Part shown: positions 1 through 64,000 of the stretch, one piece after another | Numbering within the stretch: the first letter of the stretch is position 1 | Layout of the letters: every line of letters starts with the position of its first letter | NCBI RefSeq assembly: GCF_055900595.2 | Contig: NZ_CM148325.1 | Length of the DNA: 64,000 bases | Strand: one strand, 5' to 3' | The notes under the pieces: generated by a model | Database searches by the model: none | What the model was told of the DNA's origin: nothing | The model's input: the letters and a program-made list of their open reading frames with translations, nothing else | Position numbers and translations under genes: made by a program

Positions 1-270
1 ATCATGCATAATGAAATCGTCATGTTATTTGGCGATATAAAAAAGTCTTTGAAAATACTCTCTACAACAAGTGCAGTTATAAGCTTGTTGTGACTGAGCG
101 TCCTTGTGATTTAAAGATATTATCGTTCTTCATCAGATGTAATAACTCAGGAAATTATATTTTCAGGGTGACAGGCTAATCAAGAATGATTCTTTTTTAT
201 AAACAATAACCGAATGACTGAATTGTTATATTTCTTTATTCAGCTGCTTAAATATAAACTTTGGAGAATT

Positions 271-834
271 ATGAAACTCAAACATGTCGGAATGATTGTC
301 GTTTCTGTGTTGGCGATGTCTTCGGCTGCGGTTAACGCAGCCGAAGGTGATGAGTCAGTTGCGACCACCGTAAATGGCGGTGTTATTCATTTTAAAGGTG
401 AAGTGGTAAATGCCGCTTGTGCGATTGACTCAGAATCAATGAACCAAACGGTTGAGCTGGGTCAGGTCCGTTCTTCTCGCCTGGCTAAAGCGGGTGACCT
501 CAGTAGCGCTGTAGGCTTCAATATCAAGCTGAATGATTGTGATACCAATGTTTCCAGTAATGCGGCTGTTGCATTCCTTGGGACTACTGTCACCAGTAAT
601 GACGATACGTTGGCGCTTCAGAGTTCAGCAGCAGGCTCTGCCCAGAATGTCGGTATCCAAATTTTGGACCGTACGGGGGAGGTATTAATACTGGATGGGG
701 CAACTTTTAGCGCTAAAACTGACTTGATTGATGGCACGAATATACTGCCATTCCAGGCTCGTTATATTGCCCTCGGGCAGTCAGTGGCCGGTACTGCAAA
801 TGCAGATGCGACCTTCAAAGTCCAATACCTATAA
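271..834 (+). CDS. Fimbrial major subunit of an F9/Fml-type chaperone-usher pilus
   Basis: ORF 214-834; preferred ATG at 271 follows GGAG and gives signal peptide [23 protein letters not shown]; fimbrin-like size and C-terminal aromatic-rich strand; first gene of a six-gene fimbrial cluster. Confidence 0.8.
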
Positions 835-1194
835 TTCAGTATTCAGGTGGCTATACGTCATCTGAAATTAAAACAGGGTGTGTGTGGCATGGCTACTCAC
901 ACCCGAAAAAATTCATCAATATTTATCTCATTATTACTAAGGAATGACTTATATTTTGGAACGATATGAAAAAATCATAGAGTATCTAAACGATTAATAA
1001 ACAAGACAGTTAAATTTACTGTGATTTTAAAAATCACTTTGAAGACAATTTTTATTTCAATAGAGAACCAAATTTTATTACCAGCGCATTAAGTCTGGAA
1101 ACCCGGCCATCCGCCATAGCATTAGCAATATTTACCATTTTCTGATGTGACGGTTTCCCCCGCTTAGCCTATCAACACATGGAGAACACATCAG

Positions 1195-1905
1195 ATGCAG
1201 ACGACTCGTACGCCCTACTCTGTTTCTTTTATGGCGACAGTATTACTTTCATTGATCTTTCTTTGCCATAGTACCATTGCCAATGCAGCGGTAGCTCTAG
1301 GTGCAACTCGTGTAATCTTTCCAGCAAATCAGAAACAGGTTCTATTGCCTGTCACGAATAATGATCCTGCCAGTGTCTATCTTATTCAGTCATGGATAGA
1401 AAATGCGGGTGACCAAAAAGATACCCAGTTTGTCATTACCCCACCGCTTTTTTCGATGCAAGGCAAAAAAGAGAATACGCTGCGGATTATCAACGCCACT
1501 AATCATCAGTTACCGAGCGACCGGGAAAGCCTGTTTTGGGTAAATGTCAAAGCTATTCCTGCTATGGAAAAAGATCAGAAAAATGCAAATACATTACAGC
1601 TGGCAATTATTAGCCGCATAAAAATGTTCTATCGCCCAACGAATTTGGCAATGGCACCTGACCAAGCTCCGGAAATGCTTCGTTTCCGCCGCAGTGGTAG
1701 CAAACTGACACTTATTAATCCGACCCCCTACTTCATTACCGTAACGAATATGAAAGCAGGAAATAGCGATCTCCCAAACACCATGGTGCCTCCAAAAGGT
1801 GAGATTTCTGTGGATTTCCCTCACGGTGCATCCGGGGATATCAGCTTTCAGACGATCAATGATTACGGTGCATTAACACCGCGTATTAAGGCAACCATGC
1901 AGTAA
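1195..1905 (+). CDS. Periplasmic fimbrial chaperone (FimC/PapD-like)
   Basis: 236 aa ORF with signal peptide and a chaperone-like N-terminal domain (…RVIFPANQKQVLLPVTNND…); sits between subunit and usher genes. Confidence 0.85.
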   Translation: MQTTRTPYSVSFMATVLLSLIFLCHSTIANAAVALGATRVIFPANQKQVLLPVTNNDPASVYLIQSWIENAGDQKDTQFVITPPLFSMQGKKENTLRIINATNHQLPSDRESLFWVNVKAIPAMEKDQKNANTLQLAIISRIKMFYRPTNLAMAPDQAPEMLRFRRSGSKLTLINPTPYFITVTNMKAGNSDLPNTMVPPKGEISVDFPHGASGDISFQTINDYGALTPRIKATMQ

Positions 1906-1948
1906 CAACTGACCTAATTAATAAGCATAAACTCAATCGGAACTAATA

Positions 1949-4600
1949 ATGACAGCCTTTCGTGCCGCATTTAAGGCATATCGTATGCATCATGTGTTAC
2001 TACTGCCTCGCTTTGCACGGCTTACCTTTGCCCTTGGCTTAGCTACAGCGATTTTTCCCGTAGAAGCAGAGTATTATTTTAATCCACGGTTTTTAAGCAA
2101 TGATCTTGCTGAGTCTGTTGATTTATCTGCCTTTGCTAAGGGACGCGAGGCACCACCTGGTACATATCGGGTCGATATTTATTTGAACGACGAATTTATG
2201 ACCACTCGGGATGTTACTTTTGTTGCAGATGATAATAACGCAGATCTCACCCCATGTCTGAGTACAGACCTTCTTGTCAGTCTTGGCATAAAAAAATCAG
2301 CGTTATTAGCCAATAAGGGCCATTTGGCAGGAAAAAATGTGCCGGATAACAACGCATGTACACCACTTCAGGATCGTTTGGCCGACGCATCTACTGATTT
2401 TGATGTTGGTCAGCAACATCTGTCGCTCTCCGTTCCACAGATTTATGTCGGTAGAATGGCCCGTGGTTATGTCTCTCCTGACCTGTGGGAAGAAGGAATA
2501 AACGCAGGCCTACTGAACTATAGTTTTAATGGTAATTCTATCAACAATCGTAGTAACCATAACGCCAGCAAAACCAACTATGCATATCTGAATTTGCAGA
2601 GTGGCATAAACATTGGCAGCTGGCGACTACGTGATAACTCAACGTGGAGTTATAACAGTGGGAGTAACAACCCATCTGACAGCAATAAATGGCAACATAT
2701 CAATACGTCTGCTGAACGTGACATTATTCCCTTACGCTCACGGTTAACGGTGGGTGATAGTTATACCGATGGCGATATTTTTGAAAGTGTGAACTTTCGT
2801 GGCCTTAAAATAAACTCAACGGAAGCGATGTTGCCCGATAGCCAACATGGTTTTGCTCCGGTGATTCATGGTATAGCCCGTGGCACAGCCCAAGTCAGTG
2901 TTAAACAGAACGGATACGATGTTTATCAGACTACGGTCCCTCCCGGCCCGTTTACTATTGATGATATTAACTCTGCGGCTAATGGCGGTGATCTGCAAGT
3001 TACGATAAAAGAGGCAGACGGCAGTATTCAGACTTTATATGTCCCTTATTCATCTGTCCCGGTTCTCCAACGTGTTGGTTATACGCGTTATGCACTTGCC
3101 TTGGGAGAATATCGTAGTGGAAATAACCTGCAAAGCTCCCCAAAATTCATTCAGGGCAGCGTAATGCATGGTCTGGAGGGAAACTGGACACCTTATGGCG
3201 GGATGCAAATTGCAGAAGATTATCAAGCTTTCAACGTGGGTATTGGTAAAGATCTTGGCCTTTTAGGTGCCTTTTCTGTCGATATCACGCAAGCCAATAC
3301 GACACTTGCGGATGATACTCGTCACAGCGGACAATCGGTAAAATCTGTTTACAGTAAATCTTTCTATCAGACGGGAACGAATATCCAGGTCGCAGGATAT
3401 CGATATTCTACGCAAGGATTTTATAACTTATCTGACAGTGCATACAGTCGAATGAGTGGTTACACCGTCAAGCCTCCGACCGGAGACACCAATGAACAGA
3501 TACAATTTATTGATTATTTTAATCTGTACTATAGTAAGCGTGGTCAGGAACAAATAAGTATTTCTCAGCAGCTTGGAAATTACGGTACGACCTTTTTCAG
3601 TGCCAGTCGCCAAAGTTACTGGAACACGTCACGCAGCGATCAGCAAATATCATTCGGGTTAAATGTACCGTTTGGCGATATTACGACTTCGCTGAATTAC
3701 AGCTATTCCAGTAATATATGGCAAAACGATCGGGATCATTTACTCGCTTTTACACTTAATGTTCCCTTCAGTCATTGGATGCGTACAGACAGTCAGTCGG
3801 CATTTCGTAATTCAAACGCTAGTTATAGCATGTCAAACGATTTGAAAGGCGGTATGACCAATCTATCTGGGGTTTATGGCACACTGCTGCCGGATAATAA
3901 CCTGAATTATAGTGTTCAGGTCGGTAATACCCGCGGAGGTAATGCATCATCTGGCACCAGTGGTTACAGTTCTCTTAATTATCGAGGGGCTTACGGTAAT
4001 ACTAATGTCGGTTACAGTCGTAATGGAGATAGCAACCAGTTTTACTACGGAATGAGTGGTGGAATTATTGCTCATGCTGATGGTGTCACCTTTGGACAGC
4101 CGATGGGTGACACTATGGTTCTGGTTAAGGCTCCTGGCGCGGAGAATGTTAAAATAGAGAACCAGACAGGAATACATACAGACTGGCGTGGCTATGCAAT
4201 ATTACCATTTGCGACAGAATATAGAGAAAATCGTGTCGCTCTTAACGCTAATTCCCTTGCCGATAATGTTGAACTGGATGAAACCGTGGTTACGGTCATC
4301 CCTACTCATGGTGCTATTGCCAGAGCAACATTTAATGCACAAATCGGCGGTAAAGTATTAATGACTCTGAAATACGGCAATAAACCAGTTCCATTCGGTG
4401 CAATTGTGACTCACGGTGACAATAACAATGGCAGCATTGTTGCTGAAAATGGTCAGGTCTATCTGACAGGACTTCCACAATCAGGAAAATTACAGGTTTC
4501 ATGGGGCAACAATGCAAACGCTAAATGTATTGTTAATTACAAGCTTCCTGAAGTCTCTCCTGGGAACTTACTGAGTCAGCAAACAGCAGTCTGTCGCTAA
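1949..4600 (+). CDS. ydeT: Fimbrial outer-membrane usher (FimD/PapC family), full length
   Basis: Uninterrupted 883 aa ORF of typical usher length; position matches ydeT, which I recall as truncated in K-12. Confidence 0.85.
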   Translation: MTAFRAAFKAYRMHHVLLLPRFARLTFALGLATAIFPVEAEYYFNPRFLSNDLAESVDLSAFAKGREAPPGTYRVDIYLNDEFMTTRDVTFVADDNNADLTPCLSTDLLVSLGIKKSALLANKGHLAGKNVPDNNACTPLQDRLADASTDFDVGQQHLSLSVPQIYVGRMARGYVSPDLWEEGINAGLLNYSFNGNSINNRSNHNASKTNYAYLNLQSGINIGSWRLRDNSTWSYNSGSNNPSDSNKWQHINTSAERDIIPLRSRLTVGDSYTDGDIFESVNFRGLKINSTEAMLPDSQHGFAPVIHGIARGTAQVSVKQNGYDVYQTTVPPGPFTIDDINSAANGGDLQVTIKEADGSIQTLYVPYSSVPVLQRVGYTRYALALGEYRSGNNLQSSPKFIQGSVMHGLEGNWTPYGGMQIAEDYQAFNVGIGKDLGLLGAFSVDITQANTTLADDTRHSGQSVKSVYSKSFYQTGTNIQVAGYRYSTQGFYNLSDSAYSRMSGYTVKPPTGDTNEQIQFIDYFNLYYSKRGQEQISISQQLGNYGTTFFSASRQSYWNTSRSDQQISFGLNVPFGDITTSLNYSYSSNIWQNDRDHLLAFTLNVPFSHWMRTDSQSAFRNSNASYSMSNDLKGGMTNLSGVYGTLLPDNNLNYSVQVGNTRGGNASSGTSGYSSLNYRGAYGNTNVGYSRNGDSNQFYYGMSGGIIAHADGVTFGQPMGDTMVLVKAPGAENVKIENQTGIHTDWRGYAILPFATEYRENRVALNANSLADNVELDETVVTVIPTHGAIARATFNAQIGGKVLMTLKYGNKPVPFGAIVTHGDNNNGSIVAENGQVYLTGLPQSGKLQVSWGNNANAKCIVNYKLPEVSPGNLLSQQTAVCR

Positions 4601-4613
4601 GGAACACTAGATT

Positions 4614-5144
4614 ATGAAACACAATAGCATTATTTTCCTCAGTTTATGTCTGGGGTTAACCACCTATTCTGCTTTATCTGCAGATAGCGTTATTAAAATT
4701 AGCGGGCGCGTCCTGGATTATGGCTGCACAGTTTCATCTGATTCGCTTAATTTTACCGTAGACCTACAAAAACACAGTGCCAGGCAATTCCCAACGACTG
4801 GAAGCACAAGTCCAACCGTTCCTTTCCAGATTACGTTAAGTGAATGTAGCAAAGGGACTACGGGGGTTCGGGTTGCATTTAGCGGGATAGAGGATTTAGA
4901 AAATAATACTCTGCTGAAACTGGATGAAGGAAGCAATTCTGCTTCCGGTTTGGGTATTGAAATTCTGGACGGAAATATGCGCCCAGTAAAAATAAATGAC
5001 CTTCATACCGGAATGCAGTGGATCCCTCTGACTCCTGATCAGGATAATATTTTGCCTTACTCGGCCCGTTTGAAGTCAACACAAAAGTCCGTCAATCCAG
5101 GACTGGTTAGCGCTTCGGCAACATTTACCCTTGAATTTCAATAA
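4614..5144 (+). CDS. ydeS: Fimbrial minor subunit
   Basis: 176 aa ORF with signal peptide and fimbrin-like Cys pair, immediately after the usher gene. Confidence 0.8.
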   Translation: MKHNSIIFLSLCLGLTTYSALSADSVIKISGRVLDYGCTVSSDSLNFTVDLQKHSARQFPTTGSTSPTVPFQITLSECSKGTTGVRVAFSGIEDLENNTLLKLDEGSNSASGLGIEILDGNMRPVKINDLHTGMQWIPLTPDQDNILPYSARLKSTQKSVNPGLVSASATFTLEFQ

Positions 5145-5156
5145 TCAGAGTCAGAT

Positions 5157-5660
5157 ATGAATAGAACTTTCCAAAGACTTCTGTTGGCTACGCTCTGTGC
5201 GCTATTTTCAGCAACGCTTCAGGCCGCTGATGTCACTATCACTGTTAATGGTCGGGTAGTTGCTAAACCCTGCACTATTCAAACCAAAGAGGCTAGCGTT
5301 AATCTCGGGGATCTTTATACACGCAATCTGCAACAACCTGGTTCTGCATCTGGCTGGCACAATATTACTTTATCATTAACCGATTGTCCGATTGAAACAA
5401 GTGCAGTGACGGCAATCGTAACAGGTTCAACTGACAATACGGGTTATTACAAAAATGAAGGTAGTGCAGAAAATATTCAAATAGAGCTGAGGGATGATCA
5501 GGAGGCGACGTTAAAAAGTGGCGATAGCAAAACGGTTATTGTTGATGAGATCACACGTAATGCACAGTTTCCACTTAAGGCAAGAGCTATCACGGTGAAT
5601 GGAAACGCAAGCCAGGGAACGATCGAGGCGCTAATCAATGTGATCTATACCTGGCAATAA
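5157..5660 (+). CDS. ydeR: Fimbrial minor subunit
   Basis: 167 aa ORF with signal peptide (…ATLQAADVT…) and fimbrin-like fold signature; 12 nt spacing from the upstream gene. Confidence 0.8.
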   Translation: MNRTFQRLLLATLCALFSATLQAADVTITVNGRVVAKPCTIQTKEASVNLGDLYTRNLQQPGSASGWHNITLSLTDCPIETSAVTAIVTGSTDNTGYYKNEGSAENIQIELRDDQEATLKSGDSKTVIVDEITRNAQFPLKARAITVNGNASQGTIEALINVIYTWQ

Positions 5661-5718
5661 CATCGATTCGATTTTATAAGCCTCTTTTTTAAATCAATTT
5701 TTAACCTAAGGATTTATC

Positions 5719-6633
5719 ATGGGAAAAAAAATTAGTATAAATGTCCTGTTCAGTATTTATTTTCTTTTGATGGCAGGTAAAGTCTTCGCCTTCAGTTGTA
5801 ATGTTGATGGTGGGTCAAGTATTGGCGCAGGTACAACTTCTGTGTATGTTAATCTCGATCCTGTCATTCAACCAGGTCAGAATCTGGTTGTAGATTTGTC
5901 TCAGCATATAAGTTGCTGGAATGATTACGGCGGCTGGTACGACACAGATCATATTAACTTAGTACAAGGCTCAGCTTTCGCAGGCTCCCTACAGTCATAT
6001 AAAGGATCGCTGTACTGGAATAATGTGACCTACCCCTTTCCGTTGACGACAAATACCAACGTGCTGGATATTGGTGATAAGACACCGATGCCCTTACCGT
6101 TAAAACTCTATATTACCCCTGTCGGGGCGGCCGGTGGCGTTGTCATAAACGCGGGAGAAGTTATTGCTCGCATTCATATGTATAAAATTGCAACGTTAGG
6201 AAGTGGAAATCCGCGTAACTTTACATGGAATATTATTTCAAATAACAGTGTTGTTATGCCAACGGGCGGCTGTACCGTTGATAGTCGTAATGTCACAGTG
6301 AGTCTCCCGGACTTTCCTGGAAGCGCAGAAATACCCCTGGGCGTATATTGCTCAAGTGAGCAAAAGCTCTCATTTTATCTTTCGGGCGCTACCACTGACA
6401 GTGCCCGACAAGTGTTTGCTAATACAGCACCTGACGCAACAAAAGCATCAGGAGTCGGTGTCTCCCTGATGCGTAATGGAAAAATACTGGCTACGGGAGA
6501 AAATGTCTCCCTGGGAACTGTAAATAAAAGCAAAGTACCCCTGGGCTTAAGTGCAACTTATGGACAGACCGGAAGCAAGGTCGCAGCTGGAGCAGTACAG
6601 TCAGTCATTGGCGTTACATTTATCTATGAATAA
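5719..6633 (+). CDS. ydeQ: FimH-like two-domain tip adhesin (FmlH/YdeQ-type)
   Basis: 304 aa ORF; N-terminal lectin-like domain and C-terminal pilin domain colinear with FimH as I recall it (…[20 protein letters not shown]…, …GVTFIYE C-terminus). Confidence 0.85.
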
Positions 6634-6715
6634 TTGTGATGTTGACCCTGTTATACTTTAGGTTGTGCTTTCCATTCACTAAAATTACGCGGATAATTCT
6701 TTCCTGAAAGAAATT

Positions 6716-6733
6716 ATCCTACACCTGTAAGAA
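6716..6733 (+). promoter_or_regulatory. Candidate EvgA box upstream of ydeP
   Basis: ATCCTACA-CC-TGTAAGAA, an 8-2-8 inverted repeat close to the EvgA consensus TTCYTACA-N2-TGTARGAA as I recall it; ydeP is an established EvgA target. Confidence 0.55.
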
Positions 6734-6981
6734 AATCCGCGCACAATTGAAGTCAGAGTCTTATTTTATATATTGAAAAGTATGTTAACTTAAAGACTAT
6801 GAGAGATGATGCTTAACTTATCGCATTTATACTATTCTGTTATGTGACGATAATGAGTTAAAAATAGAATGAGAGTAGCCCCCTACTCTCATATATCCAA
6901 ATGGCCGATAAACCCATTATATATACTGCGCATCATCGCTATTACAAATCCTAATAATTCATTTCCACACAGGATAAGCTG

Positions 6982-9261
6982 ATGAAGAAAAAAATTGAAT
7001 CCTACCAGGGAGCTGCCGGTGGTTGGGGGGCTGTCAAATCTGTAGCGAATGCAGTCCGTAAGCAGATGGATATACGCCAGGAAGTGATTGCCATGTTTGA
7101 CATGAATAAGCCAGAAGGCTTTGACTGTCCAGGATGTGCATGGCCAGATCCTAAGCACAGCGCGTCATTCGACATTTGTGAAAACGGCGCAAAAGCAATC
7201 GCCTGGGAAGTCACCGATAAGCAGGTGAATGCCTCTTTTTTCGCTGAGAATACGGTTCAATCATTACTTACCTGGGGAGATCACGAACTCGAGGCTGCGG
7301 GGCGTCTCACTCAACCTTTGAAATATGATGCCGTCAGCGACTGTTACCAGCCATTAAGCTGGCAACAAGCTTTCGACGAAATTGGCGCACGTCTTCAAAG
7401 TTATAGTGATCCAAATCAGGTTGAATTCTATACTTCGGGTCGCACTTCCAATGAAGCTGCCTTTCTTTATCAGCTTTTTGCCCGTGAATACGGTACCAAT
7501 AACTTTCCCGACTGCTCAAACATGTGCCATGAACCGACCAGCGTAGGTTTGGCTGCGAGTATCGGCGTGGGTAAAGGGACCGTGTTACTGGAAGACTTTG
7601 AGAAATGCGATTTAGTCATTTGCATTGGGCATAACCCTGGTACAAACCACCCTCGCATGCTGACTTCGTTGCGCGCTTTAGTGAAACGTGGAGCGAAAAT
7701 GATTGCCATCAATCCTCTGCAGGAGCGTGGCCTGGAGCGATTTACCGCACCACAGAACCCGTTTGAAATGCTGACGAACTCCGAGACTCAATTGGCTAGT
7801 GCTTACTATAATGTGCGCATTGGTGGCGATATGGCGTTGCTAAAGGGGATGATGCGCCTGTTAATTGAGCGCGATGATGCTGCAAGTGCTGCGGGTCGGC
7901 CCTCATTGCTGGATGACGAATTCATTCAAACGCATACCGTCGGCTTTGACGAGCTACGCCGTGACGTTCTCAATTCCGAGTGGAAAGATATCGAACGTAT
8001 TTCTGGACTAAGTCAGACACAAATCGCCGAACTTGCTGATGCATATGCCGCTGCCGAACGAACCATTATCTGTTACGGAATGGGGATCACTCAGCACGAA
8101 CATGGTACACAGAACGTACAGCAACTGATCAATCTGCTGTTGATGAAAGGTAACATTGGCAAGCCTGGTGCGGGTATCTGCCCACTACGTGGTCACTCTA
8201 ATGTACAGGGCGACCGAACCGTCGGTATCACCGAGAAACCGTCTGCAGAGTTTCTGGCTCGCCTGGGTGAGCGCTATGGCTTCACCCCACCTCATGCACC
8301 TGGACATGCTGCAATCGCCAGCATGCAAGCAATATGTACGGGGCAAGCTCGAGCATTGATCTGCATGGGGGGCAACTTTGCACTGGCAATGCCAGATCGG
8401 GAAGCGAGCGCTGTACCGTTAACGCAATTAGATCTGGCGGTACACGTTGCCACAAAGCTTAACCGCTCCCATCTGCTGACCGCACGGCATAGCTATATCC
8501 TGCCGGTTCTGGGACGTAGCGAGATTGACATGCAAAAAAGCGGTGCGCAGGCGGTAACCGTTGAGGATTCAATGTCAATGATTCATGCCTCGCGTGGCGT
8601 GTTAAAACCCGCAGGTGTCATGCTGAAATCAGAGTGTGCTGTGGTCGCGGGAATCGCGCAGGCAGCGCTCCCTCAGAGCGTGGTGGCCTGGGAGCATCTG
8701 GTGGAAGATTATGATCGCATTCGCAATGACATTGAAGCTGTGCTGCCAGAGTTCGCCGACTATAACCAGCGCATCCGCCATCCTGGTGGTTTTCACCTGA
8801 TAAACGCAGCTGCTGAAAGGCGCTGGCTGACGCCGTCAGGTAAGGCTAATTTTATTACCTGTAAAGGGTTGTTAGAAGATCCCTCTTCGGCGTTTAACAG
8901 TAAGCTGGTCATGGCGACAGTGCGCAGTCACGATCAGTACAATACGACGATTTATGGTATGGATGACCGCTATCGAGGGGTATTCGGTCAACGAGATGTG
9001 GTCTTCATGAGTGCTAAACAAGCTAAAGTTTGCGGTGTAAAAAACGGCGAAAGAGTTAATCTTATTGCGCTTACGCCAGACGGTAAGCGCAGCTCACGCC
9101 GCATGGATAGATTAAAAGTGGTCATTTACCCCATGGCTGACCGCTCACTGGTGACCTATTTTCCAGAATCGAATCACATGCTAACACTTGATAACCACGA
9201 TCCATTAAGTGGCATTCCTGGCTATAAAAGTATTCCGGTTGAATTAGAACCATCAAATTAA
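6982..9261 (+). CDS. ydeP: Molybdopterin oxidoreductase, FdhF-like, acid-resistance associated
   Basis: 759 aa ORF beginning [21 protein letters not shown]…, recognised as YdeP; N-terminal Cys cluster (CPGC…C). Confidence 0.9.
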
Positions 9262-9274
9262 TTCGCCTCCTCAT

Positions 9275-9310
9275 TTCTTCTGCTGTCATCCGCACAGCAG
9301 AAGAATTCCT
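9275..9310 (+). terminator. Rho-independent terminator after ydeP
   Basis: Perfect 12-bp stem TTCTTCTGCTGT / ACAGCAGAAGAA with 7-nt loop, followed by a T-rich stretch. Confidence 0.6.
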
Positions 9311-9379
9311 CATTGACCATTGTCGCGCAATTTACTCACATGTGCTAAATTAAACTGCTCGCTATAAGATTTATACCTC

Positions 9380-9397
9380 CGCCTACAGCTGTAAGAA
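9380..9397 (+). promoter_or_regulatory. Candidate EvgA box upstream of safA-ydeO
   Basis: CGCCTACA-GC-TGTAAGAA; shares the core CCTACA-NN-TGTAAGAAA-N-TCCGC with the ydeP upstream site; about 110 bp before the safA ATG. Confidence 0.55.
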
Positions 9398-9508
9398 ACT
9401 CCGCTCAGTACTGAAGCACCAGTCCTATTTCCTCTTTTTTCCAGCCTGTTATATTAAGCATACTGATTAACGATTTTTAACGTTATCCGCTAAATAAACA
9501 TATTTGAA

Positions 9509-9706
9509 ATGCATGCGACCACAGTGAAAAACAAAATCACGCAAAGAGACAACTATAAAGAAATCATGTCTGTAATTGTGGTTGTCTTATTACTGACACT
9601 TACGTTGATAGCCATTTTTTCGGCAATTGATCAGCTGGGTATTACAGAAATGGGTCGCATTGCAAGAGATCTTACACATTTCATTATCAATAGTTTGCAA
9701 GACTGA
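9509..9706 (+). CDS. safA: Small membrane protein SafA, two-component system connector
   Basis: 65 aa ORF MHATTVKNKITQRDNYKEIMSVIVVVLLLTL… with one transmembrane segment; directly upstream of ydeO. Confidence 0.85.
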   Translation: MHATTVKNKITQRDNYKEIMSVIVVVLLLTLTLIAIFSAIDQLGITEMGRIARDLTHFIINSLQD

Positions 9707-9780
9707 AAATAAACAGCAAATTATAAATATGAAATGTTAAAAAAGTATCGATAAAAACTTTATTGTTTTAAGGAGATAAA

Positions 9781-10542
9781 ATGTCGCTCGTTTGTTCTGT
9801 TATATTTATTCATCATGCCTTCAACGCTAACATTTTAGATAAAGATTACGCCTTCTCTGACGGCGAGATCTTGATGGTAGATAACGCTGTTCGTACGCAT
9901 TTTGAACCTTATGAGCGGCATTTTAAAGAAATCGGATTTAATGAAAATACCATTAAAAAATATCTACAATGCACTAACATCCAGACAGTGACGGTGCCTG
10001 TTCCTGCGAAGTTTTTACGTGCTTCAAATGTACCGACTGGATTGCTTAATGAAATGATTGCTTATCTCAACTCGGAAGAACGCAATCATCATAATTTTTC
10101 AGAACTTTTGCTTTTTTCTTGCCTGTCTATTTTTGCCGCATGCAAAGGTTTCATTACACTATTAACTAACGGTGTGCTATCCGTATCAGGGAAAGTGAGA
10201 AACATTGTCAATATGAAGCTGGCACACCCATGGAAACTAAAAGATATTTGTGATTGCCTGTATATTAGTGAAAGCCTGCTGAAGAAAAAACTAAAGCAAG
10301 AGCAAACGACATTCTCACAAATTCTTTTAGATGCCAGAATGCAACACGCAAAAAATTTGATACGCGTAGAAGGTTCAGTCAATAAAATTGCCGAAAAATG
10401 TGGTTATGCCAGTACATCTTATTTTATTTATGCTTTCCGCAAACATTTCGGCAACAGTCCAAAGAGAGTTTCAAAGGAGTACCGTTGTCAAAGGCACACG
10501 AATATGAACACGGGCAACACGATGAATGCTTTGGCTAATTGA
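9781..10542 (+). CDS. ydeO: AraC-family acid-resistance transcriptional regulator
   Basis: 253 aa ORF with C-terminal AraC-type helix-turn-helix (…KIAEKCGYASTSYFIYAFRKHFG…); AT-rich gene. Confidence 0.9.
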   Translation: MSLVCSVIFIHHAFNANILDKDYAFSDGEILMVDNAVRTHFEPYERHFKEIGFNENTIKKYLQCTNIQTVTVPVPAKFLRASNVPTGLLNEMIAYLNSEERNHHNFSELLLFSCLSIFAACKGFITLLTNGVLSVSGKVRNIVNMKLAHPWKLKDICDCLYISESLLKKKLKQEQTTFSQILLDARMQHAKNLIRVEGSVNKIAEKCGYASTSYFIYAFRKHFGNSPKRVSKEYRCQRHTNMNTGNTMNALAN

Positions 10543-10589
10543 TTATTCGCTCACGTATAGTCAACTACAAACGCTAAGTAAGAATTAAA

Positions 10590-10610
10590 GGGGCAGCTAT
10601 TACCTGCCCC
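10590..10610 (+). terminator. Hairpin after ydeO, possible terminator
   Basis: GGGGCAG-ctattac-CTGCCCC stem-loop; the U-tract is on the opposite-strand side, so function is uncertain. Confidence 0.35.
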
Positions 10611-10942
10611 AATCTGTCGTTACGAATTGTATTTCATGATGAGAATTAGTGATATACATCACAAATTTATGCATCTGAATAATCTGTTTCATATTTATTT
10701 ATGATCTCAATGCAATGAATTACAAAAAAAACACATAATACCATTTAATTTCAATCATTTAGTTATTTGGCATTGTGAATTTACCTAGCTCAACAGAAAG
10801 CAATGTCAACGCGTTATGGACTATTATTTCTCTTTTTTTAGCCAAATCTGCTATCTCTTTATGTGACTCACTTCACTTACATCATCTTATTTCTCTTCGT
10901 AAAATTACTTTGGAATTAAGTACAATAAGAAGAGGAACATTT

Positions 10943-12625
10943 ATGAAGTCTGCATTGAAGAAAAGTGTCGTAAGTACCTCGATATCTTTGATACTGGCAT
11001 CTGGTATGGCTGCATTTACCGCTCATGCGGCAGATGATGTAAAGCTGAAAGCAACTAAAACAAACGTTGCTTTCTCAGACTTTACGCCGACTGAATACAG
11101 CACTAAAGGAAAGCCAAATATCATCGTACTGACCATGGATGATCTGGGTTATGGACAACTTCCTTTTGATAAGGGTTCTTTTGACCCAAAAACAATGGAA
11201 AATCGTGAAGTTGTCGATACCTACAAAATAGGGATAGATAAAGCCATTGAAGCTGCATCAAAATCGACGCCAACACTGCTTTCGTTAATGGATGAAGGTG
11301 TACGTTTTACTAACGGCTATGTGGCGCACGGGGTTTCCGGTCCCTCCCGCGCCGCAATAATGACCGGTCGAGCGCCCGCTCGTTTTGGTGTGTACTCCAA
11401 TACTGATGCTCAGGATGGTATTCCGCTGACAGAAACTTTCTTGCCTGAATTATTCCAGAATCATGGTTATTACACTGCAGCAGTAGGTAAATGGCACTTG
11501 TCAAAAATCAGTAATGTGCCAGTACCGGAAGATAAACAAACGCGTGACTATCATGACAACTTCACCACATTTTCTGCGGAAGAATGGCAACCTCAAAACC
11601 GTGGCTTTGATTACTTTATGGGATTCCACGCTGCAGGAACGGCATATTACAACTCCCCTTCACTGTTCAAAAACCGTGAACGCGTCCCCGCAAAAGGTTA
11701 TATCAGCGATCAGTTAACCGATGAGGCAATTGGTGTTGTTGATCGTGCTAAAACACTTGACCAGCCTTTTATGCTTTACCTTGCTTATAATGCTCCGCAT
11801 CTGCCAAATGATAATCCTGCACCGGAGCAATATCAGAAGCAATTTAATACCGGTAGTCAAACAGCAGATAACTACTACGCTTCCGTTTATTCTGTTGATC
11901 AGGGTGTAAAACGCATTCTCGAACAACTAAAGAAAAACGGACAGTATGACAATACAATTATTCTATTTACCTCCGATAATGGTGCAGTTATCGATGGTCC
12001 TCTGCCGCTGAACGGAGCGCAAAAAGGCTATAAGAGCCAGACTTATCCTGGCGGTACCCATACACCAATGTTTATGTGGTGGAAAGGAAAACTTCAGCCC
12101 GGTAATTATGACAAGCTGATTTCCGCAATGGATTTCTACCCGACAGCTCTTGATGCAGCCGATATCAGCATTCCAAAAGAGTTAAAATTGGATGGTGTTT
12201 CATTGCTGCCCTGGTTGCAAGATAAGAAACAAGGTGAGCCACATAAAAATCTGACATGGATAACATCTTATTCTCACTGGTTTGATGAGGAAAATATTCC
12301 CTTCTGGGATAATTACCACAAATTTGTCCGCCATCAGTCAGACGATTACCCGCATAACCCCAACACCGAAGATTTAAGCCAATTCTCTTATACGGTGAGA
12401 AATAACGATTATTCGCTAGTCTATACAGTAGAAAACAATCAGTTAGGTCTATACAAACTGACAGATCTACAGCAAAAAGATAACCTTGCCGCTGCCAATC
12501 CGCAGGTCGTTAAAGAGATGCAAGGTGTGGTAAGAGAGTTTATCGACAACAGCCAGCCACCGCTTAGCGAGGTAAATCAGGCGAAGTTTAACAATATCAA
12601 GAAAGCACTAAGCGAAGCGAAATAA
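10943..12625 (+). CDS. ydeN: Secreted sulfatase (arylsulfatase family)
   Basis: ORF 10775-12625; start chosen at ATG 10943 (MKSALKKSVV… signal peptide). Sulfatase-type active-site region CSPSRAAIMTGR (Cys-type motif) present. Confidence 0.9.
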   Translation: MKSALKKSVVSTSISLILASGMAAFTAHAADDVKLKATKTNVAFSDFTPTEYSTKGKPNIIVLTMDDLGYGQLPFDKGSFDPKTMENREVVDTYKIGIDKAIEAASKSTPTLLSLMDEGVRFTNGYVAHGVSGPSRAAIMTGRAPARFGVYSNTDAQDGIPLTETFLPELFQNHGYYTAAVGKWHLSKISNVPVPEDKQTRDYHDNFTTFSAEEWQPQNRGFDYFMGFHAAGTAYYNSPSLFKNRERVPAKGYISDQLTDEAIGVVDRAKTLDQPFMLYLAYNAPHLPNDNPAPEQYQKQFNTGSQTADNYYASVYSVDQGVKRILEQLKKNGQYDNTIILFTSDNGAVIDGPLPLNGAQKGYKSQTYPGGTHTPMFMWWKGKLQPGNYDKLISAMDFYPTALDAADISIPKELKLDGVSLLPWLQDKKQGEPHKNLTWITSYSHWFDEENIPFWDNYHKFVRHQSDDYPHNPNTEDLSQFSYTVRNNDYSLVYTVENNQLGLYKLTDLQQKDNLAAANPQVVKEMQGVVREFIDNSQPPLSEVNQAKFNNIKKALSEAK

Positions 12626-12637
12626 CTAAACCTTCAT

Positions 12638-12662
12638 GCGGCGGATTTTTCCGCCGCCTTAT
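12638..12662 (+). terminator. Rho-independent terminator after ydeN
   Basis: GCGGCGG-attttt-CCGCCGC followed by CTTATT. Confidence 0.55.
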
Positions 12663-12676
12663 TGAGCGAGATAGCG

Positions 12677-13837
12677 ATGCACGTTACAGCCAAGCCCTCC
12701 AGTTTTCAATGTAATCTCAAATGTGATTACTGTTTTTACCTTGAAAAAGAGTCGCAGTTTACTCATGAAAAATGGATGGATGACAGCACTCTGAAAGAGT
12801 TCATCAAACAATATATCGCAGCGTCTGGCAATCAGGTCTATTTTACCTGGCAAGGCGGTGAACCCACTCTGGCTGGCCTGGATTTTTTCCGTAAAGTTAT
12901 TCACTATCAACAACGCTATGCAGGCCAAAAACGTATTTTTAATGCATTACAAACGAATGGCATTTTATTGAATAATGAATGGTGTGCCTTTCTCAAAGAA
13001 CATGAGTTTCTGGTTGGTATCTCGATCGATGGACCCCAGGAGCTACATGACTATTACAGACGCAGTAATTCAGGTAACGGTACTTTTGCAAAAGTGATAG
13101 CAGCCATCGAGCGTCTGAAATCATATCAAGTAGAGTTTAATACGTTAACCGTCATTAATAACGTTAATGTCCATTACCCTCTTGAGGTTTATCATTTTTT
13201 AAAATCTATCGGCAGTAAACATATGCAATTTATCGAATTGCTCGAAACCGGGACGCCGAATATTGATTTCAGTGGTCATAGTGAGAACACATTCCGTATC
13301 ATTGATTTTTCTGTGCCTCCTACGGCTTATGGCAAGTTTATGTCAACCATTTTTATGCAATGGGTTAAAAACGATGTGGGTGAAATTTTCATCCGTCAGT
13401 TTGAAAGCTTTGTCAGCCGTTTTTTGGGGAATGGGCATACCAGCTGTATTTTCCAGGAGTCCTGCAAGGATAATCTGGTTGTTGAAAGTAATGGAGACAT
13501 TTACGAATGCGACCATTTTGTCTATCCACAGTACAAAATTGGAAACATTAATAAATCTGAACTCAAAACGATGAATAGTGTTCAACTGACAGCGCAAAAA
13601 AAACGGATTTCAGCGAAATGTCAGCAATGTGCATATAAACCTATCTGCAATGGTGGTTGCCCTAAACATCGTATTACTAAAGTAAACAATGAAACTGTTT
13701 CCTATTTTTGCGAAGGTTATAAAATCCTTTTTTCAACCATGGTGCCTTATATGAACGCCATGGTGGAGTTAGCTAAGAACAGAGTTCCACTTTACCACAT
13801 TATGGATGTTGCAAAACAAATGGAGAATAATAAATAA
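12677..13837 (+). CDS. ydeM: Radical-SAM anaerobic sulfatase-maturating enzyme
   Basis: ORF 12662-13837; start at ATG 12677 ([19 protein letters not shown]…). CxxxCxxC radical-SAM motif near the N-terminus plus C-terminal Cys clusters; adjacent to the sulfatase. Confidence 0.9.
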
Positions 13838-13887
13838 CGCACTCTATTAGCTTCAGTCTTAGCCTCCTTCTTATGAACTTAACAAGG

Positions 13888-13917
13888 CACCCGACATAAC
13901 TTCCTGTCGGGTGTTTC
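13888..13917 (+). terminator. Rho-independent terminator after ydeM
   Basis: CACCCGACA-taacttcc-TGTCGGGTG followed by TTTCGTC. Confidence 0.6.
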
Positions 13918-14087
13918 GTCATCATCATCTTCCCGTGCGAAAATCCTGGCTTACGAGGTATGCGTCAGGGCATTAGCAATACTCTTGATTATCAATAGCG
14001 TAACCATAACCACTGAAAATGAAATATTTCTTTATATTTCATATTGTTAAATGATACTTAAATAAATTTCATCAGTATATCATTGCC

Positions 14088-14139
14088 ATAGATAATCATT
14101 GGATGGCACAATCAATTTTCGCTAATGATAACCATTCCC
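14088..14139 (+). promoter_or_regulatory. Fur-box-like hexamer array at the yddA start
   Basis: GATAATCATTGG…GCTAATGATAACCATTCCC; the 19-mer at 14121-14139 matches the Fur consensus GATAATGATAATCATTATC at 15 of 19 positions by my count and overlaps the predicted ATG. Confidence 0.4.
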
Positions 14140-15810
14140 ATTACGTTTTGTATGTTGATAGCAAAGTATCTCTGTCTGCTGAAGCCCTTTTGGCTGCGTA
14201 AGAATAATAAAACTTCAGTGTTGTTAATCATTATTATCCTCGCCATGATCCTTGGCGTGGTTAAAATTCAGGTCTGGTTAAACGACTGGAATAATGATTT
14301 TTTCAATGCGCTAAGCCAGAAAGAAACTGATAAGCTTTGGCAGCTTGTCCTTTGGTTCCCTGCCCTGCTGGGGATCTTTGTATTAATATCCGTAAACAAA
14401 ACATGGTTAATTAAACTACTGACTATTCGCTGGCGCGAATGGTTAACAGATTACTACCTTAATCGCTGGTTTGCAGATAAAAACTACTATTTCACGCAGA
14501 TCTACGGCGAGCATAAAAATACAGATAACCCTGACCAACGTATCGCTGAAGACATTCTCTTACTGATCAGCAAAACGCTCAGCCTTTCATTTGGCTTCAT
14601 CCAGTCACTTAGCATGCTGATCACCTTTACCGTTATTCTTTGGCAAAGCGCGGGTACGCTCTCATTCACTGTTGGTGGAACTGAATGGAGTATCCCGGGG
14701 TATATGGTCTATACCGTCGTGCTCATTGTGATCGGTGGAACTTTATTTACCCATAAGGTTGGTAAACGTATTCGTCCGCTTAATGTGGAAAAACAACGTA
14801 GCGAAGCGACATTTCGAACTAATCTTGTACAGCATAATAAGCAGGCAGAACTGATTGCGCTAAGCAATGCTGAGTCTCTACAACGCCAGGAGTTGAGCGA
14901 AAATTTTCATACCATTAAAGAGAACTGGCATCGTTTAATGAATCGTCAGCGGTGGCTTGATTACTGGCAGAATATTTATTCGCGCTCGCTTAGCGTTCTT
15001 CCCTACTTTCTGTTATTGCCGCAGTTTATTAGCGGACAGATCAATCTGGGCGGACTGATGAAATCACGCCAGGCATTTATGCTGGTATCGAACAATTTAA
15101 GCTGGTTTATTTATAAATATGATGAACTTGCTGAACTGGCTGCGGTTATCGATCGCTTGTATGAGTTCCATCAACTCACCGAACAGCGCCCTACGAATAA
15201 GCCTAAAAATTGCCAACATGCGGTACAAGTGGCTGACGCGAGTATTCGTACTCCTGATAATAAGATCATATTAGAGAACCTGAACTTTCATGTTTCGCCA
15301 GGCAAATGGCTATTACTGAAAGGTTACTCTGGTGCGGGAAAAACCACACTGCTTAAAACATTATCCCACTGCTGGCCGTGGTTTAAAGGTGATATTTCGT
15401 CTCCTGCTGACAGTTGGTATGTGTCACAAACACCGTTAATCAAAAGCGGCTTACTGAAAGAGATTATTTGTAAAGCACTTCCTCTGCCCGTAGACGATAA
15501 ATCGTTGAGCGAAGTACTGCATCAGGTTGGTCTGGGGAAATTGGCTGCGCGTATTCATGACCACGATCGCTGGGGAGATATTCTTTCCAGCGGCGAAAAA
15601 CAACGTATCGCCCTGGCACGATTAATTTTACGACGTCCGAAATGGATATTTCTTGACGAAACTACCTCTCATCTTGAGGAACAAGAGGCTATCCGCTTAC
15701 TGCGTTTAGTGCGTGAAAAACTACCCACAAGCGGCGTCATTATGGTTACACATCAACCCGGTGTCTGGAACCTGGCCGATGATATTTGTGACATTAGCGC
15801 GGTTTTATAA
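14125..15810 (+). CDS. yddA: ABC transporter, fused permease and ATPase
   Basis: 561 aa ORF; N-terminal transmembrane region and C-terminal ABC domain with Walker A GYSGAGKTT and signature SSGEKQR. Confidence 0.9.
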   Translation: MITIPITFCMLIAKYLCLLKPFWLRKNNKTSVLLIIIILAMILGVVKIQVWLNDWNNDFFNALSQKETDKLWQLVLWFPALLGIFVLISVNKTWLIKLLTIRWREWLTDYYLNRWFADKNYYFTQIYGEHKNTDNPDQRIAEDILLLISKTLSLSFGFIQSLSMLITFTVILWQSAGTLSFTVGGTEWSIPGYMVYTVVLIVIGGTLFTHKVGKRIRPLNVEKQRSEATFRTNLVQHNKQAELIALSNAESLQRQELSENFHTIKENWHRLMNRQRWLDYWQNIYSRSLSVLPYFLLLPQFISGQINLGGLMKSRQAFMLVSNNLSWFIYKYDELAELAAVIDRLYEFHQLTEQRPTNKPKNCQHAVQVADASIRTPDNKIILENLNFHVSPGKWLLLKGYSGAGKTTLLKTLSHCWPWFKGDISSPADSWYVSQTPLIKSGLLKEIICKALPLPVDDKSLSEVLHQVGLGKLAARIHDHDRWGDILSSGEKQRIALARLILRRPKWIFLDETTSHLEEQEAIRLLRLVREKLPTSGVIMVTHQPGVWNLADDICDISAVL

Positions 15811-15847
15811 AAACAATAAAAGCCCTGCTGTACGGAGATAAAAATAA

Positions 15848-18220
15848 ATGAAGCGAGTTCTTATTCCTGGCGTCATTTTATGTGGCGCTGATGTGGCGCA
15901 GGCCGTCGATGACAAAAACATGTACATGCATGTTTTTGAAGAGATGACGGTCTATGCTCCTGTCCCTGTACCCGTAAACGGCAACACGCATTACACCAGT
16001 GAAAGCATCGAGCGTTTACCGACCGGGAATGGCAATATCAGCGATCTGCTGAGAACCAACCCTGCGGTGCGCATGGATTCAACGCAAAGTACCTCGTTGA
16101 ACCAGGGAGATATTCGCCCGGAGAAAATCTCTATTCACGGTGCGTCGCCCTACCAGAATGCCTATTTGATTGACGGTATTAGTGCAACTAATAACCTGAA
16201 CCCAGCGAATGAGTCCGATGCCAGTAGTGCAACCAATATTAGCGGGATGTCACAGGGCTATTATCTTGATGTCAGCTTACTCGACAATGTGACGCTTTAT
16301 GACAGTTTTGTGCCGGTTGAATTCGGTCGCTTCAATGGCGGGGTAATTGATGCAAAGATCAAACGCTTCAATGCTGATGATAGCAGCGTGAAACTGGGTT
16401 ATCGCACTACGCGTTCAAACTGGTTAACATCGCATATCGATGAGAATAACAAGAGCGCATTTAACCAAGGTTCTTCAGGAAGTACTTATTACTCTCCAGA
16501 TTTTAAAAAGAACTTTTATACTTTGGCGTTTAATCAGGAACTCGCTGATAACTTCGGCGTTACCGCCGGTTTATCGCGCCGCCAGTCTGATATCATCCGC
16601 GCGGATTATGTTTCGAATGACGGCATTGTCGCCGGCAGGGCACAGTATAAAAACGTTATCGATACTGCATTGAGCAAATTTACCTGGTTTGCCAGCGACC
16701 GCTTTACCCACGATTTAACCTTAAAATATACCGGCTCCAGCCGTGATTATAATACCAGCACCTTCCCGGAGTCTGATCGCGAAATGGGTAATAAATCCTA
16801 TGGTCTGGCATGGGATATGGATACCCAGCTCGCATGGGCCAAACTGCGTACCACCGTTGGTTGGGATCATATTAGTGATTATACCCGTCACGATCATGAC
16901 ATCTGGTACACCGAACTTTCATGTACATATGGCGATATTTCAGGGCGTTGCACCCGTGGCGGATTAGGACACATTTCCCAGGCTGTAGATAATTACACCT
17001 TCAAAACACGCCTTGACTGGCAAAAATTCGCCGTGGGTAATGTTTCGCATCAACCCTACTTCGGCGCGGAATACATCTATTCCGATGCATGGACTGAACG
17101 CCATAACCAGTCTGAATCCTATGTGATTAATGCTGCCGGAAAGAAAACTAACCATACCATTTACCATAAAGGTAAAGGCAGCCTGGGAATAGACAATTAC
17201 ACGCTGTATATGGCGGATCGCATTAGCTGGCGTAATGTGTCGTTAATGCCCGGCGTGCGGTATGACTATGATAACTATCTGTCAAACCACAATATCTCCC
17301 CGCGCTTTATGACGGAATGGGATATTTTTGCTGATCAAACCTCAATGATTACCGCAGGTTATAACCGTTACTATGGCGGGAATATTCTTGATATGGGATT
17401 ACGTGATATCCGCAATAGCTGGACGGAATCGGTATCAGGCAATAAAACCCTGACGCGTTATCAGGATTTGAAAACGCCTTATAACGATGAACTGGCAATG
17501 GGATTGCAGCAAAAAATCGGTAAGAACGTTATTGCGCGCGCAAACTATGTTTACCGTGAAGCGCATGATCAAATCAGCAAAAGCAGTCGTACCGACAGCG
17601 CGACTAAAACCACCATTACTGAATATAACAACGACGGTAAAACCAAAACGCATTCGTTCAACCTCAGTTTTGAACTGGCCGAACCCCTGCATATCAGCCA
17701 GGTAGATATTAACCCACAAATTGTCTTTAGCTATATCAAGAGCAAGGGCAACTTGTCGTTAAACAATGGTTATGAGGAGAGCAATACCGGTGATAACCGG
17801 GTGGTTTATAACGGTAATCTGGTCTCTTACGATAGCGTTCCAGTGGCGGATTTTAATAATCCACTAAAGATCTCCTTAAACATGGATTTCACGCATCAAC
17901 CGAGCGGGTTGGTGTGGGCGAATACGCTGACCTGGCAAGAAGCGCGTAAAGCTCGCATTATCCTGGGTAAGACGAATGCGCAATACATCAGCGAATATTC
18001 AGATTACAAGCAGTATGTTGACGAAAAACTGGATAGCAGCCTGACCTGGGACACCCGCTTGTCCTGGACGCCACAATTTCTGAAACAACAAAACCTGACG
18101 ATCAGTGCCGATATTCTCAATGTACTGGATAGCAAAACCGCTGTTGATACAACGAATACCGGCGTGGCGACCTACGCCAGTGGCCGTACTTTCTGGCTTG
18201 ATGTCAGCATGAAATTTTAA
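15848..18220 (+). CDS. yddB: TonB-dependent outer-membrane receptor
   Basis: 790 aa ORF with signal peptide and a C-terminal aromatic residue (…WLDVSMKF) typical of TonB-dependent receptors. Confidence 0.9.
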   Translation: MKRVLIPGVILCGADVAQAVDDKNMYMHVFEEMTVYAPVPVPVNGNTHYTSESIERLPTGNGNISDLLRTNPAVRMDSTQSTSLNQGDIRPEKISIHGASPYQNAYLIDGISATNNLNPANESDASSATNISGMSQGYYLDVSLLDNVTLYDSFVPVEFGRFNGGVIDAKIKRFNADDSSVKLGYRTTRSNWLTSHIDENNKSAFNQGSSGSTYYSPDFKKNFYTLAFNQELADNFGVTAGLSRRQSDIIRADYVSNDGIVAGRAQYKNVIDTALSKFTWFASDRFTHDLTLKYTGSSRDYNTSTFPESDREMGNKSYGLAWDMDTQLAWAKLRTTVGWDHISDYTRHDHDIWYTELSCTYGDISGRCTRGGLGHISQAVDNYTFKTRLDWQKFAVGNVSHQPYFGAEYIYSDAWTERHNQSESYVINAAGKKTNHTIYHKGKGSLGIDNYTLYMADRISWRNVSLMPGVRYDYDNYLSNHNISPRFMTEWDIFADQTSMITAGYNRYYGGNILDMGLRDIRNSWTESVSGNKTLTRYQDLKTPYNDELAMGLQQKIGKNVIARANYVYREAHDQISKSSRTDSATKTTITEYNNDGKTKTHSFNLSFELAEPLHISQVDINPQIVFSYIKSKGNLSLNNGYEESNTGDNRVVYNGNLVSYDSVPVADFNNPLKISLNMDFTHQPSGLVWANTLTWQEARKARIILGKTNAQYISEYSDYKQYVDEKLDSSLTWDTRLSWTPQFLKQQNLTISADILNVLDSKTAVDTTNTGVATYASGRTFWLDVSMKF

Positions 18221-18264
18221 TAGTTCGGATTTTACTTAACCGGGTAAATTCGCCCGGTTTTCGC

Positions 18265-21060
18265 ATGGAGATAATTATGAGAAACCTCTGTTTCTTACTG
18301 ACGTTAGTGGCAACTCTGTTGCTCCCCGGGCGACTGATTGCCGCCGCCTTACCGCAGGATGAAAAGTTAATTACCGGGCAACTGGACAATGGCTTGCGAT
18401 ATCTGATTTATCCGCATGCTCAACCAAAGGATCAGGTAAATTTATGGCTGCAAATTCATACCGGTTCATTGCAGGAAGAAGACAATGAGCGCGGCGTGGC
18501 TCATTTTGTAGAACATATGATGTTTAACGGCACAAAAACATGGCCGGGTAATAAAGTCATCGAAACATTTGAGTCAATGGGCCTGCGTTTTGGTCGCGAT
18601 GTTAATGCCTATACCAGCTATGACGAAACAGTGTATCAGGTGAGTTTGCCGACTACGCAGAAACAAAATCTGCAACAAGTGATGGCAATCTTCAGTGAAT
18701 GGAGTAATGCCGCAACCTTTGAAAAACTCGAAGTAGACGCTGAACGCGGCGTAATTACTGAGGAATGGCGTGCCCATCAGGATGCGAAATGGCGCACCTC
18801 TCAGGCGCGCCGCCCTTTCCTGCTGGCAAATACCCGTAATTTAGACCGTGAACCTATCGGCCTGATGGATACCGTCGCCACGGTCACACCGGCACAATTG
18901 CGCCAATTTTATCAACGCTGGTATCAACCAAATAATATGACCTTTATTGTGGTCGGCGATATCGACAGTAAAGAAGCGCTGGCGCTGATAAAGGATAATT
19001 TAAGTAAGCTTCCGGCTAACAAAGCAGCTGAAAATCGCGTCTGGCCGACAAAAGCCGAAAACCACCTGCGCTTTAATATCATCAATGATAAAGAAAACCG
19101 GGTGAACGGCATCGCACTCTATTATCGCCTGCCAATGGTACAAGTGAACGATGAGCAAAGCTTTATCGAACAAGCTGAATGGAGCATGTTGGTTCAGCTG
19201 TTCAACCAACGTCTGCAGGAACGTATACAGTCGGGCGAGTTGAAGACTATTTCTGGTGGCACTGCGCGCAGCGTTAAAATTGCACCCGATTATCAGTCGC
19301 TGTTTTTCCGTGTAAATGCACGTGACAATAATATGCAGGATGCTGCGAATGCATTAATGGCAGAGTTGGCAACCCTCGATCAACATGGTTTTTCTGCTGA
19401 AGAACTCGACGATGTTAAAACTACCCGCCTAACCTGGCTGAAAAATGCGGTTGATCAGCAAGCTGAACGCGATTTACGTATGCTGACCAGTCGCCTGGCG
19501 TCCAGCTCGTTAAATAATACGCCGTTCTTGTCGCCGGAAGAGACATACCAACTTTCGAAACGTCTGTGGCCGCAAATTACCGTGCAAAGTCTGGCGGAAA
19601 AATGGCAGCAGCTAAGAAAGAACCAGGACGCATTTTGGGAGCAAATGGTAAACAATGAAGTTGCCGCCAAAAAAGCATTGTCTCCTGCGGCTATCCTGGC
19701 GCTGGAAAAAGAGTACGCCAACAAAAAGCTGGCGGCTTACATCTTCCCAGGCAGAAATTTATCGTTAACAGTAGACGCTGACCCACAGGCGGAAATTAGC
19801 AGTAAAGAAACACTGGCTGAGAATCTGACATCATTAACACTTTCTAATGGTGCCAGGGTTATTCTGGCAAAATCAGCGGGTGAAGAGCAAAAGCTACAAA
19901 TTATTGCCGTATCTAATAAAGGTGATTTAAGTTTCCCTGCGGAGCAAAAATCACTTATCGCGCTGGCAAATAAAGCGGTGAGTGGCAGCGGCGTTGGTGA
20001 TCTCTCCTCTTCCAGCCTGAAACGCTGGAGTGCGGAAAACTCGGTAACCATGAGCAGCAAAGTCAGTGGGCTGAATACGTTGCTCTCCGTGAGCGCGCGG
20101 GCTAATAATCCTGAACCTGGTTTCCAGTTGATTAACCAGCGAATCACTCACAGCACGATTAATGACAATATTTGGGCATCGCTACAAAATGCTCAAATTC
20201 AGGCGTTGAAAACGCTCGACCAGCGTCCAGCAGAGAAATTCGCCCAGCAGATGTATGAGAAGCGCTATGCTGATGACCGTACGAAATTACTGCAAGAAAA
20301 ACAGATTGCACAATTTACCGCCGCAGACGCGCTGGCTGCCGATCGCCAGTTATTTTCATCTCCAGCGGATATCACGTTTGTCGTTGTCAGTAATGTCGCA
20401 GAAGACAAACTTCTGCCGTTAATTACGCATTACTTAGGATCAATCAAACACTCTGATTCGCCATTAGCCGCAGGTAAACCATTAACTCGCGCGACGGACA
20501 ACGCATCGATTACTGTAAAAGAACAAAATGAACCTGTGGCACAGGTTTCACAGTGGAAGCGTTATGATTCCCGGACACCGGTTAACCTGGCGACGCGTAT
20601 GGCGCTCGATGCTTTTAACGTCGCACTGGCAAAAGATCTACGCATTAATATTCGTGAACAGGCATCTGGGGCATACAGCGTTTCTTCTCGCCTCTCGGTT
20701 GATCCTCAGGCCAAAGACATCAGTCATTTGCTGGCTTTTACTTGTCAACCGGAACGACATGATGAACTGTTAACGTTAGCGAATGAAGTGATGGTTAAGC
20801 GTCTGGCTAAAGGGATCAGTGAGCAAGAACTGAACGAATACCAGCAAAACGTTCAGCGCAGCCTCGATATCCAACAGCGTAGCGTTCAACAATTAGCGAA
20901 CACCATTGTAAATAGTCTTATTCAATATGACGATCCTGCAGCATGGACTGAGCAGGAGCAATTATTGAAACAAATGACGGTAGAGAATGTTAACACTGCC
21001 GTTAAACAATATCTTTCTCATCCGGTGAATACCTATACCGGAGTATTATTGCCAAAATAA
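18265..21060 (+). CDS. pqqL: Periplasmic M16-family zinc protease
   Basis: 931 aa ORF with signal peptide and HxxEH inverted zinc-binding motif (HFVEHMMFNGT). Confidence 0.9.
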   Translation: MEIIMRNLCFLLTLVATLLLPGRLIAAALPQDEKLITGQLDNGLRYLIYPHAQPKDQVNLWLQIHTGSLQEEDNERGVAHFVEHMMFNGTKTWPGNKVIETFESMGLRFGRDVNAYTSYDETVYQVSLPTTQKQNLQQVMAIFSEWSNAATFEKLEVDAERGVITEEWRAHQDAKWRTSQARRPFLLANTRNLDREPIGLMDTVATVTPAQLRQFYQRWYQPNNMTFIVVGDIDSKEALALIKDNLSKLPANKAAENRVWPTKAENHLRFNIINDKENRVNGIALYYRLPMVQVNDEQSFIEQAEWSMLVQLFNQRLQERIQSGELKTISGGTARSVKIAPDYQSLFFRVNARDNNMQDAANALMAELATLDQHGFSAEELDDVKTTRLTWLKNAVDQQAERDLRMLTSRLASSSLNNTPFLSPEETYQLSKRLWPQITVQSLAEKWQQLRKNQDAFWEQMVNNEVAAKKALSPAAILALEKEYANKKLAAYIFPGRNLSLTVDADPQAEISSKETLAENLTSLTLSNGARVILAKSAGEEQKLQIIAVSNKGDLSFPAEQKSLIALANKAVSGSGVGDLSSSSLKRWSAENSVTMSSKVSGLNTLLSVSARANNPEPGFQLINQRITHSTINDNIWASLQNAQIQALKTLDQRPAEKFAQQMYEKRYADDRTKLLQEKQIAQFTAADALAADRQLFSSPADITFVVVSNVAEDKLLPLITHYLGSIKHSDSPLAAGKPLTRATDNASITVKEQNEPVAQVSQWKRYDSRTPVNLATRMALDAFNVALAKDLRINIREQASGAYSVSSRLSVDPQAKDISHLLAFTCQPERHDELLTLANEVMVKRLAKGISEQELNEYQQNVQRSLDIQQRSVQQLANTIVNSLIQYDDPAAWTEQEQLLKQMTVENVNTAVKQYLSHPVNTYTGVLLPK

Positions 21061-21063
21061 TAA

Positions 21064-21100
21064 CAGCCCCGTCAACACCTCGTTGGCGGGGATTTTAGCA
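21064..21100 (+). terminator. Terminator after pqqL
   Basis: CCCCGTCAA-cacctcg-TTGGCGGGG hairpin (one G-U pair) followed by ATTTTAGC. Confidence 0.5.
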
Positions 21101-21321
21101 ATATTCGCCATTTTTATGTAATAATTTTATAAATGCGTTCAAAATAATAGCCGAGTGCTAATAATGATATTTTAATGCCTGATTTTTACGCGATAATTCA
21201 GGAGACATAGAAAGCGCATAAAAATAACAACATAAAACACCTTGCCACCACCCAAGAATTCAATAATATATTGTTTTTAATGAAAAAACATTATTCTCGT
21301 AATATTTCATGATAAATAACA

Positions 21322-21341
21322 TTAGGATTTTGTTATTTAAA
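21322..21341 (+). promoter_or_regulatory. GAD box (GadE-type binding site) of the gadB promoter
   Basis: TTAGGATTTTGTTATTTAAA matches the 20-bp GAD box I recall upstream of gadA and gadB; about 80 bp before the gadB ATG. Confidence 0.7.
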
Positions 21342-21420
21342 CCCGAGTCCTTTGCACTTGCTTACTTTATCGATAAATCCTACTTTTTTAATGCGATCCA
21401 ATCATTTTAAGGAGTTTAAA

Positions 21421-22821
21421 ATGGATAAGAAGCAAGTAACGGATTTAAGGTCGGAATTACTCGATTCACGTTTTGGTGCGAAGTCTATTTCCACTATTGC
21501 AGAATCAAAACGTTTTCCGCTGCACGAAATGCGTGATGATGTCGCATTCCAGATTATCAATGACGAATTATATCTTGATGGCAACGCTCGTCAGAACCTG
21601 GCCACTTTCTGCCAGACCTGGGACGACGAAAATGTCCATAAGTTGATGGATTTATCCATTAACAAAAACTGGATCGACAAAGAAGAATATCCGCAATCTG
21701 CAGCAATCGATCTGCGTTGCGTAAACATGGTTGCCGATCTGTGGCATGCGCCTGCACCGAAAAATGGTCAGGCCGTTGGCACCAACACCATTGGTTCTTC
21801 CGAGGCCTGTATGCTCGGCGGGATGGCGATGAAATGGCGTTGGCGCAAGCGTATGGAAGCTGCAGGTAAGCCGACTAACAAACCTAATCTGGTGTGCGGC
21901 CCGGTACAAATCTGCTGGCATAAATTCGCCCGTTACTGGGATGTGGAACTGCGTGAAATCCCTATGCGCCCCGGTCAGTTGTTTATGGACCCGAAACGCA
22001 TGATTGAAGCCTGCGACGAAAACACTATCGGCGTGGTGCCGACTTTCGGCGTGACCTACACCGGTAACTATGAGTTCCCGCAACCGCTGCACGATGCGCT
22101 GGATAAATTCCAGGCCGACACCGGTATCGACATCGACATGCACATCGACGCCGCCAGCGGTGGCTTCCTGGCACCGTTCGTCGCCCCGGATATCGTCTGG
22201 GACTTCCGCCTGCCGCGTGTGAAATCGATCAGTGCTTCAGGCCATAAATTCGGTCTGGCTCCGCTGGGCTGCGGCTGGGTTATCTGGCGTGATGAAGAAG
22301 CGCTGCCGCAGGAACTGGTGTTCAACGTTGACTACCTCGGCGGTCAGATTGGGACTTTCGCCATCAACTTCTCCCGCCCGGCGGGTCAGGTGATTGCACA
22401 ATACTATGAATTCCTGCGCCTCGGTCGTGAAGGCTATACCAAAGTACAGAACGCTTCCTACCAGGTTGCCGCTTATCTGGCGGATGAAATCGCCAAACTG
22501 GGGCCGTATGAGTTCATCTGTACGGGTCGCCCGGACGAAGGCATCCCGGCGGTTTGCTTCAAACTGAAAGATGGTGAAGATCCGGGATACACCCTGTACG
22601 ACCTCTCTGAACGTCTGCGTCTGCGCGGCTGGCAGGTTCCGGCCTTCACTCTCGGCGGTGAAGCCACCGACATCGTGGTGATGCGCATTATGTGTCGTCG
22701 CGGCTTCGAAATGGACTTTGCTGAACTGTTGCTGGAAGACTACAAAGCCTCCCTGAAATATCTCAGCGACCACCCGAAACTGCAGGGTATTGCCCAGCAG
22801 AACAGCTTTAAACATACCTGA
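21421..22821 (+). CDS. gadB: Glutamate decarboxylase beta (PLP-dependent)
   Basis: ORF 21352-22821; start at ATG 21421 gives [22 protein letters not shown]…, recognised as GadB; contains [15 protein letters not shown] with the PLP lysine. Confidence 0.95.
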
Positions 22822-22841
22822 TAACGTTTAACGGTAACGGT

Positions 22842-22867
22842 GTCCCGAAACGAACCCGTTTCGGGAC
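22842..22867 (+). other. Intergenic hairpin between gadB and gadC
   Basis: Perfect stem GTCCCGAAACG / CGTTTCGGGAC with AACC loop and a weak U-tract; likely a partial terminator or processing site inside the gadBC operon. Confidence 0.45.
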
Positions 22868-22976
22868 AATTTCCAAAGTCTGTTCACTGGCATTAGCAAC
22901 GGAAAATATTGTTCTGAATACGCTTCAGAACAAAACAGGTGCGGTTCCGACAGGAATACCGTTTTAGGGGGATAAT

Positions 22977-24512
22977 ATGGCTACATCAGTACAGACAGGT
23001 AAAGCTAAGCAGCTCACATTACTCGGATTCTTTGCCATAACGGCATCGATGGTAATGGCTGTTTATGAATACCCTACTTTCGCAACATCGGGCTTTTCAT
23101 TAGTCTTCTTCCTGCTATTAGGCGGGATTTTATGGTTTATTCCCGTGGGACTTTGTGCTGCGGAAATGGCTACCGTCGACGGCTGGGAAGAAGGTGGCGT
23201 CTTCGCCTGGGTATCAAATACTCTGGGGCCGAGATGGGGGTTTGCAGCGATCTCATTTGGCTATCTGCAAATCGCCATCGGTTTTATTCCAATGCTCTAT
23301 TTCGTGTTAGGGGCACTCTCCTACATTTTGAAATGGCCAGCGTTGAATGAAGACCCCATTACCAAAACTATTGCAGCACTCATCATTCTTTGGGCGCTGG
23401 CATTAACACAGTTTGGTGGCACGAAATACACGGCGCGAATTGCTAAAGTTGGCTTCTTCGCCGGTATCCTGTTACCTGCATTTATTTTGATCGCATTAGC
23501 GGCTATTTATCTGCACTCCGGTGCTCCCGTTGCTATCGAAATGGATGCGAAAACCTTCTTCCCTGATTTCTCTAAAGTCGGCACCCTGGTTGTGTTTGTT
23601 GCCTTCATTTTGAGTTATATGGGGGTAGAAGCTTCCGCAACCCACGTCAATGAAATGCGCAATCCCGGTCGCGATTATCCGCTGGCGATGTTACTGCTGA
23701 TGGTGGCGGCAATCTGCTTAAGCTCTGTTGGCGGTTTGTCTATTGCGATGGTTATTCCGGGTAATGAAATCAACCTCTCCGCAGGGGTAATGCAAACCTT
23801 TACCGTTCTTATGTCCCATGTGGCACCGGAAATTGAGTGGACGGTTCGCGTGATCTCCGCACTGCTGTTGCTGGGTGTTCTGGCGGAAATCGCTTCCTGG
23901 ATTGTTGGCCCTTCTCGCGGGATGTATGTCACCGCGCAGAAAAACCTGCTGCCAGCGGCGTTCGCTAAAATGAACAAAAATGGCGTACCGGTAACGCTGG
24001 TTATTTCGCAGTTGGTGATTACTACTATCGCGTTGATCATCCTCACCAATACTGGTGGCGGTAACAATATGTCCTTCCTGATCGCCCTGGCGCTGACGGT
24101 GGTGATTTATCTGTGTGCTTATTTCATGCTGTTTATTGGCTACATTGTGTTGGTTCTTAAACATCCTGACTTAAAACGCACATTTAATATCCCTGGTGGT
24201 AAAGGGGTGAAACTGGTCGTGGCAATTGTCGGTCTGCTGACTTCAATTATGGCGTTTATTGTTTCCTTCCTGCCGCCGGATAACATCCAGGGTGACTCTA
24301 CCGATATGTATGTTGAATTACTGGTCGTTAGTTTCCTGGTGGTACTTGCCCTGCCCTTTATTCTCTATGCTGTTCATGATCGTAAAGGCAAAGCGAATAC
24401 CGGCGTCACTCTGGAGCCAATCAACAGTAAGAACGCACCAAAAGGTCACTTCTTCCTGCACCCGCGTGCACGTTCACCACACTATATTGTGATGAATGAC
24501 AAGAAACACTAA
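22977..24512 (+). CDS. gadC: Glutamate/GABA antiporter
   Basis: 511 aa polytopic membrane ORF starting [33 protein letters not shown]…, recognised as GadC. Confidence 0.95.
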
Positions 24513-24537
24513 CCATGTCTGAATGGTTATAAGACAA

Positions 24538-24566
24538 GGGAGCGATAATTCATCGCTCCCTTTTTC
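24538..24566 (+). terminator. Rho-independent terminator after gadC
   Basis: GGGAGCGA-taattca-TCGCTCCC followed by TTTTTCG. Confidence 0.7.
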
Positions 24567-24642
24567 GTGCTCGCTGTCGTATTGACTTAACCGGGATAAG
24601 TACGAGAATGAGCGCACATCTGTTTACCGGAAACCAGCATAT

Positions 24643-25962
24643 ATGGATATCTGCTCCCGAAACGAGAAATTAGCAATTAGAAGACCAGCGGTACTGGTTG
24701 CACTGGCACTGTTACTGTGTAGTTGCAAAAGCACGCCCCCAGAGTCAATGGTGACACCACCAACAGGTTCGAAGCCACCAGCTACGACGCAACAATCGTC
24801 ACAACCGATGCGTGGCATCTGGCTGGCCACAGTGTCTCGCCTCGACTGGCCACCGGTTTCCTCGGTTAACATTAGTAACCCCACCAGCCGGATCCGCGTA
24901 CAACAACAGGCGATGATCGACAAGCTCGATCATCTGCAACGTCTCGGTATAAACACGGTCTTTTTCCAGGTCAAGCCGGACGGTACCGCACTATGGCCAT
25001 CGAAAATTTTGCCGTGGTCCGATCTTATGACCGGTAAGATTGGCGAAAACCCGGGTTACGATCCGTTGCAATTTATGCTCGACGAAGCCCACAAGCGTGG
25101 GATGAAAGTACACGCCTGGTTTAACCCTTACCGCGTATCGGTTAATACAAAGCCTGGTACTATCAGGGAACTGAATAGCACCCTGTCTCAACAACCGGCC
25201 AGCGTCTATGTGCAACACCGCGACTGGATTAGAACGTCGGGTGATCGGTTTGTCCTCGACCCAGGCATCCCTGAGGTTCAGGACTGGATCACATCAATAG
25301 TCGCGGAAGTGGTTTCCCGCTATCCGGTAGATGGCGTGCAGTTTGACGACTATTTTTATACTGAGTCACCAGCTTCACGGCTAAATGATAACGAAACGTA
25401 CCGCAAATACGGAGGCGCATTTGCGTCAAAAGCAGACTGGCGGCGCAACAATACTCAGCAGTTAATTGCGAAGGTATCGCACACCATTAAAAGCATTAAG
25501 CCGGAAGTCGAATTTGGCGTTAGCCCGGCAGGCGTGTGGCGTAACCGATCACACGATCCGCTCGGTTCTGATACCCGAGGCGCGGCAGCCTATGACGAAT
25601 CCTACGCTGACACGCGCCGATGGGTGGAACAAGGATTGCTGGATTACATTGCCCCCCAAATTTACTGGCCATTCTCGCGGAGTGCCGCGCGTTATGACGT
25701 GTTGGCAAAATGGTGGGCGGATGTCGTTAAACCGACCAGGACCCGCCTGTATATCGGTATCGCCTTCTATAAAGTGGGTGAACCTTCAAAGATAGAGCCA
25801 GACTGGATGATTAACGGCGGCGTACCGGAACTGAAAAAGCAACTCGATCTTAACGATGCCGTGCCAGAAATTAGCGGCACAATCTTGTTCCGTGAGGACT
25901 ATCTGAACAAACCTCAGACTCAACAAGCGGTCAGCTATTTGCAAAGTCGTTGGGGCAGTTAA
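24643..25962 (+). CDS. yddW: Lipoprotein glycoside hydrolase YddW (DigH)
   Basis: 439 aa ORF with lipoprotein signal peptide (…ALALLLCSCKSTPP…) and a TIM-barrel hydrolase-like body. Confidence 0.85.
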   Translation: MDICSRNEKLAIRRPAVLVALALLLCSCKSTPPESMVTPPTGSKPPATTQQSSQPMRGIWLATVSRLDWPPVSSVNISNPTSRIRVQQQAMIDKLDHLQRLGINTVFFQVKPDGTALWPSKILPWSDLMTGKIGENPGYDPLQFMLDEAHKRGMKVHAWFNPYRVSVNTKPGTIRELNSTLSQQPASVYVQHRDWIRTSGDRFVLDPGIPEVQDWITSIVAEVVSRYPVDGVQFDDYFYTESPASRLNDNETYRKYGGAFASKADWRRNNTQQLIAKVSHTIKSIKPEVEFGVSPAGVWRNRSHDPLGSDTRGAAAYDESYADTRRWVEQGLLDYIAPQIYWPFSRSAARYDVLAKWWADVVKPTRTRLYIGIAFYKVGEPSKIEPDWMINGGVPELKKQLDLNDAVPEISGTILFREDYLNKPQTQQAVSYLQSRWGS

Positions 25963-25975
25963 ACTTGTAACATGG

Positions 25976-26003
25976 CCGGTGCTTTACTCACCGGCTTGTT
26001 ATC
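25976..26003 (+). terminator. Terminator after yddW
   Basis: GCCGGTG-ctttact-CACCGGC followed by TTGTTATCC. Confidence 0.55.
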
Positions 26004-26325
26004 CTCTTGAAATATCCCACTAATAATCATGCTTATTTAAGCCAAATTAACCACGCAATTAACCACTCTTAGTTTAATAGCCATAAAACCCCTAATAAAA
26101 ATGTATGAATATGAAAACCCTACGGTATTCGCTGTTTCCGAAAAATAATTACGATGGGCTATACTCTTCTGAAGAACAGTAGCGTAGATTGAAACTGTCC
26201 TAACTCTCTTATTTCTTTTCAGTATATCTTCATATTTCAGGAGAATATGTGCAGTTAGTCGATCTCGCACGTTGCGTTTCGTTTTTGATTCCGTCTGCTT
26301 TCTCAGCCTTATAAGGGTGTGAATT

Positions 26326-27708
26326 ATGGAGATGTATTTTAAAAGAATGAAAGATGAGTGGACCGGGCTTGTCGAACAAGCAGATCCGCTCATTCGTGCT
26401 AAAGCCGCGGAAATTGCCGTTGCGCATGCCCATTACCTGAGCATTGAGTTTTACCGAATTGTCCGTATCGACCCGCATGCCGAAGAATTCTTGAGTAATG
26501 AACAAGTTGAGCGGCAGCTGAAAAGTGCGATGGAACGCTGGATTATTAATGTGCTTTCTGCCCAGGTTGACGATGTTGAAAGGCTAATACAAATCCAGCA
26601 TACCGTCGCAGAAGTGCATGCCCGCATCGGCATTCCAGTAGAAATTGTCGAGATGGGGTTTCGGGTGCTGAAAAAAATCCTCTATCCGGTGATTTTCTCT
26701 TCGGATTATTCTGCCGCAGAAAAACTTCAGGTCTACCATTTCTCGATTAACAGTATTGATATCGCGATGGAAGTCATGACCCGCGCGTTTACCTTTAGTG
26801 ACAGTAGTGCCTCAAAAGAAGATGAAAACTATCGTATCTTCTCGTTACTGGAAAACGCCGAAGAAGAAAAAGAACGGCAAATAGCCTCAATCCTTTCATG
26901 GGAAATTGACATTATCTATAAAGTTCTGCTGGATTCTGATTTAGGCAGTAGTTTGCCTTTAAGCCAGGCTGATTTTGGCCTGTGGTTTAACCATAAAGGT
27001 CGACATTATTTTAGCGGCATTGCCGAAGTGGGTCATATCTCCCGCCTGATTCAGGATTTCGACGGTATTTTTAATCAAACCATACGTAATACAAAAAATT
27101 TGAGCAACAAAACTCTGCGGGTGAGATTTTTATTACAGATAAGAAATACCGTATCGCAAATTATTACCTTGCTGCGTGAATTATTTGAAGAAGTATCTCG
27201 CCACGAAGTGGGTATGGATGTACTGACAAAATTACTTAACCGCCGCTTCCTGCCGACCATCTTTAAACGCGAAATTGCCCATGCCAACCGGACCGGCCCC
27301 CCCCTGTCAGTGCTGATTATTGACGTTGATAAATTCAAAGAGATCAACGATACGTGGGGCCATAACACTGGCGATGAAATTCTGCGTAAAGTTTCTCAGG
27401 CCTTTTATGACAACGTCCGCAGTAGTGATTATGTTTTCCGCTACGGGGGCGATGAATTTATCATTGTTTTGACTGAAGCTTCGGAAAACGAAACGTTACG
27501 TACCGCAGAACGTATTCGCAGTCGGGTGGAGAAAACCAAACTGAAAGCCGCAAACGGCGAAGATATTGCCCTCTCACTTTCCATCGGTGCCGCCATGTTT
27601 AATGGTCATCCTGACTATGAGCGCCTCATTCAAATAGCCGATGAAGCTCTGTATATCGCCAAAAGACGAGGTAGAAACCGTGTTGAACTCTGGAAAGCCA
27701 GTCTTTAG
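26326..27708 (+). CDS. dosC: Globin-coupled diguanylate cyclase
   Basis: 460 aa ORF with N-terminal sensor-globin-like domain and C-terminal GGDEF domain (…YVFRYGGDEFIIVL…). Confidence 0.9.
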   Translation: MEMYFKRMKDEWTGLVEQADPLIRAKAAEIAVAHAHYLSIEFYRIVRIDPHAEEFLSNEQVERQLKSAMERWIINVLSAQVDDVERLIQIQHTVAEVHARIGIPVEIVEMGFRVLKKILYPVIFSSDYSAAEKLQVYHFSINSIDIAMEVMTRAFTFSDSSASKEDENYRIFSLLENAEEEKERQIASILSWEIDIIYKVLLDSDLGSSLPLSQADFGLWFNHKGRHYFSGIAEVGHISRLIQDFDGIFNQTIRNTKNLSNKTLRVRFLLQIRNTVSQIITLLRELFEEVSRHEVGMDVLTKLLNRRFLPTIFKREIAHANRTGPPLSVLIIDVDKFKEINDTWGHNTGDEILRKVSQAFYDNVRSSDYVFRYGGDEFIIVLTEASENETLRTAERIRSRVEKTKLKAANGEDIALSLSIGAAMFNGHPDYERLIQIADEALYIAKRRGRNRVELWKASL

Positions 27709-27732
27709 ATGCGCCAGGATGCAGAGGTAATC

Positions 27733-30132
27733 ATGAAGCTAACCGATGCGGATAATGCCGCCGATGGCATTTTTTTCCCCGCCCTTGAGCAAAATATGAT
27801 GGGCGCGGTGTTAATTAACGAAAATGATGAAGTGATGTTTTTCAACCCCGCCGCAGAGAAGCTCTGGGGATACAAACGTGAAGAAGTCATTGGCAATAAC
27901 ATTGATATGCTGATTCCGCGGGATTTGCGTCCTGCGCATCCTGAATATATCCGTCACAACCGTGAAGGCGGTAAAGCGCGCGTCGAGGGGATGAGTCGGG
28001 AGCTGCAGCTGGAGAAAAAAGACGGCAGTAAAATCTGGACCCGTTTTGCGCTATCGAAAGTGAGCGCCGAGGGTAAAATTTATTACCTGGCGCTGGTACG
28101 GGATGCCAGCGTAGAAATGGCGCAAAAAGAACAGACCCGACAATTGATTATTGCTGTTGACCATCTCGACCGACCGGTGATTGTCCTCGATCCGGAACGC
28201 CATATTGTGCAGTGCAATCGCGCATTTACCGAAATGTTTGGTTACTGCATTAGCGAAGCTAGCGGTATGCAGCCCGATACACTCCTGAACATTCCAGAAT
28301 TCCCTGCTGATAACCGCATTCGTTTACAACAGTTGCTATGGAAAACCGCCCGCGATCAGGACGAATTTCTGCTGTTGACGCGCACCGGTGAAAAAATCTG
28401 GATTAAAGCCTCTATCAGCCCGGTCTATGATGTGCTCGCGCATCTGCAGAACCTGGTAATGACTTTCTCGGATATCACCGAAGAACGGCAAATCCGTCAG
28501 CTTGAAGGCAATATTCTCGCCGCCATGTGCAGCAGCCCGCCATTTCATGAAATGGGGGAAATCATTTGTCGTAACATCGAATCTGTTCTCAACGAATCGC
28601 ATGTTTCGCTGTTCGCGCTTCGCAACGGGATGCCGATACACTGGGCGTCATCTTCGCACGGTACAGAAGTTCAAAATGCGCAAAGCTGGTCAGCGACCAT
28701 TCGTCAGCGTGATGGCGCACCTGCGGGGATCCTGCAAATTAAAACCTCGTCAGGAGCAGAAACCAGCGCCTTTATCGAACGCGTGGCAGATATCAGCCAG
28801 CATATGGCCGCGCTGGCGCTGGAACAGGAAAAAAGCCGTCAGCATATTGAACAACTCATCCAATTTGATCCGATGACCGGTCTGCCAAATCGCAATAACC
28901 TGCACAATTACCTCGATGACCTGGTCGACAAAGCCGTCTCTCCGGTGGTCTATCTCATCGGTGTTGACCATATTCAGGATGTGATTGATAGCCTTGGCTA
29001 TGCGTGGGCCGATCAGGCATTGCTGGAAGTGGTCAATCGCTTTCGTGAAAAACTCAAACCCGATCAGTATCTCTGTCGTATCGAAGGTACGCAGTTTGTC
29101 CTCGTGAGCCTGGAAAACGACGTCAGTAACATTACCCAAATCGCCGATGAGCTACGGAATGTGGTCAGCAAGCCGATAATGATTGACGATAAACCATTCC
29201 CGCTCACCTTGAGCATTGGCATCAGCTACGACGTGGGTAAAAACCGCGATTACCTGCTCTCCACTGCCCATAACGCGATGGATTATATTCGCAAGAATGG
29301 CGGTAACGGCTGGCAGTTCTTCAGCCCGGTGATGAACGAAATGGTGAAAGAACGGTTGATATTAGGCGCAGCGCTGAAAGAAGCGATTAGCAATAACCAA
29401 CTGAAACTGGTTTACCAGCCACAAATCTTCGCAGAAACGGGTGAACTGTATGGTATCGAAGCCCTTGCTCGCTGGCACGATCCTCTGCATGGTCATGTGC
29501 CCCCTTCACGGTTTATTCCTCTCGCAGAAGAGATTGGCGAAATCGAAAATATTGGGCGCTGGGTCATCGCGGAAGCTTGCCGTCAGTTAGCAGAATGGCG
29601 TAGCCAGAATATTCATATTCCAGCGTTATCCGTTAACTTGTCTGCGCTGCACTTCCGCAGTAATCAGCTGCCTAATCAGGTGTCTGATGCAATGCAAGTC
29701 TGGGGCATTGACGGCCACCAGCTAACAGTGGAAATCACCGAAAGCATGATGATGGAACACGATACGGAAATTTTTAAGCGCATTCAGATCCTGCGTGATA
29801 TGGGCGTGGGTTTATCGGTAGATGATTTTGGCACGGGCTTTTCCGGATTATCCCGCTTAGTCAGTCTTCCGGTAACGGAAATCAAAATTGACAAAAGTTT
29901 TGTCGATCGTTGTCTGACGGAAAAACGCATCCTTGCCTTACTTGAAGCCATTACCAGCATTGGGCAAAGCCTCAATTTAACCGTCGTGGCGGAAGGCGTC
30001 GAAACCAAAGAGCAATTTGAGATGCTACGCAAGATCCACTGTCGCGTTATTCAGGGATATTTCTTTTCTCGCCCCCTGCCCGCCGAAGAAATTCCAGGCT
30101 GGATGAGTAGCGTGTTACCGCTGAAAATCTGA
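27733..30132 (+). CDS. dosP: Heme-PAS c-di-GMP phosphodiesterase
   Basis: ORF 27709-30132; start at ATG 27733 (MKLTDADNAADGIFFPALEQN…). PAS domains, degenerate GGDEF and an EAL domain; 24 nt after the dosC stop. Confidence 0.9.
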   Translation: MKLTDADNAADGIFFPALEQNMMGAVLINENDEVMFFNPAAEKLWGYKREEVIGNNIDMLIPRDLRPAHPEYIRHNREGGKARVEGMSRELQLEKKDGSKIWTRFALSKVSAEGKIYYLALVRDASVEMAQKEQTRQLIIAVDHLDRPVIVLDPERHIVQCNRAFTEMFGYCISEASGMQPDTLLNIPEFPADNRIRLQQLLWKTARDQDEFLLLTRTGEKIWIKASISPVYDVLAHLQNLVMTFSDITEERQIRQLEGNILAAMCSSPPFHEMGEIICRNIESVLNESHVSLFALRNGMPIHWASSSHGTEVQNAQSWSATIRQRDGAPAGILQIKTSSGAETSAFIERVADISQHMAALALEQEKSRQHIEQLIQFDPMTGLPNRNNLHNYLDDLVDKAVSPVVYLIGVDHIQDVIDSLGYAWADQALLEVVNRFREKLKPDQYLCRIEGTQFVLVSLENDVSNITQIADELRNVVSKPIMIDDKPFPLTLSIGISYDVGKNRDYLLSTAHNAMDYIRKNGGNGWQFFSPVMNEMVKERLILGAALKEAISNNQLKLVYQPQIFAETGELYGIEALARWHDPLHGHVPPSRFIPLAEEIGEIENIGRWVIAEACRQLAEWRSQNIHIPALSVNLSALHFRSNQLPNQVSDAMQVWGIDGHQLTVEITESMMMEHDTEIFKRIQILRDMGVGLSVDDFGTGFSGLSRLVSLPVTEIKIDKSFVDRCLTEKRILALLEAITSIGQSLNLTVVAEGVETKEQFEMLRKIHCRVIQGYFFSRPLPAEEIPGWMSSVLPLKI

Positions 30133-30145
30133 CAAATCCCTCTCG

Positions 30146-30165
30146 CCCGCACTCGCGGGTTTTCA
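30146..30165 (+). terminator. Rho-independent terminator after dosP
   Basis: CCCGC-actc-GCGGG followed by TTTTCATTT. Confidence 0.55.
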
Positions 30166-30241
30166 TTTAACGTGACACTGTCACTTAAATACTGTGATTT
30201 CAGCTACGATTCCGGGAGATTCCTTCCTTAACTTCCCCTCT

Positions 30242-30268
30242 TGCACCAAAACTGCACTACGCTGCACA
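30242..30268 (+). promoter_or_regulatory. Phased TGCAC repeats, possible NtrC enhancer sites
   Basis: TGCACC, TGCACT and TGCACA at roughly 10-11 bp spacing, about 70-100 bp upstream of the sigma54-like promoter; resemble NtrC half-sites but not a full consensus. Confidence 0.3.
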
Positions 30269-30329
30269 AATGTTGATCAAAAGTTAAAAAATATAACTTT
30301 AAGCCAGCATTCTGGCGCTTATCCCGGCA

Positions 30330-30346
30330 TGGCATGAGATCTGCAT
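30330..30346 (+). promoter_or_regulatory. Candidate sigma54 (-24/-12) promoter for the ddp operon
   Basis: TGGCATG-agat-CTGCAT has GG and GC 12 nt apart, matching TGGCACG-N4-TTGCW; predicted transcription start about 30 nt before the ddpX ATG. Confidence 0.5.
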
Positions 30347-30389
30347 AAGCGGAAAGCGCAGCAATTTTTGTCTTATACAGGAACCGTTT

Positions 30390-30971
30390 ATGTCGGATAC
30401 CATCGAACTGGTTGATTTAGCCGTGATCTTCCCTGATCTGGAGATCGAATTGAAATACGCCTGCGCTGATAACATCACGGGTAAAGCTATTTATCAGCAA
30501 GCGCGTTGTCTGTTACACAAGGATGCGATTACCGCGCTGGCGAAAAGTATCAGTATCGCCCAGCTGTCAGGCTTACAACTGGTGATTTACGATGCGTATC
30601 GCCCACAACAAGCACAGGCGATGTTGTGGCAAACCTGCCCAGACCCGCAATATGTTGTTGATGTGACGGTCGGTTCTAATCACAGCCGTGGCACCGCGAT
30701 CGACCTGACGCTTCGTGATGAGCACGGGAACATCCTCGATATGGGCGCAGAGTTCGATGAAATGCACGAACGTTCCCATGCTTACCATCCTTCCGTCCCG
30801 CCCGCCGCTCAGCGCAATCGGCTGTTGCTGAATGCGATTATGACTGGCGGTGGCTTTGTCGGTATCCCGAGCGAATGGTGGCACTTCGAATTACCCCAGG
30901 CAGCAAGTTACCCACTACTCGCTGATCAATTCACCTGTTTTATATCCCCTGGCACACAGCACGCCAGTTAA
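30390..30971 (+). CDS. ddpX: D-Ala-D-Ala dipeptidase (VanX-like)
   Basis: 193 aa ORF with zinc-peptidase motifs (…SNHSRGTAIDLTL…, …EWWHFEL…). Confidence 0.9.
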   Translation: MSDTIELVDLAVIFPDLEIELKYACADNITGKAIYQQARCLLHKDAITALAKSISIAQLSGLQLVIYDAYRPQQAQAMLWQTCPDPQYVVDVTVGSNHSRGTAIDLTLRDEHGNILDMGAEFDEMHERSHAYHPSVPPAAQRNRLLLNAIMTGGGFVGIPSEWWHFELPQAASYPLLADQFTCFISPGTQHAS

Positions 30972-30984
30972 TCAGGAAACTGTC

Positions 30985-32535
30985 ATGAAGAGATCGATTT
31001 CGTTTCGTCCTACATTGCTCGCGATCGTCCTTGCCACAACAATGCCGGTTGCGCACGCCGCCGTACCGAAAGATATGCTGGTGATCGGTAAAGCTGCCGA
31101 CCCACAAACCCTCGACCCGGCGGTAACAATTGATAATAACGACTGGACAGTGACCTACCCGTCTTATCAGCGACTGGTTCAGTACAAAACGGACGGTGAT
31201 AAAGGCTCAACAGACGTTGAAGGCGATCTGGCGAGTAGCTGGAAAGCGTCTGACGATCAAAAAGAGTGGACGTTCACCCTGAAGGACAATGCTAAATTTG
31301 CCGATGGCACACCCGTCACTGCCGAAGCAGTAAAACTCTCTTTTGAGCGGTTACTAAAAATCGGTCAGGGGCCAGCAGAAGCATTTCCCAAAGATTTAAA
31401 GATTGATGCTCCCGACGAACATACGGTGAGGTTTACCCTTAGCCAGCCATTCGCACCGTTCCTCTACACGCTGGCGAATGACGGTGCATCCATTATCAAT
31501 CCGGCGGTCTTAAAAGAACATGCGGCCGATGATGCCCGTGGTTTCCTCGCGCAAAATACCGCTGGCTCCGGACCGTTTATGCTGAAAAGCTGGCAAAAAG
31601 GTCAGCAATTAGTTCTGGTGCCAAATCCGCATTACCCCGGCAATAAACCGAACTTCAAACGGGTATCGGTAAAAATTATCGGTGAAAGTGCCTCCCGTCG
31701 CCTGCAGCTCTCCCGTGGCGACATTGATATTGCCGATGCGCTGCCGGTGGATCAACTCAACGCACTGAAGCAGGAAAACAAAGTCAAAGTGGCAGAGTAT
31801 CCGTCACTGCGCGTCACCTATCTGTATCTCAATAACAGCAAAGCGCCACTTAATCAGGCGGATCTGCGTCGGGCCATTTCCTGGTCTACCGATTATCAGG
31901 GTATGGTTAACGGCATTCTGAGTGGTAACGGAAAACAAATGCGCGGCCCGATTCCGGAAGGCATGTGGGGATACGATGCGACGGCAATGCAATACAACCA
32001 TGACGAAACGAAAGCCAAAGCCGAATGGGATAAAGTGACGAGCAAACCCACCAGCCTGACGTTTCTCTACTCCGATAACGACCCGAACTGGGAACCTATT
32101 GCTCTGGCAACACAATCCAGCCTCAACAAGCTGGGCATCAATGTGAAGCTGGAAAAGCTGGCGAACGCCACCATGCGCGACAGAGTAGGTAAAGGTGATT
32201 ACGACATCGCGATTGGCAACTGGAGTCCGGATTTTGCCGACCCGTATATGTTTATGAATTACTGGTTTGAGTCCGACAAAAAAGGTCTGCCGGGTAACCG
32301 CTCGTTCTATGAAAACAGTGAGGTCGATAAGCTACTGCGCAATGCGCTAGCGACCACCGACCAGACGCAGCGTACCCGGGACTACCAGCAGGCACAGAAA
32401 ATCGTCATTGATGACGCTGCTTATGTGTACCTGTTCCAGAAAAACTACCAACTGGCGATGAACAAAGAGGTGAAAGGCTTTGTGTTCAATCCCATGCTGG
32501 AACAGATCTTCAATATCAATACCATGAGTAAATAA
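30985..32535 (+). CDS. ddpA: Periplasmic D,D-dipeptide-binding protein
   Basis: ORF 30850-32535; start at ATG 30985 gives signal peptide MKRSISFRPTLLAIVLATTMPVAHA; family-5 solute-binding fold. Confidence 0.9.
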   Translation: MKRSISFRPTLLAIVLATTMPVAHAAVPKDMLVIGKAADPQTLDPAVTIDNNDWTVTYPSYQRLVQYKTDGDKGSTDVEGDLASSWKASDDQKEWTFTLKDNAKFADGTPVTAEAVKLSFERLLKIGQGPAEAFPKDLKIDAPDEHTVRFTLSQPFAPFLYTLANDGASIINPAVLKEHAADDARGFLAQNTAGSGPFMLKSWQKGQQLVLVPNPHYPGNKPNFKRVSVKIIGESASRRLQLSRGDIDIADALPVDQLNALKQENKVKVAEYPSLRVTYLYLNNSKAPLNQADLRRAISWSTDYQGMVNGILSGNGKQMRGPIPEGMWGYDATAMQYNHDETKAKAEWDKVTSKPTSLTFLYSDNDPNWEPIALATQSSLNKLGINVKLEKLANATMRDRVGKGDYDIAIGNWSPDFADPYMFMNYWFESDKKGLPGNRSFYENSEVDKLLRNALATTDQTQRTRDYQQAQKIVIDDAAYVYLFQKNYQLAMNKEVKGFVFNPMLEQIFNINTMSK

Positions 32536-32536
32536 C

Positions 32537-33559
32537 GTGACCTTCTGGAGTATTTTACGCCAACGCTGCTGGGGGCTGGTGCTCGTGGTGGCGGGCGTCT
32601 GTGTGATTACGTTTATTATCTCGCACCTGATCCCCGGCGACCCGGCGCGGTTACTGGCGGGTGACCGCGCCAGCGATGCTATCGTGGATAATATTCGCCA
32701 GCAACTGGGACTGGACCAGCCACTGTACGTACAGTTTTACCGCTACGTCAGCGACCTGTTTCAGGGTGACCTGGGAACATCCATTCGTACCGGGCGTCCG
32801 GTGCTGGAAGAGTTGCGCATATTTTTCCCGGCGACGCTGGAACTGGCATTTTGCGCTCTGCTGCTGGCACTCCTGGTTGGTATCCCGCTGGGCATACTCT
32901 CTGCAGTCTGGCGAAATCGCTGGCTGGATCATCTGGTGCGAATAATGGCCATTACCGGAATCTCCACACCTGCGTTCTGGCTTGGGCTGGGCGTCATTGT
33001 GCTGTTTTATGGTCATCTGCAAATTCTTCCCGGCGGCGGAAGGCTTGATGACTGGCTGGATCCACCAACGCACGTTACCGGCTTTTATCTGCTCGATGCG
33101 CTGCTTGAAGGCAACGGTGAAGTCTTCTTCAATGCGCTGCAACATCTCATCTTACCGGCATTAACGCTGGCGTTCGTTCACCTGGGGATTGTCGCTCGCC
33201 AGATCCGCTCAGCTATGCTGGAACAATTGAGTGAAGACTACATTCGTACCGCCCGGGCCAGCGGCTTGCCCGGCTGGTATATCGTTTTATGTTACGCGCT
33301 ACCCAATGCGTTGATCCCCTCGATTACCGTATTGGGGCTGGCGCTGGGCGATTTGTTGTATGGCGCAGTGCTCACCGAAACCGTTTTTGCCTGGCCTGGA
33401 ATGGGTGCATGGGTAGTAACATCAATACAGGCGCTCGACTTCCCGGCAGTGATGGGCTTTGCCGTCGTGGTTTCATTTGCTTATGTGCTGGTCAACCTGG
33501 TGGTGGATTTGCTCTATTTGTGGATTGATCCGCGTATCGGACGTGGAGGTGATGAATGA
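32537..33559 (+). CDS. ddpB: Dipeptide ABC transporter permease
   Basis: 340 aa ORF with GTG start 2 nt after the ddpA stop; polytopic membrane protein of the DppB/OppB type. Confidence 0.9.
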   Translation: MTFWSILRQRCWGLVLVVAGVCVITFIISHLIPGDPARLLAGDRASDAIVDNIRQQLGLDQPLYVQFYRYVSDLFQGDLGTSIRTGRPVLEELRIFFPATLELAFCALLLALLVGIPLGILSAVWRNRWLDHLVRIMAITGISTPAFWLGLGVIVLFYGHLQILPGGGRLDDWLDPPTHVTGFYLLDALLEGNGEVFFNALQHLILPALTLAFVHLGIVARQIRSAMLEQLSEDYIRTARASGLPGWYIVLCYALPNALIPSITVLGLALGDLLYGAVLTETVFAWPGMGAWVVTSIQALDFPAVMGFAVVVSFAYVLVNLVVDLLYLWIDPRIGRGGDE

Positions 33560-34452
33560 TGCTAAGCGAGGAAACGTCCGTCGTACGCCCACCAAAACAA
33601 ACGCGATTTAACGGTGCAAAACTGGTATGGATGCTGAAAGGCAGTCCGCTCACCGTGACCGGCGCAGTCATCATTGTATTAATGCTACTGATGATGATTT
33701 TTTCACCGTGGCTGGCGACGCATGATCCCAACGCCATTGATTTAACTGCCCGCCTTTTGCCGCCTTCTGCGGCGCACTGGTTTGGCACCGATGAAGTGGG
33801 ACGCGATCTGTTTAGCCGCGTACTGGTCGGCAGTCAGCAATCAATTCTCGCCGGATTAGTGGTGGTCGCCATTGCGGGTATGATGGGTTCGCTACTCGGG
33901 TGTCTATCCGGTGTGCTTGGCGGCCGCGCAGACGCGATCATCATGCGCATCATGGACATTATGCTGTCGATTCCTTCGCTGGTGCTGACAATGGCGCTGG
34001 CTGCCGCACTTGGACCGAGTTTGTTTAACGCCATGCTGGCGATTGCTATCGTGCGTATCCCGTTTTATGTGCGCCTGGCGCGGGGGCAAACATTAGTTGT
34101 TCGCCAGTACACTTACGTTCAGGCGGCGAAAACCTTTGGTGCGTCGCGTTGGCATCTGATCAACTGGCATATTTTACGTAACTCCCTGCCGCCGCTGATT
34201 GTGCAGGCATCGCTGGATATTGGTAGCGCGATTTTAATGGCCGCCACGTTGGGATTTATTGGCCTGGGTGCTCAACAACCGAGTGCTGAATGGGGGGCGA
34301 TGGTGGCGAATGGCCGCAACTATGTGCTCGATCAATGGTGGTATTGCGCATTTCCGGGGGCAGCGATTTTGCTTACCGCCGTCGGGTTCAATCTCTTTGG
34401 TGATGGTATTCGCGATCTGCTTGACCCGAAAGCAGGAGGAAAGCAGTCATGA
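33556..34452 (+). CDS. ddpC: Dipeptide ABC transporter permease
   Basis: 298 aa ORF overlapping the ddpB stop by 4 nt; DppC/OppC-type membrane protein. Confidence 0.9.
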   Translation: MMLSEETSVVRPPKQTRFNGAKLVWMLKGSPLTVTGAVIIVLMLLMMIFSPWLATHDPNAIDLTARLLPPSAAHWFGTDEVGRDLFSRVLVGSQQSILAGLVVVAIAGMMGSLLGCLSGVLGGRADAIIMRIMDIMLSIPSLVLTMALAAALGPSLFNAMLAIAIVRIPFYVRLARGQTLVVRQYTYVQAAKTFGASRWHLINWHILRNSLPPLIVQASLDIGSAILMAATLGFIGLGAQQPSAEWGAMVANGRNYVLDQWWYCAFPGAAILLTAVGFNLFGDGIRDLLDPKAGGKQS

Positions 34453-35435
34453 CCCAACCCGTTCTGGACATTCAACAGCTGCATTTGAGTTTCTCCGGTT
34501 TTAACGGCGACGTTCACGCGCTCAACAATGTGTCATTGAAAATCAACCGCGGTGAAATTGTCGGTCTGGTGGGAGAATCCGGCTCGGGTAAATCAGTCAC
34601 TGCAATGTTGATTATGCGTCTGTTACCGACGGGTAGTTATTGCGTACATCGGGGACATATTTCACTGCTGGGAGAAGATGCTCTTAACGCTCGGGAAAAA
34701 CAGCTTCGTCAGTGGCGCGGCGCACGAGTGGCGATGATCTTTCAGGAACCGATGACCGCCCTAAATCCGACACGTCGAATAGGTCTTCAGATGATGGACG
34801 TGATCCGCCATCATCAACCAATAAGTCGTAGGGAAGCCAGAGCTAAAGCGATTGCCCTGCTGGAAGAGATGCAAATCCCGGATGCCGTGGAAGTTATGTC
34901 GCGCTATCCGTTTGAGCTTTCAGGTGGTATGCGCCAGCGGGTAATGATTGCGCTGGCATTCTCCTGCGAGCCGCAATTGATTATTGCCGACGAACCGACT
35001 ACGGCGCTGGACGTCACGGTACAGTTGCAGGTACTGCGTCTGCTTAAACATAAAGCCCGCGCCAGTGGAACTGCGGTACTGTTCATCAGCCATGATATGG
35101 CCGTGGTGTCGCAACTGTGCGATAGCGTTTACGTGATGTATGCCGGAAGCGTGATCGAGAGCGGCATGACGGCAGACGTTATCCATCATCCCCAGCATCC
35201 GTATACCATTGGTTTGCTGCAATGCGCACCGGAACATGGAATACCACGCCAGCCATTACCCGCCATTCCAGGGACGGTACCAAACCTCACCCATTTGCCT
35301 GACGGCTGCGCTTTTCGCGATCGTTGCTATGCGGCAGGTACACAGTGTGAAAACGTCCCGGCGCTGACAGCGTGTGGTGACAACAACCACCGCTGCGCCT
35401 GTTGGTATCCTCAGCAGGAGGTCATTAGTGTCTGA
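34449..35435 (+). CDS. ddpD: Dipeptide ABC transporter ATPase
   Basis: 328 aa ORF; Walker A GESGSGKS and signature LSGGMRQR; overlaps ddpC by 4 nt. Confidence 0.9.
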   Translation: MTQPVLDIQQLHLSFSGFNGDVHALNNVSLKINRGEIVGLVGESGSGKSVTAMLIMRLLPTGSYCVHRGHISLLGEDALNAREKQLRQWRGARVAMIFQEPMTALNPTRRIGLQMMDVIRHHQPISRREARAKAIALLEEMQIPDAVEVMSRYPFELSGGMRQRVMIALAFSCEPQLIIADEPTTALDVTVQLQVLRLLKHKARASGTAVLFISHDMAVVSQLCDSVYVMYAGSVIESGMTADVIHHPQHPYTIGLLQCAPEHGIPRQPLPAIPGTVPNLTHLPDGCAFRDRCYAAGTQCENVPALTACGDNNHRCACWYPQQEVISV

Positions 35436-36354
35436 CACGTTATTAACGTTACGCGACGTCCATATCAATTTCCCGGCCCGAAAAAACTGGCTTGGTAAAA
35501 CTACGGAACATGTTCATGCCATCAATGGTATTGATTTACAGATCCGTCGTGGTGAAACCTTAGGGATCGTCGGTGAGTCAGGCTGCGGCAAAAGCACCCT
35601 CGCACAGCTTTTAATGGGTATGCTGCAACCGAGCCACGGGCAGTACATCCGTTCAGGATCACAACGCATTATGCAGATGGTGTTTCAGGACCCGCTCTCT
35701 TCGCTTAATCCGCGCTTACCGGTGTGGCGCATCATCACGGAACCGCTCTGGATTGCTAAGCGTAGTAGTGAACAACAGCGGCGAGCGTTGGCAGAGGAGC
35801 TGGCTGTGCAGGTGGGTATTCGTCCGGAGTATCTCGACCGCTTGCCTCATGCGTTCTCAGGCGGGCAGCGGCAACGTATCGCCATTGCCAGAGCACTCTC
35901 TTCGCAGCCTGACGTGATTGTGCTTGATGAACCCACCTCGGCGCTGGATATCTCCGTCCAGGCGCAGATCCTCAATTTACTGGTAACGCTACAGGAAAAT
36001 CGCGGGCTGACTTATGTGCTGATTTCACACAATGTCTCGGTGATTCGTCATATGAGCGATCGGGTAGCGGTGATGTATCTCGGACAGATTGTGGAACTGG
36101 GCGACGCGCAGCAGGTGCTCTCTACTCCGGCACATCCATACACCCGATTATTGCTGGATTCCCTGCCCGCCATTGATAAACCGCTGGAGGAAGAATGGGC
36201 ATTGCGTAAAACGGAACTACCAGGAAACCGCACGTTGCCGCCGGGCTGTTTTTTCCGCGAACGTTGCCCCCTGGCAACCAGCGGATGTGAAGTTCGGCAA
36301 TCATTCACGACGCGGGAGGACGGACGTGAGATCAGGTGCTGGCGGGCGCTGTAG
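35428..36354 (+). CDS. ddpF: Dipeptide ABC transporter ATPase
   Basis: ORF 35374-36354; start placed at GTG 35428 (VSDTLLTLRDV…), overlapping the ddpD stop; Walker A GESGCGKST and signature FSGGQRQR. Confidence 0.85.
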   Translation: MSDTLLTLRDVHINFPARKNWLGKTTEHVHAINGIDLQIRRGETLGIVGESGCGKSTLAQLLMGMLQPSHGQYIRSGSQRIMQMVFQDPLSSLNPRLPVWRIITEPLWIAKRSSEQQRRALAEELAVQVGIRPEYLDRLPHAFSGGQRQRIAIARALSSQPDVIVLDEPTSALDISVQAQILNLLVTLQENRGLTYVLISHNVSVIRHMSDRVAVMYLGQIVELGDAQQVLSTPAHPYTRLLLDSLPAIDKPLEEEWALRKTELPGNRTLPPGCFFRERCPLATSGCEVRQSFTTREDGREIRCWRAL

Positions 36355-36368
36355 AGACGCTAACAACG

Positions 36369-36405
36369 CATCAGGCAATCACGCGCCTGACGCGTCATCC
36401 GGCAA
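36369..36405. repeat. REP-like palindromic element between convergent ddpF and osmC
   Basis: GCATCAGGCAATCACGCGCCTGACGCGTCATCCGGCA resembles the E. coli REP family (GCCKGATGCG…TTATCMGGC) and has an internal TGACGCGTCA palindrome. Confidence 0.4.
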
Positions 36406-36409
36406 CGCT

Positions 36410-36841
36410 TTACGATTTCAACTGGTAATCAAGCGTAATTTCAGCTTTCAGTACCTGAGAAACCGGGCATCCTGCTTTTGCTTTCTGGATAATGCCGTCA
36501 AAAGTAGAGGCATCAATACCCGGCACCGCAACTTCGCTCTTCAGTGCGATTTTAGTAATCGCAAACCCGGCATCCACTTTATCCAGCGAGACATCGGCGG
36601 TGGTATCAATCGATGTGGGCGTGAATCCTGCTTCCCCCAGCATTAATGAAAGCGCCATTGAGAAACATGCTGCATGCGCCGCGCCAATCAGTTCTTCAGG
36701 GTTAGTTCCTTTTTCGCCTTCAAAACGCGTATTAAATCCATACGGCTGTTGGTTCAGCACGCCGCTCTCGGTGGATACGGTTCCCTTCCCGCGTTTGATA
36801 TCGCCTTCCCAGTGTGCCTGACCTTTCTTATGGATTGTCAT
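36410..36841 (-). CDS. osmC: Osmotically inducible peroxiredoxin OsmC
   Basis: 143 aa ORF MTIHKKGQAHWEGDIKRGKGTVSTESGV…, recognised as OsmC. Confidence 0.95.
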   Translation of the reverse strand: MTIHKKGQAHWEGDIKRGKGTVSTESGVLNQQPYGFNTRFEGEKGTNPEELIGAAHAACFSMALSLMLGEAGFTPTSIDTTADVSLDKVDAGFAITKIALKSEVAVPGIDASTFDGIIQKAKAGCPVSQVLKAEITLDYQLKS

Positions 36842-37185
36842 TGTTGCTCTCCTGTGGGCTTAAAAAGGAAATTATAGACTACGTGAGAAACAGCACGAGG
36901 ATAAGCAGGATATTCCGAATAGAATCCGGCGAAAATATTATCTATGTACTTAAATAAAATTCCCACAATAGATAACCGGGAATATATAACTCAAGAGATA
37001 TTGCATCAATATTAATCGGATCATACCAATCACAATCCCTATGAATATCATGAAGTTAAAATATAAAAATCATCAACCAGGACTAATCTTAACAACGAAG
37101 CGGCAAATATTTGCCATGCTGAATGTGCTTTATAAATCTGCGATCCGTAGCAGACACCATAAATACACAGACACGGAGAATCACT

Positions 37186-37401
37186 ATGTTTACTTATTAT
37201 CAGGCAGAAAATTCAACAGCAGAACCCGCTCTGGTTAATGCCATTGAGCAAGGCCTTCGGGCAGAACACGGTGTTGTCACTGAAGATGACATTCTCATGG
37301 AGCTGACCAAATGGGTGGAAGCTTCTGATAACGACATCCTCAGTGATATCTACCAGCAAACGATCAATTATGTGGTCAGTGGCCAGCACCCTACGCTTTA
37401 A
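37186..37401 (+). CDS. bdm: Biofilm-dependent modulation protein
   Basis: ORF 37123-37401; start at ATG 37186 gives the 71 aa protein MFTYYQAENSTAEPALVNAIEQ…. Confidence 0.85.
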   Translation: MFTYYQAENSTAEPALVNAIEQGLRAEHGVVTEDDILMELTKWVEASDNDILSDIYQQTINYVVSGQHPTL

Positions 37402-37502
37402 GGTGCTATGCTTGATCGGCAACCTAATTTAGGGGTTTAGCACGTGTTTCTTCGCTACGGCGATGTTGTCCTTAAAACTAGCAACAGGATTGAGGAGTTA
37501 AA

Positions 37503-37640
37503 ATGAAATCGAACCGTCAGGCACGTCATATTCTTGGACTGGACCATAAAATTTCTAACCAGCGCAAAATAGTTACCGAAGGTGATAAATCCAGCGTGGT
37601 AAATAACCCAACCGGCAGAAAACGCCCCGCTGAAAAGTAA
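37503..37640 (+). CDS. sra: Stationary-phase ribosome-associated protein Sra
   Basis: 45 aa [48 protein letters not shown], below the ORF-track length cut-off; found by reading the sequence. Confidence 0.85.
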
Positions 37641-37670
37641 TCTTTAACAATCAGTCCTCAATGACGATTA

Positions 37671-37702
37671 AACACCATTGCCTGCGCAATGGTGTTTTTG
37701 TT
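37671..37702 (+). terminator. Rho-independent terminator after sra
   Basis: AACACCATTG-cctgcg-CAATGGTGTT followed by TTTTGTTTTT. Confidence 0.7.
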
Positions 37703-37796
37703 TTTAACTGCTTTATACTTGGAGCCGACGCCCTGGCGGTAAAGCAAAGACGATAAAAGCACCCCAGGGATGGATATTCAAAAAAGAGTGAGTGAC

Positions 37797-39494
37797 ATGG
37801 AACCAAAAACAAAAAAACAGCGTTCGCTTTATATTCCTTACGCTGGCCCTGTACTGCTGGAATTTCCCTTGTTGAATAAAGGCAGCGCCTTCAGCATGGA
37901 AGAACGCCGTAACTTCAACCTGCTGGGGTTACTGCCGGAAGTGGTCGAAACCATCGAAGAACAAGCGGAACGCGCATGGATCCAGTATCAGGGATTCAAA
38001 ACCGAAATCGACAAGCACATCTACCTGCGTAACATCCAGGACACTAACGAAACCCTCTTCTACCGTCTGGTAAACAATCATCTTGATGAGATGATGCCTG
38101 TTATTTATACCCCAACCGTCGGCGCAGCCTGTGAGCGTTTTTCTGAGATCTACCGCCGTTCACGCGGCGTGTTTATCTCTTACCAGAACCGCCACAATAT
38201 GGACGATATTCTGCAAAACGTACCGAACCATAATATTAAAGTGATTGTGGTGACGGACGGCGAACGTATTCTGGGGCTTGGTGACCAGGGCATCGGTGGG
38301 ATGGGTATTCCGATCGGTAAACTGTCGCTCTATACCGCCTGCGGTGGCATAAGCCCGGCGTATACACTGCCGGTGGTGCTGGATGTCGGGACGAACAACC
38401 AGCAGTTGCTTAACGATCCGCTGTATATGGGCTGGCGTAATCCACGTATCACTGACGACGAATACTATGAATTCGTGGATGAATTTATCCAGGCTGTGAA
38501 ACAACGCTGGCCGGACGTGCTGTTGCAGTTTGAAGACTTCGCACAAAAAAATGCGATGCCGTTGCTTAACCGCTATCGCAATGAAATTTGTTCTTTTAAC
38601 GATGATATTCAGGGCACCGCGGCGGTAACAGTCGGCACACTGATCGCAGCCAGCCGTGCGGCGGGCGGTCAGTTAAGCGAGAAAAAAATCGTCTTCCTCG
38701 GCGCAGGTTCAGCAGGATGCGGCATTGCGGAGATGATCATCGCCCAGACCCAGCGTGAAGGATTAAGCGAAGAAGCGGCGCGGCAGAAAGTCTTTATGGT
38801 CGATCGCTTTGGTCTGCTCACCGACAAGATGCCGAATCTGCTGCCTTTTCAGACCAAACTGGTGCAGAAGCGCGAAAATCTCAGTGACTGGGATACTGAC
38901 AGCGATGTGCTGTCATTGCTTGATGTGGTGCGCAATGTCAAACCGGATATTCTGATTGGCGTCTCAGGACAGACCGGGCTGTTTACGGAAGAGATCATCC
39001 GTGAGATGCATAAATACTGTCCGCGTCCGATCGTGATGCCGCTGTCTAACCCGACTTCACGCGTGGAAGCCACACCTCAGGACATTATCGCCTGGACTGA
39101 AGGTAACGCGCTGGTCGCCACCGGCAGTCCGTTTAATCCGGTGGTATGGAAAGATAAAATCTACCCTATCGCGCAATGCAACAACGCTTTTATCTTCCCG
39201 GGCATTGGGCTGGGCGTTATTGCTTCCGGCGCGTCACGTATCACCGATGAGATGCTGATGTCAGCAAGCGAAACACTTGCTCAGTATTCGCCGCTGGTCC
39301 TGAACGGCGAAGGTCTGGTATTACCGGAACTGAAAGATATTCAGAAAGTCTCCCGCGCAATTGCGTTTGCGGTTGGCAAAATGGCGCAGCAGCAAGGTGT
39401 GGCGGTGAAAACGTCTGCCGAAGCTCTGCAACAGGCCATTGATGATAACTTCTGGCAAGCCGAATACCGCGACTACCGCCGTACATCCATCTAA
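37797..39494 (+). CDS. maeA: NAD-dependent malic enzyme
   Basis: ORF 37770-39494; start at ATG 37797 ([23 protein letters not shown]…); Rossmann motif [10 protein letters not shown]. Confidence 0.95.
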
Positions 39495-39501
39495 GCCAGC
39501 G

Positions 39502-39535
39502 CCCGGTAGTGACTGCTACCGGGCAATTTTCCTCT
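39502..39535 (+). terminator. Rho-independent terminator after maeA
   Basis: CCCGGTAG-tgactg-CTACCGGG followed by a T-rich tract. Confidence 0.6.
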
Positions 39536-39628
39536 TCCTTTTTCAGATCTCATCCATACTGGGTAGTGGCGAATAAATCTCATTTGCCTCACCTGCTATG
39601 CAGAACATCATCCGAAAAGGAGGAAACT

Positions 39629-40639
39629 ATGAAGGCTGCAGTTGTTACGAAGGATCATCATGTTGACGTTACGGATAAAACACTGCGCTCACTGAAACAT
39701 GGCGAAGCCCTGCTGAAAATGGAGTGTTGTGGCGTATGTCATACCGATCTTCATGTTAAGAATGGCGATTTTGGTGATAAAACCGGCGTAATTCTGGGAC
39801 ACGAAGGTATTGGTGTGGTGGCAGAAGTTGGCCCTGGTGTAACTTCATTAAAACCAGGCGATCGTGCCAGTGTGGCGTGGTTTTACGAAGGTTGCGGTCA
39901 TTGCGAATACTGTAACAGCGGCAACGAAACGCTGTGCCGTTCAGTAAAAAATGCCGGATACAGCGTTGATGGCGGTATGGCGGAAGAGTGCATCGTGGTC
40001 GCCGATTACGCAGTTAAAGTGCCGGATGGCCTGGACTCCGCGGCGGCTAGCAGCATTACCTGCGCGGGTGTCACCACCTACAAAGCAGTAAAACTGTCAA
40101 AAATTCGTCCAGGACAGTGGATTGCTATCTACGGTCTTGGCGGTCTGGGCAACCTCGCCCTGCAATATGCGAAAAATGTCTTTAATGCCAAAGTGATCGC
40201 CATTGATGTCAATGATGAGCAGTTGAAACTGGCAACCGAAATGGGTGCAGATTTAGCGATTAACTCACGCACCGAAGACGCCGCCAAAATTGTGCAGGAG
40301 AAAACTGGTGGCGCTCACGCTGCGGTGGTAACAGCGGTAGCTAAAGCTGCGTTTAACTCGGCAGTTGATGCTGTCCGTGCTGGCGGTCGTGTTGTGGCAG
40401 TCGGTCTGCCGCCGGAGTCTATGAGCCTGGATATCCCACGGCTGGTGCTGGATGGTATTGAAGTGGTCGGTTCGCTGGTTGGCACGCGCCAGGATCTCAC
40501 CGAAGCCTTCCAGTTTGCCGCCGAAGGCAAAGTGGTGCCGAAAGTCGCCCTGCGTCCGTTAGCGGACATCAACACCATCTTTACTGAGATGGAAGAAGGC
40601 AAAATCCGTGGCCGTATGGTGATTGATTTCCGCCGCTAA
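39629..40639 (+). CDS. adhP: Zinc-dependent alcohol dehydrogenase, propanol-preferring
   Basis: ORF 39509-40639; start at ATG 39629 after AAGGAGG ([17 protein letters not shown]…); GHEGIG zinc motif and GLGGLGNLA Rossmann motif. Confidence 0.95.
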
Positions 40640-40648
40640 GAGGCCTTT

Positions 40649-40684
40649 GCTGCGACTGCCATGTTCGGGTCGCAGCCTGTTTTG
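40649..40684 (+). terminator. Rho-independent terminator after adhP
   Basis: GCTGCGAC-12 nt loop-GTCGCAGC followed by CTGTTTTG. Confidence 0.55.
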
Positions 40685-40824
40685 CGAGACGCTTTCCGCA
40701 ATTTCACTCTTCTTCTTTTCCTCCCCCATCTTTCCCCTCACAATTCGCGAAAACGTAGCGAAATTTGTTGCGCTGCACGGAACAATAGTGATAGTGTTCC
40801 TTTCGAGGGAACAAGGATGAAGAG

Positions 40825-41103
40825 ATGATAATGAATTTCAGACACAAGGGATTGCGTGACTTGTTTCTTCTCGGCAAAACCTCCGGCGTTATACCGACGC
40901 AAATCAAACGATTACGCCACCGACTCGCTGTGATTGATGCAGCAAGCTGTCTTGCTGATCTCGATATGCCCGGTTACCGACTACACCCGTTAAGCGGCGA
41001 TCGTGATGGAATTTGGGCGATATCTGTCTCGGGCAACTGGCGAATCACATTTGAATTCGTCAATGGCGATGCATACATACTGGATTACGAGGACTATCAC
41101 TGA
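40825..41103 (+). CDS. HigB-like toxin (RelE/ParE superfamily), type II toxin-antitoxin
   Basis: 92 aa [43 protein letters not shown]…[21 protein letters not shown]…DYEDYH matches HigB family hallmarks as I recall them; its stop overlaps the next gene's start (ATGA). Confidence 0.75.
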
Positions 41104-41387
41104 TGAAAATGGCCAATCATCCCCGCCCGGGGGACATTATTCAGGAATCACTGGACGAGCTGAACGTCAGCCTGCGCGAGTTTGCCAGAGCAATGGAAAT
41201 TGCGCCCTCAACGGCAAGCCGATTGCTGACCGGAAAAGCCGCGTTGACGCCAGAAATGGCGATTAAACTTTCCGTGGTGATCGGCAGTTCGCCGCAAATG
41301 TGGCTGAATCTACAAAACGCCTGGAGTCTGGCAGAGGCAGAAAAAACGGTAGATGTGTCGCGACTACGCCGTCTGGTTACGCAATAA
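41103..41387 (+). CDS. yddM: HigA-like antitoxin, XRE-family helix-turn-helix regulator
   Basis: 94 aa ORF with helix-turn-helix (…[40 protein letters not shown]…); toxin-first arrangement typical of higBA. Confidence 0.8.
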
Positions 41388-41395
41388 ATAAATAT

Positions 41396-41419
41396 CCTCC
41401 GGCATAGCCGGAGGTTTTT
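41396..41419 (+). terminator. Hairpin with T-run after yddM; terminator or IS200 end structure
   Basis: CCTCCGG-catagc-CCGGAGG followed by TTTTT. Confidence 0.5.
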
Positions 41420-41495
41420 CAAATGCGCCTGTAAGGCTCTGTTACCAGCCGCGCCCTAACAGGCGCATACGATCTGACATTTGCATTCAACTTCG

Positions 41496-64000: not shown

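Follow-up and report, generated by a model that had tools for sequence, protein, structure and literature searches.

Described F9 and type 1 fimbrial systems

F9 (Fml) pili are established colonisation factors of Escherichia coli: they serve O157:H7 in the calf gut, and CFT073 in chronic cystitis and infection of the kidney. In the strains studied they are silent under standard laboratory conditions. Their adhesin, FmlH, is both a vaccine target and a glycomimetic drug target. Work on F9 of CFT073 has described an operon of six genes, its binding by H-NS, F9 expression at 20 °C and the specificity for glycans, and has mapped the f9 promoter by 5'-RACE to a -35 hexamer TAGTCG, an 18-bp spacer and a -10 hexamer CATAAT (PMC3966885). 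H-NS motifs have been reported within the CFT073 leader region, and H-NS represses the CFT073 f9 promoter (PMC3966885). The binding of FmlH to the TF and Tn antigens and the pocket have also been described, in a study whose in vivo infections used CFT073, only the crystallised domain being from UTI89 (PMC5866590).

F9 is a paralogue of the type 1 fimbriae (fimAICDFGH), which likewise comprise FimA-, FimC-, FimD-, FimF- and FimG-like proteins and a two-domain adhesin of the FimH fold, and the donor strands and the chaperone Arg8/Lys112 motifs are common to both systems. They differ in that a 360-bp non-coding gap occupies the fimI position in F9, and in the pocket of the adhesin, which is a mannose pocket in type 1 FimH but in F9 the wide FmlH pocket for galactosides. 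In K-12, a remnant, ydeT-ydeS-ydeR-ydeQ, occupies the F9 locus; it includes intact copies of ydeS, ydeR and ydeQ, and it has kept the promoter along with the leader's first ~74 nt. The usher N-terminal half, the chaperone and the major subunit are missing, which leaves K-12 incapable of pilus assembly.

Identity and genomic setting of the operon

The DNA analysed here, referred to as the window, is a stretch of 64,000 nucleotides from strain E200086, a member of cryptic clade I. Positions 1-6633 of the window very probably carry the cryptic clade I allele of a chromosomal E. coli operon for chaperone-usher fimbriae, F9 (Fml, Yde). Six co-directional genes, with zero internal stops in the open reading frame list, occupy 271-6633 in the order FimA-like major subunit, FimC-like chaperone, usher, FimF-like ydeS, FimG-like ydeR and adhesin ydeQ/FmlH, and are separated by spacers of 360, 43, 13, 12 and 58 bp. 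The operon lies between the hipA/hipBA side and ydeP-safA-ydeO, as it does in the RefSeq annotation of K-12, O157:H7 and UTI89. A collinear DNA match of 90% identity extends over 3-6899 to O157:H7 and to many other genomes, the E200086 proteins being 92-99% identical to those of the O157:H7 and UTI89 operons. Thus, synteny, the identity of about 90% in DNA and 92-99% in protein, and an adhesin lectin domain identical to that of FmlH at 159 of 160 residues together establish the assignment to F9/Fml, as proposed in the initial annotation.

The E200086 operon shares its gene order, its ydeP-adjacent site and its gene lengths with F9 of CFT073 (c1931-c1936) and O157:H7, the lengths of all six genes being those in O157:H7. 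The UTI89 operon is disrupted. The initial annotation had also described the K-12 locus as truncated with ydeT as a usher fragment, and this is borne out, as a 3.3-kb deletion corresponding to window positions 93-3373 has removed most of the leader, both the major subunit and chaperone genes and approximately the first 475 usher codons, and has reduced ydeT to a pseudogene for the C-terminal piece of the usher. The operon was further described as complete, which holds for the structural genes, all of which lie inside the window, but not for the promoter region, since the -35 hexamer and everything 5' of it precede window base 1.

The E200086 allele is nevertheless distinct from other E. coli F9 alleles, being ~90% identical to them in DNA as against ~96% for the flanking core genes, and its synonymous divergence is twice that of the flanking genes. 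The stretch between hipA and the operon, upstream, also differs in content from that of known F9 loci.

Major subunit, chaperone, usher and minor subunits

All six genes lie on the plus strand. The FimA-like major subunit (187 aa; 271-834) is 98-99% identical to its O157 and UTI89 counterparts; its mechanical open reading frame starts at 214, whereas the signal peptide and the RefSeq start place the initiation codon at 271. The FimC-like periplasmic chaperone (236 aa; 1195-1905), assigned by family match, retains the subunit-anchoring motifs GATRVI (Arg8) and NVKAIP (Lys112), as in FimC. The outer-membrane usher (883 aa; 1949-4600) is uninterrupted and full length, with PapC_N, Usher barrel and PapC_C domains and an NCBIfam match at an E-value of 1.6e-296; it has the same length as the O157:H7 usher and is 93.5% identical to it. 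The minor subunits are YdeS, a FimF-like adaptor (176 aa; 4614-5144), and YdeR, a FimG-like tip subunit (167 aa; 5157-5660), both assigned by family match and RefSeq. Alignments to FimA, FimF and FimG span the subunits from end to end and take in the N-terminal donor strands, and the donor strand of YdeR, ADVTITVNGRVVAKPC, is near-identical to that of FimG. Protein divergence from E. coli sensu stricto amounts to 6-8% for the chaperone, usher and minor subunits. The description of six in-frame, co-directional genes with short spacers and an unbroken usher is thus confirmed by open reading frames devoid of internal stops and by full-length family and domain matches.

The adhesin and its receptor-binding domain

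The last gene, ydeQ/fmlH (5719-6633, plus strand), encodes a two-domain adhesin of 304 aa with matches to the Pfam families FimH_man-bind and Fimbrial, and comprises a signal peptide (1-24), a lectin domain (25-184) and a pilin domain (185-304). The lectin fold expected of a FimH-like adhesin is supported by these matches and by comparison of the sequence with the crystallised lectin domain of UTI89 FmlH (PDB 6AOW), to which 159 of 160 residues are identical. The sole change, K120N, falls outside the binding loops (10-15, 44-53 and 132-142), and the galactoside-pocket residues F1, Y46, D53, K132, N140 and R142 are all retained. The dN/dS of the lectin domain is 0.007, with 33-35 synonymous changes against 1 non-synonymous change. 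A receptor-binding domain this close to invariant, with one residue in 160 altered against ~34 synonymous changes, supports FmlH as a conserved target.

When the back-translated FmlH loop-2 motif was sought by exact matching in 100,044 species representatives, the one hit was a mis-binned MAG contig consisting of E. coli DNA. An E. coli-specific distribution of F9 would fit this result, but the evidence is weak, given that the scan overlooked even the representative of E. coli and is blind to diverged homologues.

Promoter and leader

Alignment to UTI89, O157, K-12 and the published CFT073 promoter places the -10 hexamer of the f9 promoter, CATAAT, at 7-12 on the plus strand of the window. The -35 hexamer TAGACG, which differs in one base from the CFT073 TAGTCG, lies outside the window, 24-19 bp ahead of its first base (L001 7983-7988), and is separated from the -10 hexamer by an 18-bp spacer; the -10 hexamer, the spacer length and the transcription start are common to E200086 and CFT073. 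The putative start is the G at 19, which aligns with position 3017 of the UTI89 locus (L004), 251 nt before the UTI89 ATG, and is followed by an AT-rich 5' leader of 252 nt (19-270, plus strand; 30% GC). These placements are projections of the CFT073 5'-RACE map onto E200086 by alignment.

The initial annotation had described a 270-bp AT-rich upstream region typical of silenced, phase-regulated fimbrial promoters. The region is indeed AT-rich, but because the CFT073 promoter maps to the window edge, with transcription starting at 19, it would consist mostly of transcribed leader and not of sequence 5' of the promoter. That the promoter is silenced is plausible and in line with the repression by H-NS published for the f9 promoter in CFT073 (PMC3966885); phase regulation is not borne out, as discussed below.

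The gap between the major subunit and chaperone genes

A gap of 360 bp (835-1194, plus strand) separates the major subunit and chaperone genes, as initially annotated. It is non-coding and AT-rich, with 35% GC, and its length is kept in other alleles (360 bp in O157 and 361 bp in UTI89). Decay of a fimI-like gene does not account for the gap, as tblastn with the four subunits gave only E > 1 and stops occur throughout all frames. A search of 1-7100 against Rfam found no RNA family at E ≤ 1.

Two hairpins (842-866 and 876-904, plus strand) lie just 3' of the major-subunit stop and form a candidate mRNA-stabilising or attenuating element. The region 842-904 folds with -32.5 kcal/mol (z = -6.2), a stability equalled in none of 200 shuffled sequences, and the second hairpin is almost unchanged among three alleles that are ~10% apart, the evidence from covariation being thin with just two allele groups to compare. 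As to intrinsic terminators after the major subunit gene or after ydeQ, no U-tract follows the hairpins at 842-904, and towards the 3' end of the operon the one strong terminator-like site (6869-6892) scores on the minus strand. A role of the hairpins in mRNA stability or attenuation is inferred by analogy, and they would probably act by increasing the ratio of the major subunit to the assembly proteins.

The divergence of the allele, with its changed -35 base and K120N, and the hairpins also suggest a more novel reading. Perhaps clade I F9 differs from the studied operons in regulation, at the temperature/H-NS set point, or in pilus antigenicity, while receptor specificity is frozen, and, separately, the double hairpin is an element for processing or attenuation, as yet undescribed, by which the stoichiometry of the subunits is set. 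We consider this reading improbable.

Function, selection and distribution

A mechanism for the E200086 pilus can be proposed from work on F9 of CFT073 and O157:H7 and from the Fim paradigm. Transcription would start at base 19 from a sigma-70 promoter at the left edge of the window, and H-NS would bind and silence the 252-nt AT-rich leader at 37 °C, with relief when the temperature is low (about 20 °C). In the periplasm, the FimC-like chaperone would take up the subunits, and the 883-aa usher would build the rod of major subunits by donor-strand exchange, capped by a tip fibrillum of YdeS (FimF-like), YdeR (FimG-like) and YdeQ/FmlH. The lectin domain of FmlH would then engage terminal galactosides, viz., Gal-beta1-3-GalNAc (TF antigen), the Tn antigen and Gal-beta1-3-GlcNAc.

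The operon of E200086 looks functional, because its gene lengths match those of O157:H7 and its genes are under purifying selection, with dN/dS values of 0.03-0.20 for all six. The suggestion of the initial annotation that the strain likely makes the pilus is therefore a reasonable one at the level of sequence.

It is conceivable that the operon is intact in sequence yet cryptic and dead, never expressed in this lineage and heading for the state of decay seen in K-12, in UTI89 and in about one-third of E. coli. Roughly this fraction of complete genomes falls short of 80% coverage of the locus, with deletions and IS insertions being common, and Wurpel et al. found 40% of operons disrupted and silencing by H-NS at 37 °C (PMC3966885). 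However, strong purifying selection on six genes across a dS of 0.2-0.5, with a dN/dS of 0.007 in the lectin domain, is unexpected for unexpressed genes, and the promoter hexamers, the spacer and the transcription start are conserved. Moreover, this allele is found as an uninterrupted single-piece match in 17 of 18 genomes, the remaining genome, RMDEC465, having an IS66 insertion. A dead operon thus appears very improbable, and a functional F9 operon is the preferred reading.

At least 80% of the F9 locus is present in 3,597 of 5,426 complete E. coli genomes. Copies close to full length occur in 66% of complete genomes, contrary to the rarity of an intact locus implied by the initial annotation. 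The intact F9 operon of E200086 is therefore a correct and ordinary finding of an already known system. Its presence in cryptic clade I means that both sides of the deepest divide in E. coli sensu lato have retained the pilus; beyond correct annotation its importance is small, and it raises no new question.

Phase variation and relationship to the fim operon

Type 1 fimbriae, the close paralogues of F9, have an invertible switch, and an 11-bp perfect inverted repeat (L001 7989-7999 and 8196-8206) flanks the -10 hexamer, the transcription start and most of the leader in E200086. The operon might accordingly be phase-variable through a fimS-like invertible promoter or through a pap-like Dam/Lrp methylation switch. 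However, no recombinase gene adjoins the operon, the repeat is AT-rich with just ~7-8 bp common to the O157 and UTI89 alleles, and the published control of F9 is by H-NS and temperature (PMC3966885). A synthetic inverted form of the common allele matched none of 4,973 genomes across both junctions, and an invertible promoter is rejected; Dam/Lrp switching is likewise rejected, as there is no GATC from 1 kb upstream to window position 1200 (L001 7001-8271; window 1-1200). We therefore regard phase variation by either route as extremely unlikely.

Finally, although the NCBIfam equivalog models for FimA, FimF and FimG exceed their cut-offs for three of the proteins and the RefSeq names fimA, fimF and fimG follow these models, the locus is certainly not the type 1 operon itself, a reading that synteny and the adhesin's identity already refute: the models for FimC, usher and FimD fall below their cut-offs, fimB, fimE, fimS and fimI are absent, the locus adjoins ydeP and not the fim site, and the adhesin, which has the galactoside pocket, is 99% identical to FmlH, scoring 359 bits against the 160-aa FmlH lectin domain alone as compared with 273 bits against FimH over 304 aa.

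Identity and integrity of the operon

An ORF scan of the window reveals six uninterrupted reading frames, all in one direction (plus strand), viz., those of the major subunit (214/271-834; 187 aa counted from 271), the chaperone (1195-1905; 236 aa), the usher (1949-4600; 883 aa), ydeS (4614-5144; 176 aa), ydeR (5157-5660; 167 aa) and ydeQ (5719-6633; 304 aa), with intergenic spacers of 360, 43, 13, 12 and 58 bp in gene order. The first gene starts at 271 in RefSeq, which is also where its signal peptide begins. Full-length NCBIfam matches to the FimA, FimC, usher, FimF and FimG families (E 5e-51 to 2e-296), together with the Pfam domains PapC_N, Usher and PapC_C in the 883-aa usher and FimH_man-bind and Fimbrial in the 304-aa ydeQ product, bear out the initial annotation of six in-frame, co-directional fimbrial genes with an intact usher.

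The window is 100% identical to the chromosome of E. coli E200086 from 2586507 onward, where variable sequence downstream of hipA lies on one side of the operon and ydeP-safA-ydeO-ydeN-ydeM on the other; the F9 genes have the same neighbourhood in K-12, O157:H7 and UTI89. Thousands of E. coli genomes carry an F9 operon to which it aligns collinearly, at ~90% DNA identity, and the six O157:H7 proteins are exactly equal in length to those of E200086, with identities of 92-99%. The locus is the F9 operon of Wurpel et al. (PMC3966885). The core of the initial annotation is accurate, and the operon is well characterised, widespread and already annotated in RefSeq.

NCBIfam 'equivalog' models exceed their curated cut-offs on the F9 paralogues at 271-834 (FimA, 173 against 140), 4614-5144 (FimF, 234 against 200) and 5157-5660 (FimG, 250 against 220), as a result of which RefSeq names these genes fimA, fimF and fimG in many genomes; these labels are a systematic paralogue mis-naming. 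The hipA-to-F9 interval upstream of the window (1255-7815 of L001, the source-genome DNA reaching beyond window base 1) varies in content by strain, and here harbors genes for a Xre/MbcA-type antitoxin, a 522-aa hypothetical protein and a 657-aa ankyrin-repeat protein, along with fragments of HTH, IS481 transposase and alpha/beta-hydrolase genes. Variability of the immediate 5' region of F9 has likewise been described by Wurpel et al. (PMC3966885).

Disrupted forms of the locus

BLAST aligns the window to the K-12 locus as 3-92 and 3374-12898, two segments that are directly adjacent in K-12, indicating that K-12 lacks window 93-3373, i.e., most of the leader, the major subunit, the chaperone and ~475 usher codons. 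The rest of the usher is annotated in RefSeq as the ydeT pseudogene, "missing N-terminus", so that the truncation named in the initial annotation, with ydeT as an usher fragment, is confirmed. Microhomology at the deletion junction is 1-2 bp at most. Other disrupted forms include IS1 and IS2 insertions and the UTI89 record (NZ_CP062985.1, L004 4945-6760), in which a ~1.9 kb internal deletion removes ydeS and joins the usher, truncated at ~codon 506, to the C-terminal third of ydeR. The UTI89 operon was also counted as disrupted by Wurpel et al. (PMC3966885); the crystallised FmlH domain is from UTI89, but the published mouse work used CFT073 (PMC5866590).

Adhesin and selection on the assembly genes

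The lectin domain fold, whose absence from the adhesin the initial annotation named as telling against its reading, is present in YdeQ: residues 25-184 are identical at 159 of 160 positions to crystallised UTI89 FmlH (PDB identifier 6AOW and ten further entries), the sole change being K120N. The FmlH binding loops (residues 10-15, 44-53 and 132-142) and ligand-contacting residues (F1, D53, K132, N140, Y46 and R142; PMC5866590) are all unchanged in E200086. Compared with UTI89 and O157:H7, the lectin domain shows 33-35 synonymous differences and only one non-synonymous difference (dN/dS 0.007).

Pairwise Nei-Gojobori estimates against O157:H7, K-12 and UTI89, with underlying dS of 0.2-0.5, gave dN/dS values of 0.03-0.05 for the major subunit, 0.07 for the chaperone, 0.09 for the usher, 0.10 for ydeS, 0.19-0.20 for ydeR and 0.03-0.05 for ydeQ. 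The chaperone retains the FimC motifs GATRVI (Arg8) and NVKAIP (Lys112), whose Arg and Lys residues anchor the subunit C-terminus in PapD/FimC chaperones. Each of the three pilins can be aligned over its whole length, N-terminal donor strand included, with its counterpart among FimA, FimF and FimG; YdeR, for instance, has ADVTITVNGRVVAKPC at the place of ADVTITVNGKVVAKPC in FimG. As judged from sequence, this selection and these kept motifs are the pattern of a maintained, working assembly system.

Promoter and leader

In CFT073, f9 transcription starts at a G lying 251 nt before the start codon, from a promoter with -10 CATAAT, -35 TAGTCG and an 18-bp spacer (PMC3966885). Aligning the E200086 upstream DNA with that of UTI89, O157 and K-12 places the -10 hexamer at window 7-12, the start site at window 19 and the -35 hexamer (TAGACG, one mismatch) at L001 7983-7988, before window base 1, all on the plus strand; the left window edge splits the promoter in two. 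This mapping is validated by UTI89, whose hexamers and spacer are exactly those published for CFT073. The 270 bp of AT-rich upstream sequence in the initial annotation are therefore essentially the transcribed leader (252 nt, 30% GC).

That annotation had proposed a silenced, phase-regulated promoter. Silencing agrees with the findings in CFT073, where H-NS binds directly, an hns mutation lifts repression and expression occurs at 20 C (PMC3966885). Phase regulation was not borne out: the source-genome annotation has no recombinase gene near the operon, and no GATC site occurs from 1 kb upstream to position 1200. A perfect 11-bp inverted repeat (TTGTTTATAAA / TTTATAAACAA; L001 7989-7999 and 8196-8206, window -11 to -1 and 196-206) encloses the -10, the start site and most of the leader; other alleles have in common with it just a core of 7-8 bp. 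An invertible promoter was rejected, as a synthetic query in which the repeat-flanked segment was inverted gave no match across the junctions in any of 4,973 genomes.

Intergenic regions

The 360-bp gap between the major subunit and the chaperone is conserved in length in O157 and UTI89, has 35% GC and stops in every frame, and contains no fimbrial-subunit similarity and no Rfam family. Directly 3' of the major-subunit stop codon are two hairpins (842-866 and 876-904, plus strand; fold -32.5 kcal/mol, z = -6.2) with no U-tract 3' of them, the second being almost invariant across alleles ~10% apart. By analogy with the stem-loops downstream of papA and fimA, we infer that they may stabilise or partly terminate the major-subunit transcript. 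No clear plus-strand intrinsic terminator was found 3' of ydeQ; a perfect palindrome with a 10-bp stem (ATGAGAGTAGCCCCCTACTCTCAT) in the ydeQ-ydeP intergenic region (6869-6892) has a terminator score on the minus strand only.

Distribution and lineage

The F9 locus is matched in part by 5,355 of 5,426 complete E. coli genomes, and at least 80% of it lies in one place in 3,597 (66%); Wurpel et al. reported it intact in 60% of 42 genomes, and in 61-80% by PCR (PMC3966885). E200086, from a control child (Mali, 2008), belongs to cryptic clade I (OND:H45, ST485; PMC13064198). Identity across F9 (1-6900) is sharply bimodal, with 18 genomes at 99.1-100%, among them 2013C-4282 and EC42405, both known to be clade I, and a best value of 90.3% for all others. 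Housekeeping maeA-adhP (37799-40640), unlike F9, grades smoothly from 100% to ~96%, with only 8 genomes at 99% or above and most E. coli at ~96% or less, consistent with the literature, which puts ANI between clade I and E. coli sensu stricto above 95.9% (PMC10100065). The dS of the F9 genes is mostly 0.3-0.5 (0.22 for ydeR), about twice the value for ydeP/ydeO (0.15-0.20). Since F9 dS also exceeds that of ydeP within sensu stricto, by up to ~1.6-fold and not in every pair, part of this excess may reflect a faster synonymous rate at an AT-rich locus.

Contig JARKOR010000108.1 (13,117 bp), filed as 'MAG: Candidatus Nanosynbacter sp.', carries ydeR-ydeQ-ydeP-ydeO-ydeN with a YdeQ identical to that of K-12; the contig is E. 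coli DNA that was wrongly binned into a Saccharibacteria MAG.

Other features of the window

The ydeO-ydeN intergenic region (10500-10800) has ~74% identity to K-12, against 93-98% on either side. The yddG-narU interval (47403-51244) holds an intact porin gene (annotated ompC, 366 aa) and genes for a 419-aa hypothetical and a 416-aa leucine-rich-repeat protein, at a site which in K-12 we take to hold the yddL/yddK/yddJ remnants. At the right window end (62523-63602, minus strand) are an orphan Rhs C-terminal fragment, a small 'putative toxin' gene and a SUKH-4 family immunity gene.

Follow-up and report, generated by a model that had tools for sequence, protein, structure and literature searches.

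Probable EvgA boxes in the ydeP and safA-ydeO promoters of Escherichia coli, and a similarity that extends beyond them

Masuda and Church (2002/2003) are said to have described the EvgA box of E. coli K-12 as an 18-bp inverted repeat, TTCPyTACA-N2-TGTAPuGAA, and the binding of EvgA to this box was reportedly studied by Itou et al. in 2009. At activator-dependent promoters of class I that have an extended -10 element, an activator centered near -72 contacts the C-terminal domain of the RNA polymerase alpha subunit. EvgA activates ydeP (PMC11210196) and, according to a review citing Itou et al. 2009, binds the safA-ydeO promoter (PMC9496106); literature support for the activation and the binding is also found in PMC4283999. 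Inverted repeats bound by EvgA sit, in addition, upstream of yfdX and yfdW (PMC3720670). BvgA, a NarL/FixJ-family homologue of EvgA, binds its promoters at a high-affinity inverted repeat and, from there to the -35 region, as further head-to-head dimers at 22-bp intervals, the sites of which are difficult to identify from sequence (PMC7250471); the Bordetella promoters Pfha and Pptx served as our comparison.

The DNA analyzed here, which we call the window, is a 64-kb stretch of E. coli sequence in which ydeQ, ydeP, safA and ydeO all lie on the + strand. Gene identities follow the annotation of K-12 and that of a RefSeq genome with 100% identity, and the features discussed below are collected in Table 1. 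The ydeQ-ydeP intergenic allele of the window, which has ATCCTACA where K-12 has AGCCTACA, is rare, sequences at least 99% identical to it being present in 18 of 5,426 genomes. A scan of genome contigs for YdeO returned three loci, one titled E. coli and two on contigs filed as uncultured bacterium and as a Candidatus Nanosynbacter MAG, with a YdeO 98% identical to that of the window. The finding of only three loci agrees with the confinement to E. coli that emerges from PMC5706723, where no identification of safA-ydeO and evgAS outside this species is reported.

Table 1. Coordinates of the promoter features and genes considered in this work (positions in the window)
Feature	Position	Strand	Remarks
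EvgA box, ydeP promoter	6716..6733	+	ATCCTACACCTGTAAGAA; 18-bp inverted repeat, 1 mismatch to TTCYTACANNTGTARGAA
TCCGC flank, ydeP copy	6736..6740	+	invariant in 10 E. coli alleles; TTCGC in divergent ortholog L119
Candidate degenerate second EvgA-like dimer site, ydeP	6738..6755	+	CGCGCACA-AT-TGAAGTCA; hypothetical
AGTCYTATTT-type block, ydeP	6757..6766	+	AGTCTTATTT; about -42..-33
Extended -10, ydeP	6783..6791	+	TGTTAACTT; read from sequence; hexamer is TAATTT in K-12
Presumed 5' leader, ydeP	6799..6981	+	approximately 183 nt, against 178 nt in K-12; starts AUGAGAGAUGAUGCUUAA
ydeP coding sequence	6982..9261	+	759 aa; putative oxidoreductase, acid resistance; ORF list and RefSeq/K-12 annotation
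EvgA box, safA-ydeO promoter	9380..9397	+	CGCCTACAGCTGTAAGAA; 2 mismatches to consensus
TCCGC flank, safA copy	9400..9404	+	strain GPT24-02 has TCCGT, the one natural variant
Candidate degenerate second EvgA-like site, safA	9402..9419	+	CGCTCAGT-AC-TGAAGCAC; 22 bp 3' of box; hypothetical
AGTCYTATTT-type block, safA	9421..9430	+	AGTCCTATTT; about -42..-33; kept in divergent ortholog L119
Extended -10, safA	9447..9455	+	TGTTATATT; read from sequence; same register as the ydeP element
safA-ydeO operon	9509..10542	+	safA 9509-9706, 65 aa; ydeO 9781-10542, 253 aa

The 23-bp pattern CCTACANNTGTAAGAAANTCCGC has two exact matches in the window, CCTACACCTGTAAGAAAATCCGC at 6718-6740 and CCTACAGCTGTAAGAAACTCCGC at 9382-9404. 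No further match was found in the 64 kb, on either strand and with up to three mismatches allowed, and 100 dinucleotide-preserving shuffles yielded none. These counts bear out a first-pass annotation of the window, which had claimed that the same core precedes both ydeP and safA-ydeO; the range that it singled out, 6716-9397, is delimited by the two 18-bp boxes, opening with the first base of one and closing with the last base of the other. It had also placed the ydeP site about 250 bp before the start codon, and was right: we counted 264-266 bp from the start of the site to the ydeP ATG (6982). The corresponding distance to the safA ATG (9509) is 127-129 bp.

Compared with the consensus TTCYTACA-N2-TGTARGAA, the box at 6716-6733 shows one mismatch and the box at 9380-9397 shows two. 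Fourteen EvgA half-sites were compiled into a weight matrix, by which the two boxes scored 22.8 and 19.7 bits, respectively, the two highest values in the window (the next best being 8.7), so that the resemblance to the EvgA consensus claimed at first pass was confirmed as well. When applied to the K-12 DNA around evgAS-yfdX (19 kb), this consensus returned four sites against 0.28 expected, all of them intergenic (emrK/evgA, frc and two at yfdX), and it returned one more K-12 site upstream of yegR. The recovery of these intergenic sites validates the consensus empirically. In the hdeD-gadE region, no EvgA box was detected with three or fewer mismatches. In the literature searched, neither the consensus string nor the wording 'EvgA box' was found, and nothing useful turned up on EvgA ChIP-exo, SELEX or footprinting.

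Each of the two boxes lies upstream of, and points toward, a gene or operon whose induction by EvgA is documented (PMC4283999, PMC9496106, PMC11210196). With respect to the EvgA-activated promoters of K-12, the window offers the same sequence class in front of the same genes (ydeP and b1500/safA-ydeO), nothing essential being different, and its boxes appear to share orientation and distance to the core promoter with those of emrK, frc, yfdX and yegR. With the best explanation taken as a whole, the motif pair represents the known, high-affinity boxes for phosphorylated EvgA in the ydeP and safA-ydeO promoters, a reading to which we assign a probability of about 85%. The core of this finding was already known, because EvgA activation of ydeP and EvgA binding at the safA-ydeO promoter have both been published.

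Downstream of the boxes, and at identical spacing from them, we could read an extended -10 element in both promoters, TGnTAACTT for ydeP (50-58 bp 3' of the box) and TGnTATATT for safA, with both -10 hexamers beginning 61.5 bp from the box centre. A -10-like hexamer 53-59 bp 3' of the box occurs in six out of six promoters, with published start support that is indirect and concerns ydeP only. Neither the ydeP nor the safA promoter has a recognisable -35 element which, in combination with the extended -10, suggests that transcription is activator-dependent.

A published probe for the ydeP leader RNA covers -178 to +10 (PMC11210196). By alignment, its 5' end (-178 in K-12) maps to position 6799, 7 nt 3' of the -10 hexamer; transcription of ydeP probably starts near 6799, which would center the box at about -74.5. 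For safA, a start at about 9462-9463 and a leader of some 46 nt may be predicted by homology with ydeP. Of the two options raised at first pass for ydeP, a long leader or an additional promoter element, the former is supported, given that the predicted start near 6799 coincides with the published 5' end, while the latter is unneeded. The ydeP leader is structured, with a minimum free energy of -42.9 kcal/mol (z = -3.67) and conserved helices that include one compensatory pair; no Rfam family was matched between 6400 and 9900. A simple sigma-70 scan picked out TTGAAG-16-TATATT at 6747-6774 as a possible alternative promoter upstream of ydeP and found no promoter upstream of safA. We rejected this element as the main ydeP promoter because it has no safA counterpart and because it is the extended -10 that agrees with the published 5' end of the leader.

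The likeness between the two promoters is ungapped and colinear; it begins at the left box edge, ends at approximately +25 and thereby covers about 100 bp. Identity amounts to 21/23 in the motif, 32/54 in the next 54 nt (a value reached in none of 100,000 shuffles) and 13/24 in the following 24 nt; upstream of the box it is 7/40 (17%). Over the 66 nt 3' of the box, 39 positions are identical, offset 0 being clearly the best register. We found no description of this colinear similarity, or of the fixed-register columns presented below, in the literature searched.

A chance resemblance devoid of regulatory meaning could appeal to the AT-rich composition of intergenic DNA and to nothing beyond that, and it is already refuted by the statistics together with the literature. 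Shuffled sequences reproduced neither the motif nor the downstream similarity, and the sites are found precisely in front of two genes whose induction by EvgA is known. Moreover, when the 23-mer was searched in the window, in 14 loci and in a metagenome scan, the 149 instances with full flanks among the metagenome matches listed were all ydeP-type or safA-type, with no third kind of locus.

At first pass, the TCCGC flank had been taken as part of one recognition unit, meaning that EvgA would read TCCGC and that the 23-bp pattern would be a single longer site. The pentamer is indeed identical in the two promoters and almost invariant in E. coli (TCCGT once at safA, TTCGC at ydeP in L119), but it is missing from all five of the other EvgA boxes (emrK, frc, both yfdX, yegR), the sequences 3' of which are TTGTATT, TAACATC, TAAAATA, AACCCTT and ATGTTGT. 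Besides, TCCGC is no better conserved than the next 60 bp, and it flanks on one side only a box that is an inverted repeat. A single 23-bp unit is hence very improbable, and the claim found no support in view of the five boxes lacking the flank and of a similarity that runs on for about 100 bp. Judging from the alignments, TCCGC is the first block of a longer ydeP/safA promoter similarity rather than a generic extension of EvgA sites.

Some positions in this longer similarity recur at other EvgA promoters. The AGTCTTATTT block of ydeP holds a half-site-like TCYTA core, with a distance of 42 bp to the distal box half, and has same-register counterparts in safA (AGTCCTATTT), emrK (AGTCCT) and yegR (AATCCTATT). 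Columns +26, +27 and +31 are identical in five out of five independent EvgA promoters, and the register-specific columns with this property number seven, against 0.6 expected.

We assessed the conservation of the two promoters across E. coli alleles and in L119, a single divergent lineage from metagenomes. Among 10 alleles of E. coli, the ydeP box is near-invariant from CCTACA on, with only the spacer varying (C or T), and the safA box is invariant from GCCTACA, the DNA immediately upstream being variable; conservation sets in at the left box edge. In the uropathogenic strain UPEC 536, a natural deletion stops 28 bp short of the box on its upstream side, so that the promoter is intact. Polymorphism was less frequent at positions that the two promoters have in common than at unshared ones, both among E. 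coli alleles (5/108 vs 13/60; Fisher p = 0.001) and among metagenome alleles (5/68 vs 10/50; p = 0.05). In the L119 ortholog, whose ydeP coding sequence is 87% identical, the shared blocks were kept and the positions in between had changed.

These data bear on the idea that the similarity is a historical trace of promoter duplication, in which the shared positions other than the box and the -10 have no function. An ungapped, colinear and sharply bounded likeness is what a copied segment would look like, and the circuit appears to be young, E. coli being the only species with safA-ydeO and evgAS (PMC5706723). However, the significantly lower polymorphism of the shared positions, their retention in the L119 lineage and the seven columns common to five independent promoters argue against functionless remnants, and we consider this explanation unlikely. 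A duplicated promoter cassette in which functionally important positions have been kept is the most likely origin of the likeness; duplication and convergent constraint cannot be separated by sequence alone.

Alternatively, the blocks found only in ydeP and safA (TCCGC, TGAAG and the AG before TCYTATTT) could be the site of a second regulator, for instance a factor responsible for YdeO-dependent shut-off or PhoP-dependent repression. In the 66 nt 3' of the box, frc, yfdX and yegR match ydeP/safA at 20-25 positions, far below the 39 shared by the latter two, even though all of these promoters are activated by EvgA. Furthermore, YdeO represses its own expression and, indirectly, that of ydeP (PMC11210196), PhoP lowers safA promoter activity (bioRxiv 10.64898/2026.05.06.723403), and TCCGC occurs four times in the ydeP-safA spacer, a density matched by only 0.13% of 250-bp windows. 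On the other hand, we recognised no known motif in the shared blocks, the only PhoP-box-like repeat is 3' of the safA start and so outside them, and emrK, which is not known to share those repressors, is partly alike (28-30/66, p ~0.001-0.003). YdeO itself was rejected as the reader of the blocks: its ChIP-chip targets include neither ydeP nor safA (PMC4222967), and the blocks lack ATTTCA, the YdeO box. Overall, a second regulator seems to us an improbable source of the shared blocks.

Returning to EvgA as the protein acting at these promoters, we scored the DNA 3' of each box for further EvgA-like sites. At ydeP, the best score among offsets 12-55 was obtained for a candidate centered 22 bp 3' of the box (about -52.5), whose weight-matrix value of +1.0 falls between the 99th (-3.0) and the 99.9th (+2.7) percentiles of the window background. 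The same offset was the best for safA, with a score of -4.2 that lies between the 95th (-8.1) and the 99th (-3.0) percentiles. Hence the best secondary offset was +22 for ydeP and safA, a non-independent pair with modest scores; it was +20 for emrK and frc, and yfdX and yegR gave nothing consistent. At yfdX, the distance between the two boxes is 38 bp and thus corresponds to neither 22 nor 44 bp. A third full dimer site at +44 was rejected owing to poor weight-matrix scores.

The architecture thus described is akin to that of BvgA-activated promoters in that a high-affinity inverted repeat is found furthest upstream, no usable -35 is available and the best candidate for a secondary EvgA-like site is exactly 22 bp 3' of the box, the spacing of BvgA dimers. 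It differs in that a third EvgA dimer, if placed at +44, would extend into the -35 region instead of adjoining it, and in that the proximal TCYTA element of ydeP and safA is at +42, not +44. The comparison with class I promoters holds for the activator site near -74.5, for the TGn motif of the extended -10 and for the poor match of the -35 hexamers; the conserved segment at -63..-33 does not qualify as a UP element of the A-tract type.

We tentatively propose that ydeP and safA carry two copies of a cassette of about 100 bp, in which the -74.5 box might nucleate a BvgA-like occupancy of the DNA downstream. TCCGC...TGAAG could then be the second dimer site (-52.5) and TCYTA, near -40, a half-site for the contact proximal to the polymerase, and parts of the fixed register, CAnA (-57..-54) and TCnnATT (-40..-34), would recur at every EvgA-activated promoter. 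Within the EvgAS cascade of acid resistance, ydeP and safA-ydeO constitute the first tier; the box of each promoter is probably centered some 74.5 bp upstream of the start, and the shared -63..-33 region may provide weaker secondary contacts for EvgA, for RNA polymerase or for both, as at BvgA-activated promoters.

Relative to the boxes already known, what our analysis adds is modest and architectural, namely a likeness extending over about 100 bases instead of 23. If confirmed, the proposed arrangement would explain how EvgA activates from 75 bp upstream at promoters that have no -35, and would allow EvgA targets to be predicted better than by the 18-bp box alone. Irrespective of these details, it is at the EvgA boxes in front of ydeP and safA-ydeO that both the EvgAS-YdeO-GadE acid-resistance cascade and the connector pathway leading from EvgAS to PhoQP have their entry point.

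The pattern CCTACANNTGTAAGAAANTCCGC, which the first-pass annotation had noticed upstream of both ydeP and safA-ydeO, matches exactly at 6718-6740 and 9382-9404 (by direct reading of 6400-9800 and by pattern scan). Allowing up to three mismatches on either strand yielded no further match in the 64-kb window, and 100 dinucleotide-preserving shuffles contained none, so the shared motif is real and not a product of chance. The region is 100% identical to that of E. coli Z0117EC0005 and about 94% identical to that of most other E. coli; K-12 keeps the gene order ydeQ-ydeP-safA-ydeO, on the minus strand. An allele of the ydeQ-ydeP intergenic region (6634-6981) at least 99% identical to ours is carried by just 18 of the 5,426 complete E. 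coli genomes, the rest being 86-88% identical. It is thus a rare, deeply diverged allele, in which the box-to-start segment is far better conserved than its surroundings.

Genes and predicted promoter elements of the ydeQ-ydeO region (window coordinates)
Feature	Position	Strand	Product or sequence	Basis
ydeQ ORF	5719-6633	+	304 aa	RefSeq name from identical region of Z0117EC0005
ydeP extended -10	6783-6791	+	TGTTAACTT	sequence reading
ydeP ORF	6982-9261	+	759 aa	RefSeq name from identical region of Z0117EC0005
safA extended -10	9447-9455	+	TGTTATATT	sequence reading
safA ORF	9509-9706	+	65 aa	RefSeq name from identical region of Z0117EC0005
ydeO ORF	9781-10542	+	253 aa	RefSeq name from identical region of Z0117EC0005

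The EvgA consensus of Masuda and Church is reportedly TTCPyTACA-N2-TGTAPuGAA. When put to the test, this consensus matched the window at 6716-6733 (one mismatch) and 9380-9397 (two mismatches) and nowhere else. Around evgAS in K-12, a 19-kb stretch yielded four sites (0.28 expected), all of them intergenic (emrK/evgA, frc and yfdX), and one site lies upstream of K-12 yegR. With a weight matrix built from 14 half-sites, the two window sites scored 22.8 and 19.7 bits, the two highest values in the 64 kb, the next best reaching 8.7. The literature agrees: EvgA binds the safA-ydeO promoter (PMC9496106) and the inverted repeats upstream of yfdX and yfdW (PMC3720670), it activates ydeP (PMC11210196), and its phosphorylated form is the established activator of both the ydeP and safA-ydeO promoters. 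The core of the finding is therefore known biology; the window sites share sequence, gene context and orientation with the EvgA-box family, and are predicted to be bound. In the K-12 emrK/evgA intergenic region (locus L002, 5514-5545), a third half-site, TTCTTACT, lies directly upstream of the emrK-oriented box, so that the divergent promoters are separated by three consecutive half-sites.

The distance from box to extended -10 is the same in both promoters, the hexamers starting 61.5 bp from the box centres, and neither promoter has a recognisable -35. When the window is aligned with K-12 (the leaders differ by a 5-bp indel), position -178, the 5' end of the K-12 ydeP leader probe in PMC11210196, corresponds to 6799, 7 nt after the ydeP hexamer. 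A start here would centre the box at about -74.5 and give a leader of about 183 nt, which accounts for the distance of some 250 bp between box and ATG, from which a long leader had been proposed earlier. By homology with ydeP, safA transcription would start at about 9462-9463.

The ydeP leader is structured (MFE -42.9 kcal/mol, z = -3.67). Its closing helix of 10 bp (+4..14 with +132..142) is invariant, a 10-bp hairpin at 6869-6892 is terminator-like when read on the minus strand, and comparing six alleles gives one compensatory pair. The leader matched no Rfam family, and CsrA did not bind it (PMC11210196). The inferred 5' end of the transcript (6799-6816) reads ATG AGA GAT GAT GCT TAA, a five-codon leaderless mini-ORF that is invariant in every allele examined, including the divergent metagenome ortholog L119; the conserved closing helix may be all that lies behind this invariance. 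Just past the predicted safA start lies a PhoP-box-like direct repeat, TGATTA-ACGAT-TTTTAA (9464-9480), whose second half is altered in L119; PhoP is reported to lower safA promoter activity (bioRxiv 10.64898/2026.05.06.723403).

The proposal that the TCCGC flank forms, with the box, one extended 23-bp recognition unit did not survive comparison with other EvgA boxes. Read towards the target genes, these are followed by TTGTATT (emrK), TAACATC (frc), TAAAATA and AACCCTT (yfdX) and ATGTTGT (yegR). Since TCCGC follows none of the five, it is not a general element of EvgA recognition; moreover, the ydeP/safA similarity runs past it.

TCCGC itself occurs four times on the + strand of the 247-bp ydeP-safA spacer, at 9289 (hairpin loop), 9378 (just upstream of the box; missing in K-12), 9400 (flank) and 9486 (safA leader), with another copy at 6736; across the 64 kb, four or more copies occur in only 0.13% of 250-bp windows. 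A 7-bp inverted repeat, GCGCGGA...TCCGCGC, surrounds the ydeP box in most E. coli (window 6689-6742; minus strand in the K-12 locus L001). Its left arm reads ACGCGGA in the window, a deletion in UPEC 536 stops just upstream of that arm, and the safA promoter has no equivalent. After the ydeP stop, a perfect 12-bp stem-loop (9275-9305, TTCTTCTGCTGT-CATCCGC-ACAGCAGAAGAA) has a weak T tail and was not flagged by a terminator scan. L119 (reverse strand, just after the ydeP stop) has an identical stem with the loop ACGGATG, almost the reverse complement of CATCCGC, which suggests that the loop has been inverted between the repeat arms.

In an ungapped comparison anchored on the motif, ydeP and safA are identical at 21/23 motif positions, 32/54 of the next (a value reached in 0 of 100,000 shuffles; window-wide mean 13.9, sd 3.3) and 13/24 thereafter, and at just 7/40 upstream of the motif. 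In the 66 nt that follow the 18-bp box they share 39 positions (17 expected), offset 0 being by far the best register. In that register emrK matches both at 28-30/66 (p about 0.001-0.003); for frc, yfdX and yegR the overall similarity over 66 nt was not significant. The shared blocks may be mere remains of a duplication. E. coli is the only species in which evgAS and safA-ydeO have been identified (PMC5706723), and scanning species-representative genomes for YdeO gave only three close relatives: one contig titled E. coli, and two filed as an uncultured bacterium and a Candidatus Nanosynbacter MAG, whose YdeO is 98% identical to that of the window. In a circuit so young and limited to E. coli, a recent duplication of the promoter cassette is plausible.

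The box-to-start region is under selective constraint. Among 10 E. coli alleles it is nearly invariant from the box's left edge (CCTACA) in both promoters, and divergence sets in directly upstream; the ydeQ-side deletion of UPEC 536 ends 28 bp upstream of the box. Polymorphism affects 5/108 positions identical between ydeP and safA, against 13/60 non-identical ones (Fisher p = 0.001), and metagenome alleles follow the same trend (5/68 against 10/50, p = 0.05). Among the metagenome 23-mer matches listed with full flanks, we found at least 80 ydeP-type and at least 68 safA-type loci (one of the latter with a 1-bp deletion), one divergent ortholog of safA, L119, and nothing of a third type. L119, whose ydeP coding sequence is 87% identical to that of the window, retains TCCGCTCAG, TGAAG, CAGTCCTATTTC and CTGnTATATTAAG in its safA promoter, with changes at the positions between them; its ydeP promoter has the box CCTACG and the flank TTCGC. 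In two metagenome contigs (L052 and L092) the 23-mer copies are 3,492 and 1,398 bp apart, compared with the usual 2,660 bp or so, suggesting that some gut E. coli carry ydeP with an insertion or with part of it deleted.

A common register extends to other EvgA promoters. Across five independent ones (ydeP, emrK, frc, yfdX-proximal and yegR), seven columns after the box are identical in 5/5 (0.6 expected, p < 0.0002): +9, +10 and +12 (CAnA), +26 and +27 (TC), +31 (T) and +55. AGTCYTATTT, at about -42..-33, has the TC..ATT block as its core; this block is similar to an EvgA half-site (TCYTA) and sits 42 bp from the distal half of the box. With 75 bp separating the box from promoters devoid of a -35, activation would need a bridge from it to RNA polymerase.

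BvgA, the Bordetella homologue of EvgA, binds a strong inverted repeat furthest upstream, and additional head-to-head dimers follow every 22 bp as far as the -35 region, at sites that are difficult to spot in the sequence (PMC7250471). Scanning offsets 12-55 with the EvgA matrix placed the best secondary site exactly at +22 in both ydeP and safA, two promoters that are not independent samples. The ydeP site (CGCGCACA-AT-TGAAGTCA) scored +1.0, between the 99th (-3.0) and 99.9th (+2.7) percentiles of the window background, and the safA site (CGCTCAGT-AC-TGAAGCAC) -4.2, between the 95th (-8.1) and 99th. The TCCGC...TGAAG block might thus be a weak second EvgA site, 22 bp downstream of the box. 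The evidence is only suggestive, given this non-independence, a peak at +20 in emrK and frc, and a spacing of 38 bp between the two yfdX boxes; the shared 22-bp spacing is a lead towards a BvgA-type architecture rather than a demonstration of membership.

Alternatively, the shared blocks may serve as contacts for the alpha subunit of RNA polymerase, or as the binding site of a second regulator of both promoters, whose shut-off does involve YdeO (indirectly) and PhoP. As for YdeO in that role, its ChIP-chip targets exclude the ydeP and safA promoters, which also lack a YdeO box.

Overall, the initial interpretation is partly supported, its EvgA boxes and long leader holding and its extended recognition unit failing. 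Beyond the already known finding, the analysis offers a modest but testable hypothesis on the architecture of EvgA-activated promoters.

Follow-up and report, generated by a model that had tools for sequence, protein, structure and literature searches.

The functional paradigm for Ser-type sulfatases is the Klebsiella pneumoniae pair AtsA/AtsB, an arylsulfatase and its iron-sulfur maturase, whose genes are ordered atsB before atsA. Sulfatases of this type are not matured by oxygen-dependent FGE-type systems and need an AtsB-like anaerobic sulfatase-maturating enzyme (anSME), a group that accepts both Cys- and Ser-type substrates. The natural client of the C. perfringens enzyme, anSMEcpe (PDB 4K36-4K39), is a Cys-type sulfatase. 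In E. coli, AslA/AslB are a second putative sulfatase and anSME homologue beside YdeN/YdeM, AslA being Cys-type. Benjdia and colleagues reportedly deleted both E. coli maturase genes, aslB and ydeM, together in 2007, in a study that concerned a third maturation system. To our knowledge E. coli K-12 is classically sulfatase-negative, and we know of no maturation of the Klebsiella Ser-type sulfatase in K-12 unless AtsB is supplied, which suggests that the chromosomal ydeN-ydeM pair is silent or insufficient under aerobic laboratory conditions.

We analysed this pair in a stretch of 64,000 nucleotides (hereafter the window). With a probability of about 85%, region 10943-13837 is the annotated E. 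coli ydeN-ydeM operon, encoding a periplasmic Ser-type sulfatase (YdeN) and its dedicated radical-SAM anSME (YdeM). These are already known genes, named ydeN and ydeM by both PGAP/RefSeq and the K-12 annotation, and existing annotation agrees with an earlier, sequence-only reading of a self-contained sulfatase and radical-SAM maturase pair whose substrate is not obvious. That reading correctly placed ydeM directly downstream of ydeN but gave the gap as 52 nt; the spacer is 51 nt and is identical (100%) to that of K-12. The genes safA (9509-9706) and ydeO (9781-10542) lie directly upstream of the pair. The features of the locus are as follows.

10590-10610, plus strand: hairpin after ydeO at the upstream border of the unit, GGGGCAG-N7-CTGCCCC (folding, z = -2.3)
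10648-10663, plus strand: CRP site AGTGATATACATCACA, 287 nt 5' of the ydeN ATG, one mismatch to TGTGA-N6-TCACA
10862-10877, plus strand: second, predicted CRP-like site TGTGACTCACTTCACT, overlapping a promoter-like -35/-10 pair at 10876-10905 (consensus match)
10943-12625, plus strand: ydeN, predicted periplasmic Ser-type S1 formylglycine-dependent sulfatase precursor, 560 aa (PF00884, annotation)
10943-11029, plus strand: predicted Sec signal peptide, residues 1-29, with a probable AHA/AD cleavage site (sequence reading, model disorder, PMC10746267)
11336-11350, plus strand: sulfatase signature S-G-P-S-R, with Ser132 (TCC, 11336-11338) as the predicted formylglycine residue (direct reading, orthologues)
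12638-12657, plus strand: intercistronic GC-rich hairpin GCGGCGGA-TTTT-TCCGCCGC, then a weak T-tract, CTTATTG (folding)
12677-13837, plus strand: ydeM, predicted anaerobic sulfatase-maturating enzyme (radical SAM plus SPASM), 386 aa (TIGR03942, anSMEcpe match)
12710-12733, plus strand: radical-SAM motif C12-x3-C16-x2-C19 (CNLKCDYC), aligned to C15/C19/C22 of anSMEcpe
13445-13711, plus strand: SPASM region with eight Cys for two auxiliary [4Fe-4S] clusters and D279 (residue-by-residue alignment to 4K36)
13885-13916, plus strand: terminator-like hairpin after ydeM, core CACCCGACA/TGTCGGGTG, then TTTCGTC (folding)

Two alternative starts were rejected. A longer ydeN beginning at GTG 10775 (616 aa) was dropped because a GAGG ribosome-binding site precedes the ATG at 10943 by 7 nt, the signal peptide begins at that ATG, and PGAP and K-12 concur. 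A TTG start for ydeM at 12662, 5 nt past the 3' arm of the spacer hairpin, was dropped because the TIGR03942 profile begins at residue 2 when the ATG is taken as start, as K-12 and PGAP do.

YdeN matches the sulfatase family PF00884 over the whole profile (1-301; 238.7 bits against a cut-off of 25, E 1.2e-70). Its AlphaFold2 model is confident (pLDDT 92, pTM 0.90), and a fold search gave 400 PDB matches at E<=0.001, the best 50 of which are all S1 sulfatase structures. The N terminus, MKSALKK...AFTAHA|AD as read by eye, shows a hydrophobic core behind a Lys-rich n-region, and an AHA motif, but no twin-arginine; residues 1-28 of the model have pLDDT below 50, and YdeN is listed among periplasmic proteins (PMC10746267). 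The prediction of a secreted sulfatase at ydeN is thus borne out by the family match and the Sec-type N terminus.

The same reading had assigned YdeN a Cys-type active site with the motif CSPSRAAIMTGR, which is absent from the sequence. Read directly, the active-site stretch is AHGV-S-G-P-S-R-AAIMTGR, with the (C/S)-x-P-x-R signature and following xxxxTG present as S132-G-P-S-R136-AAIM-TG. Serine occupies the formylglycine position in K-12 YdeN, in 120 of 120 close orthologues among the matches listed and in 15 further loci, and Fusobacterium homologues at 54% identity have the same Ser signature. Outside the close YdeN orthologues, the nearest homologues divide into 103 Cys-type and about six Ser-type proteins. 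Judged by this residue, YdeN is a Ser-type, not a Cys-type, sulfatase. Of its metal-binding and catalytic residues (the DD, K/H, H, DN and K positions), D66, D67, R136, H185, D345 and K364 are invariant in an alignment of 78 sequences, and K183, H286 and N346 are conserved in at least 90%. A literature search returned no report of YdeN sulfatase activity or of formylglycine made by YdeM.

YdeM is readily placed among the maturases. It scores 503.7 bits against TIGR03942 (equivalog cut-off 349.45; profile 1-362 of 363), the same model that describes anSMEcpe, and aligns to that enzyme (4K36) with E 3e-63 over residues 4-359. By contrast, its score of 359 bits against NF010308 (PRK13745, 412 aa), a model that we take to stand for the AslB type, falls below the cut-off of 484. 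The SAM-binding GGE motif is found in QGGEPT (residues 59-64), and the predicted ligands of the two auxiliary clusters are C257, C263, C278 and C328, and C315, C318, C324 and C345, following the ligand assignment reported for the anSMEcpe structure of Goldman et al. (2013). D279 is the counterpart, in the alignment to 4K36, of the catalytic D277 of anSMEcpe. All 11 iron-sulfur-cluster Cys of 4K36 and its catalytic Asp are kept in YdeM; hence the two enzymes share the CxxxCxxC motif, the eight auxiliary-cluster Cys and the catalytic Asp, and the CxxxCxxC and further Cys clusters picked out earlier from the letters are indeed there, at C12/C16/C19 and towards the C terminus. What differs is the client, the sulfatase adjacent to YdeM being Ser-type, unlike that of anSMEcpe. 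The dependence expected of a Ser-type sulfatase on an anSME-type maturase would in turn account for the constant linkage of ydeN with ydeM.

The pair resembles AtsA/AtsB in that a sulfatase predicted to be a periplasmic Ser-type S1 enzyme is encoded beside a radical-SAM/SPASM anSME, and by analogy its serine would be converted to formylglycine before Sec export. The gene order is opposite to that of Klebsiella: in E. coli the sulfatase gene comes first, followed by a hairpin and then the maturase gene. This spacer hairpin folds at -18.7 kcal/mol (z = -3.1; 1 of 200 shuffles folds equally well). Hairpins of lineage-specific sequence occupy the same spacer in Yersinia, Aeromonas, Salmonella, a Proteus-type mobile element, Iodobacter and Anaerobiospirillum, making seven genera with E. 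coli; z is -3.1, -5.1, -1.4, -3.0 and -4.2, respectively, for the first five. The spacer hairpin probably acts as a partial terminator or a 3'-end stabilizer.

The hairpin 3' of ydeM is conserved in K-12 and folds at -21.1 kcal/mol (z = -5.3; none of 200 shuffles is as stable), while that on the ydeO side has, in this allele, a T-run on just the minus strand. A consensus terminator scan called none of the three hairpins (10590-10610, 12638-12657, 13885-13916) on the plus strand, the one after ydeM being missed because its T-tract is weak. Termination at any of the three, all with weak U-tracts, is therefore putative. The pair had been described as lying between two terminators; stable hairpins do follow ydeO and ydeM, but their plus-strand T-tracts are poor, and an equally strong third hairpin inside the pair had been overlooked. 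An Rfam scan of 10400-14300 (E<=1) matched only isrK; at 20 bits this falls short of the gathering score of 50, and we regard it as chance.

Purifying selection on both genes is strong, with dN/dS relative to K-12 of 0.032 for ydeN (dS 0.19) and 0.041 for ydeM (dS 0.08). The locus was found in 5374 of 5426 complete E. coli genomes, and detection of protein or translation supports the functionality of YdeN/YdeM. Beyond the window and K-12, we checked 23 loci of other genera, ranging from Yersinia to Fusobacterium (54-99% identity), and in each the maturase gene lies directly 3' of a Ser-type sulfatase gene, among unrelated flanking genes. Pairs of this type are also carried on plasmids, one of which places the cassette next to the thiosulfate reductase genes phsABC. 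The exception to linkage is a plasmid paralogue at 78% identity, a sulfatase gene without a maturase: tblastn found none beside it, which rules out the small ORFs on its 3' side as maturase fragments.

Across about 25 cassette contexts we found no glycan-degrading or sugar-uptake genes, and a survey of 15 additional genomes for conserved neighbours, with marker proteins and Pfam, turned up nothing but unrelated housekeeping genes. A general porin gene lies 5' of the sulfatase gene both in A. veronii and in the E. coli plasmid paralogue, but the two porins are 32% identical and other contexts have none, so we consider this linkage weak or coincidental. Functional ties to downstream yddA/yddB/pqqL or to upstream ydeO were likewise set aside, as no co-occurrence was seen outside Escherichia in the contexts examined.

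Regulation of ydeN points to catabolite control. At the K-12/ETEC orthologue of the distal site, TGTGATGGATGTCACT, CRP is bound in Footprint-seq (Kd 1.8 nM; PMC12871828) and in ChIP-seq (PMC4287617), and genomic SELEX identifies ydeN as a CRP target (PMC3105977). The half-sites of 10648-10663 are kept in K-12 with a different spacer. Besides this distal site, the 64-kb window holds a single sequence within one mismatch of the consensus, the predicted promoter-proximal site at 10862-10877, whose half-sites are also kept in K-12. AraC with arabinose represses ydeN; a search for the AraC operator TAGC-N7-TCCATA with up to two mismatches gave 45 matches against 50 expected, none of them in the ydeN promoter region. 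Few genes are repressed as strongly at pH 4.4 as ydeN (log2 -5.3, about 40-fold down), which falls together with mal, xyl and tre genes (PMC10746267). The pair had been set beside an EvgA-controlled ydeO. The two do adjoin, but strong repression by acid, CRP binding and AraC repression leave the regulatory link unsupported; ydeN lies outside the neighbouring EvgA/YdeO acid response and is not co-regulated with ydeO.

In sequence YdeN is nearest to carbohydrate sulfatases, not to AtsA-type arylsulfatases. Its best sequence matches are S1_19 structures (E ~1e-51 over ~330 residues), and its best fold matches are S1_19 galactose-4-sulfatases (target-normalized TM 0.80-0.83), followed by an S1_16 carrageenan sulfatase. 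The S1_19 enzymes PsS1_19A/B and ZgCgsA (PDB 6B0J, 6PSM, 9HH2) share with YdeN the motif context xGPSRxAIxTGR, but they are Cys-type (CGPSR), only ~450-480 residues long against 560, and, unlike YdeN, come from marine carrageenan-utilization loci. YdeN also differs by an insertion of ~27 residues (82-108) that follows the DD metal motif and by additional C-terminal helices, and structure-based identity to S1_19 is only 26-28%. Every characterized S1_19 enzyme desulfates D-galactose at position 4 (PMC9825549), and an Akkermansia S1_19 sulfatase was inactive on the mucin substrates tested.

Closer relatives outside the YdeN clade are P0122 from Plesiomonas shigelloides (42% identity over 495 residues), which has YdeN's post-DD insertion and adjoins an anSME 44% identical to YdeM, and the metagenomic protein P0125 (45% identity). 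Both are Cys-type and lie inside large catabolic loci, whereas the YdeN cassette always stands alone. The P0122 locus holds an orthologue of the chondroitin/dermatan-sulfate (CS/DS) 4-O-endosulfatase 6J66, a KdgM porin, the anSME, DUF2264, KdgK and aga/kba genes, and P0125 is flanked by two PL8 lyase genes. As Plesiomonas already has this separate 4-O-sulfatase orthologue, P0122 may target another position. The location of the nearest two Cys-type homologues in CS/DS loci provides a tentative lead to the substrate of YdeN, which might be a small, porin-permeable sulfated sugar of galacto configuration, such as a GalNAc- or Gal-sulfate saccharide derived from chondroitin or dermatan; this proposal is a possible one, short of an even chance. 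The relatives on which it relies are at most 45% identical to YdeN, a distance at which specificity often shifts. The lack of glycan-degrading or sugar-uptake genes in the cassette contexts and the inactivity of the Akkermansia S1_19 enzyme on mucin also count against it.

Other interpretations of the pair must be weighed against this. That YdeN is a Cys-type sulfatase (CSPSR) matured by YdeM would accord with the substrate range of anSMEs and with the mostly Cys-type nature of the nearest homologues outside its clade, but the serine codon, present also in K-12 and every orthologue examined, refutes it. We consider it very improbable that the genes are a cryptic or decaying remnant lacking present function in E. 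coli. Such a fate might be suspected from the lack of a known sulfatase phenotype in K-12, from an aslB/ydeM deletion study that turned on a third maturation system and from occasional IS insertions in the locus, as in strain XB2. It is at odds, though, with dN/dS of 0.03-0.04 at substantial dS, near-universal retention among complete genomes, intact catalytic and cluster residues, regulated expression of ydeN and the repeated gain of the cassette on plasmids and mobile elements.

The remaining alternatives concern the substrate. YdeN could be an arylsulfatase for aromatic or steroid sulfate conjugates of the gut (phenolic, indoxyl or bile-derived), in which case the cassette would serve to detoxify such compounds or to scavenge their sulfate, not to gain carbon. 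The solitary cassette without sugar-catabolic neighbours, its proximity to phsABC on one plasmid and the steryl-sulfatase and arylsulfatase A among the PDB matches would all suit such a role. So would the finding that in anaerobiosis FD&C Red 40, a sulfonated aromatic dye, induces ydeN and no other gene, except that dye metabolism is unchanged in a ydeN knockout (PMC10653809). Carbohydrate sulfatases are nearest in both sequence and fold, however, the sister homologues sit in glycosaminoglycan loci, and control by CRP and AraC suggests a hierarchy of carbon sources rather than sulfur starvation; we therefore hold an arylsulfatase to be rather unlikely. Doubt is greater still over a mucin GlcNAc-6-O-sulfatase, a speculation that arose from 33% similarity to Bacteroides BT4656 and is in keeping with the joint upregulation of ydeM, nagABE and galP in the mouse gut (PMC10878103). 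BT4656 (5G2V) is a distant relative, at E 1e-29 compared with 1e-51 for S1_19, and ranks 45th in the fold search.

Returning to the galacto-configured sugar sulfates, we can sketch a fuller, still more speculative proposal. YdeN may be the founding member of a clade of Ser-type periplasmic exo-sulfatases, sister to the Cys-type enzymes of CS/DS loci and structurally nearest to galactose-4-sulfatases, that would desulfate small GalNAc/Gal-sulfate saccharides of host or dietary origin freed by other gut microbes. This would amount to cross-feeding for E. coli, other gut and aquatic Gammaproteobacteria and Fusobacteria, by means of a two-gene mobile cassette, with the hairpin inside it setting the ratio of sulfatase to maturase.

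Transcription is under catabolite control, with CRP upstream and AraC with arabinose repressing; most transcripts would probably end, or be stabilized, after ydeN at the hairpin between the genes, yielding much sulfatase and little maturase. Homology to AtsA/AtsB and anSMEcpe suggests how the enzymes might work. In the cytoplasm the radical-SAM [4Fe-4S] cluster of YdeM (C12/C16/C19) would cleave S-adenosylmethionine, and the 5'-deoxyadenosyl radical would take the C-beta hydrogen of Ser132 while the SGPSR motif of precursor YdeN is still unfolded. With D279 as base and the two auxiliary clusters as electron route, Ser132 would become C-alpha-formylglycine. YdeN would then be exported by Sec, lose its signal peptide and fold around a divalent metal (D66, D67, D345, N346), the mature enzyme hydrolysing the sulfate ester via hydrated formylglycine. 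The desulfated sugar would feed ordinary sugar catabolism.

YdeN/YdeM is one of few predicted E. coli pairs that are near-universal in complete genomes yet without demonstrated activity or substrate. The Ser-type class alters how an assay should be designed: the maturase would have to be co-expressed, preferably under anaerobic conditions, with a precursor that retains its signal peptide, the E. coli Cys-type maturation system being unreliable here. For a substrate screen, the comparative data single out sugar sulfates that are galacto-configured or derived from glycosaminoglycans. Horizontal spread of the cassette is evident from the same data, with resistance plasmids of livestock origin among its carriers. 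Should the proposed substrate prove right, the pair would give Enterobacteria that do not themselves degrade glycans a route to the use of sulfated host glycan fragments.

The sulfatase-maturase pair studied here lies among several hairpins and putative regulatory sites, which are listed with the two genes below.

Features of the ydeN-ydeM region
10590-10610, hairpin after ydeO with a weak T-tract, found by folding
10648-10663, CRP site 1 upstream of ydeN, a consensus match whose counterpart binds CRP
10862-10877, predicted CRP site 2 upstream of ydeN, a consensus match
10943-12625, + strand, ydeN, a 560-residue sulfatase, matching the Pfam Sulfatase domain over its full length (E 1.2e-70)
12638-12657, intercistronic hairpin GCGGCGGA-TTTT-TCCGCCGC, -18.7 kcal/mol, z = -3.1, found by folding
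12677-13837, + strand, ydeM, a 386-residue radical-SAM/SPASM protein, identified by domain search
13885-13916, hairpin after ydeM with a weak T-tract, found by folding

The ydeN stop and the ydeM ATG are 51 nt apart, GAGG precedes the ydeN ATG with a spacing of 7 nt, and YdeN begins with a predicted Sec-type signal peptide (MKSALKK...AFTAHA/AD). The names are those assigned by RefSeq in a 99.9%-identical genome and in K-12 MG1655, where safA-ydeO likewise lies upstream and yddA-yddB-pqqL downstream, and the locus is found in 5,374 of 5,426 complete E. coli genomes. The domains, this annotation, the flanks and the prevalence establish that the genes and coordinates of the sequence-only reading were correct. 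The pair is real, well annotated and already known, since it carries EcoCyc-type annotation and has reportedly been discussed by Benjdia et al. in 2007 and Stringer et al. in 2014. A 42-residue ORF on the minus strand (13800-13928) runs antisense to the last part of ydeM and is the counterpart of the K-12 small protein annotated as YneP (b4747); it overlaps the ydeM stop codon, encloses the entire terminator-like hairpin and accompanies ydeNM on plasmid p1919D62-2.

YdeN had been called a Cys-type sulfatase on the signature CSPSRAAIMTGR. The actual sequence is AHGV-SGPSR-AAIMTGR, and the one residue on which the Cys-type class turns, at the predicted formylglycine position, is Ser132 (codon TCC, 11336-11338); that class is therefore rejected. 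Ser132 is unchanged in K-12, and SGPSR is present in all 120 close orthologs among the protein-search matches listed and in 15 of 15 further loci found when one genome of each species was scanned, including Fusobacterium homologs with just 54-55% identity. Outside the YdeN clade identity falls sharply to at most 45%, and at this distance Cys is found in 103 proteins versus Ser in about six. YdeN is therefore a Ser-type sulfatase, and its clade is set apart by this minority state. The S1 catalytic set (D66, D67, R136, K183, H185, H286, D345, N346 and K364) is invariant or nearly so in an alignment of 78 sequences, and the AlphaFold model is confident (pLDDT 92, pTM 0.90), disorder being confined to the signal peptide plus one short linker. 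Judged by its model and by every feature of a Ser-type S1 sulfatase that sequence can test, YdeN is predicted to be intact.

The same holds for its putative maturase. YdeM scores 503.7 bits across the whole of NCBIfam TIGR03942, the anaerobic sulfatase maturase profile (cut-off 349.45 bits), and aligns to the solved Clostridium perfringens enzyme, anSMEcpe (4K36), with an E of 3e-63. The radical-SAM motif and further cysteine clusters noticed previously are borne out by this alignment, which maps C12/C16/C19 to the radical-SAM cluster, C257/C263/C278/C328 and C315/C318/C324/C345 to the two sets of auxiliary-cluster ligands, and D279 to the catalytic D277, with ligand roles as in the published 4K36 structure. 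C103 alone among the 12 cysteines is no predicted ligand. YdeM thus displays each sequence-testable property of an anaerobic sulfatase-maturating enzyme, and we consider it intact on these grounds. Because C345 (13709-13711) falls opposite a residue that ligates an auxiliary cluster in anSMEcpe, the spontaneous C345F substitution carried as a passenger by a phage-resistant K-12 mutant (PMC7260982) would probably inactivate YdeM.

Relative to K-12, ydeN has a dN/dS of 0.032 (dS 0.19, six amino-acid changes) and ydeM one of 0.041 (dS 0.08, two changes), values that indicate strong constraint on both genes. YdeN has also been seen by proteomics in O157 growing anaerobically in rumen fluid, and ydeN is well translated at neutral pH (PMC10746267). 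Constraint, protein detection and translation together disfavour a decaying remnant. The region from 3400 to 12600, comprising the ydeQRS fimbrial genes, ydeP, safA-ydeO and ydeN, has just 83-96% identity to K-12; identity climbs precisely where ydeN gives way to ydeM, reaching 98.6-99%, and keeps that level through yddA. The window's allele is present at 99% or above in only 8 of 5,378 E. coli records. The region looks like an imported divergent segment with a recombination breakpoint at or near the intercistronic hairpin (~12600).

The description of the pair as self-contained is upheld by its surroundings elsewhere. Two sets of ortholog contexts were compared, one from Yersinia pestis, Aeromonas veronii, Salmonella (in an integrative element), a Proteus-type mobile element, Anaerobiospirillum and Iodobacter, the other from Escherichia albertii, another Escherichia, Leminorella, Citrobacter, Cedecea, Mixta, Grimontia, Psychromonas, three Anaerobiospirillum and three Fusobacterium. 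In every context of both sets a YdeM homolog lies directly 3' of the sulfatase on the same strand, and the flanks in other genera are unrelated housekeeping or mobile-element genes. The genes downstream of the pair, at 14125-15810 and beyond, encode an SbmA/BacA-like ABC transporter (yddA), followed by a TonB-dependent receptor (yddB) and an M16 peptidase (pqqL). Since they are absent from beside the cassette in those genera, they apparently form a separate unit.

The cassette also occurs on plasmids. An IncFIB plasmid of E. coli from swine (locus L016; NZ_CP046008.1, 1-9980) carries a chromosomal-type ydeN-ydeM-yneP block between IS26 and ISVsa5, adjoining the thiosulfate reductase genes phsABC; the same 99% allele is found on several other plasmid records of ~100-385 kb, and a conjugative Proteus plasmid bears a sulfatase-maturase pair as well. 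A Ser-type sulfatase 78% identical to YdeN is encoded directly downstream of an OmpC/PhoE-family porin gene on another IncF plasmid (L015; NZ_CP024151.1, 5769-8698). Loci L006 and L007 share this arrangement, and the plasmids concerned are conjugative IncF plasmids of E. coli with human, pig and sheep sources. No maturase gene was found near this paralog, which presumably relies on a chromosomal maturase in trans. A 13-kb contig binned with a Candidatus Nanosynbacter (Patescibacteria) metagenome-assembled genome (L022) has ydeN and ydeM 99% identical to those of the window, and is almost certainly a mis-binned E. coli contig. From these comparisons ydeN-ydeM is read as a self-contained, mobile cassette, and because its flanks are unrelated its own context is uninformative on substrate.

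The pair had further been placed between two terminators. Hairpins do follow both ydeO and ydeM, but their T-tracts are weak and a consensus terminator scan called neither on the + strand. Between the two genes, which the literature describes as co-transcribed (PMC10878103), a GC-rich hairpin is present in seven of seven genera checked, Anaerobiospirillum among them, its sequence differing by lineage. Shuffle z-scores for the spacers of five of the other lineages were -3.1 (Yersinia), -5.1 (Aeromonas), -1.4 (Salmonella), -3.0 (Proteus-type element) and -4.2 (Iodobacter). Retention of structure while sequence varies suggests that the hairpin has a function; it may terminate transcription leakily or stabilise a 3' end, and either action would leave more sulfatase than maturase message.

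Only two matches to the CRP consensus with at most one mismatch are present in the 64-kb window, and both lie upstream of ydeN. The counterpart of the site at 10648-10663 binds CRP in vitro with a Kd of 1.8 nM (PMC12871828) and is CRP-bound in vivo in ETEC (PMC4287617), and ydeN is a genomic-SELEX CRP target (PMC3105977). The half-sites of this site are preserved relative to K-12, with a diverged spacer. Overall the ydeO-ydeN intergenic region is 79% identical to K-12, its distal part (10543-10780), which contains these half-sites, being highly diverged and the 170 nt adjoining ydeN nearly identical. AraC reportedly binds upstream of ydeN solely when arabinose is present (Stringer et al. 2014). 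Repression of ydeNM by AraC with arabinose has been described (PMC10878103), and at pH 4.4 ydeN falls by a log2 of 5.3 alongside malE, lamB, xylF and treC (PMC10746267). Taken with CRP binding and repression by AraC, this fall makes ydeN resemble a scavenging gene under catabolite control. Its adjacency to the EvgA-controlled safA-ydeO operon, pointed out from sequence, stands; a regulatory link does not, and no co-regulation is implied. Exposure to FD&C Red 40, a sulfonated dye, induced ydeN and no other gene (PMC10653809).

The best solved relatives of YdeN by sequence are S1_19 carrageenan galactose-4-sulfatases (E ~1e-51), which also head its fold matches (TM 0.80-0.83), with an S1_16 enzyme next. 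The likeness proposed in the literature, to the GlcNAc-6-sulfatase BT4656 (PMC10878103), is much weaker, at an E of 1e-29 and rank 45 by fold. Four features set YdeN apart from the solved S1_19 enzymes: the precursor of its nucleophile is Ser, ~27 residues are inserted after the DD motif, there are additional helices at the C-terminus, and its genomic context is stand-alone. The pair is probably functionally akin to Klebsiella AtsA/AtsB. Both of the closest homologs outside the YdeN clade, P0122 and P0125, lie in glycosaminoglycan loci; two further outgroup contexts held no substrate information. P0125 (45% identity to YdeN) is encoded between two PL8 lyase genes, one with chondroitinase-ABC domain architecture. 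P0122, from Plesiomonas shigelloides (42% identity), is encoded between anaerobic sulfatase maturase and DUF2264 genes, in a locus with a near-identical ortholog of the chondroitin/dermatan-sulfate 4-O-endosulfatase 6J66 (E 2e-289), a KdgM porin, KdgK, tagatose-bisphosphate aldolase, AgaS, KbaZ, a DeoR regulator and a sorbose-type PTS. The Plesiomonas locus (L018, 1-13348), which carries a second sulfatase besides the 6J66 ortholog, looks like a complete enterobacterial locus for the utilisation of chondroitin/dermatan-sulfate saccharides. Our tentative best guess for the substrate of YdeN, given a probability of about 0.3, is a small sulfated sugar of galacto configuration and glycosaminoglycan type. 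The figure is low because these relatives are remote, a separate 4-O-sulfatase is already present in Plesiomonas, and an S1_19 enzyme from Akkermansia showed no activity on mucin substrates.

The gene pair was known; what is contributed here is its reassignment from Cys-type to Ser-type, evidence for strong constraint on both genes and for the mobility of the cassette, a conserved hairpin between the genes, the uncoupling of ydeN regulation from that of ydeO, and a testable substrate lead.

Follow-up and report, generated by a model that had tools for sequence, protein, structure and literature searches.

The yddA-yddB-pqqL operon of Escherichia coli has been reported as Fur-repressed in K-12 and CFT073 (Chen 2007, PMC2189734; Subashchandrabose 2013, PMC3855560; Beauchene 2015, PMC4676285; Banerjee 2020, PMC7157518; Gao 2023, PMC10164565), with McHugh 2003, as cited in PMC3855560, also counted among the papers on this repression. 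A 19.6-bit Fur site centred at +8 and overlapping the translational start of yddA was described in Chen 2007 (PMC2189734), where two walkers form a 25-bp cluster at this gene which is among the 42 strongest Fur clusters genome-wide. Derepression in a fur mutant and co-transcription of the operon by RT-PCR were found in Subashchandrabose 2013 (PMC3855560). Published derepression in fur mutants is 8- to 52-fold, the 52-fold value coming from CFT073, for which figures of 42- to 56-fold are also given, and log2 fold changes of 3.1 (yddA), 2.9 (yddB) and 2.3 (pqqL) have been given for the fur deletion in MG1655. Fur ChIP-seq peaks have been recorded at the operon in both K-12 and CFT073, and PqqL protein was found to increase with bipyridine and in urine (Grinter 2019, PMC6793856). 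For yddA, neither a DNase footprint nor a gel shift was found in the literature searched, and the gene carries no F/G flag in Table 4 of Chen 2007 (PMC2189734).

Some published observations stand against this picture. In CFT073 grown in LB, qPCR showed no induction of the operon by dipyridyl, although deletion of fur did induce it (Subashchandrabose 2013, PMC3855560), early microarrays gave no significant repression, as remarked in Chen 2007 (PMC2189734), and iron-limited growth was normal in yddB and pqqL mutants (Grinter 2019, PMC6793856). Fur control of yddA-yddB-pqqL is nevertheless real, ordinary and already published, and because it is textbook-level regulon knowledge its confirmation adds nothing new. 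The sole new element proposed here is a minor correction to the annotated start codon of yddA; this revision (27 nt downstream) and its comparative support were not found in the literature searched, the search being incomplete.

Organization of the yddA-yddB-pqqL locus

The window analysed is a stretch of 64,000 nucleotides (64 kb) of an E. coli chromosome (contig NZ_CM148325.1), in which the gene order is ydeN-ydeM, then yddA-yddB-pqqL, then gadB-gadC. The product of yddA (14125–15810, plus strand), the first-encoded protein of the operon (ABC_membrane_2/SbmA_BacA and ABC_tran), is a type IV ABC transporter in which an SbmA/BacA-like membrane domain is fused to an ATPase domain, with matches to Pfam PF06472 (YddA residues 28–301), PF05992 and PF00005 (residues 383–515). 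Among the E. coli genomes listed, the gene is annotated under the name yddA. Next to it, yddB (15848–18220, plus strand) encodes a FusA-like TonB-dependent outer-membrane transporter of 790 aa with a Pfam Plug domain, the structure and role of which were described in Grinter 2019 (PMC6793856). The third gene, pqqL (18265–21060, plus strand), encodes a FusC-like periplasmic M16 metalloprotease of 931 aa with Pfam Peptidase_M16 and M16_C domains, M16_C being matched in two stretches (Grinter 2019, PMC6793856). The tight linkage and common direction of the three genes that were noted by a previous reading made from the sequence alone were borne out, the intergenic gaps being 37 and 44 nt. The genes for the TonB-dependent transporter and the M16 protease adjoin each other here as yddB/pqqL and in the same order in three of the orthologous loci (L006, L010 and L011). 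The same reading had proposed an iron- and Fur-regulated uptake and processing module with an operator over the annotated start, which matches the published picture of the operon.

Identification and scoring of the Fur operator

The main Fur operator was located at 14121–14142, where a classical 19-mer (14121–14139) and a matrix site (14124–14142) with the 7-1-7 core TGATAAC-C-ATTCCCA, centred at 14133, overlap. As previously claimed, the 19-mer GCTAATGATAACCATTCCC is identical to the consensus GATAATGATAATCATTATC at 15 of 19 positions and spans the annotated yddA ATG at 14125; it is the sole 15/19 match in the 64 kb when both strands are scanned. By consensus-match count alone the site is only modestly unusual, with at least one match of 15/19 or better turning up in 16% of the mononucleotide-shuffled windows. 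The weight matrix discriminates much better. It was built from 18 MG1655 Fur sites with yddA left out, and a subset matrix was built from the 12 of these that had been footprinted or gel-shifted. The site centred at 14133 scored 18.7 bits with the 18-site matrix and 19.8 bits with the 12-site matrix, which falls within the range of validated Fur sites (training sites 18.7–28.3 bits for the former; minimum 19.8 for the latter).

The runner-up in the window reached 13.0 bits, leaving the 14133 site about 6 bits ahead of any other in the 64 kb; its per-position P is 2.5e-7, which gives a chance expectation of 0.016 per 64 kb. A score of 18.7 bits was reached in 6 of 200 dinucleotide shuffles of the window. 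Matrix scoring had been proposed by the sequence-only reading, with a score not above background as the result that would speak against it; at 18.7–19.8 bits, the site lies far above the window background. The operator sequence is the same in K-12 and in the CFT073 box printed in 2013, namely GGGAATGGTTATCATTAG, the reverse complement of 14122–14139 (Subashchandrabose 2013, PMC3855560), and the MG1655 ChIP-exo peak at 1577347–1577374 (U00096.2) corresponds to 14117–14144 of the window. Fur boxes scoring 18.7–28.1 bits were found in all 12 orthologous yddA-TBDT(-M16) loci examined, each no more than 100 nt ahead of the conserved N-terminal motif KPFW, over a range of YddA identity from 99% to 48%.

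Neighbouring Fur-like sites

A weaker overlapping Fur site (14118–14136; centre 14127; 6.1 bits) lies 6 bp upstream of the main site. Within the yddA coding sequence a secondary site was identified at 14220–14258 (GTTGTTAATCATTATTATCCTC...), matching at 14/19 positions (14220–14241) and scoring 4.7–6.4 bits; the coding-sequence-internal site is stronger in L003–L005, at 9.1–11.6 bits. Under an inferred mapping and row-shift correction, the MG1655 ChIP-exo peak at 1577233–1577267 falls on 14224–14258 of the window. Two further weak sites lie upstream. The one at 14082–14100 (12/19; 3.6 bits), positioned over the predicted -35 element and spacer, holds an exact GATAAT (14090–14095) and is not kept in the 83%-identical orthologue L010, while the one at 13978–13996 scored 9.9–10.6 bits and has no ChIP-exo peak in the MG1655 peak list. 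The array of hexamers described by the sequence-only reading therefore holds as regards one strong site, but its neighbours are weak (6.1, 3.6 and 4.7–6.4 bits), and the array is mostly a single site.

Predicted promoter

Promoter scanning gave a predicted -35 hexamer TTGCCA (14083–14088, plus strand) and a predicted extended -10 element TGgCACAAT (14104–14112, plus strand) for yddA. In five Escherichia loci, as well as in L010, the -35 is kept as TTGCCA or TTGCAA at a spacer length of 18 nt, and the extended -10 is invariant in all six aligned sequences. L010 is one of the six; there the hexamers and their spacing are retained while the spacer sequence has diverged. Consensus match and conservation support this predicted promoter, and the predicted extended -10 implies that transcription would start near 14119–14121; a mapped yddA transcription start was not found in the accessible literature. 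The Fur box starts 9 nt past this TTGCCA-18-TGnCACAAT promoter-like element (14083–14112).

Start codon of yddA

The annotated start codon of yddA (Met1; 14125–14127, plus strand), which both the K-12 annotation and PGAP adopt, is the ATG that forms part of the Fur consensus AATGATAAT, and the proposed true start is Met10 of the annotated protein (14152–14154, plus strand). Orthologue starts lie 30–36 nt before the KPFW anchor, the distance being 30 nt for Met10 and 57 nt for Met1, and among the twelve loci compared the non-Escherichia orthologues begin at the position equivalent to Met10. Across the family, an N-terminus of 11 residues is the most frequent, Met10 giving 10 and Met1 giving 19. 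An in-frame TAG lies between the two ATGs in L010; this stop rests on one metagenomic contig, whose protein belongs to a cluster of 126 members, of which the representative was read, with its start called at the Met10-equivalent ATG. The substitution pattern switches at codon Met10: all nine changed codons within positions 2–9 are non-synonymous and the changes downstream are mostly synonymous, with non-synonymous/synonymous counts for L010 of 5/0 before Met10 versus 14/43 downstream (Fisher p=0.0018).

No Shine-Dalgarno sequence was found before either ATG, or in any orthologue examined, so that sequence signals cannot pick between the two. In every sequence examined from E. coli and its close Escherichia relatives the Met1 frame is open, and with its use by the K-12 annotation and PGAP this means that Met1 could still serve in E. 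coli. On this comparative evidence the annotated start is probably 27 nt too far upstream, with ATG 14152 favoured over ATG 14125, and the doubt that the sequence-only reading had raised about its placement appears justified. It is reasonably likely that the annotated start (UniProt P31826, 561 aa; also PGAP across E. coli) is a longest-ORF artefact of the Fur-box ATG, that the protein starts at Met10 (552 aa) with the operator covering roughly +2 to +24 of a ~33-nt leader that lacks a Shine-Dalgarno sequence, and that the '+8' of ynaE/ydfK points to a small class of mis-called starts in Fur boxes.

Proposed mechanism and alternative explanations

Taken as a whole, it is highly probable that the site is the Fur operator of the yddA-yddB-pqqL operon, the proposed mode of action being occlusion and the translation start most likely lying at 14152. 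Iron-loaded Fur dimers would sit on ~28 bp (14117–14144), a few bases past the conserved promoter, and would for this reason extend over the predicted start of transcription and the initial 20–25 bases of the transcript. Bound Fur would then block open-complex formation by RNA polymerase or its escape from that complex, and the weaker intragenic site ~100 bp downstream would likewise be occupied. Upon iron scarcity or deletion of fur, Fur would depart and a single mRNA for YddB, PqqL and YddA would be made. The overlapped ATG would be that of every good Fur box, by chance in frame and most likely not the real start; translation would most likely begin 27 nt downstream, placing the operator within the leader.

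It is also conceivable, if unlikely, that E. coli YddA truly starts at ATG 14125, with a leader of a few nt or a promoter further upstream and with Fur acting as a roadblock to elongating polymerase. Besides the open frame and the 561 aa annotated by K-12 curators and PGAP, this would agree with the placement of the cluster between promoter and translational start in Chen 2007 (PMC2189734), with no strong overlapping sigma-70 promoter, and with the 15–20 residues that precede KPFW in some distant homologues. It is opposed by the stop codon in L010, by the exclusively non-synonymous changes in 'codons' 2–9, by the start of all non-Escherichia orthologues at the Met10 equivalent and by the conserved predicted -10, which leaves just 4–6 nt ahead of the ATG; as the ATG belongs intrinsically to the Fur consensus, its presence needs no coding explanation. 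The use of both in-frame ATGs, giving long and short YddA isoforms or a nine-codon translated leader that helps ribosomes to reach the Shine-Dalgarno-less Met10, seems improbable. The upstream ATG is kept across the whole Escherichia group, no orthologue has a Shine-Dalgarno sequence, and a separate 6-codon ORF runs in L010 from the upstream ATG to a point 6 nt before the main ATG. However, the Fur box fully accounts for retention of the ATG, the more distant L006 and L024–L028 have the box 50–60 nt further upstream without a comparable start-adjacent upstream ORF, and the predicted leader ahead of the first ATG would be too short for normal initiation.

Hardly any credence can be given to a chance AT-rich match with an indirect Fur dependence, for instance via RyhB or another regulator. 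The frequency of 15/19 matches in shuffled 64-kb windows, the AT-rich intergenic region, the lack of induction by dipyridyl in one study (PMC3855560) and an extra RyhB effect on RNA level (Beauchene 2015, PMC4676285) would fit it, but it is contradicted by the published occupancy data, with ChIP-exo and ChIP-seq locating Fur at precisely this position across K-12 and CFT073. On the matrix the site scores like validated ones, where 0.016 would be expected per window, a strong upstream Fur box is found in 12/12 orthologous loci, whose protein identity goes as low as 48%, and a RyhB-leader duplex test gave a result no better than shuffles.

Under the favoured reading, with the start at 14152, the regulatory logic becomes ordinary, as the operator would lie just past the -10 element and not over the start codon. 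An in-frame Fur box gives gene callers an ATG and would therefore be a simple, checkable source of annotation error. The correction would alter the constructs used to express YddA, the models of its structure and its N-terminal topology, and is hence of practical value, YddA being part of a virulence-associated protein-import system. It was also seen that a true operator is recoverable from raw sequence by a first-stage reader.

Comparison with known systems

The locus is the published yddAB-pqqL of K-12 and CFT073, with the operator, gene order and overlap of the box with the annotated start in common, and no operator difference was seen. Further E. coli Fur clusters positioned past the promoter or on an annotated start are fepD-entS and fecA and, in Table 4 of Chen 2007 (PMC2189734), ynaE/ydfK (+8) and ybeQ (+2). 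They resemble yddA, as judged by its predicted -10 element, in having a strong Fur site past the -10 and not over the -35/-10, the offset of the ynaE/ydfK cluster from its annotated start being equal to that of yddA.

YddA resembles SbmA/BacA-like type IV transporters such as BclA and Rv1819c in matching PF05992 and PF06472 and in its fused ATPase domain, and it has been assigned to the type IV ABC transporters and placed at the base of the SbmA/BacA radiation, the importer Rv1819c being its nearest structural homologue. The description of yddA as an ABC exporter by the sequence-only reading was right in that an ATPase is fused to a membrane domain of type IV ('exporter-fold'), but the outward direction is not established: peptides or cobalamin are imported by Rv1819c, BclA and SbmA, and BacA is likewise an importer, while drug efflux by YddA was reported in one study (PMC9728188). 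A protein-import model for YddB/PqqL was put forward in Grinter 2019 (PMC6793856). YddA may import the cargo released by the YddB/PqqL system.

The Fus system of Pectobacterium (FusA/FusB/FusC/FusD), which takes up ferredoxin, differs from this locus in that no gene for the TonB-like FusB is present between yddA and pqqL. YddB is just distantly related to FusA, and yddB and pqqL mutants have no defect under simple iron limitation (PMC6793856). The likeness to Fus and to the 'protease-associated import systems' (Grinter 2019, PMC6793856) lies in a single iron-regulated cluster that joins a TonB-dependent transporter to a periplasmic M16 protease and an ABC transporter of the inner membrane.

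Genomic context of the yddA-yddB-pqqL operon

The window is part of the Escherichia coli chromosome. Three ORFs of interest lie on the plus strand, separated by gaps of 37 nt (yddA/yddB) and 44 nt (yddB/pqqL). These are yddA (14125-15810 from its annotated start; Pfam ABC_membrane_2 and SbmA_BacA together with ABC_tran), yddB (15848-18220; Pfam TonB-dependent-receptor Plug domain) and pqqL (18265-21060; Pfam Peptidase_M16 and M16_C, the latter in two stretches). They are preceded by ydeN and ydeM and followed by gadB and gadC, both among the window ORFs and in the K-12 annotation, with the window running opposite to K-12 coordinates. No convincing Rho-independent terminator was found after pqqL, the sole match lying inside the pqqL 3' end and having a poor T-tail.

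A 2.3-kb query around the operator (13700-16000) was matched at least in part in 5,363 of 5,426 complete E. coli genomes (best match 99.9% identical), whose annotations name the genes ydeM, yddA and yddB, whereas the yddA 5' region was matched in only 4,616 E. coli genomes. Fused or truncated products also occur among the protein matches (M16 protease with ABC, radical-SAM YdeM with ABC), and in one genome yddA is interrupted by an IS5-family insertion. Taken together, these observations suggest that the operon has decayed repeatedly in some lineages. In the nearest genome a 40-aa hypothetical protein is annotated at the K-12 yneP position (~13800-13922, minus strand); its gene points away from yddA and runs into the 3' end of ydeM (12662-13837, plus strand), which is itself marked as frameshifted in that annotation. 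A promoter-like match on the minus strand (14050-14023) is directed at this small ORF.

A 461-nt region was 97-100% identical among the E. coli genomes listed. As variation within the species could not settle the yddA start codon, other species were compared. A contig scan gave eight loci, five of them usable, and more divergent orthologues were obtained by protein search and contig look-ups. The orthologous operons collected were those of five Escherichia loci (K-12, or L001, and L002-L005) and of L010, L011, L006 and L024-L028, with YddA identities of 83% (L010), 58% (L011) and 48-53% (L006 and L024-L028). L002 (JARKOR010000108.1) is labelled as a Candidatus Nanosynbacter MAG; its encoded YddA is 99% identical to that of E. 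coli, and the contig almost certainly belongs to E. coli and was misbinned. L010 is syntenic with a gadB-like gene. On the plasmid-like L011 contig (region 1-5500), the yddA-TBDT-M16 operon is accompanied by genes of the Rep3, ParA/ParB-like, integrase and IS21 types, and for this reason the module may move horizontally.

The Fur operator

The annotated ATG at 14125 lies inside a 19-mer, GCTAATGATAACCATTCCC (14121-14139), that agrees with the classical Fur consensus GATAATGATAATCATTATC in 15 of 19 bases, and our recount gave the number that the sequence-only reading had reported for a site over the predicted start. This 19-mer is the only such match in the window. Taken by itself the count is weak evidence, since a match of 15/19 or better turns up in 16% of shuffled windows, and a weight matrix was therefore built. 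It was derived from 18 MG1655 Fur sites, located via the offsets in Table 4 of Chen (2007; PMC2189734), with yddA left out of training; all 18 landed exactly on the 7-1-7 motif. The nohD/nohB site was also left out, because after a shift of its annotated start the offset given in the table no longer leads to it.

Scored in this way against background, the site centred at 14133 (AATGATAACCATTCCCATT) reached 18.7 bits, or 19.8 bits with a matrix of the 12 footprinted or gel-shifted sites only, compared with 13.0 bits for the runner-up in 64 kb. The exact per-position probability at this score is 2.5e-7 (0.016 expected per window), and the score was attained in 6 of 200 dinucleotide shuffles. In 103 kb of other MG1655 sequence, the matches of at least 14.8 bits lay at other Fur-regulated promoters (nohB, fepB and yeiL). 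The upstream Fur box was strong in every orthologous operon collected (18.7-28.1 bits).

The array of Fur-like hexamers that had been described at this position reduces to this one strong site. The remainder are only weak companions (3.6-9.9 bits), namely an overlapping site six bases upstream (6.1 bits), one over the exact GATAAT at 14090 (3.6 bits) and one further upstream at 13987 (9.9 bits). Within yddA, a 14/19 match at 14220-14241 scored 4.7-6.4 bits. In other Escherichia loci this intragenic site (14220-14258) scores 9.1-11.6 bits, against 4.7 bits in the window and K-12. A second MG1655 ChIP-exo peak falls on it, and it could serve cooperative binding or act as a roadblock. Further matches of 11-13 bits lie at 26019-26037, 10194-10212, 63213-63231 and 179-197. 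At 39566-39584, where the adhP Fur site published from ChIP-exo falls, the matrix gives only 6.0 bits, so weak sites can be occupied in vivo.

Published regulation by Fur

The operator sequence is identical in K-12 and published work therefore applies directly. The site was scored at 19.6 bits by Chen (2007), with its centre 8 nt inside the annotated gene, and was counted as one of the genome's 42 strongest Fur clusters, with a footnote that it overlaps the translational start. Published Fur ChIP-seq shows a peak upstream of yddAB-pqqL in both K-12 and CFT073. In the MG1655 ChIP-exo table of Gao (2023; PMC10164565), two peaks were located using the yddA ATG at 1577366 as anchor (from the Chen centre 1577358 at +8; 1579342 in NC_000913.3). 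The peak at 1577347-1577374 corresponds to 14117-14144, the main site, and that at 1577233-1577267 to 14224-14258, the intragenic site. The assignment of both peaks to yddA is our own reading, because the gene columns are out of register. From about P37 on in the MG1655 sheet of Dataset 2, the gene and TU columns stand one row off the peak coordinates, so that, for example, yddA appears beside the peak upstream of adhP, and uxaB beside a peak of yddA.

Co-transcription of yddA, yddB and pqqL was demonstrated by RT-PCR in a study that also printed this Fur box, as the reverse complement of 14122-14139 (Subashchandrabose 2013; PMC3855560). In the same study the operon was induced more than 30-fold in urine and derepressed in a fur mutant, and dipyridyl in LB gave no induction. 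Published derepression amounts to 42- to 56-fold in CFT073 fur, and to log2 3.1, 2.9 and 2.3 for yddA, yddB and pqqL, respectively, in an MG1655 fur deletion. Occupancy, derepression and co-transcription thus bear out the proposal of an iron-regulated uptake or processing module. The Fur operator is a real and ordinary one that earlier papers describe in detail, and the interpretation is correct but not new. Added here are an independent matrix test and comparative evidence on the yddA start.

The yddA start codon

Translation of yddA probably begins at ATG 14152 (Met10), which by sequence comparison would place the annotated start, ATG 14125 (Met1), 27 nt too far upstream. The non-Escherichia homologues all start 30-36 nt before the K/R codon of a conserved (K/R)PFW motif, a distance of 30 nt from Met10 and 57 nt from Met1. 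The modal number of residues ahead of this motif in the wider family is 11, compared with 10 counted from Met10 and 19 from Met1. In L010, the 83%-identity orthologue, the sequence between the ATGs reads ATG ATA ATT GTT ACC ATT TAG, and as this contains an in-frame stop the upstream ATG cannot start YddA there. Despite the stop, the promoter hexamers and a Fur box of 20.0 bits persist in L010.

The substitution pattern switches exactly at Met10. Across 'codons' 2-9, all of the changed codons (9/9) were non-synonymous in comparisons of K-12, L004 (another Escherichia locus) and L010, while in the 120 codons after Met10 change was overwhelmingly synonymous. For L010 the ratio of non-synonymous to synonymous changes was 5/0 upstream and 14/43 downstream of Met10 (Fisher p = 0.0018), and a substitution test by codon position gave p = 0.0005. 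A Shine-Dalgarno sequence before the conserved start was absent in all yddA orthologues examined (L006, L010, L011 and L024-L028), so ribosome-binding signals do not discriminate Met1 from Met10. The leaders before the conserved start (14152 in the window) are A/U-rich.

The Fur consensus AATGATAAT has an ATG 8 nt before its centre, exactly the +8 offset reported for yddA (window 14124-14132). Because the consensus carries its own ATG, an in-frame Fur box offers gene callers a longer ORF, and the longer ORF was chosen by both PGAP and the K-12 annotation. Clusters overlapping translational starts in Table 4 of Chen (2007) include yddA (+8), ynaE/ydfK (+8) and ybeQ (+2), and these starts may form a small set of annotation artefacts that come from choosing the longest ORF. 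With the proposed start, the apparent operator over a start codon would become an ordinary operator just downstream of a -10 element.

Predicted promoter and alternative readings

The only sigma-70-like match on the plus strand of the intergenic region is a predicted promoter with TTGCCA (14083-14088), an 18-nt spacer and TGgCACAAT (14104-14112). In the alignment with L010 the spacer keeps its length of 18 nt but not its sequence, and the TG and both hexamers are conserved. The leader in L011, the 58%-identity orthologue, has the same layout of promoter, box and ATG, with TTGAAA-16-TATAAT directly before a 24.7-bit Fur box and an ATG 17 nt past the box centre. A literature search found no mapped yddA 5' end and no report of a leaderless yddA mRNA; from the promoter match we infer that transcription would start near 14119-14121. 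The operator would then occupy roughly +2 to +24 of the transcript, with ATG 14152 about 33 nt into it and ATG 14125 left with a leader of only 4-6 nt. The open complex of RNA polymerase extends to about +20, and Fur on the operator would be expected to exclude the polymerase. A leaderless mRNA from A14125 was considered and rejected, as 12 nt separate this base from the end of the conserved -10 element upstream of it, which would be too great a distance.

A chance match combined with indirect regulation is excluded, being contradicted by the Fur occupancy data and by conservation of the Fur box across twelve loci. An indirect route via RyhB, prompted by Beauchene (2015; PMC4676285), gave nothing either: pairing with the yddA leader (-36.5 kcal/mol, z = -0.78) was no better than with shuffled targets. 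It is rather unlikely that Met1 is used in E. coli with Fur acting as a roadblock to transcription from a putative promoter further upstream. In favour of this reading, no close relative interrupts the frame, and Chen (2007) saw no strong promoter overlapping the cluster; the orthologue starts, the L010 TAG and the substitution pattern favour Met10, and the earlier doubt over the start placement appears in this respect well founded. A dual start or a leader-peptide role for the upstream ATG is possible and has no specific support.

Transport direction of YddA

The 'ABC exporter' label for YddA rests on its type IV fold, and drug efflux by YddA was reported in a 2020 study (PMC9728188). According to a 2026 study, the function of YddA is unknown, the SbmA/BacA importers are rooted in the YddA family, and the closest structural homologue is the importer Rv1819c. 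The structures of YddB and PqqL have been solved, PqqL being periplasmic and bipyridine-induced, and a Fus-like protein-import system with unknown substrate was proposed for the two proteins (Grinter 2019; PMC6793856). In the Fus model the transporter equivalent to YddA is thought to import the released cargo.

Follow-up and report, generated by a model that had tools for sequence, protein, structure and literature searches.

The gadBC acid-resistance operon of an Escherichia coli lineage and a predicted RNA hairpin between its two genes

Positions 21322-24566 of the window, the stretch of 64,000 nt that was analysed, were found to carry an ordinary and well-studied E. coli gadBC acid-resistance operon in which the known activator site is intact. 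The operon and its GAD box have been described before, and the less-studied detail is a conserved RNA hairpin that lies between the two genes at a point where some K-12 transcripts end. In the reading preferred here, to which a probability of roughly 0.7 is assigned, gadBC is activated by GadE-RcsB, part of the transcripts stop at this leaky hairpin and the rest reach position 24566. As the operon and the GAD box are textbook acid resistance, and were rightly labelled as known biology in the initial annotation, finding them intact in a further E. coli lineage brings little that is new. What modest value the region has lies in the spacer, where a hairpin of conserved structure and a mapped RNA end occur together; the hairpin could explain how much more soluble enzyme than membrane antiporter is obtained from one promoter.

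Genes and chromosomal setting

The gadB gene (21421..22821) encodes a PLP-dependent glutamate decarboxylase of 466 aa, and gadC (22977..24512), located directly downstream on the same strand with its start 155 nt past gadB, encodes a glutamate/GABA antiporter of 511 aa; these and the other features of the operon described below are on the plus strand. The assignment as gadBC, already made in the initial annotation, was confirmed by profile matches (TIGR01788, 692 bits with a cut-off of 380, and PF00282, 371 bits, for GadB; TIGR00910, 1025 bits over the full length with a cut-off of 673.5, and PF13520, 207 bits, for GadC) and by near-identity to the K-12 proteins, from which GadB differs by one amino acid and GadC by four. 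The ribosome-binding site of gadB is AGGAG at 21410-21414, and a mechanically called open reading frame from TTG 21352 is an upstream extension of gadB, the start of which is 21421.

The gene order pqqL-gadB-gadC-digH is normal for E. coli and is common to K-12 and to the annotation of a 99.9%-identical genome. The 3.6-kb region, annotated as gadB and gadC, is present at a coverage of at least 80% in 5383 of the 5426 complete E. coli genomes, and the identity of gadBC is at least 99% in only 8 of the 5426. The window shares 96% identity with K-12 over 10 kb and belongs to a less common E. coli lineage. The operon of K-12 MG1655 (b1493-b1492) has the same genes in the same order with the same neighbours, pqqL upstream and digH downstream, and shows full or almost full identity in the GAD box, the core promoter, the 155-nt spacer and the terminator; ahead of the GAD box the window departs from it by some 20 substitutions, three of them in the putative GadX/GadW site described below, and by a single 1-bp indel. 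Glutamate-dependent survival at pH 2.5 or below is expected of a gadBC operon of the E. coli type and would be predicted here. Elsewhere in the window, an IS200-like element is found at 41394-42097.

GAD box, promoter and upstream region

The GAD box noted upstream of gadB in the initial annotation is indeed intact, being present as one exact match to the 20-bp sequence TTAGGATTTTGTTATTTAAA at 21322-21341 (+), and no other site with up to three mismatches occurs in the 64 kb, where 0.03 are expected by chance. This is the published sequence of the GAD box (PMC4918353), a GadE/RcsB site (PMC2887963, PMC4918353). The same 20 bp are found in the gadB and gadA promoters of K-12; a divergent Escherichia lineage likewise has the exact box and E. 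albertii retains 19/20 of it, in both cases between flanks that have diverged. In the gadA and gadB promoters the box is placed 16 bp upstream of the -35 element with its centre 63 bp before the transcription start (PMC2887963), and this spacing is matched in the window, with 16 bp between the box and the -35 TTGCTT and the box centre at 21331.5. Binding of GadE-RcsB to the GAD box, and the need for it in activation, have been shown for gadA (PMC2887963), and the box described here is predicted to be a GadE-RcsB-bound activator site of the same kind.

The core gadB promoter (21358..21386) comprises the -35 TTGCTT at 21358-21363, a 17-bp spacer and the -10 TACTTT at 21381-21386. The comparison with the annotated gadB promoter, a check proposed in the initial annotation, showed that over the whole interval between GAD box and ATG the window departs from K-12 at one base only, 21343. 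By analogy with K-12, the transcription start would lie 27 nt ahead of the gadB ATG, near 21394. This weak promoter would be activated by a GadE-RcsB heterodimer on the GAD box, the centre of which is some 63 bp ahead of the start, a step known from the literature. GadB would then decarboxylate glutamate, consuming a proton, and GadC would swap external glutamate for GABA.

Further upstream, a putative GadX/GadW motif, ATGCCTGATTTTTACGCGAT at 21173..21192, was compared by eye on the K-12 alignment, from which it differs at three positions; the consensus for these regulators is AtGtcTGATtTttatattat (PMC4918353). Just past the pqqL stop at 21060, the RNA is predicted to fold into a terminator-like hairpin (21067..21095, CCCCGUCAAC/GUUGGCGGGG followed by AUUUU; -18.6 kcal/mol, z -4.3), which would insulate gadBC from upstream transcription.

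The hairpin downstream of gadB and the RNA 3' ends

Twenty bases past the gadB stop codon begins an intercistronic hairpin, here designated hairpin 1, which together with its tail AUUU occupies 22841..22872. Its arms, 22841-22852 (TGTCCCGAAACG) and 22857-22868 (CGTTTCGGGACA), enclose the loop AACC and form a stem of 12 perfect pairs, 7 of them G-C, with a folding energy of -21.1 kcal/mol (z = -4.0 versus shuffles). The initial annotation recognised the hairpin but described its perfect stem as 11 bp, the outer T-A pair having been omitted.

The spacer between gadB and gadC is 100% identical to that of K-12, and 3' ends could be taken from published K-12 Term-seq data for M63-glucose cultures. 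The 3' end at 1570594(-) corresponds to position 22872 of the window, four bases past hairpin 1, with an average count of 33,817, and that at 1568900(-) corresponds to 24566, at the gadC terminator, with a count of 70,553. Some transcripts thus end after gadB, since a K-12 3' end maps there in an identical spacer, and the two ends give direct support to the earlier suggestion that gadB and gadC may be differentially expressed. Term-seq counts are not stoichiometric and, taken at face value, correspond to only about 1.5-fold more gadB than gadC RNA; of the three growth conditions, a single one has a curated end at the equivalent of 22872. The Rho data set in PMC7815308 lists nothing at hairpin 1, further published 3'-end resources yielded no usable gad record, and an acid-stress ribosome-profiling paper gives fold changes only and no gadB:gadC levels.

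The operon ends in an intrinsic terminator (24536..24566), identified by folding and Term-seq, with the stem AAGGGAGCGAU/AUCGCUCCCUU (arms 24536-24546 and 24552-24562, 9-11 bp), the loop AAUUC and a tail of five T, the U-tract extending to 24565. Its energy is -18.1 kcal/mol (z = -4.5) and its sequence through the U-tract is the same as in K-12, so that the strong terminator reported after gadC in the initial annotation is present with its stem-loop, its U-tract and a mapped K-12 3' end. A consensus promoter and terminator scan proved uninformative: its hits were not clearly above the shuffled expectation, and it overlooked hairpin 1, this terminator and the true gadB promoter. The terminator is taken to have escaped because the leading AA claimed two of the five T as stem partners, and the scored tail would then have been short of T.

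Hairpin 1 combines a stable, G+C-rich stem-loop with a mapped 3' end in its tail, but that tail (AUUUCCAA) has 3 U in 8, below the 5/8 U needed for listing in the scan. Because it is without a proper U-tract (AAUUUCC), hairpin 1 is no canonical terminator. Nor is it a repeat of the REP/BIME type, since its sequence is unique and the 201-nt spacer region has a median of one location per genome (maximum 2). A search of 20900-24800 with every Rfam family, in which E values as high as 1 were accepted, gave no match, leaving the spacer and leader without a described RNA family. In the searchable literature no study of the gadB-gadC spacer, of a gadB-only transcript or of an sRNA interaction there was found, nor any paper testing hairpin 1.

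The pattern of substitutions in the stem points to the structure of hairpin 1, rather than its sequence, as what is conserved in Escherichia. Among seven Escherichia lineages, 4 of the 12 stem pairs displayed compensatory double changes, and 92.8% of cells were paired, versus 36-50% once the partner columns of the whole structure were slid; the hairpin region diverges faster among the lineages than the rest of the spacer. Four E. coli strains were sampled for changes in the spacer, and all those seen lie in the loop, the closing pair or the outermost pair, with the stem core unchanged; the outer T-A pair is lost in strain E2348/69.

Hairpins were also sought in 57 gadB-gadC spacers of at least 60 nt from other bacteria, with dinucleotide shuffles as the reference. 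The best hairpin had a median z of -3.6, being below -2 in 47 of the 57, and started within 45 nt of the decarboxylase stop in 50. These hairpins are unrelated in sequence; true U-tracts follow 7 of them, and the other 50 have no U-rich tail. Nine further gadBC operons have spacers shorter than 60 nt, most of them without a strong hairpin.

Origin and possible roles of hairpin 1

Genes of one operon can be expressed unequally through a leaky internal terminator or a protective intercistronic hairpin, as in rpsU-dnaG-rpoD and at the REP hairpin of malE-malF. Hairpin 1 resembles this type in that a stable stem-loop stands just past the gene whose product is needed more, an RNA 3' end is located at the stem foot and transcription still reaches the downstream gene. 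It differs in being unique and not a repeat, and in a U-tract too poor for a canonical terminator; the likeness is one of structure and 3' end. In the preferred mechanism, RNA past the gadB stop would fold into the 12-bp hairpin, and this hairpin and its short U-tract would act as a deliberately leaky intrinsic terminator, a fraction of the transcripts ending four bases on (AAUUU) and the remainder running through gadC to the canonical terminator at 24566. The stem may also protect the gadB message from 3' exonucleases, and the abundant soluble enzyme would then be better supplied with mRNA than the membrane antiporter.

A 3' end beside a stable hairpin can equally come from exonuclease trimming, following cleavage or Rho-dependent termination downstream, and this counts against the leaky terminator, as do the poor U-tract, the curation of the 3' end in a single growth condition, the small face-value excess of gadB RNA and the short gadBC spacers that mostly have no strong hairpin. 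The corresponding alternative, which is considered rather unlikely though the most serious of those weighed, is that hairpin 1 serves as a barrier to 3'-to-5' exonucleases and not as a terminator: full-length gadBC RNA would be cut or Rho-terminated downstream, and PNPase and RNase II would trim it back as far as the stem, so that a stable message of gadB alone remained. The 3' end only 4 nt from the stem, the poor U-tract (3 U) and the 50 of 57 hairpins elsewhere that also have no U-rich tail are in its favour, and protective intercistronic hairpins, for example that of malE-malF, are an established mechanism. Indeed, both readings stand because the U-tract is poor. However, no cleavage site or 5' end downstream of hairpin 1 is documented in the sources searched, and full terminator-type U-tracts occur at the same place in seven other species, suggesting that termination was at least one of the ancestral roles. 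More gadB than gadC RNA would be obtained by either mechanism.

The gadA-gadX pair of the acid fitness island offers a parallel, as the same GAD box (20/20) stands upstream of a paralogous decarboxylase gene and a strong hairpin (15 bp, 13-nt loop, -28.3 kcal/mol) begins 17 nt past the gadA stop, before the co-transcribed downstream gene. Homology with gadB reaches only 5-6 nt beyond the stop codon, and the two hairpins have unrelated sequences. A curated 3' end at the gadA hairpin was sought in the Term-seq tables and none is present; as this hairpin is stronger than hairpin 1, the result weighs against the leaky terminator and the exonuclease barrier alike.

The closest relatives of E. coli GadB, with 74-85% identity, are the decarboxylases of the gadB-gadC-glsA operons of Brucella microti, Yersinia, Salmonella enterica subsp. 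salamae and Edwardsiella. These operons likewise serve acid resistance, but they have no GAD box and contain a TIGR03813-type antiporter, about 32% identical to E. coli GadC, followed by glutaminase A. The Escherichia gadBC operon appears chimeric, with a decarboxylase from the family of operons comprising gadB, a TIGR03813-type antiporter and glutaminase, and an antiporter from the TIGR00910-type gadBC family; such a difference in ancestry implies that the gadB-gadC junction was created by recombination. The combination in Escherichia of an enzyme and an antiporter with separate origins is relevant to the assembly of this very effective acid-resistance system. A broader proposal, advanced tentatively and at somewhat less than even odds, is that a strong hairpin 10-40 nt past the decarboxylase stop is a convergently kept device that fixes the ratio of enzyme to antiporter RNA in gad operons generally. 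It would have outlasted the recombination that built the Escherichia operon and would act in E. coli as a tuned leaky terminator, the weak U-tract itself being selected.

It is improbable that hairpin 1 has no regulatory role, being a relic, such as a former terminator from a time when the decarboxylase gene was transcribed by itself, or simply a neutral palindrome, with the Term-seq signal as a harmless by-product. The different ancestry of the Escherichia gadB and gadC, the small RNA-level difference implied and the hairpin that gadA too has past its stop would suit such an origin, but compensatory changes preserve the stem across Escherichia lineages despite the faster divergence of the region, its core is unchanged in the sampled E. 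coli strains, and most of the other gadBC operons have a hairpin of unrelated sequence at the corresponding place. An action of the inverted repeat as DNA, as the site of a dimeric regulator or the mark of an internal gadC promoter region, is highly improbable even though hairpin 1 is a perfect palindrome and a weak promoter-like CCGACA-18-GATAAT (9/12) precedes gadC, since the arms change while their pairing is kept, a signature of RNA structure and not of a protein site, the promoter-like match ends at the base preceding the ATG and is no better than the shuffled expectation (7 matches found by the scan versus 5.2), and no Rfam family matches.

The remainder of the spacer contains two elements absent from the initial annotation. 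The first, hairpin 2 (22909..22933), is predicted to have a 10-bp AU-rich stem and the loop UACGC (-10.9 kcal/mol, z -4.2); across Escherichia one of its pairs is compensatory, but E. albertii has two mismatches and a further lineage a deletion, which hints at best at a conserved structure. A minus-strand terminator called by the scan at hairpin 2 was rejected, as no convergent gene ends there, and a small open reading frame in the spacer (GTG 22840, 18 codons), without a ribosome-binding site, was dismissed on sequence alone. The second element, in the minimum-energy fold of the spacer (22941..22971), is a small predicted helix at 22941-22962, followed by the gadC ribosome-binding site GGGGG at 22967-22971; this helix is almost invariant among Escherichia and hence uninformative for covariation.

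The gadBC operon and its promoter

The operon consists of gadB (ATG at 21421 to a stop ending at 22821, + strand, 466 aa) and gadC (22977-24512, + strand, 511 aa), the products of which matched TIGR01788 (glutamate decarboxylase equivalog, 692 bits) and TIGR00910 (1025 bits, full length), respectively, with Pfam assignments consistent with both. GadB differs from its counterpart in E. coli K-12 MG1655 (K-12) by one residue and GadC by four, and the gene neighbourhood is also that of K-12, with pqqL upstream and digH, dosC and dosP downstream. A search of 5426 complete E. coli genomes found the 3.6-kb gadBC stretch, annotated as gadB and gadC, in 5383 (coverage ≥80%). Over gadBC (21100-24700), identity to the window reached ≥99% in only eight of the 5426, and K-12 and the window are 96% identical across 10 kb (17467-27466). 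The window belongs to an uncommon E. coli lineage.

The GAD box TTAGGATTTTGTTATTTAAA is intact upstream of gadB, as the initial annotation had read it, with a single zero-mismatch match at 21322-21341; no further site was found in the 64 kb at ≤3 mismatches (chance expectation 0.03). The GadE-RcsB heterodimer is known to bind the 20-bp GAD box, the centre of which lies 63 bp before the transcription start of both gadA and gadBC, and 16 bp separate the box from the -35 element (PMC2887963); the characterised GadE site is the same 20-mer (PMC4918353). Here, the -35 element TTGCTT (21358-21363, + strand) follows the box by 16 bp and is separated by a 17-bp spacer from the -10 element TACTTT (21381-21386, + strand), which would place the transcription start near 21394 (27 nt upstream of the ATG). 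The comparison with the K-12 gadB promoter proposed earlier showed that the sequence from GAD box to ATG is the same save for one base, at 21343, while the segment upstream of the box (21061-21320) differs by about 20 substitutions and a single 1-bp indel. Three of these upstream changes fall in a GadX/GadW-like site near 21173-21192.

In the K-12 promoter of gadA, the decarboxylase paralogue located upstream of gadX, the GAD box is identical at 20 of 20 positions and the flanks are different. A divergent Escherichia lineage has the box without mismatch and E. albertii has it at 19/20 positions, with diverged flanks in both. Such retention among diverged flanks is a phylogenetic footprint. Upstream of gadB in other genera, the best match had at least 6 mismatches.

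Directly after the pqqL stop, a terminator-like hairpin (21067-21095; 10 bp including one G-U pair, then AUUUU; -18.6 kcal/mol) probably insulates gadBC from upstream transcription; it is absent from the output of the simple terminator scan. That scan called neither the gadC terminator nor the hairpin between gadB and gadC, and the promoter scan did not call the real gadB promoter, so scan output was given no weight.

The intercistronic hairpin and RNA 3' ends

The initial annotation described a perfect 11-bp hairpin between gadB and gadC. Its pairing is indeed perfect, though the stem comprises 12 pairs, with arms at 22841-22852 and 22857-22868 enclosing a four-base loop (-21.1 kcal/mol, z = -4.0). 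The strong terminator reported after gadC was likewise recovered (arms 24536-24546 and 24552-24562, T to 24565, -18.1 kcal/mol, z = -4.5). The spacer holds two further structures absent from that annotation, namely a 10-bp AU-rich helix at 22909-22933 (-10.9 kcal/mol) and, immediately preceding the gadC ribosome-binding site, a small third helix (22941-22962). A REP-type repeat origin of the first hairpin was rejected, and it matched no Rfam family.

Over all of its 155 nt, the spacer matches that of K-12 at 100% identity, despite the uncommon lineage of the window. The curated K-12 Term-seq table (PMC7815308, M63-glucose sheet) lists minus-strand 3' ends at 1570594 and 1568900, with average counts of 33,817 and 70,553, and the flanks printed for them are the sequences of the intercistronic hairpin and the gadC terminator. 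Transferred by local colinearity of the two genomes, the first corresponds to window position 22872, where the third U of AAUUU stands four bases beyond the stem, and the second to 24566, the C after five U. RNAs ending after gadB, which it had been suggested to look for, are therefore present in K-12, from an identical spacer. Both ends were found in one of three growth conditions and are labelled 'orphan', with distances to the stop codon of 51 and 54 nt; the label presumably reflects a position >50 nt from a stop codon.

K-12 has the same operon, GAD box, promoter and terminator, all of them known biology. The hairpin, too, occurs unaltered in K-12, and a public table already contains its 3' end, though unnamed; no paper testing the hairpin was found in the searchable literature.

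Conservation and mechanism of the hairpin

The hairpin region varies more than the remaining spacer across seven Escherichia lineages, yet keeps its pairing. Four of the 12 pairs show changes on both sides, such as U-A to C-G and A-U to G-C in E. albertii, and 92.8% of cells are paired, versus 36-50% for the whole structure once the 3' partners are offset by 1-3 columns. With seven sequences, this covariation lends moderate support to a conserved structure. In four E. coli strains taken from the lower-identity part of the ranking, spacer substitutions are confined to the loop (AACC to AAGC), the closing pair and the outermost U-A pair of the hairpin. The helix at 22909-22933 is only weakly conserved in Escherichia: E. 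albertii has two mismatches in it, and another lineage carries a deletion.

Outside Escherichia, a GadC scan of one genome per species gave 80 loci, about 65 of them with gadB immediately before gadC. For the 57 spacers of ≥60 nt, the 40-nt hairpin of greatest stability had a median z of -3.6 relative to dinucleotide shuffles; z was below -2 in 47, and in 50 the hairpin began no more than 45 nt past the gadB stop. The hairpin sequences are unrelated between genera; seven, including those of Yersinia rohdei, a Serratia and Comamonas kerstersii, have a real U-tract, and the others lack one, like that of E. coli. Most of nine further gadBC operons with spacers <60 nt have no strong hairpin. A hairpin after gadB is thus common and not universal, in loci that are phylogenetically non-independent. 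Many spacers of Providencia, Proteus and Buttiauxella likewise contain a second hairpin ahead of the ribosome-binding site.

The gadB-gadC hairpin is stable and structurally conserved, an RNA 3' end maps to its base, and transcription still reaches gadC. It would raise gadB RNA over gadC RNA, in keeping with the differential expression that the initial annotation thought possible; taken at face value, the Term-seq counts correspond to about 1.5-fold more gadB RNA, no more. The main rival is that it acts purely as an exonuclease barrier, a reading favoured by its poor U-tract and by the many U-less hairpins of other species. We favour a leaky intrinsic terminator, because the 3' end lies within a short U run, full terminators occupy the same place in related operons, and a terminator needs a weak U-tract for the downstream gene still to be expressed.

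K-12 gadA has a stronger hairpin, of 15 bp and unrelated to that of gadB, 17 nt after its stop codon (-28.3 kcal/mol, z -7.1; 1620-1680, - strand, in the gadA-gadX spacer of the K-12 locus L085). Homology between gadA and gadB stops 5-6 nt after the stop codon, and the K-12 Term-seq tables hold no curated 3' end for the gadA hairpin.

Ancestry of the operon and other features of the window

Across about 60 other proteobacterial gadBC operons, GadC shares 70-81% identity with the window GadC, but the GadB proteins encoded beside it are only 56-60% identical to the window GadB, although 74-93% among themselves. The nearest GadB relatives outside Escherichia (79-85%) are from Salmonella enterica subsp. 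salamae, Y. rohdei and Edwardsiella and belong to another kind of operon, in which a TIGR03813-type antiporter gene comes after gadB and glutaminase A third; identity of that antiporter to E. coli GadC is only about 32%. Y. rohdei has both operon types. These mismatched relationships suggest that Escherichia gadBC arose by recombination between two operon families, joined in or near the spacer. Similarly mismatched identities, 57% and 33%, are given for Ochrobactrum versus B. microti in a review on Brucella, which did not conclude recombination.

Elsewhere, a 704-bp IS200-like insertion (41394-42097), between higA/yddM and fdnI, encodes an IS200-type Y1 transposase (152 aa, minus strand, PF01797, 126 bits) and is absent from the nearest sequenced relative, NZ_CP098223.1 (99.9% identical). 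In that relative, a frameshift is annotated in ydeM (anaerobic sulfatase maturase; 18164-19325 of its compared locus, L083), a segment that by colinearity corresponds roughly to 12675-13836 in the window.

Follow-up and report, generated by a model that had tools for sequence, protein, structure and literature searches.

A sigma-54 promoter under NtrC control upstream of Escherichia coli ddpX and a candidate enhancer of phased TGCAC repeats

The intergenic region between dosP and ddpX in the Escherichia coli sequence studied here carries a feature best explained, with a probability of about 0.85 for the explanation as a whole, as ddpXp, the sigma-54 promoter of the ddpXABCDF operon that is activated by phosphorylated NtrC under nitrogen limitation. 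Its identity as a sigma-54/NtrC promoter is close to certain. From the sequence, it is probable that a block of three TGCAC repeats further upstream is the place where NtrC binds. The literature and RegulonDB already describe the promoter together with its sigma factor, its activator and the signal that induces it, and the placement of the enhancer at the level of individual bases is, as far as the literature we searched shows, the only unpublished element.

The dosP-ddpX intergenic region and the ddpX promoter

The window (the whole stretch of E. coli DNA that was analysed, 64 kb in length, to which all positions refer) has the gene order dosC-dosP-ddpXABCDF, with dosC, dosP, ddpX and ddpA all on the + strand in the list of open reading frames. 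The dosP stop codon ends at 30132, and the 257 bp that separate it from ddpX, the first gene of ddpXABCDF, span 30133-30389 and are limited on the upstream side by the dosCP terminator. The 801 bases around the feature are matched with 95-99.9% identity in 5,395 of 5,426 complete E. coli genomes, and the flanking genes in the matching genomes are dosP and ddpX according to the RefSeq annotation. Between 30133 and 30389 the window differs from K-12 MG1655 at a single base, position 30138, so that published K-12 experiments apply directly. The features of the region are listed below, with distances measured from the predicted transcription start.

30142..30169, + strand: intrinsic terminator of dosCP (GC stem and T-run), with the terminator-like sequence GCCCGCACTCGCGGGT followed by TTTCATTTAA
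30242..30248, + strand: TGCAC repeat 1 (TGCACCA), a perfect match to the NtrC left half-site, about -114
30253..30259, + strand: TGCAC repeat 2 (TGCACTA), about -103; alternatively the degenerate right arm of the 17-mer that starts at repeat 1
30263..30279, + strand: TGCAC repeat 3 (TGCACAA) in the 17-mer TGCACAAATGTTGATCA; the repeat starts at about -93 and the 17-mer is centred at about -85
30271..30300, no strand assigned: A/T-rich spacer from the repeats to the promoter, including TGTTGATCAAAAGTTAA; read from the sequence and the alignment with L036 (see below)
30303..30319, no strand assigned: dyad GCCAGCATTCTGGCGCT just upstream of the -24 element, centre about -45; a weak NtrC-like match
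30329..30345, + strand: sigma-54 (-24/-12) promoter ATGGCATGAGATCTGCA, top matrix score in the window and identical to ChIP-seq site OS16
30356, + strand: predicted transcription start, 34 nt before the ATG, which puts GC at -13/-12 and GG at -25/-24
30379-30382: ribosome-binding site AGGA of ddpX
30390..30971, + strand: ddpX coding sequence, D-alanyl-D-alanine dipeptidase, 193 aa (list of open reading frames and RefSeq annotation of matching genomes)

The promoter string TGGCATGAGATCTGCAT occupies 30330-30346, with GG at 30331-32 and GC at 30343-44, 10 bases apart as in the canonical -24/-12 arrangement. The motif precedes the ddpX ATG (30390) by 60 to 45 bp, is on the + strand and in non-coding DNA, and TGGCATGAGATCTGCA departs from the consensus TGGCAC-N5-TTGCW at two positions while keeping the correct GG/GC spacing. 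Plain consensus counting was dropped as uninformative, since TGGCACGNNNNTTGCW with at most two mismatches has 10 matches in the window compared with 12.8 expected, which is no enrichment. For this reason we turned to a matrix from ChIP-defined sites, built, with ddpX left out, on the remaining 41 ChIP-seq sites classed as "intergenic sense" in Table 1 of Bonocora et al. The 17-mer ATGGCATGAGATCTGCA scores 15.8 bits, the best sigma-54 score on either strand of the window and inside the range of the training sites (9.1-21.5 bits, median 16.3). About 0.58 sites per 64 kb are expected by chance at 15.8 bits, so that the motif on its own would be suggestive evidence of a promoter, and the question is decided by the location and the published experiments rather than by the motif alone. 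The second-best match in the window, ATGGGACGCATTTTGCA at 42634-42650 on the - strand (13.8 bits), apparently falls within overlapping open reading frames.

The predicted start near 30356 was placed by the geometry of the motif and by Table 1 of PMC4591121, which gives ddpX a "distance 34"; our literature search found no experimental mapping of the ddpX start site. A simple scan of the dosP-ddpX intergenic region detected no promoter of the sigma-70 or sigma-S type, and an Rfam scan of 29500-31000 gave no relevant match.

Published experiments on this promoter are numerous. The sigma-54 ChIP-seq site OS16 upstream of ddpX is the identical 17-mer, occupied 10-fold above threshold, with a start predicted 34 nt before the gene, and it is the single ChIP-seq motif reported for ddpX (Bonocora 2015, PMC4591121). 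Earlier, Zhao 2010 printed ggcaTGGCATGAGATCTGCATAagcg at -60 to -43 of ddpX and listed the gene as rpoN-dependent by microarray, among those responding to both overproduction and deletion of sigma-54 (PMC2831329), and a RegulonDB listing of sigma-54 promoters in a 2011 paper includes ddpX. On the side of the activator, an NtrC ChIP-seq peak was reported at ddpXABCDF in nitrogen-starved cells by Brown 2014, who also cite earlier expression data that identified the operon as an NtrC target (PMC4066584). The 80-bp window of this peak maps to approximately 30309-30389, over the promoter and not over the TGCAC repeats; the same offset is seen for other NtrC targets in the table of PMC4066584, so that resolution is limiting.

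Genomic SELEX (gSELEX) likewise recovered the ddpX site, and gel shifts revealed complexes of NtrC, of RpoN-holoenzyme and of both together on a 410-bp probe (Shimada 2021, PMC8743547). Placed by its primers, the probe corresponds to 30059-30468 in the window and covers the whole intergenic region. In the same study nitrogen depletion raised ddpX mRNA 104.5-fold and ddpF mRNA 2.2-fold by RT-qPCR, the authors concluded that both RpoN and NtrC are required, and they counted ddpX among the small number of RpoN promoters in RegulonDB that have experimental confirmation (PMC8743547). The reading of this DNA made earlier from the sequence alone (the sequence-only reading) had placed a -24/-12 promoter 45-60 bp before the ddpX ATG and had noted its fit with induction of ddp by nitrogen limitation. 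The former is borne out in spacing and position, the site being OS16 of PMC4591121 and printed in PMC2831329, and the latter agrees with the 104-fold response of ddpX (PMC8743547) and the NtrC peak (PMC4066584).

Effects of sigma-S (rpoS) and of cAMP (cya) on ddpX have also been reported, the latter from a cya deletion (PMC4512719), so ddpXp need not be the sole promoter of ddpX. The rpoS effect could not be placed, given that the scan found no promoter of the sigma-70 or sigma-S type. The cya-deletion effect hints at CRP (PMC4512719). A perfect inverted repeat, GTGACA-C-TGTCAC, is located at 30172-30184, downstream of the dosP terminator and upstream of the ddp regulatory block, and is followed by TGTGA at 30193-30197; by eye, both are poor matches to the CRP dyad.

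TGCAC repeats and NtrC-like sites

The three TGCAC repeats that the sequence-only reading had described upstream of the promoter at near-helical spacing are indeed present, starting at 30242, 30253 and 30263, which corresponds to steps of 11 and 10 bp at 88 to 67 bp upstream of TGGCAT. They form the only cluster of three TGCAC on the same strand within 21 bp in the window, where approximately 0.007-0.01 such clusters per 64 kb would be expected, or approximately 2e-4 if the 10/11-bp phasing is required. The pentamer itself is rarer than expected in the window, with 91 occurrences compared to about 158 in Markov shuffles. The triple is clearly non-random.

Comparisons with NtrC sites used the published 17-bp inverted repeat TGCACCAnnnTGGTGCA as consensus and a matrix of seven strong K-12 sites, which score 17.5-21.5 bits. 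The upstream regions of 12 other NtrC-linked sigma-54 promoters of MG1655 were set on a common coordinate frame, in which the classic glnAp2 sites come out at -140 and -108. In this frame the ddpX repeats at -114, -103 and -93 fall in the usual range of NtrC enhancers, about 80-150 bp upstream. Each of them reads TGCACnA, that is, the left arm of the NtrC consensus through its seventh base, and by the NtrC matrix the three half-sites belong to the highest-scoring 0.005-0.08% of 7-mers in the window (11.6 bits and top 0.005% for repeat 1, 9.3 bits for repeat 2).

The complete 17-mers are much poorer. Those starting from repeats 1, 2 and 3 agree with 9, 9 and 10 of the 14 consensus positions and score 8.1, -0.1 and 8.5 bits, respectively. 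The repeats are direct and not inverted, so no good NtrC dyad forms, and the ddpX upstream region contains no full dyad, its best match (10/14, 8.5 bits) comparing with 17.5-21.5 bits for the strong sites. This best match is TGCACAAATGTTGATCA, which ranks 15th among 63,984 positions; about 0.09 chance matches at 10/14 are expected per 260 bp. There is no overlap between the 17-mers at 30242-30258 and 30263-30279, which are centred at about -106 and -85, 21 bp or two helical turns apart. Several other NtrC-dependent promoters (gltI, yeaG, argT, patA and potF) likewise lack a match of at least 10/14, so the weak consensus match at ddpX is not disqualifying. The dyad GCCAGCATTCTGGCGCT, closer to the promoter, is the second-best match in the intergenic region (8.4 bits, 9 of 14 consensus positions), about as high-scoring as the repeat-based 17-mers, and has one variable position among Escherichia, 30310.

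The view that the repeats are as expected for NtrC thus holds for the TGCACnA half-sites and for the enhancer distance, and it does not hold for their arrangement as direct repeats with no dyad. Matrix scoring, which the sequence-only reading had itself proposed, gives its promoter 15.8 bits, the top of the window, and the 17-mers that start at the repeats at best 8.5 bits. We consider the repeats as an NtrC enhancer to be a plausible inference from the sequence. We found no NtrC footprint at ddpX in the published literature and no open-access text in which the repeats are printed. A natural C-to-G change at the equivalent of 30252, just 5' of repeat 2, occurs in E. coli SCPM-O-B-8794 and creates a perfect inverted repeat, TGCAC-N5-GTGCA, with arms two bases closer than in the NtrC dyad.

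Conservation of the region

Conservation within the genus was assessed in an alignment of 10 intergenic sequences, comprising the window, K-12, six genomes chosen across the identity range, the GTDB E. coli representative and Escherichia sp. E1V33. Of the alignment columns, 31% are variable in 30133-30235, compared with about 9% between 30236 and the ATG. None of the 10 sequences departs from the others in the sigma-54 17-mer or in any of the three TGCAC, and the substitutions in the block fall at 30272 and at the positions immediately 5' of repeats 2 and 3 (30252 and 30262). Among the database records, the 55-mer at 30236-30290 that contains the repeat block is 100% identical in 3,952 of 4,228, compared with 3,209 of 4,271 for a 55-mer over the promoter and 3,838 of 4,726 for one in the upstream spacer, a contrast that is only mildly informative. 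The inverted repeat GTGACA-C-TGTCAC is also invariant in 10 of 10 Escherichia sequences, with variable flanks.

The ddp promoter region and ddpX are held by roughly 4,211-4,270 of the 5,426 complete E. coli genomes, and about 22% are without them. In the one such genome examined, similarity to the window ends near 30211, osmC directly follows dosP, dosC is a pseudogene remnant, and the whole ddp operon is absent together with the TGCAC block. The position at which similarity ends indicates loss of the block along with the operon in that genome, rather than its retention beside dosP.

Cross-genus footprinting covered 80 loci with ddpX homologues, of which a single one, L036, was informative. 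A sigma-54 site is absent at almost all non-Escherichia homologues, for example in Citrobacter, Enterobacter, Serratia and Pantoea (loci L003-L035 and others, e.g. L016, 2134-3573), and most of these homologues are not the first gene of an operon. In Enterobacter cloacae ddpX follows a co-directional open reading frame by 12 bp, so that its upstream DNA is coding and not comparable for footprinting. Judging by these loci, an arrangement in which ddpX comes first in its operon and has a sigma-54 promoter of its own seems almost restricted to Escherichia. Sigma-54-like matches in L043, L047 and L049 were set aside, as they lie 139-158 bp upstream, lack NtrC-like sites and are not homologous.

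Locus L036, from a metagenome-assembled genome of the Enterobacterales, encodes a DdpX that shares 67% identity with the query, and 39 bp before its ddpX ATG there is a sigma-54 site of 15.5 bits. When the intergenic regions of E. coli and L036 are aligned locally, the best alignment runs from CACCAAAA to CGCTGCACAnnTGTTGAT (30244-30277 in the window), a score reached by one of 500 shuffles. Repeat 1 is kept in part (CACCAAAA) and repeat 3 is kept (CGCTGCACAnnTGTTGAT), repeat 2 is not, and the L036 counterparts of the 17-mers score 3.8 and -2.4 bits with the NtrC matrix. A metagenome scan for the L036 form of the block, GCTGCACATNTGTTGAT, returned 120 loci, apparently by chance, with L155 as the only notable context. 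This contig carries a glnB-glnA pair with sites at 4386-4402 and 4505-4521, where TGCACATTTGTTGATCA, which shares 15 of 17 positions with the E. coli 17-mer, precedes by 105 bp a sigma-54 site of 17.0 bits before glnB. The context is a mild hint that the E. coli 17-mer may be of a type that serves as an NtrC-class site.

The spacer between the repeats and the promoter is rich in A and T (22 of the 25 bases at 30276-30300). Within it, TGTTGATCAAAAGTTAA (30271-30287) is kept in L036 as TGTTGATTTTTTGTTAA (2869-2885), so that TGTTGA-N5-(A/T)GTTAA is common to both, with different bases between the two hexamers. By eye, TGTTGATCAAAAGTTAA resembles ArcA direct repeats and an imperfect IHF site. The spacer may represent a bend, or an IHF-type or ArcA-type site. 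A GATC (Dam) site is also present in TGTTGATCAAAAGTTAA, as part of the palindrome TTGATCAA.

Activation of ddpX and alternative roles of the repeats

In K-12, one base different in this region, RNA polymerase with sigma-54 forms a closed complex on ATGGCATGAGATCTGCA and NtrC binds the intergenic fragment (PMC4591121, PMC8743547). We propose that the enhancer would be the conserved block 30242-30279 with its three same-strand TGCACnA half-sites. The block is best read as two weak 17-bp NtrC sites at about -106 and -85, with the former using repeat 2 as its poor right arm. The good half-sites would anchor NtrC dimers, which may oligomerise along a single helical face, the A/T-rich segment 30271-30300 may aid a short loop to the promoter, and ATP hydrolysis would then open the complex for transcription from near 30356.

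A variant of this scheme would dispense with full dyads altogether. The three TGCACnA half-sites could constitute a non-canonical NtrC enhancer, each binding one dimer of a hexamer, or NtrC may share them, as a composite element, with another regulator that recognizes direct repeats. We consider this unlikely; a composite element, if true, would add a further signal to the nitrogen control of D-Ala-D-Ala scavenging.

It is improbable that the repeats belong to a different regulator entirely, with NtrC binding elsewhere, for example at GCCAGCATTCTGGCGCT (30303-30319), or acting from solution. Winged-helix response regulators typically recognize tandem repeats with a step of 10-11 bp, such as TTCAC-N6-TTCAC, the "cre tag" of CreB, or the TGTTAA-type repeats spaced by 11 bp that ArcA binds. 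The repeats are direct and give poor full-dyad NtrC scores, TGCAC-N6-TGCAC is one base per repeat away from the cre tag, TGTTGAnnnnn(A/T)GTTAA is kept in L036, the dyad at 30303 scores as well as the repeat-based 17-mers, and ddpX also responds to rpoS and cya, all of which would suit another regulator. However, all three repeats fit the NtrC half-site to position 7, beyond the TGCAC itself, and they lie at the usual distance of an NtrC enhancer. Our literature searches found nothing specific that ties ddpX to binding of ArcA, IHF or CreB.

Another reading, that repeats 1 and 2 form a second, weak sigma-54 site, CTTGCACCAAAACTGCA at 30240-30256, is very improbable. With 12.8 bits this site is the fifth best in the window, and at -24 it has TG for GG, as does the weak ChIP-verified potF site TATGCACGTTTATTGCA; potF and ygfT are the ChIP-verified weak sites of the xTGCAC form (PMC4591121), and a second site would fit the multiple holoenzyme bands reported in gel shifts (PMC8743547). 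On the other hand, one G of the -24 GG is missing, repeat 3 and the 10-bp step are left unexplained, the L036 counterpart CACCACCAAAATGGGTA has no -12 GC and the site is therefore not conserved, and ChIP-seq reported a single motif for ddpX (PMC4591121). It is scarcely credible that the repeats merely reflect chance or history and play no part in regulation, for although within-species diversity is low everywhere, which makes the invariance in 10 sequences weak evidence, and the upstream-spacer 55-mer is also mostly identical, only about 0.007 such clusters are expected per 64 kb, variability falls sharply exactly at 30236, and the block is the best-conserved stretch in the comparison with L036.

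Under the preferred reading, in which the TGCAC block is the NtrC enhancer, the region can be compared with known promoters. The window has the same promoter as the K-12 entry ddpXp in RegulonDB and EcoCyc, with the same 17-mer, the same dependence on NtrC and RpoN and no promoter difference. The region shares with glnAp2 a -24/-12 promoter and, about 85-140 bp upstream, NtrC sites aligned along a single helical face, and glnAp2 has single TGCAC/GTGCA pentamers at -85 and -73. The low-affinity sites of glnAp2 have one good half-site each. Unlike ddpX, where no match exceeds 10/14 (8.5 bits) and the half-sites all have the same orientation, glnAp2 has two strong dyads (-140 and -108; 12-13 of 14 positions, 19.9-21.3 bits). 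At glnHp2 the NtrC 17-mers at -134, -121 and -108 are closely packed and overlapping, with a 13-bp step, and IHF assists looping; the A/T-rich spacer of ddpX occupies the place equivalent to this looping region. The glnH sites are true dyads (11-13 of 14), whereas at ddpX the step is 10-11 bp and only the left arms match.

A functional parallel is astCp, the promoter of astCADBE, also a nitrogen-scavenging operon with RpoN/NtrC and RpoS inputs as at ddpX, and the ddp and ast genes co-vary as one expression component. The NtrC-like dyads of ast are located much further upstream, at -233 and -253, and unlike at the sigma-S-controlled astCp, a simple scan found no sigma-S or sigma-70 promoter at ddpX.

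These results matter little beyond confirmation, the promoter and its regulation being already published; they do show that a genuine sigma-54/NtrC promoter could be recovered from raw sequence by the sequence-only reading. If NtrC uses three direct half-sites at ddpX instead of dyads, this would be a modest addition to what is known of how enhancer-binding proteins assemble on weak sites, and it might help explain the NtrC-dependent promoters without dyads, namely gltI, yeaG, argT, patA and potF.

Follow-up and report, generated by a model that had tools for sequence, protein, structure and literature searches.

The gap between the convergent genes ddpF and osmC of E. coli contains a single-copy palindrome that appears to be a relic of REP elements rather than a functional member of the REP family. 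We consider it fairly likely that two decayed REP units lying in the same orientation together make one hairpin that sets the 3' end of osmC mRNA and protects it, acting much as a REP would. The sequence analyzed here, a 64-kb stretch of DNA referred to as the window, is from a non-K-12 strain of E. coli that shares 100% identity with strain Z0117EC0005 and ~94% with K-12 over the region. The ddpF gene ends on the plus strand with a TAG stop codon at 36352-36354 and osmC ends on the minus strand with a stop codon at 36410-36412, bearing out the convergent arrangement described in the initial annotation. The two genes are separated by 55 bp (36355-36409), i.e., one fewer than the 56 bp first reported. 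In E. coli strain 005008 (L093, 553-630), a 17-bp tandem duplication, GCTGTAGAGATGCTAAC, equivalent to window positions 36348-36364, includes the ddpF stop codon and expands the gap from 55 to 72 bp, leaving the hairpin untouched.

The sole substantial inverted repeat of the gap pairs positions 36366-36376 with 36385-36395 around an 8-nt loop (36377-36384). Its arms, ACGCATCAGGC and GCCTGACGCGT, are complementary at 10 of 11 positions, and since the single mismatch is A.C when read from the plus strand but becomes a G.U pair when read from the minus strand, the strength of the fold differs between the two transcripts. In the osmC sense, the core hairpin is a perfect helix with one G.U pair (-19.8 kcal/mol) and its 11-bp stem lengthens to 16 bp through G.U pairs, whereas in the ddpF sense it carries the A.C mismatch (-15.6 kcal/mol). 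When the RNA of the whole gap was folded, energies of -27.6 kcal/mol (z = -3.7) and -18.7 kcal/mol (z = -2.7) were obtained for the osmC and ddpF senses, respectively. The 64-kb window has 17 loci with inverted repeats of comparable quality, as compared to 1-3 in Markov-1 simulations, and ~0.002 would be expected in any given 55-bp gap. Considering this excess and the z scores of the folds, the palindrome is more than a chance occurrence. A palindrome had initially been placed at 36369-36405; its presence was confirmed but its true span is 36366-36395, so that the earlier interval omits 3 nt of the left arm and overshoots the right arm by 10 nt. The overshoot takes in a second REP-type half-site, GTCATCCGGCAA.

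REPs of E. coli belong to types y, z1, and z2, are 29-37 nt long, form an imperfect palindrome directly after a GTAG tetranucleotide, share a conserved AA/GC bulge and lower stem, and are present in hundreds of copies per genome (PMC8266576; 2026 REP preprint). The REP count of strain MG1655 is 697 PUs, and ~60% of REPs sit between convergent genes. In a BIME, a REP and an iREP are arranged in alternating orientation with L or S linkers between them (PMC3333891). For comparison with the focal hairpin, 41 canonical REP units were collected from ~250 kb of K-12 sequence and the three consensus sequences were confirmed; GTAG abuts 34 of these 41 units. In contrast, neither GTAG nor CTAC abuts the ddpF-osmC hairpin on either strand. 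Directly 5' of the hairpin, the plus strand reads TAACA and the minus strand GGATG, and the closest GTAG (36351-36354) lies 11 nt upstream, overlapping the ddpF stop codon. Neither the AA/GC bulge nor a 2x2 internal loop is present in the focal stem. Moreover, in the lower stem of a REP, GCCKGAT...ATCMGGC, the GCC/GGC ends form the base of the hairpin, while the focal hairpin is inverted and has GGC/GCC beside the loop. When the whole window was searched with a strict REP hairpin pattern, 61389-61413 was the sole match and the ddpF-osmC gap was not matched, and Rfam covariance models run over 36000-37300 (E<=10) returned nothing relevant. The difference in copy number was equally clear: blastn (E<=10) against 5,180 E. 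coli genomes located the 55-bp gap at a median of one place per genome (maximum of two), as compared to at least 40 places per genome for a control REP from the window (61380-61434). By any structural test, then, the hairpin is neither a canonical REP nor a BIME. Since both the GTAG and the bulge are lacking, TnpA_REP would be predicted to have no activity on it.

The palindrome nevertheless appears to be REP-derived, considering a match to a REP profile, a REP-specific 11-mer, and a canonical REP at the orthologous site in Citrobacter. The profile, which was built solely from K-12 regions unrelated to the window, matched 36355-36377 on the plus strand with borderline significance (nhmmer; E = 0.035, score 10.4), the fourth best match in the window after both halves of the BIME between yddE and nhoA and a decayed BIME at 53668-53691. 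We refer to this segment (GACGC...CGCATCAGGCAA) as unit A. The nhmmer match, the 11-mer, and a consensus alignment together suggest that it is a 5'-truncated z-type REP remnant; it aligns to profile positions 13-37 only and its 5' arm, GCCTGATAA, is missing, with GTAG at 36351-36354. Its intact precursor is predicted to have been GTAGGCCTGATAAGACGC...CGCATCAGGCAAT. In 264 kb of E. coli sequence, 19 copies of the 11-mer, CGCATCAGGCA, are present where ~0.13 would be expected, and the other 18 copies all lie in REPs that are canonical or slightly degenerate. When aligned to the REP consensus, the focal gap scored 25 at best, as compared to 46-60 for true REPs; a score of 25 was reached by 10 of 1,589 background windows (top 0.6%), most of them real REPs.

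The second segment, unit B (36385-36404, plus strand; GCC---TGACGCGTCATCCGGC), gave no match to the REP profile with nhmmer. Comparison to Citrobacter and to an E. coli allele that carries a 3-hydroxybutyrate dehydrogenase (bdh) gene suggests that it is a collapsed y-type REP remnant. It would derive from a palindrome, GCCGGATGACGCGTCATCCGGC, that is intact in the bdh allele and orthologous to short REPs of Citrobacter, and its 5' arm has a 3-nt deletion. Read along the plus strand, each unit finishes with ATCMGGCAA, i.e., they have the same orientation, and they lie 7 bp apart; the alternating REP/iREP layout is therefore absent. The palindrome is thus a chimera, formed by the 3' arm of unit A and the damaged 5' part of unit B. 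The initial annotation had described a REP-like palindromic unit and had named a search against REP families, with failure to match any of them as the refuting outcome. The description holds for ancestry and fails for the unit itself, a chimera of two remnants that departs from REPs in structure and copy number, and the search gave a divided answer that neither cleanly refutes nor cleanly spares the description, with unit A but not unit B matched by the profile and a consensus score below that of true REPs yet in the top 0.6% of background.

Like REPs of E. coli, the focal element is extragenic, GC-rich, located between convergent genes, and built from REP arm motifs; it would share descent with a REP that is still canonical at the orthologous position in Citrobacter; and an mRNA 3' end maps to its hairpin. 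Unlike them, it is single-copy and has no adjacent GTAG or AA/GC bulge, only the 3' two-thirds of one of its units fits the REP profile, and its arms come from two adjoining decayed units, so that the GCC/GGC ends point to the loop. It resembles BIME-1 and BIME-2 elements (e.g., REP118) in having two REP-type units adjoining within one intergenic gap and differs from them in that both units are truncated, share one orientation only 7 bp apart, and have no recognizable L or S linker between them.

In a wider comparison, 80 Enterobacterales loci around osmC were retrieved and 66 loci were folded. The sequence GCCGGATG is found 5-10 nt past the osmC stop codon in all Escherichia and Citrobacter loci. 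In Citrobacter, it is part of a canonical short REP, GCCGGATAAGAC...GTCGCATCCGGC, in which the AA/GC bulge is present, and the short REP of C. portucalensis additionally has GTAG. In other genera, plain GC-rich hairpins followed by T-rich tails occupy this position. A fold that is stable and lies within 60 nt past the osmC stop codon is near-universal in Enterobacterales (minimum free energy of -12 kcal/mol or lower in 63 of 66 loci), and it is built from REP-type arms only in Escherichia and Citrobacter. A count of U tails over the 66 loci was uninformative since folds of the whole region mask the ends of the hairpins.

At least three alleles occur 3' of osmC in E. coli, as judged from coverage classes, from which the following counts were inferred. 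The ddp operon is present in approximately 4,047 of 5,409 genomes. It is absent, with dosP adjacent to osmC, in ~1,130 genomes, or about one in five complete E. coli genomes. In ~230 genomes (~4% of E. coli), its place is taken by a cluster of bdh, GntP permease, and 3-hydroxyacyl-CoA dehydrogenase genes, as in Citrobacter. This cluster is convergent with osmC (L092, 2489-2522, of E. coli R32_14_1F; L006; Citrobacter L008-L021) and is separated from it by the perfect 22-nt palindrome GCCGGATGACGCGTCATCCGGC; in the ddp alleles, GGA is missing from one arm of this palindrome, which is fused to a different sequence. The gap is thus pieced together from three segments. The segment adjoining osmC (36388-36409) is common to the ddp-containing, ddp-less, and bdh alleles, the middle segment (36366-36387) is common to the ddp-containing and ddp-less alleles only, and the spacer from the ddpF stop codon to the hairpin (36355-36365) is found only where ddp is present. 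The hairpin spans the junction of the first two segments (~36385-36388, inside its right arm), and the base of its left arm coincides with the other junction (36365/36366).

The left edge of the middle segment is also the breakpoint of the ddp deletion. Relative to the ddp-less allele (L003, 3856-4044), the window positions 30209-36365 (ddpXABCDF) are gone, with breakpoints at ~30208 and exactly at 36365/36366. Since that allele keeps a diverged, ~62-nt ddpF fragment, equivalent to 35863-35924 (the signature and Walker-B region) and fused to 36366, it is a deletion derivative. Two other histories were considered and rejected. The ddp-deleted allele does not carry a complete ancestral REP of which the window keeps the right half, as the left half of this apparent REP is the diverged ddpF coding fragment; nor was the ddp operon inserted into a REP, considering that there is no REP at the left breakpoint (~30208) and that the ddp-less allele is a deletion derivative. 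The ddpF codons for QPDV in the Walker-B region (CAGCCTGATGTG; 35907-35916) mimic the 5' arm of a REP, and in the ddp-deleted allele CAGCCTGATGTG completes a hairpin that looks like a REP. The window contains 17-19 matches to the REP 7-mer half-site patterns, mostly chance matches inside genes, and half-sites alone are therefore poor evidence of a REP.

In E. coli, the osmC 3' flank thus varies among three alleles, with the palindrome as the site of the breakpoints. The location of two independent rearrangement breakpoints at this one element is its only mildly unusual aspect and fits the role of BIMEs in intergenic polymorphism, of which they are an established source according to a reference cited in PMC3333891. 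The meeting of three alleles within 55 bp, with junctions at 36365/36366 and ~36385-36388, would point to deletion and replacement promoted by the hairpin or by REP sequence. We regard it as rather improbable, however, that the palindrome is more than a passive relic in this respect, i.e., a recurrent breakpoint for turnover of gene cassettes 3' of osmC. A further arrangement was seen in strain E69 (L005), in which osmC and dosP are separated by a 215-aa ORF.

Conservation of the stem was assessed in 14 alleles, sampled so that every identity level in a spread listing of 5,180 matching genomes was represented. None of the 22 stem positions varied, as compared to eight of 33 loop or flank positions. 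Four of these variable sites are in the loop (36378, 36381, 36382, and 36383), which is hypervariable with half of its eight positions polymorphic, and four are in the flanks (36358, 36399, 36406, and 36407). The chance of all eight variable sites missing the stem is small (P ~0.011), although invariance of the stem could alternatively result from a hypermutable loop. Since no compensatory stem changes were found among the 14 alleles, the pattern is one of conservation and not of covariation.

Published Term-seq data place the 3' end of osmC mRNA at this stem. In K-12, "primary" osmC 3' ends were mapped to 1557105 in LB at OD 2.0 (1,579 reads) and to 1557103 in M63 (2,106 reads) (Adams et al., 2021; PMC7815308, supplementary file 1), and the two conditions with osmC 3' ends are those in which osmC was expressed. 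The meaning of the sequence column in that table was verified against thrL. The equivalent positions in the window are 36361 and 36363 on the minus strand, i.e., 3-5 nt past the core stem and level with the end of the stem in its extended, 16-bp form; folding energies of -22.5 and -24.5 kcal/mol were obtained for transcripts with these ends. These data are from K-12, whose hairpin has arms identical to those in the window and differs at one loop and two flank positions. A Rho termination region was also reported at K-12 1557696 on the plus strand, antisense in ddpF (Rho score of 7.8, P = 4.9e-11; PMC7815308, supplementary file 2). It corresponds to approximately position 35770 on the minus strand of the window, ~590 nt beyond the osmC 3' end, with the caveat that Rho scores are based on 800-nt windows. 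Considering this Rho-dependent region downstream of the hairpin, osmC transcription likely reads through the hairpin into ddpF antisense. The published K-12 Term-seq list contains no ddpF 3' end.

A scan for terminator and promoter consensus sequences identified no site in the gap on either strand. Neither tail of the hairpin (osmC sense, UGUUAGCG; ddpF sense, CAUCCGGC) amounts to a U tract (at least five U in 8 nt): the osmC-sense tail has three U in its first 5 nt and four in its first 8, while the ddpF-sense tail has one in its first 8. Of the other features of an intrinsic terminator, the GC-rich stem is present, and an RNA 3' end just past the stem is seen for osmC only, in K-12. The element therefore resembles intrinsic bidirectional terminators in that one stable hairpin is shared by two convergent units and a 3' end lies just past its stem, and it differs from them in lacking U tracts on both sides and in the evidence for Rho-dependent termination downstream. 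Stable 3' stem-loops are said to mark the processed ends of Rho-terminated transcripts, and this is the functional class that fits best: the focal hairpin has no U tract, its 3' end is flush with the stem, a Rho region lies downstream, and we identified no difference from the class, to which REP ancestry is added.

We therefore favor a model in which neither unit A nor unit B can be folded as a REP alone, and the 3' arm of unit A would pair with the 5' part of unit B to form a single 11-bp hairpin. In the osmC transcript, this hairpin would set the mature 3' end. Part of osmC transcription would pass the hairpin, and Rho would stop the RNA polymerase run in untranslated ddpF antisense; 3'-to-5' exonucleases would then trim the transcript back until halted at the hairpin. 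A minor share of the ends may come from weak intrinsic termination at the UUGUUA tail. In the ddpF sense, where the A.C mismatch weakens the hairpin, it may serve the poorly expressed ddp operon likewise. According to published work, REPs halt 3'-to-5' exonucleases and also serve as partial Rho-dependent terminators, and the remark in the initial annotation that such elements can stabilize the upstream mRNA fits the osmC 3' ends mapped at the hairpin in K-12. The hairpin lies 10-14 nt past the osmC stop codon, and both stop codons are 10-14 nt from the stem. Hairpins within ~15 nt of a stop codon reportedly can impede terminating ribosomes.

Three other explanations were weighed. If the element were a bona fide REP or BIME, it would be a y, z1, or z2 member recognizable by TnpA_REP and other REP-binding factors. 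The half-sites CGCATCAGGCAA, GTCATCCGGCAA, and GCCTGA on the plus strand, the profile match (E = 0.035), and a location typical of ~60% of REPs are what such an element might show, and a curated REP label at the gap is conceivable, as REP122 of the K-12 annotation may lie there. The blastn result (one place per genome as compared to at least 40 for the window's true REP) is difficult to reconcile with this, as are an alignment limited to model positions 13-37, a consensus score of 25 against 46-60, a hairpin that lacks an abutting GTAG or CTAC and the AA/GC bulge and turns its GCC/GGC ends toward the loop, and units whose shared orientation leaves no REP/iREP pair. This explanation is largely refuted and, in our judgment, exceedingly unlikely.

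The hairpin could instead be a bidirectional intrinsic terminator of osmC and ddpF, with its resemblance to REPs irrelevant. An 11-bp GC-rich stem that closes a loop of 6-8 nt and is flanked by convergent genes would suit such a role, as would osmC 3' ends 3-5 nt past the stem, within UUGUUA, and the T-rich tails that follow the osmC hairpin in other genera. We think it unlikely, albeit with some merit, considering that there is no U tract, that the terminator scan does not flag the hairpin, that the Rho-dependent region downstream implies read-through, and that no ddpF 3' end is among the mapped ends. Lastly, the palindrome could be a functionless scar, a by-product of the joining of REP fragments with which the osmC 3' end coincides incidentally. 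Decay of both REP units, the lack of covariation, and a three-segment mosaic with two breakpoints in or at the edge of the palindrome would all be in keeping with a scar. A scar would not, however, be expected to keep its stem invariant while the loop and flanks vary, to be matched by a stable hairpin directly 3' of osmC in every allele and in every related genus, or to coincide with 3' ends in two conditions; we thus hold it to be quite improbable. A hairpin of REP ancestry that defines the osmC 3' end remains the reading we prefer.

The significance of the element beyond careful annotation is small, and the initial opinion that it is ordinary in E. coli agrees with our analysis, which found an ordinary intergenic feature. 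The gap holds a REP relic without any mobility feature whose hairpin still coincides with a mapped mRNA 3' end, and it illustrates how the label "REP-like", when assigned by eye, can lump together genuine REPs, relics in decay, and half-sites that arise by chance in coding DNA. The element between yddE and nhoA (61389-61465), which had been singled out as the clearer example in the window, is indeed a canonical BIME in which a z1 iREP, TGCCTGATGCGCTTCGCTTATCAGGCCTAC, is joined through a self-complementary linker of 23 bp to a truncated y REP in inverted orientation, GTAGGCGTTTACGCCGCATCCGGC. Its K-12 counterpart is REP118; the z1 iREP, linker, and y REP are arranged head-to-head, and the y unit in the window lacks the CGGATAAG part found in K-12. 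REP118, REP120, and REP123 were placed using the supplement to the 2026 REP preprint. The K-12 RefSeq record lists no REP features anywhere, even at this BIME, and is therefore uninformative either way with respect to the ddpF-osmC gap.

Two other sites in the region are of note. A decayed BIME occupies 53668-53712, which maps to the narU-narZ intergenic region of K-12, and consists of TGCCTGACACGTCTTATCAGGCTAC followed by GTCGCATCCGACAAG (profile E = 0.009); its REP has a collapsed center in the style of unit B of the ddpF-osmC gap. In the fdnI-yddM gap of K-12 (1552041-1552392), two near-identical BIMEs lie 178 bp apart, one of them REP120 and the other probably REP121. In the window, these BIMEs are replaced by ~700 bp of unrelated sequence (41394-42100) that has hairpins of its own at 42064-42129.

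Follow-up and report, generated by a model that had tools for sequence, protein, structure and literature searches.

A predicted HigB-HigA toxin-antitoxin operon with an intact toxin gene at the adhP-fdnI site of an Escherichia chromosome

Organization of the locus

The window, as the term is used here, is the whole stretch of 64,000 nucleotides that was analysed, taken from contig NZ_CM148325.1 of RefSeq assembly GCF_055900595.2. Downstream of adhP, which ends at position 40639, the list of open reading frames contains two same-strand frames on the plus strand, both starting with ATG. The first, at 40825–41103 (92 aa), is an intact higB-like toxin gene recognized by Pfam PF05015 and by its match to Proteus vulgaris HigB (4MCT). 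The second, at 41103–41387 (94 aa), is the antitoxin gene yddM (higA), which encodes an XRE-type helix-turn-helix (HTH) protein and is matched by TIGR02607. A Shine-Dalgarno-like AAGGA can be read from the sequence at 40813–40817 (plus strand), 7 nt 5' of the toxin ATG. The junction between the two genes reads ...tatcacTGATGaaa and the higB stop codon TGA (41101–41103) and the yddM start codon ATG (41103–41105) share one base (TGATG, in the context cacTGATGaaa).

The original prediction for this locus, made from the letters and the list of reading frames, had described a toxin-first pair of 92 aa and 94 aa between adhP and IS200. Its positions and sizes agree exactly with the list of reading frames, higB precedes yddM, the toxin motifs that it quoted are present in the 92-aa translation, and the neighbours are those named, with adhP upstream and the IS200 tnpA gene (41496–41954, minus strand) downstream. 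The placement of IS200 immediately downstream was likewise accurate, as the element abuts the yddM stop codon. The ATGA stop/start overlap that it reported has to be corrected to the one-base TGATG overlap, as the sequence contains no four-base ATGA at this point.

The mechanical list of reading frames gives a 376-aa, GTG-start version of adhP at 39509–40639. Its true start is probably an internal ATG at about 39629, since the RefSeq annotation gives 336 aa (1,011 nt) for AdhP in all related genomes.

Identity of the toxin and the antitoxin

The 92-aa protein matches the Pfam HigB-like_toxin profile PF05015 with an E-value of 3.9e-18, residues 4–92 aligning with model positions 2–91 of 91. Among all PDB chains, its best relatives are the entries for HigB of P. 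vulgaris Rts1 (4MCT and others, E 6e-32), and the alignment with 4MCT is free of gaps, residues 1–92 falling on 1–92 with 52 of the 92 positions identical (57%). His54, Asn71, Arg73, Asp90, Tyr91 and His92, which we take from the work of Schureck and Dunham to be the catalytic and substrate residues of P. vulgaris HigB, are identical in this alignment in six cases out of six, and the same six are unchanged in every intact toxin allele examined. The DNA of the gene matches, at 100% identity, that of the RefSeq gene encoding WP_032303016.1, which carries the name 'type II toxin-antitoxin system RelE/ParE family toxin'. The NCBIfam RelE/StbE model, which covers a different subfamily, scores 18 bits on the toxin and stays under its cut-off of 27.9.

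The antitoxin scores 93.7 bits against the NCBIfam equivalog model TIGR02607 (antidote_HigA, cut-off 47.7), with residues 3–81 on model positions 1–80 of 81, and carries a Pfam HTH_3 domain (E 5e-9). Its translation is identical to the RefSeq yddM product WP_000781370.1. Furthermore, it is 100% identical over 94 aa to the 'antitoxin higa' of PDB 2ICP/2ICT (E 1e-56), which is HigA of Escherichia coli CFT073 (PMC6987408). In the PDB alignment, the identity to P. vulgaris HigA is 41%, and Ser23, Thr37, Ser39, Arg40 and Lys45, the DNA contacts of that protein (PMC12266136), are conserved between the two antitoxins.

Given the Pfam E-value of the toxin, the HigA score of the antitoxin and the PDB matches of both, higB and yddM are not chance reading frames. 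The homology search of the 92-aa protein against HigB/RelE-type families, which had been proposed as a check, returned a HigB-like profile and HigB structures and upholds the assignment of the toxin to the HigB/RelE fold. The assignment of an XRE-type HTH antitoxin at the yddM position is upheld by the matches of the 94-aa protein. Among the PADLOC defence models, the toxin is without a match and the antitoxin has weak generic HTH matches only, and a catalogued anti-phage system is thus unsupported by these models.

In K-12, the protein is currently named 'DNA-binding transcriptional regulator YddM'. A Keio ΔyddM mutant exists (PMC12457515), as is expected for a strain without the toxin. Most of the literature under the name yddM concerns an unrelated gene of Bacillus subtilis.

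Upstream region and proposed mechanism

A putative promoter/operator region, recognizable as a direct repeat, is located at 40766–40813 (plus strand) and contains two operator-like palindromes, TGTTGC-N7-GGAACA at 40766–40784 and TGTTCC-N7-GGAACA at 40795–40813, 29 bp apart from start to start. The pattern TGTTSC-N7-GGAACA has two sites in the 64-kb window, both of them here, compared with 0.01 expected, a chance figure that is flattering because the pattern was derived post hoc from the same sequence. It was found in all 14 of the related loci fetched, toxin-less ones included, and in the toxin-less K-12, BL21 and O157 the half-sites of the palindromes are kept and the N7 spacers have diverged. 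The hig promoter of Rts1 (Phig) carries two HigA operators (PMC12266136), and by analogy the palindromes may function as HigA operators at this locus. A sigma-70 consensus scan of 40600–41500 yielded no site at threshold, and the promoter can therefore be placed only by means of the operator-like palindromes.

By homology to Rts1, a single promoter would transcribe higB and then yddM, and the one-base overlap of the reading frames would permit translational coupling. HigB would be a ribosome-dependent endonuclease of the RelE fold, cleaving mRNA at A-rich codons in the ribosomal A site, as its 57% identity to Rts1 HigB suggests, and cleavage would use His54, Asp90, Tyr91 and His92. YddM/HigA, as a stably folded HTH dimer, would inhibit HigB by binding to it and would repress the operon via the two palindromic operators over the promoter. 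Both the toxicity and its neutralisation are thus predicted for this locus from sequence.

IS200 and the downstream region

The IS200 element (41386–42097, minus strand) is adjacent to the toxin-antitoxin module and not part of it, as delimited with NF033573 and by alignment with IS-free genomes. Comparison with the empty site gives a length of 709–712 nt (41386/41389–42097), the left junction being ambiguous by three A. The element lies directly at the yddM stop codon with the TAA preserved, and neither gene is disrupted. Its TnpA is an intact protein of 152 aa, which scores 143.9 bits against NF033573 (transpos_IS200, cut-off 55), and the window holds this one IS200 copy only. A full-length STnc490 RNA (Rfam RF01405) is found at 41964–42087 (minus strand) with 146 bits versus a gathering score of 56; STnc490 is an Hfq-binding sRNA that corresponds to the IS200 5' region. 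An Rfam match to Ysr202 at 41314–41419 was dismissed, as its score of 31 bits is below the gathering score (315).

The first terminator-like structure after yddM is a G+C-rich hairpin followed by a T run at 41396–41414 (plus strand), detected in a terminator scan with eight pairs, seven of them G-C, and located inside the IS200 end. Genomes free of IS200 carry a different hairpin at the same point. The IS200 copy of strain GF60 at this site differs from the copy in the window at many positions (roughly 3–4% by eye), and this divergence, together with the repeated occupancy of the site, suggests an old insertion or a preferred target. Further downstream, at 42098–42150, a spacer of ~180 nt with REP-like sequences, which separates the yddM terminator from fdnI in EC42405, GF60 and Nissle 1917, is missing from the window. 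The junction of the loss lies between two similar hairpins (AAAATGGCGC...GCGCCATTT) and is consistent with a deletion by recombination between them. The yddM-fdnI gap is also short in strain H105.

Distribution and decay of the toxin gene in E. coli

The distribution of the pair was assessed in 5,426 complete E. coli genomes, with both genes counted at a coverage of at least 80%. The antitoxin gene yddM is present in 5,408 of these genomes (99.7%) and toxin DNA in 1,328 (24.5%). In every carrier the toxin is single copy, and it is chromosomal except in one record filed as a plasmid. A 1-nt deletion at nt 98 of the toxin gene occurs in 545 genomes, as counted by an exact 37-mer across the deletion; the matching intact 38-mer occurs in 611 genomes, and by difference about 174 carry other variants in the same stretch. 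At least 41% of the toxin copies are frameshifted. The toxin is thus missing from about 75% of the complete E. coli genomes, and missing or frameshifted in about 86%. In strain H105, the one genome with the deletion that was opened, RefSeq labels the gene 'frameshifted' and the translation ends after 35 codons, and another inspected genome has an in-frame 9-nt deletion in the toxin gene.

In K-12 MG1655, BL21 and O157:H7, the gap between adhP and yddM is only 145 bp and contains no toxin ORF, and the operator-like region and yddM are kept. The K-12-type locus did not clearly arise from the toxin-carrying haplotype by simple, recent deletion: the stretch from adhP to the operators is unalignable between the two, and the 3' remnant upstream of yddM resembles that haplotype only loosely.

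The original prediction had raised the possibility that the toxin is decayed elsewhere, with frameshifted copies in other E. coli to be looked for, and this is borne out by the three strains without a toxin ORF and by the 545 genomes with the 1-nt deletion, H105 among them. Its suggestion that the module is under-annotated did not hold. RefSeq annotates the toxin in every toxin-carrying genome inspected, including Nissle 1917 and LF82, TADB lists the pair as higBA and the structure of the CFT073 antitoxin has been solved. The LF82 and Nissle 1917 toxin genes have 97.8–98.2% DNA identity to that of the window, and the window and Nissle toxins differ in three residues (I27V, S41C and L46I).

Ancestry and selection

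At 90% identity, the toxin clusters with proteins that are labelled E. albertii and E. marmotae, and the species attribution of the corresponding contigs is taken from these cluster labels rather than from the contig records. In the contigs so attributed, the gene order maeA-adhP-higB-yddM-fdnI is the same as in the window. The identity of the flanks to the window is 86–88% for the E. albertii contigs and 90–91% for the E. marmotae contigs, as expected for other species. As the intact pair is syntenic in these contigs, the loss of the toxin in E. coli is probably derived, and the intact pair at the adhP-fdnI site probably predates E. coli. Toxins labelled 'Escherichia fergusonii' were not counted as a third species, because their contigs have E. 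coli-like flanks. In both of them (GCA_024331405.1 and GCA_000968895.2), the maeA/adhP flanks are 96–97% identical to the window, and it looks as if the species label is doubtful or the region has been exchanged. The two contigs share the rare synonymous yddM variant GACGAGCTGAACGTC with the window.

Among ten toxin-carrying loci, the antitoxin gene has 27 polymorphic codons with synonymous changes only versus 2 with amino acid changes, and the toxin gene has 12 versus 10. The YddM protein is identical in the window, GF60, EC42405, Nissle, H105, JA0265 and the toxin-less BL21, although the genes differ by as many as 16 synonymous changes. Judged from these small samples, the antitoxin plainly appears to be the more constrained partner. 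Within E. coli as a whole, the toxin is the dispensable half of the pair, and the antitoxin has been kept almost without amino acid change.

When compared with EC42405 over 38800–43680, the window shows ~96% identity in maeA and adhP, 100% in higB, 98.6% in yddM and 99.2–99.9% in fdnI and fdnH. Such mosaic similarity points to a recombination breakpoint in or close to the toxin-antitoxin locus. For the whole 1.56-kb locus, no member of the complete-genome set matches above 98.0%.

Relation to known systems

The HigB-HigA pair of Rts1 from P. vulgaris (PDB 4MCT/4MCX, 4ZSN, 6CHV and 6W6U) has the same gene order, a toxin of the same size (92 aa), an antitoxin with an N-terminal HTH like that of the 41% identical antitoxin described here, and two palindromic operator sites upstream, to which the two operator-like palindromes correspond in position; the half-site sequence at the present locus is specific to it. 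It differs in being plasmid-borne with an antitoxin of 104 aa, whereas the present pair is chromosomal at the adhP-fdnI site with an antitoxin of 94 aa. In addition, K57 and R69 of Rts1 HigB are both replaced by serine in the toxin described here.

The HigA of CFT073 (2ICP/2ICT) and the TA20 pair of the adherent-invasive E. coli (AIEC) strain NRG857c represent the same locus, with the difference that the allele in the window has IS200 after yddM. Bustamante and Vidal (2020) described the NRG857c pair as TA20 'ParE-2/HigA-2' with genes of 279 nt and 285 nt, common to NRG857c and CFT073, and reported that K-12 and HS encode the antitoxin only (PMC7232551). The TADB entries for LF82 and NRG857c call the pair higBA (tables in PMC11205521), and according to a 2024 review such pairs 'remain to be characterized' (PMC11205521). 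The pair is thus already known: it is annotated in RefSeq and listed in TADB, a crystal structure of the antitoxin is available and the absence of the toxin from K-12 has been published. The original finding is therefore correct but ordinary, because most E. coli, K-12 included, have lost the toxin and kept yddM. In the literature searched, which covered few subscription journals, no experiment that examined this allele for toxicity or cleavage was found, and such work may exist.

The HigB-HigA pair of K-12 (ygjN-ygjM) is alike in its toxin-first order and family name, but lies at a different locus (fadH-rlmG) and is not the homologue of the present pair. The K-12 HigA has a C-terminal HTH, an architecture unlike that of yddM-type HigA (PMC6987408), and NRG857c and CFT073 are reported to have only an orphan higA at the ygjN-ygjM site (PMC7232551). 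GraT-GraA of Pseudomonas putida (PDB 6F8S) and HigBA of P. aeruginosa belong to the same fold family but are much more distant, with E-values of 1.7e-7 for the toxin and 1.8e-11 for the antitoxin. GraT has a disordered regulatory N-terminus, and nothing points to such a feature in the toxin described here.

Interpretation of the locus

Taken together, the locus most probably represents an intact HigB-HigA type II toxin-antitoxin operon that is indigenous to the Escherichia chromosome at the adhP-fdnI site, a reading to which we assign a probability of roughly 0.8. With the same confidence, the pair would act as a standard HigBA module, in which an HTH antitoxin dimer both neutralises a ribosome-dependent mRNase toxin and represses its transcription.

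A further, tentative view of the antitoxin is that YddM has been domesticated, being near-invariant across Escherichia for a host function of its own, with its cognate toxin repeatedly discarded. YddM may then regulate targets other than its own promoter as a transcription factor, or counter incoming HigB-type toxins as an anti-addiction factor, and the cognate toxin may have been lost by clean deletion, as in the K-12, BL21 and O157 genomes examined, or by the 1-nt deletion seen in 545 genomes. If YddM is indeed domesticated, an intact toxin, as in the window, Nissle 1917, LF82 and an APEC O18 strain, would mark lineages in which HigB still pays.

It is also conceivable, though unlikely, that the toxin frame is intact but functionally attenuated and on its way out, with selection acting on YddM alone. 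YddM would then act in host transcriptional regulation or as an anti-addiction antitoxin, and the survival of higB here would only mean that it has not yet been hit. The near-universal presence of yddM compared with 1,328 toxin carriers fits such attenuation, as do the lesions within the toxin gene (the 1-nt deletion in 545 of the 1,328 and the in-frame 9-nt deletion in one) and the identity of YddM in toxin-carrying and toxin-less genomes in spite of their synonymous differences. K-12 YddM has, moreover, been put through ChIP-exo as a candidate transcription factor (PMC6237786). The toxin allele could be attenuated because proportionally many of its polymorphisms change amino acids (10 codons versus 12 synonymous-only). 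However, none of the six catalytic or substrate residues checked varies among the intact alleles examined. Furthermore, higB in the contigs assigned to E. albertii and E. marmotae is 95.7–97.8% identical in DNA sequence to that of the window, whereas their flanks reach only 86–91%, and conservation above the level of the flanks argues for constraint or recent exchange and against free decay.

That the toxin is a ParE-type poison of DNA gyrase is very improbable. The name ParE is attached to the pair in the literature, through the ParE_toxin superfamily and the label 'ParE-2/HigA-2' in PMC7232551 and the treatment of the pair under ParE in PMC11205521, and it recurs in the generic RefSeq name 'RelE/ParE family toxin'. 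The specific Pfam match, however, is HigB-like_toxin, and TADB files the pair as higBA. The toxin's closest relatives of known structure are without exception HigB mRNases, with 57% full-length identity, the HigB catalytic residues are present, and no ParE structure occurs among the PDB matches of the toxin (E up to 1), all six of which are HigB or GraT-type 'killer proteins'.

Toxin-antitoxin modules are often mobile and IS200 abuts the yddM stop codon here, but a recent arrival of the pair as cargo or by-product of IS200 or another mobile element can practically be dismissed, since only 7 toxin-carrying genomes cover at least 80% of the locus query that includes IS200, which means that almost all toxin carriers have the pair here without it, since the synteny is the same in the contigs attributed to E. 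albertii and E. marmotae, and since IS200 also follows yddM in several toxin-less genomes (H158–H165). An origin of the module from IS200 is refuted by this distribution. A plasmid search with the toxin protein gave 542 records, in which the matches at 90–99% come from records of several megabases, chromosomes that had been filed as plasmids. The true plasmid copies are all below 60% identity (best 57.6%), and a recent plasmid origin was rejected on this ground.

Implications

To the existing knowledge of this pair, the present analysis adds a census of complete E. coli genomes and the synteny in the contigs attributed to E. albertii and E. marmotae. This synteny makes the toxin-less yddM of the laboratory strains probably a derived state, and the locus is a natural example of toxin loss with retention of the antitoxin. 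The prediction that follows is that yddM should be deletable in K-12, but not in strains like the present one unless higB is inactivated.
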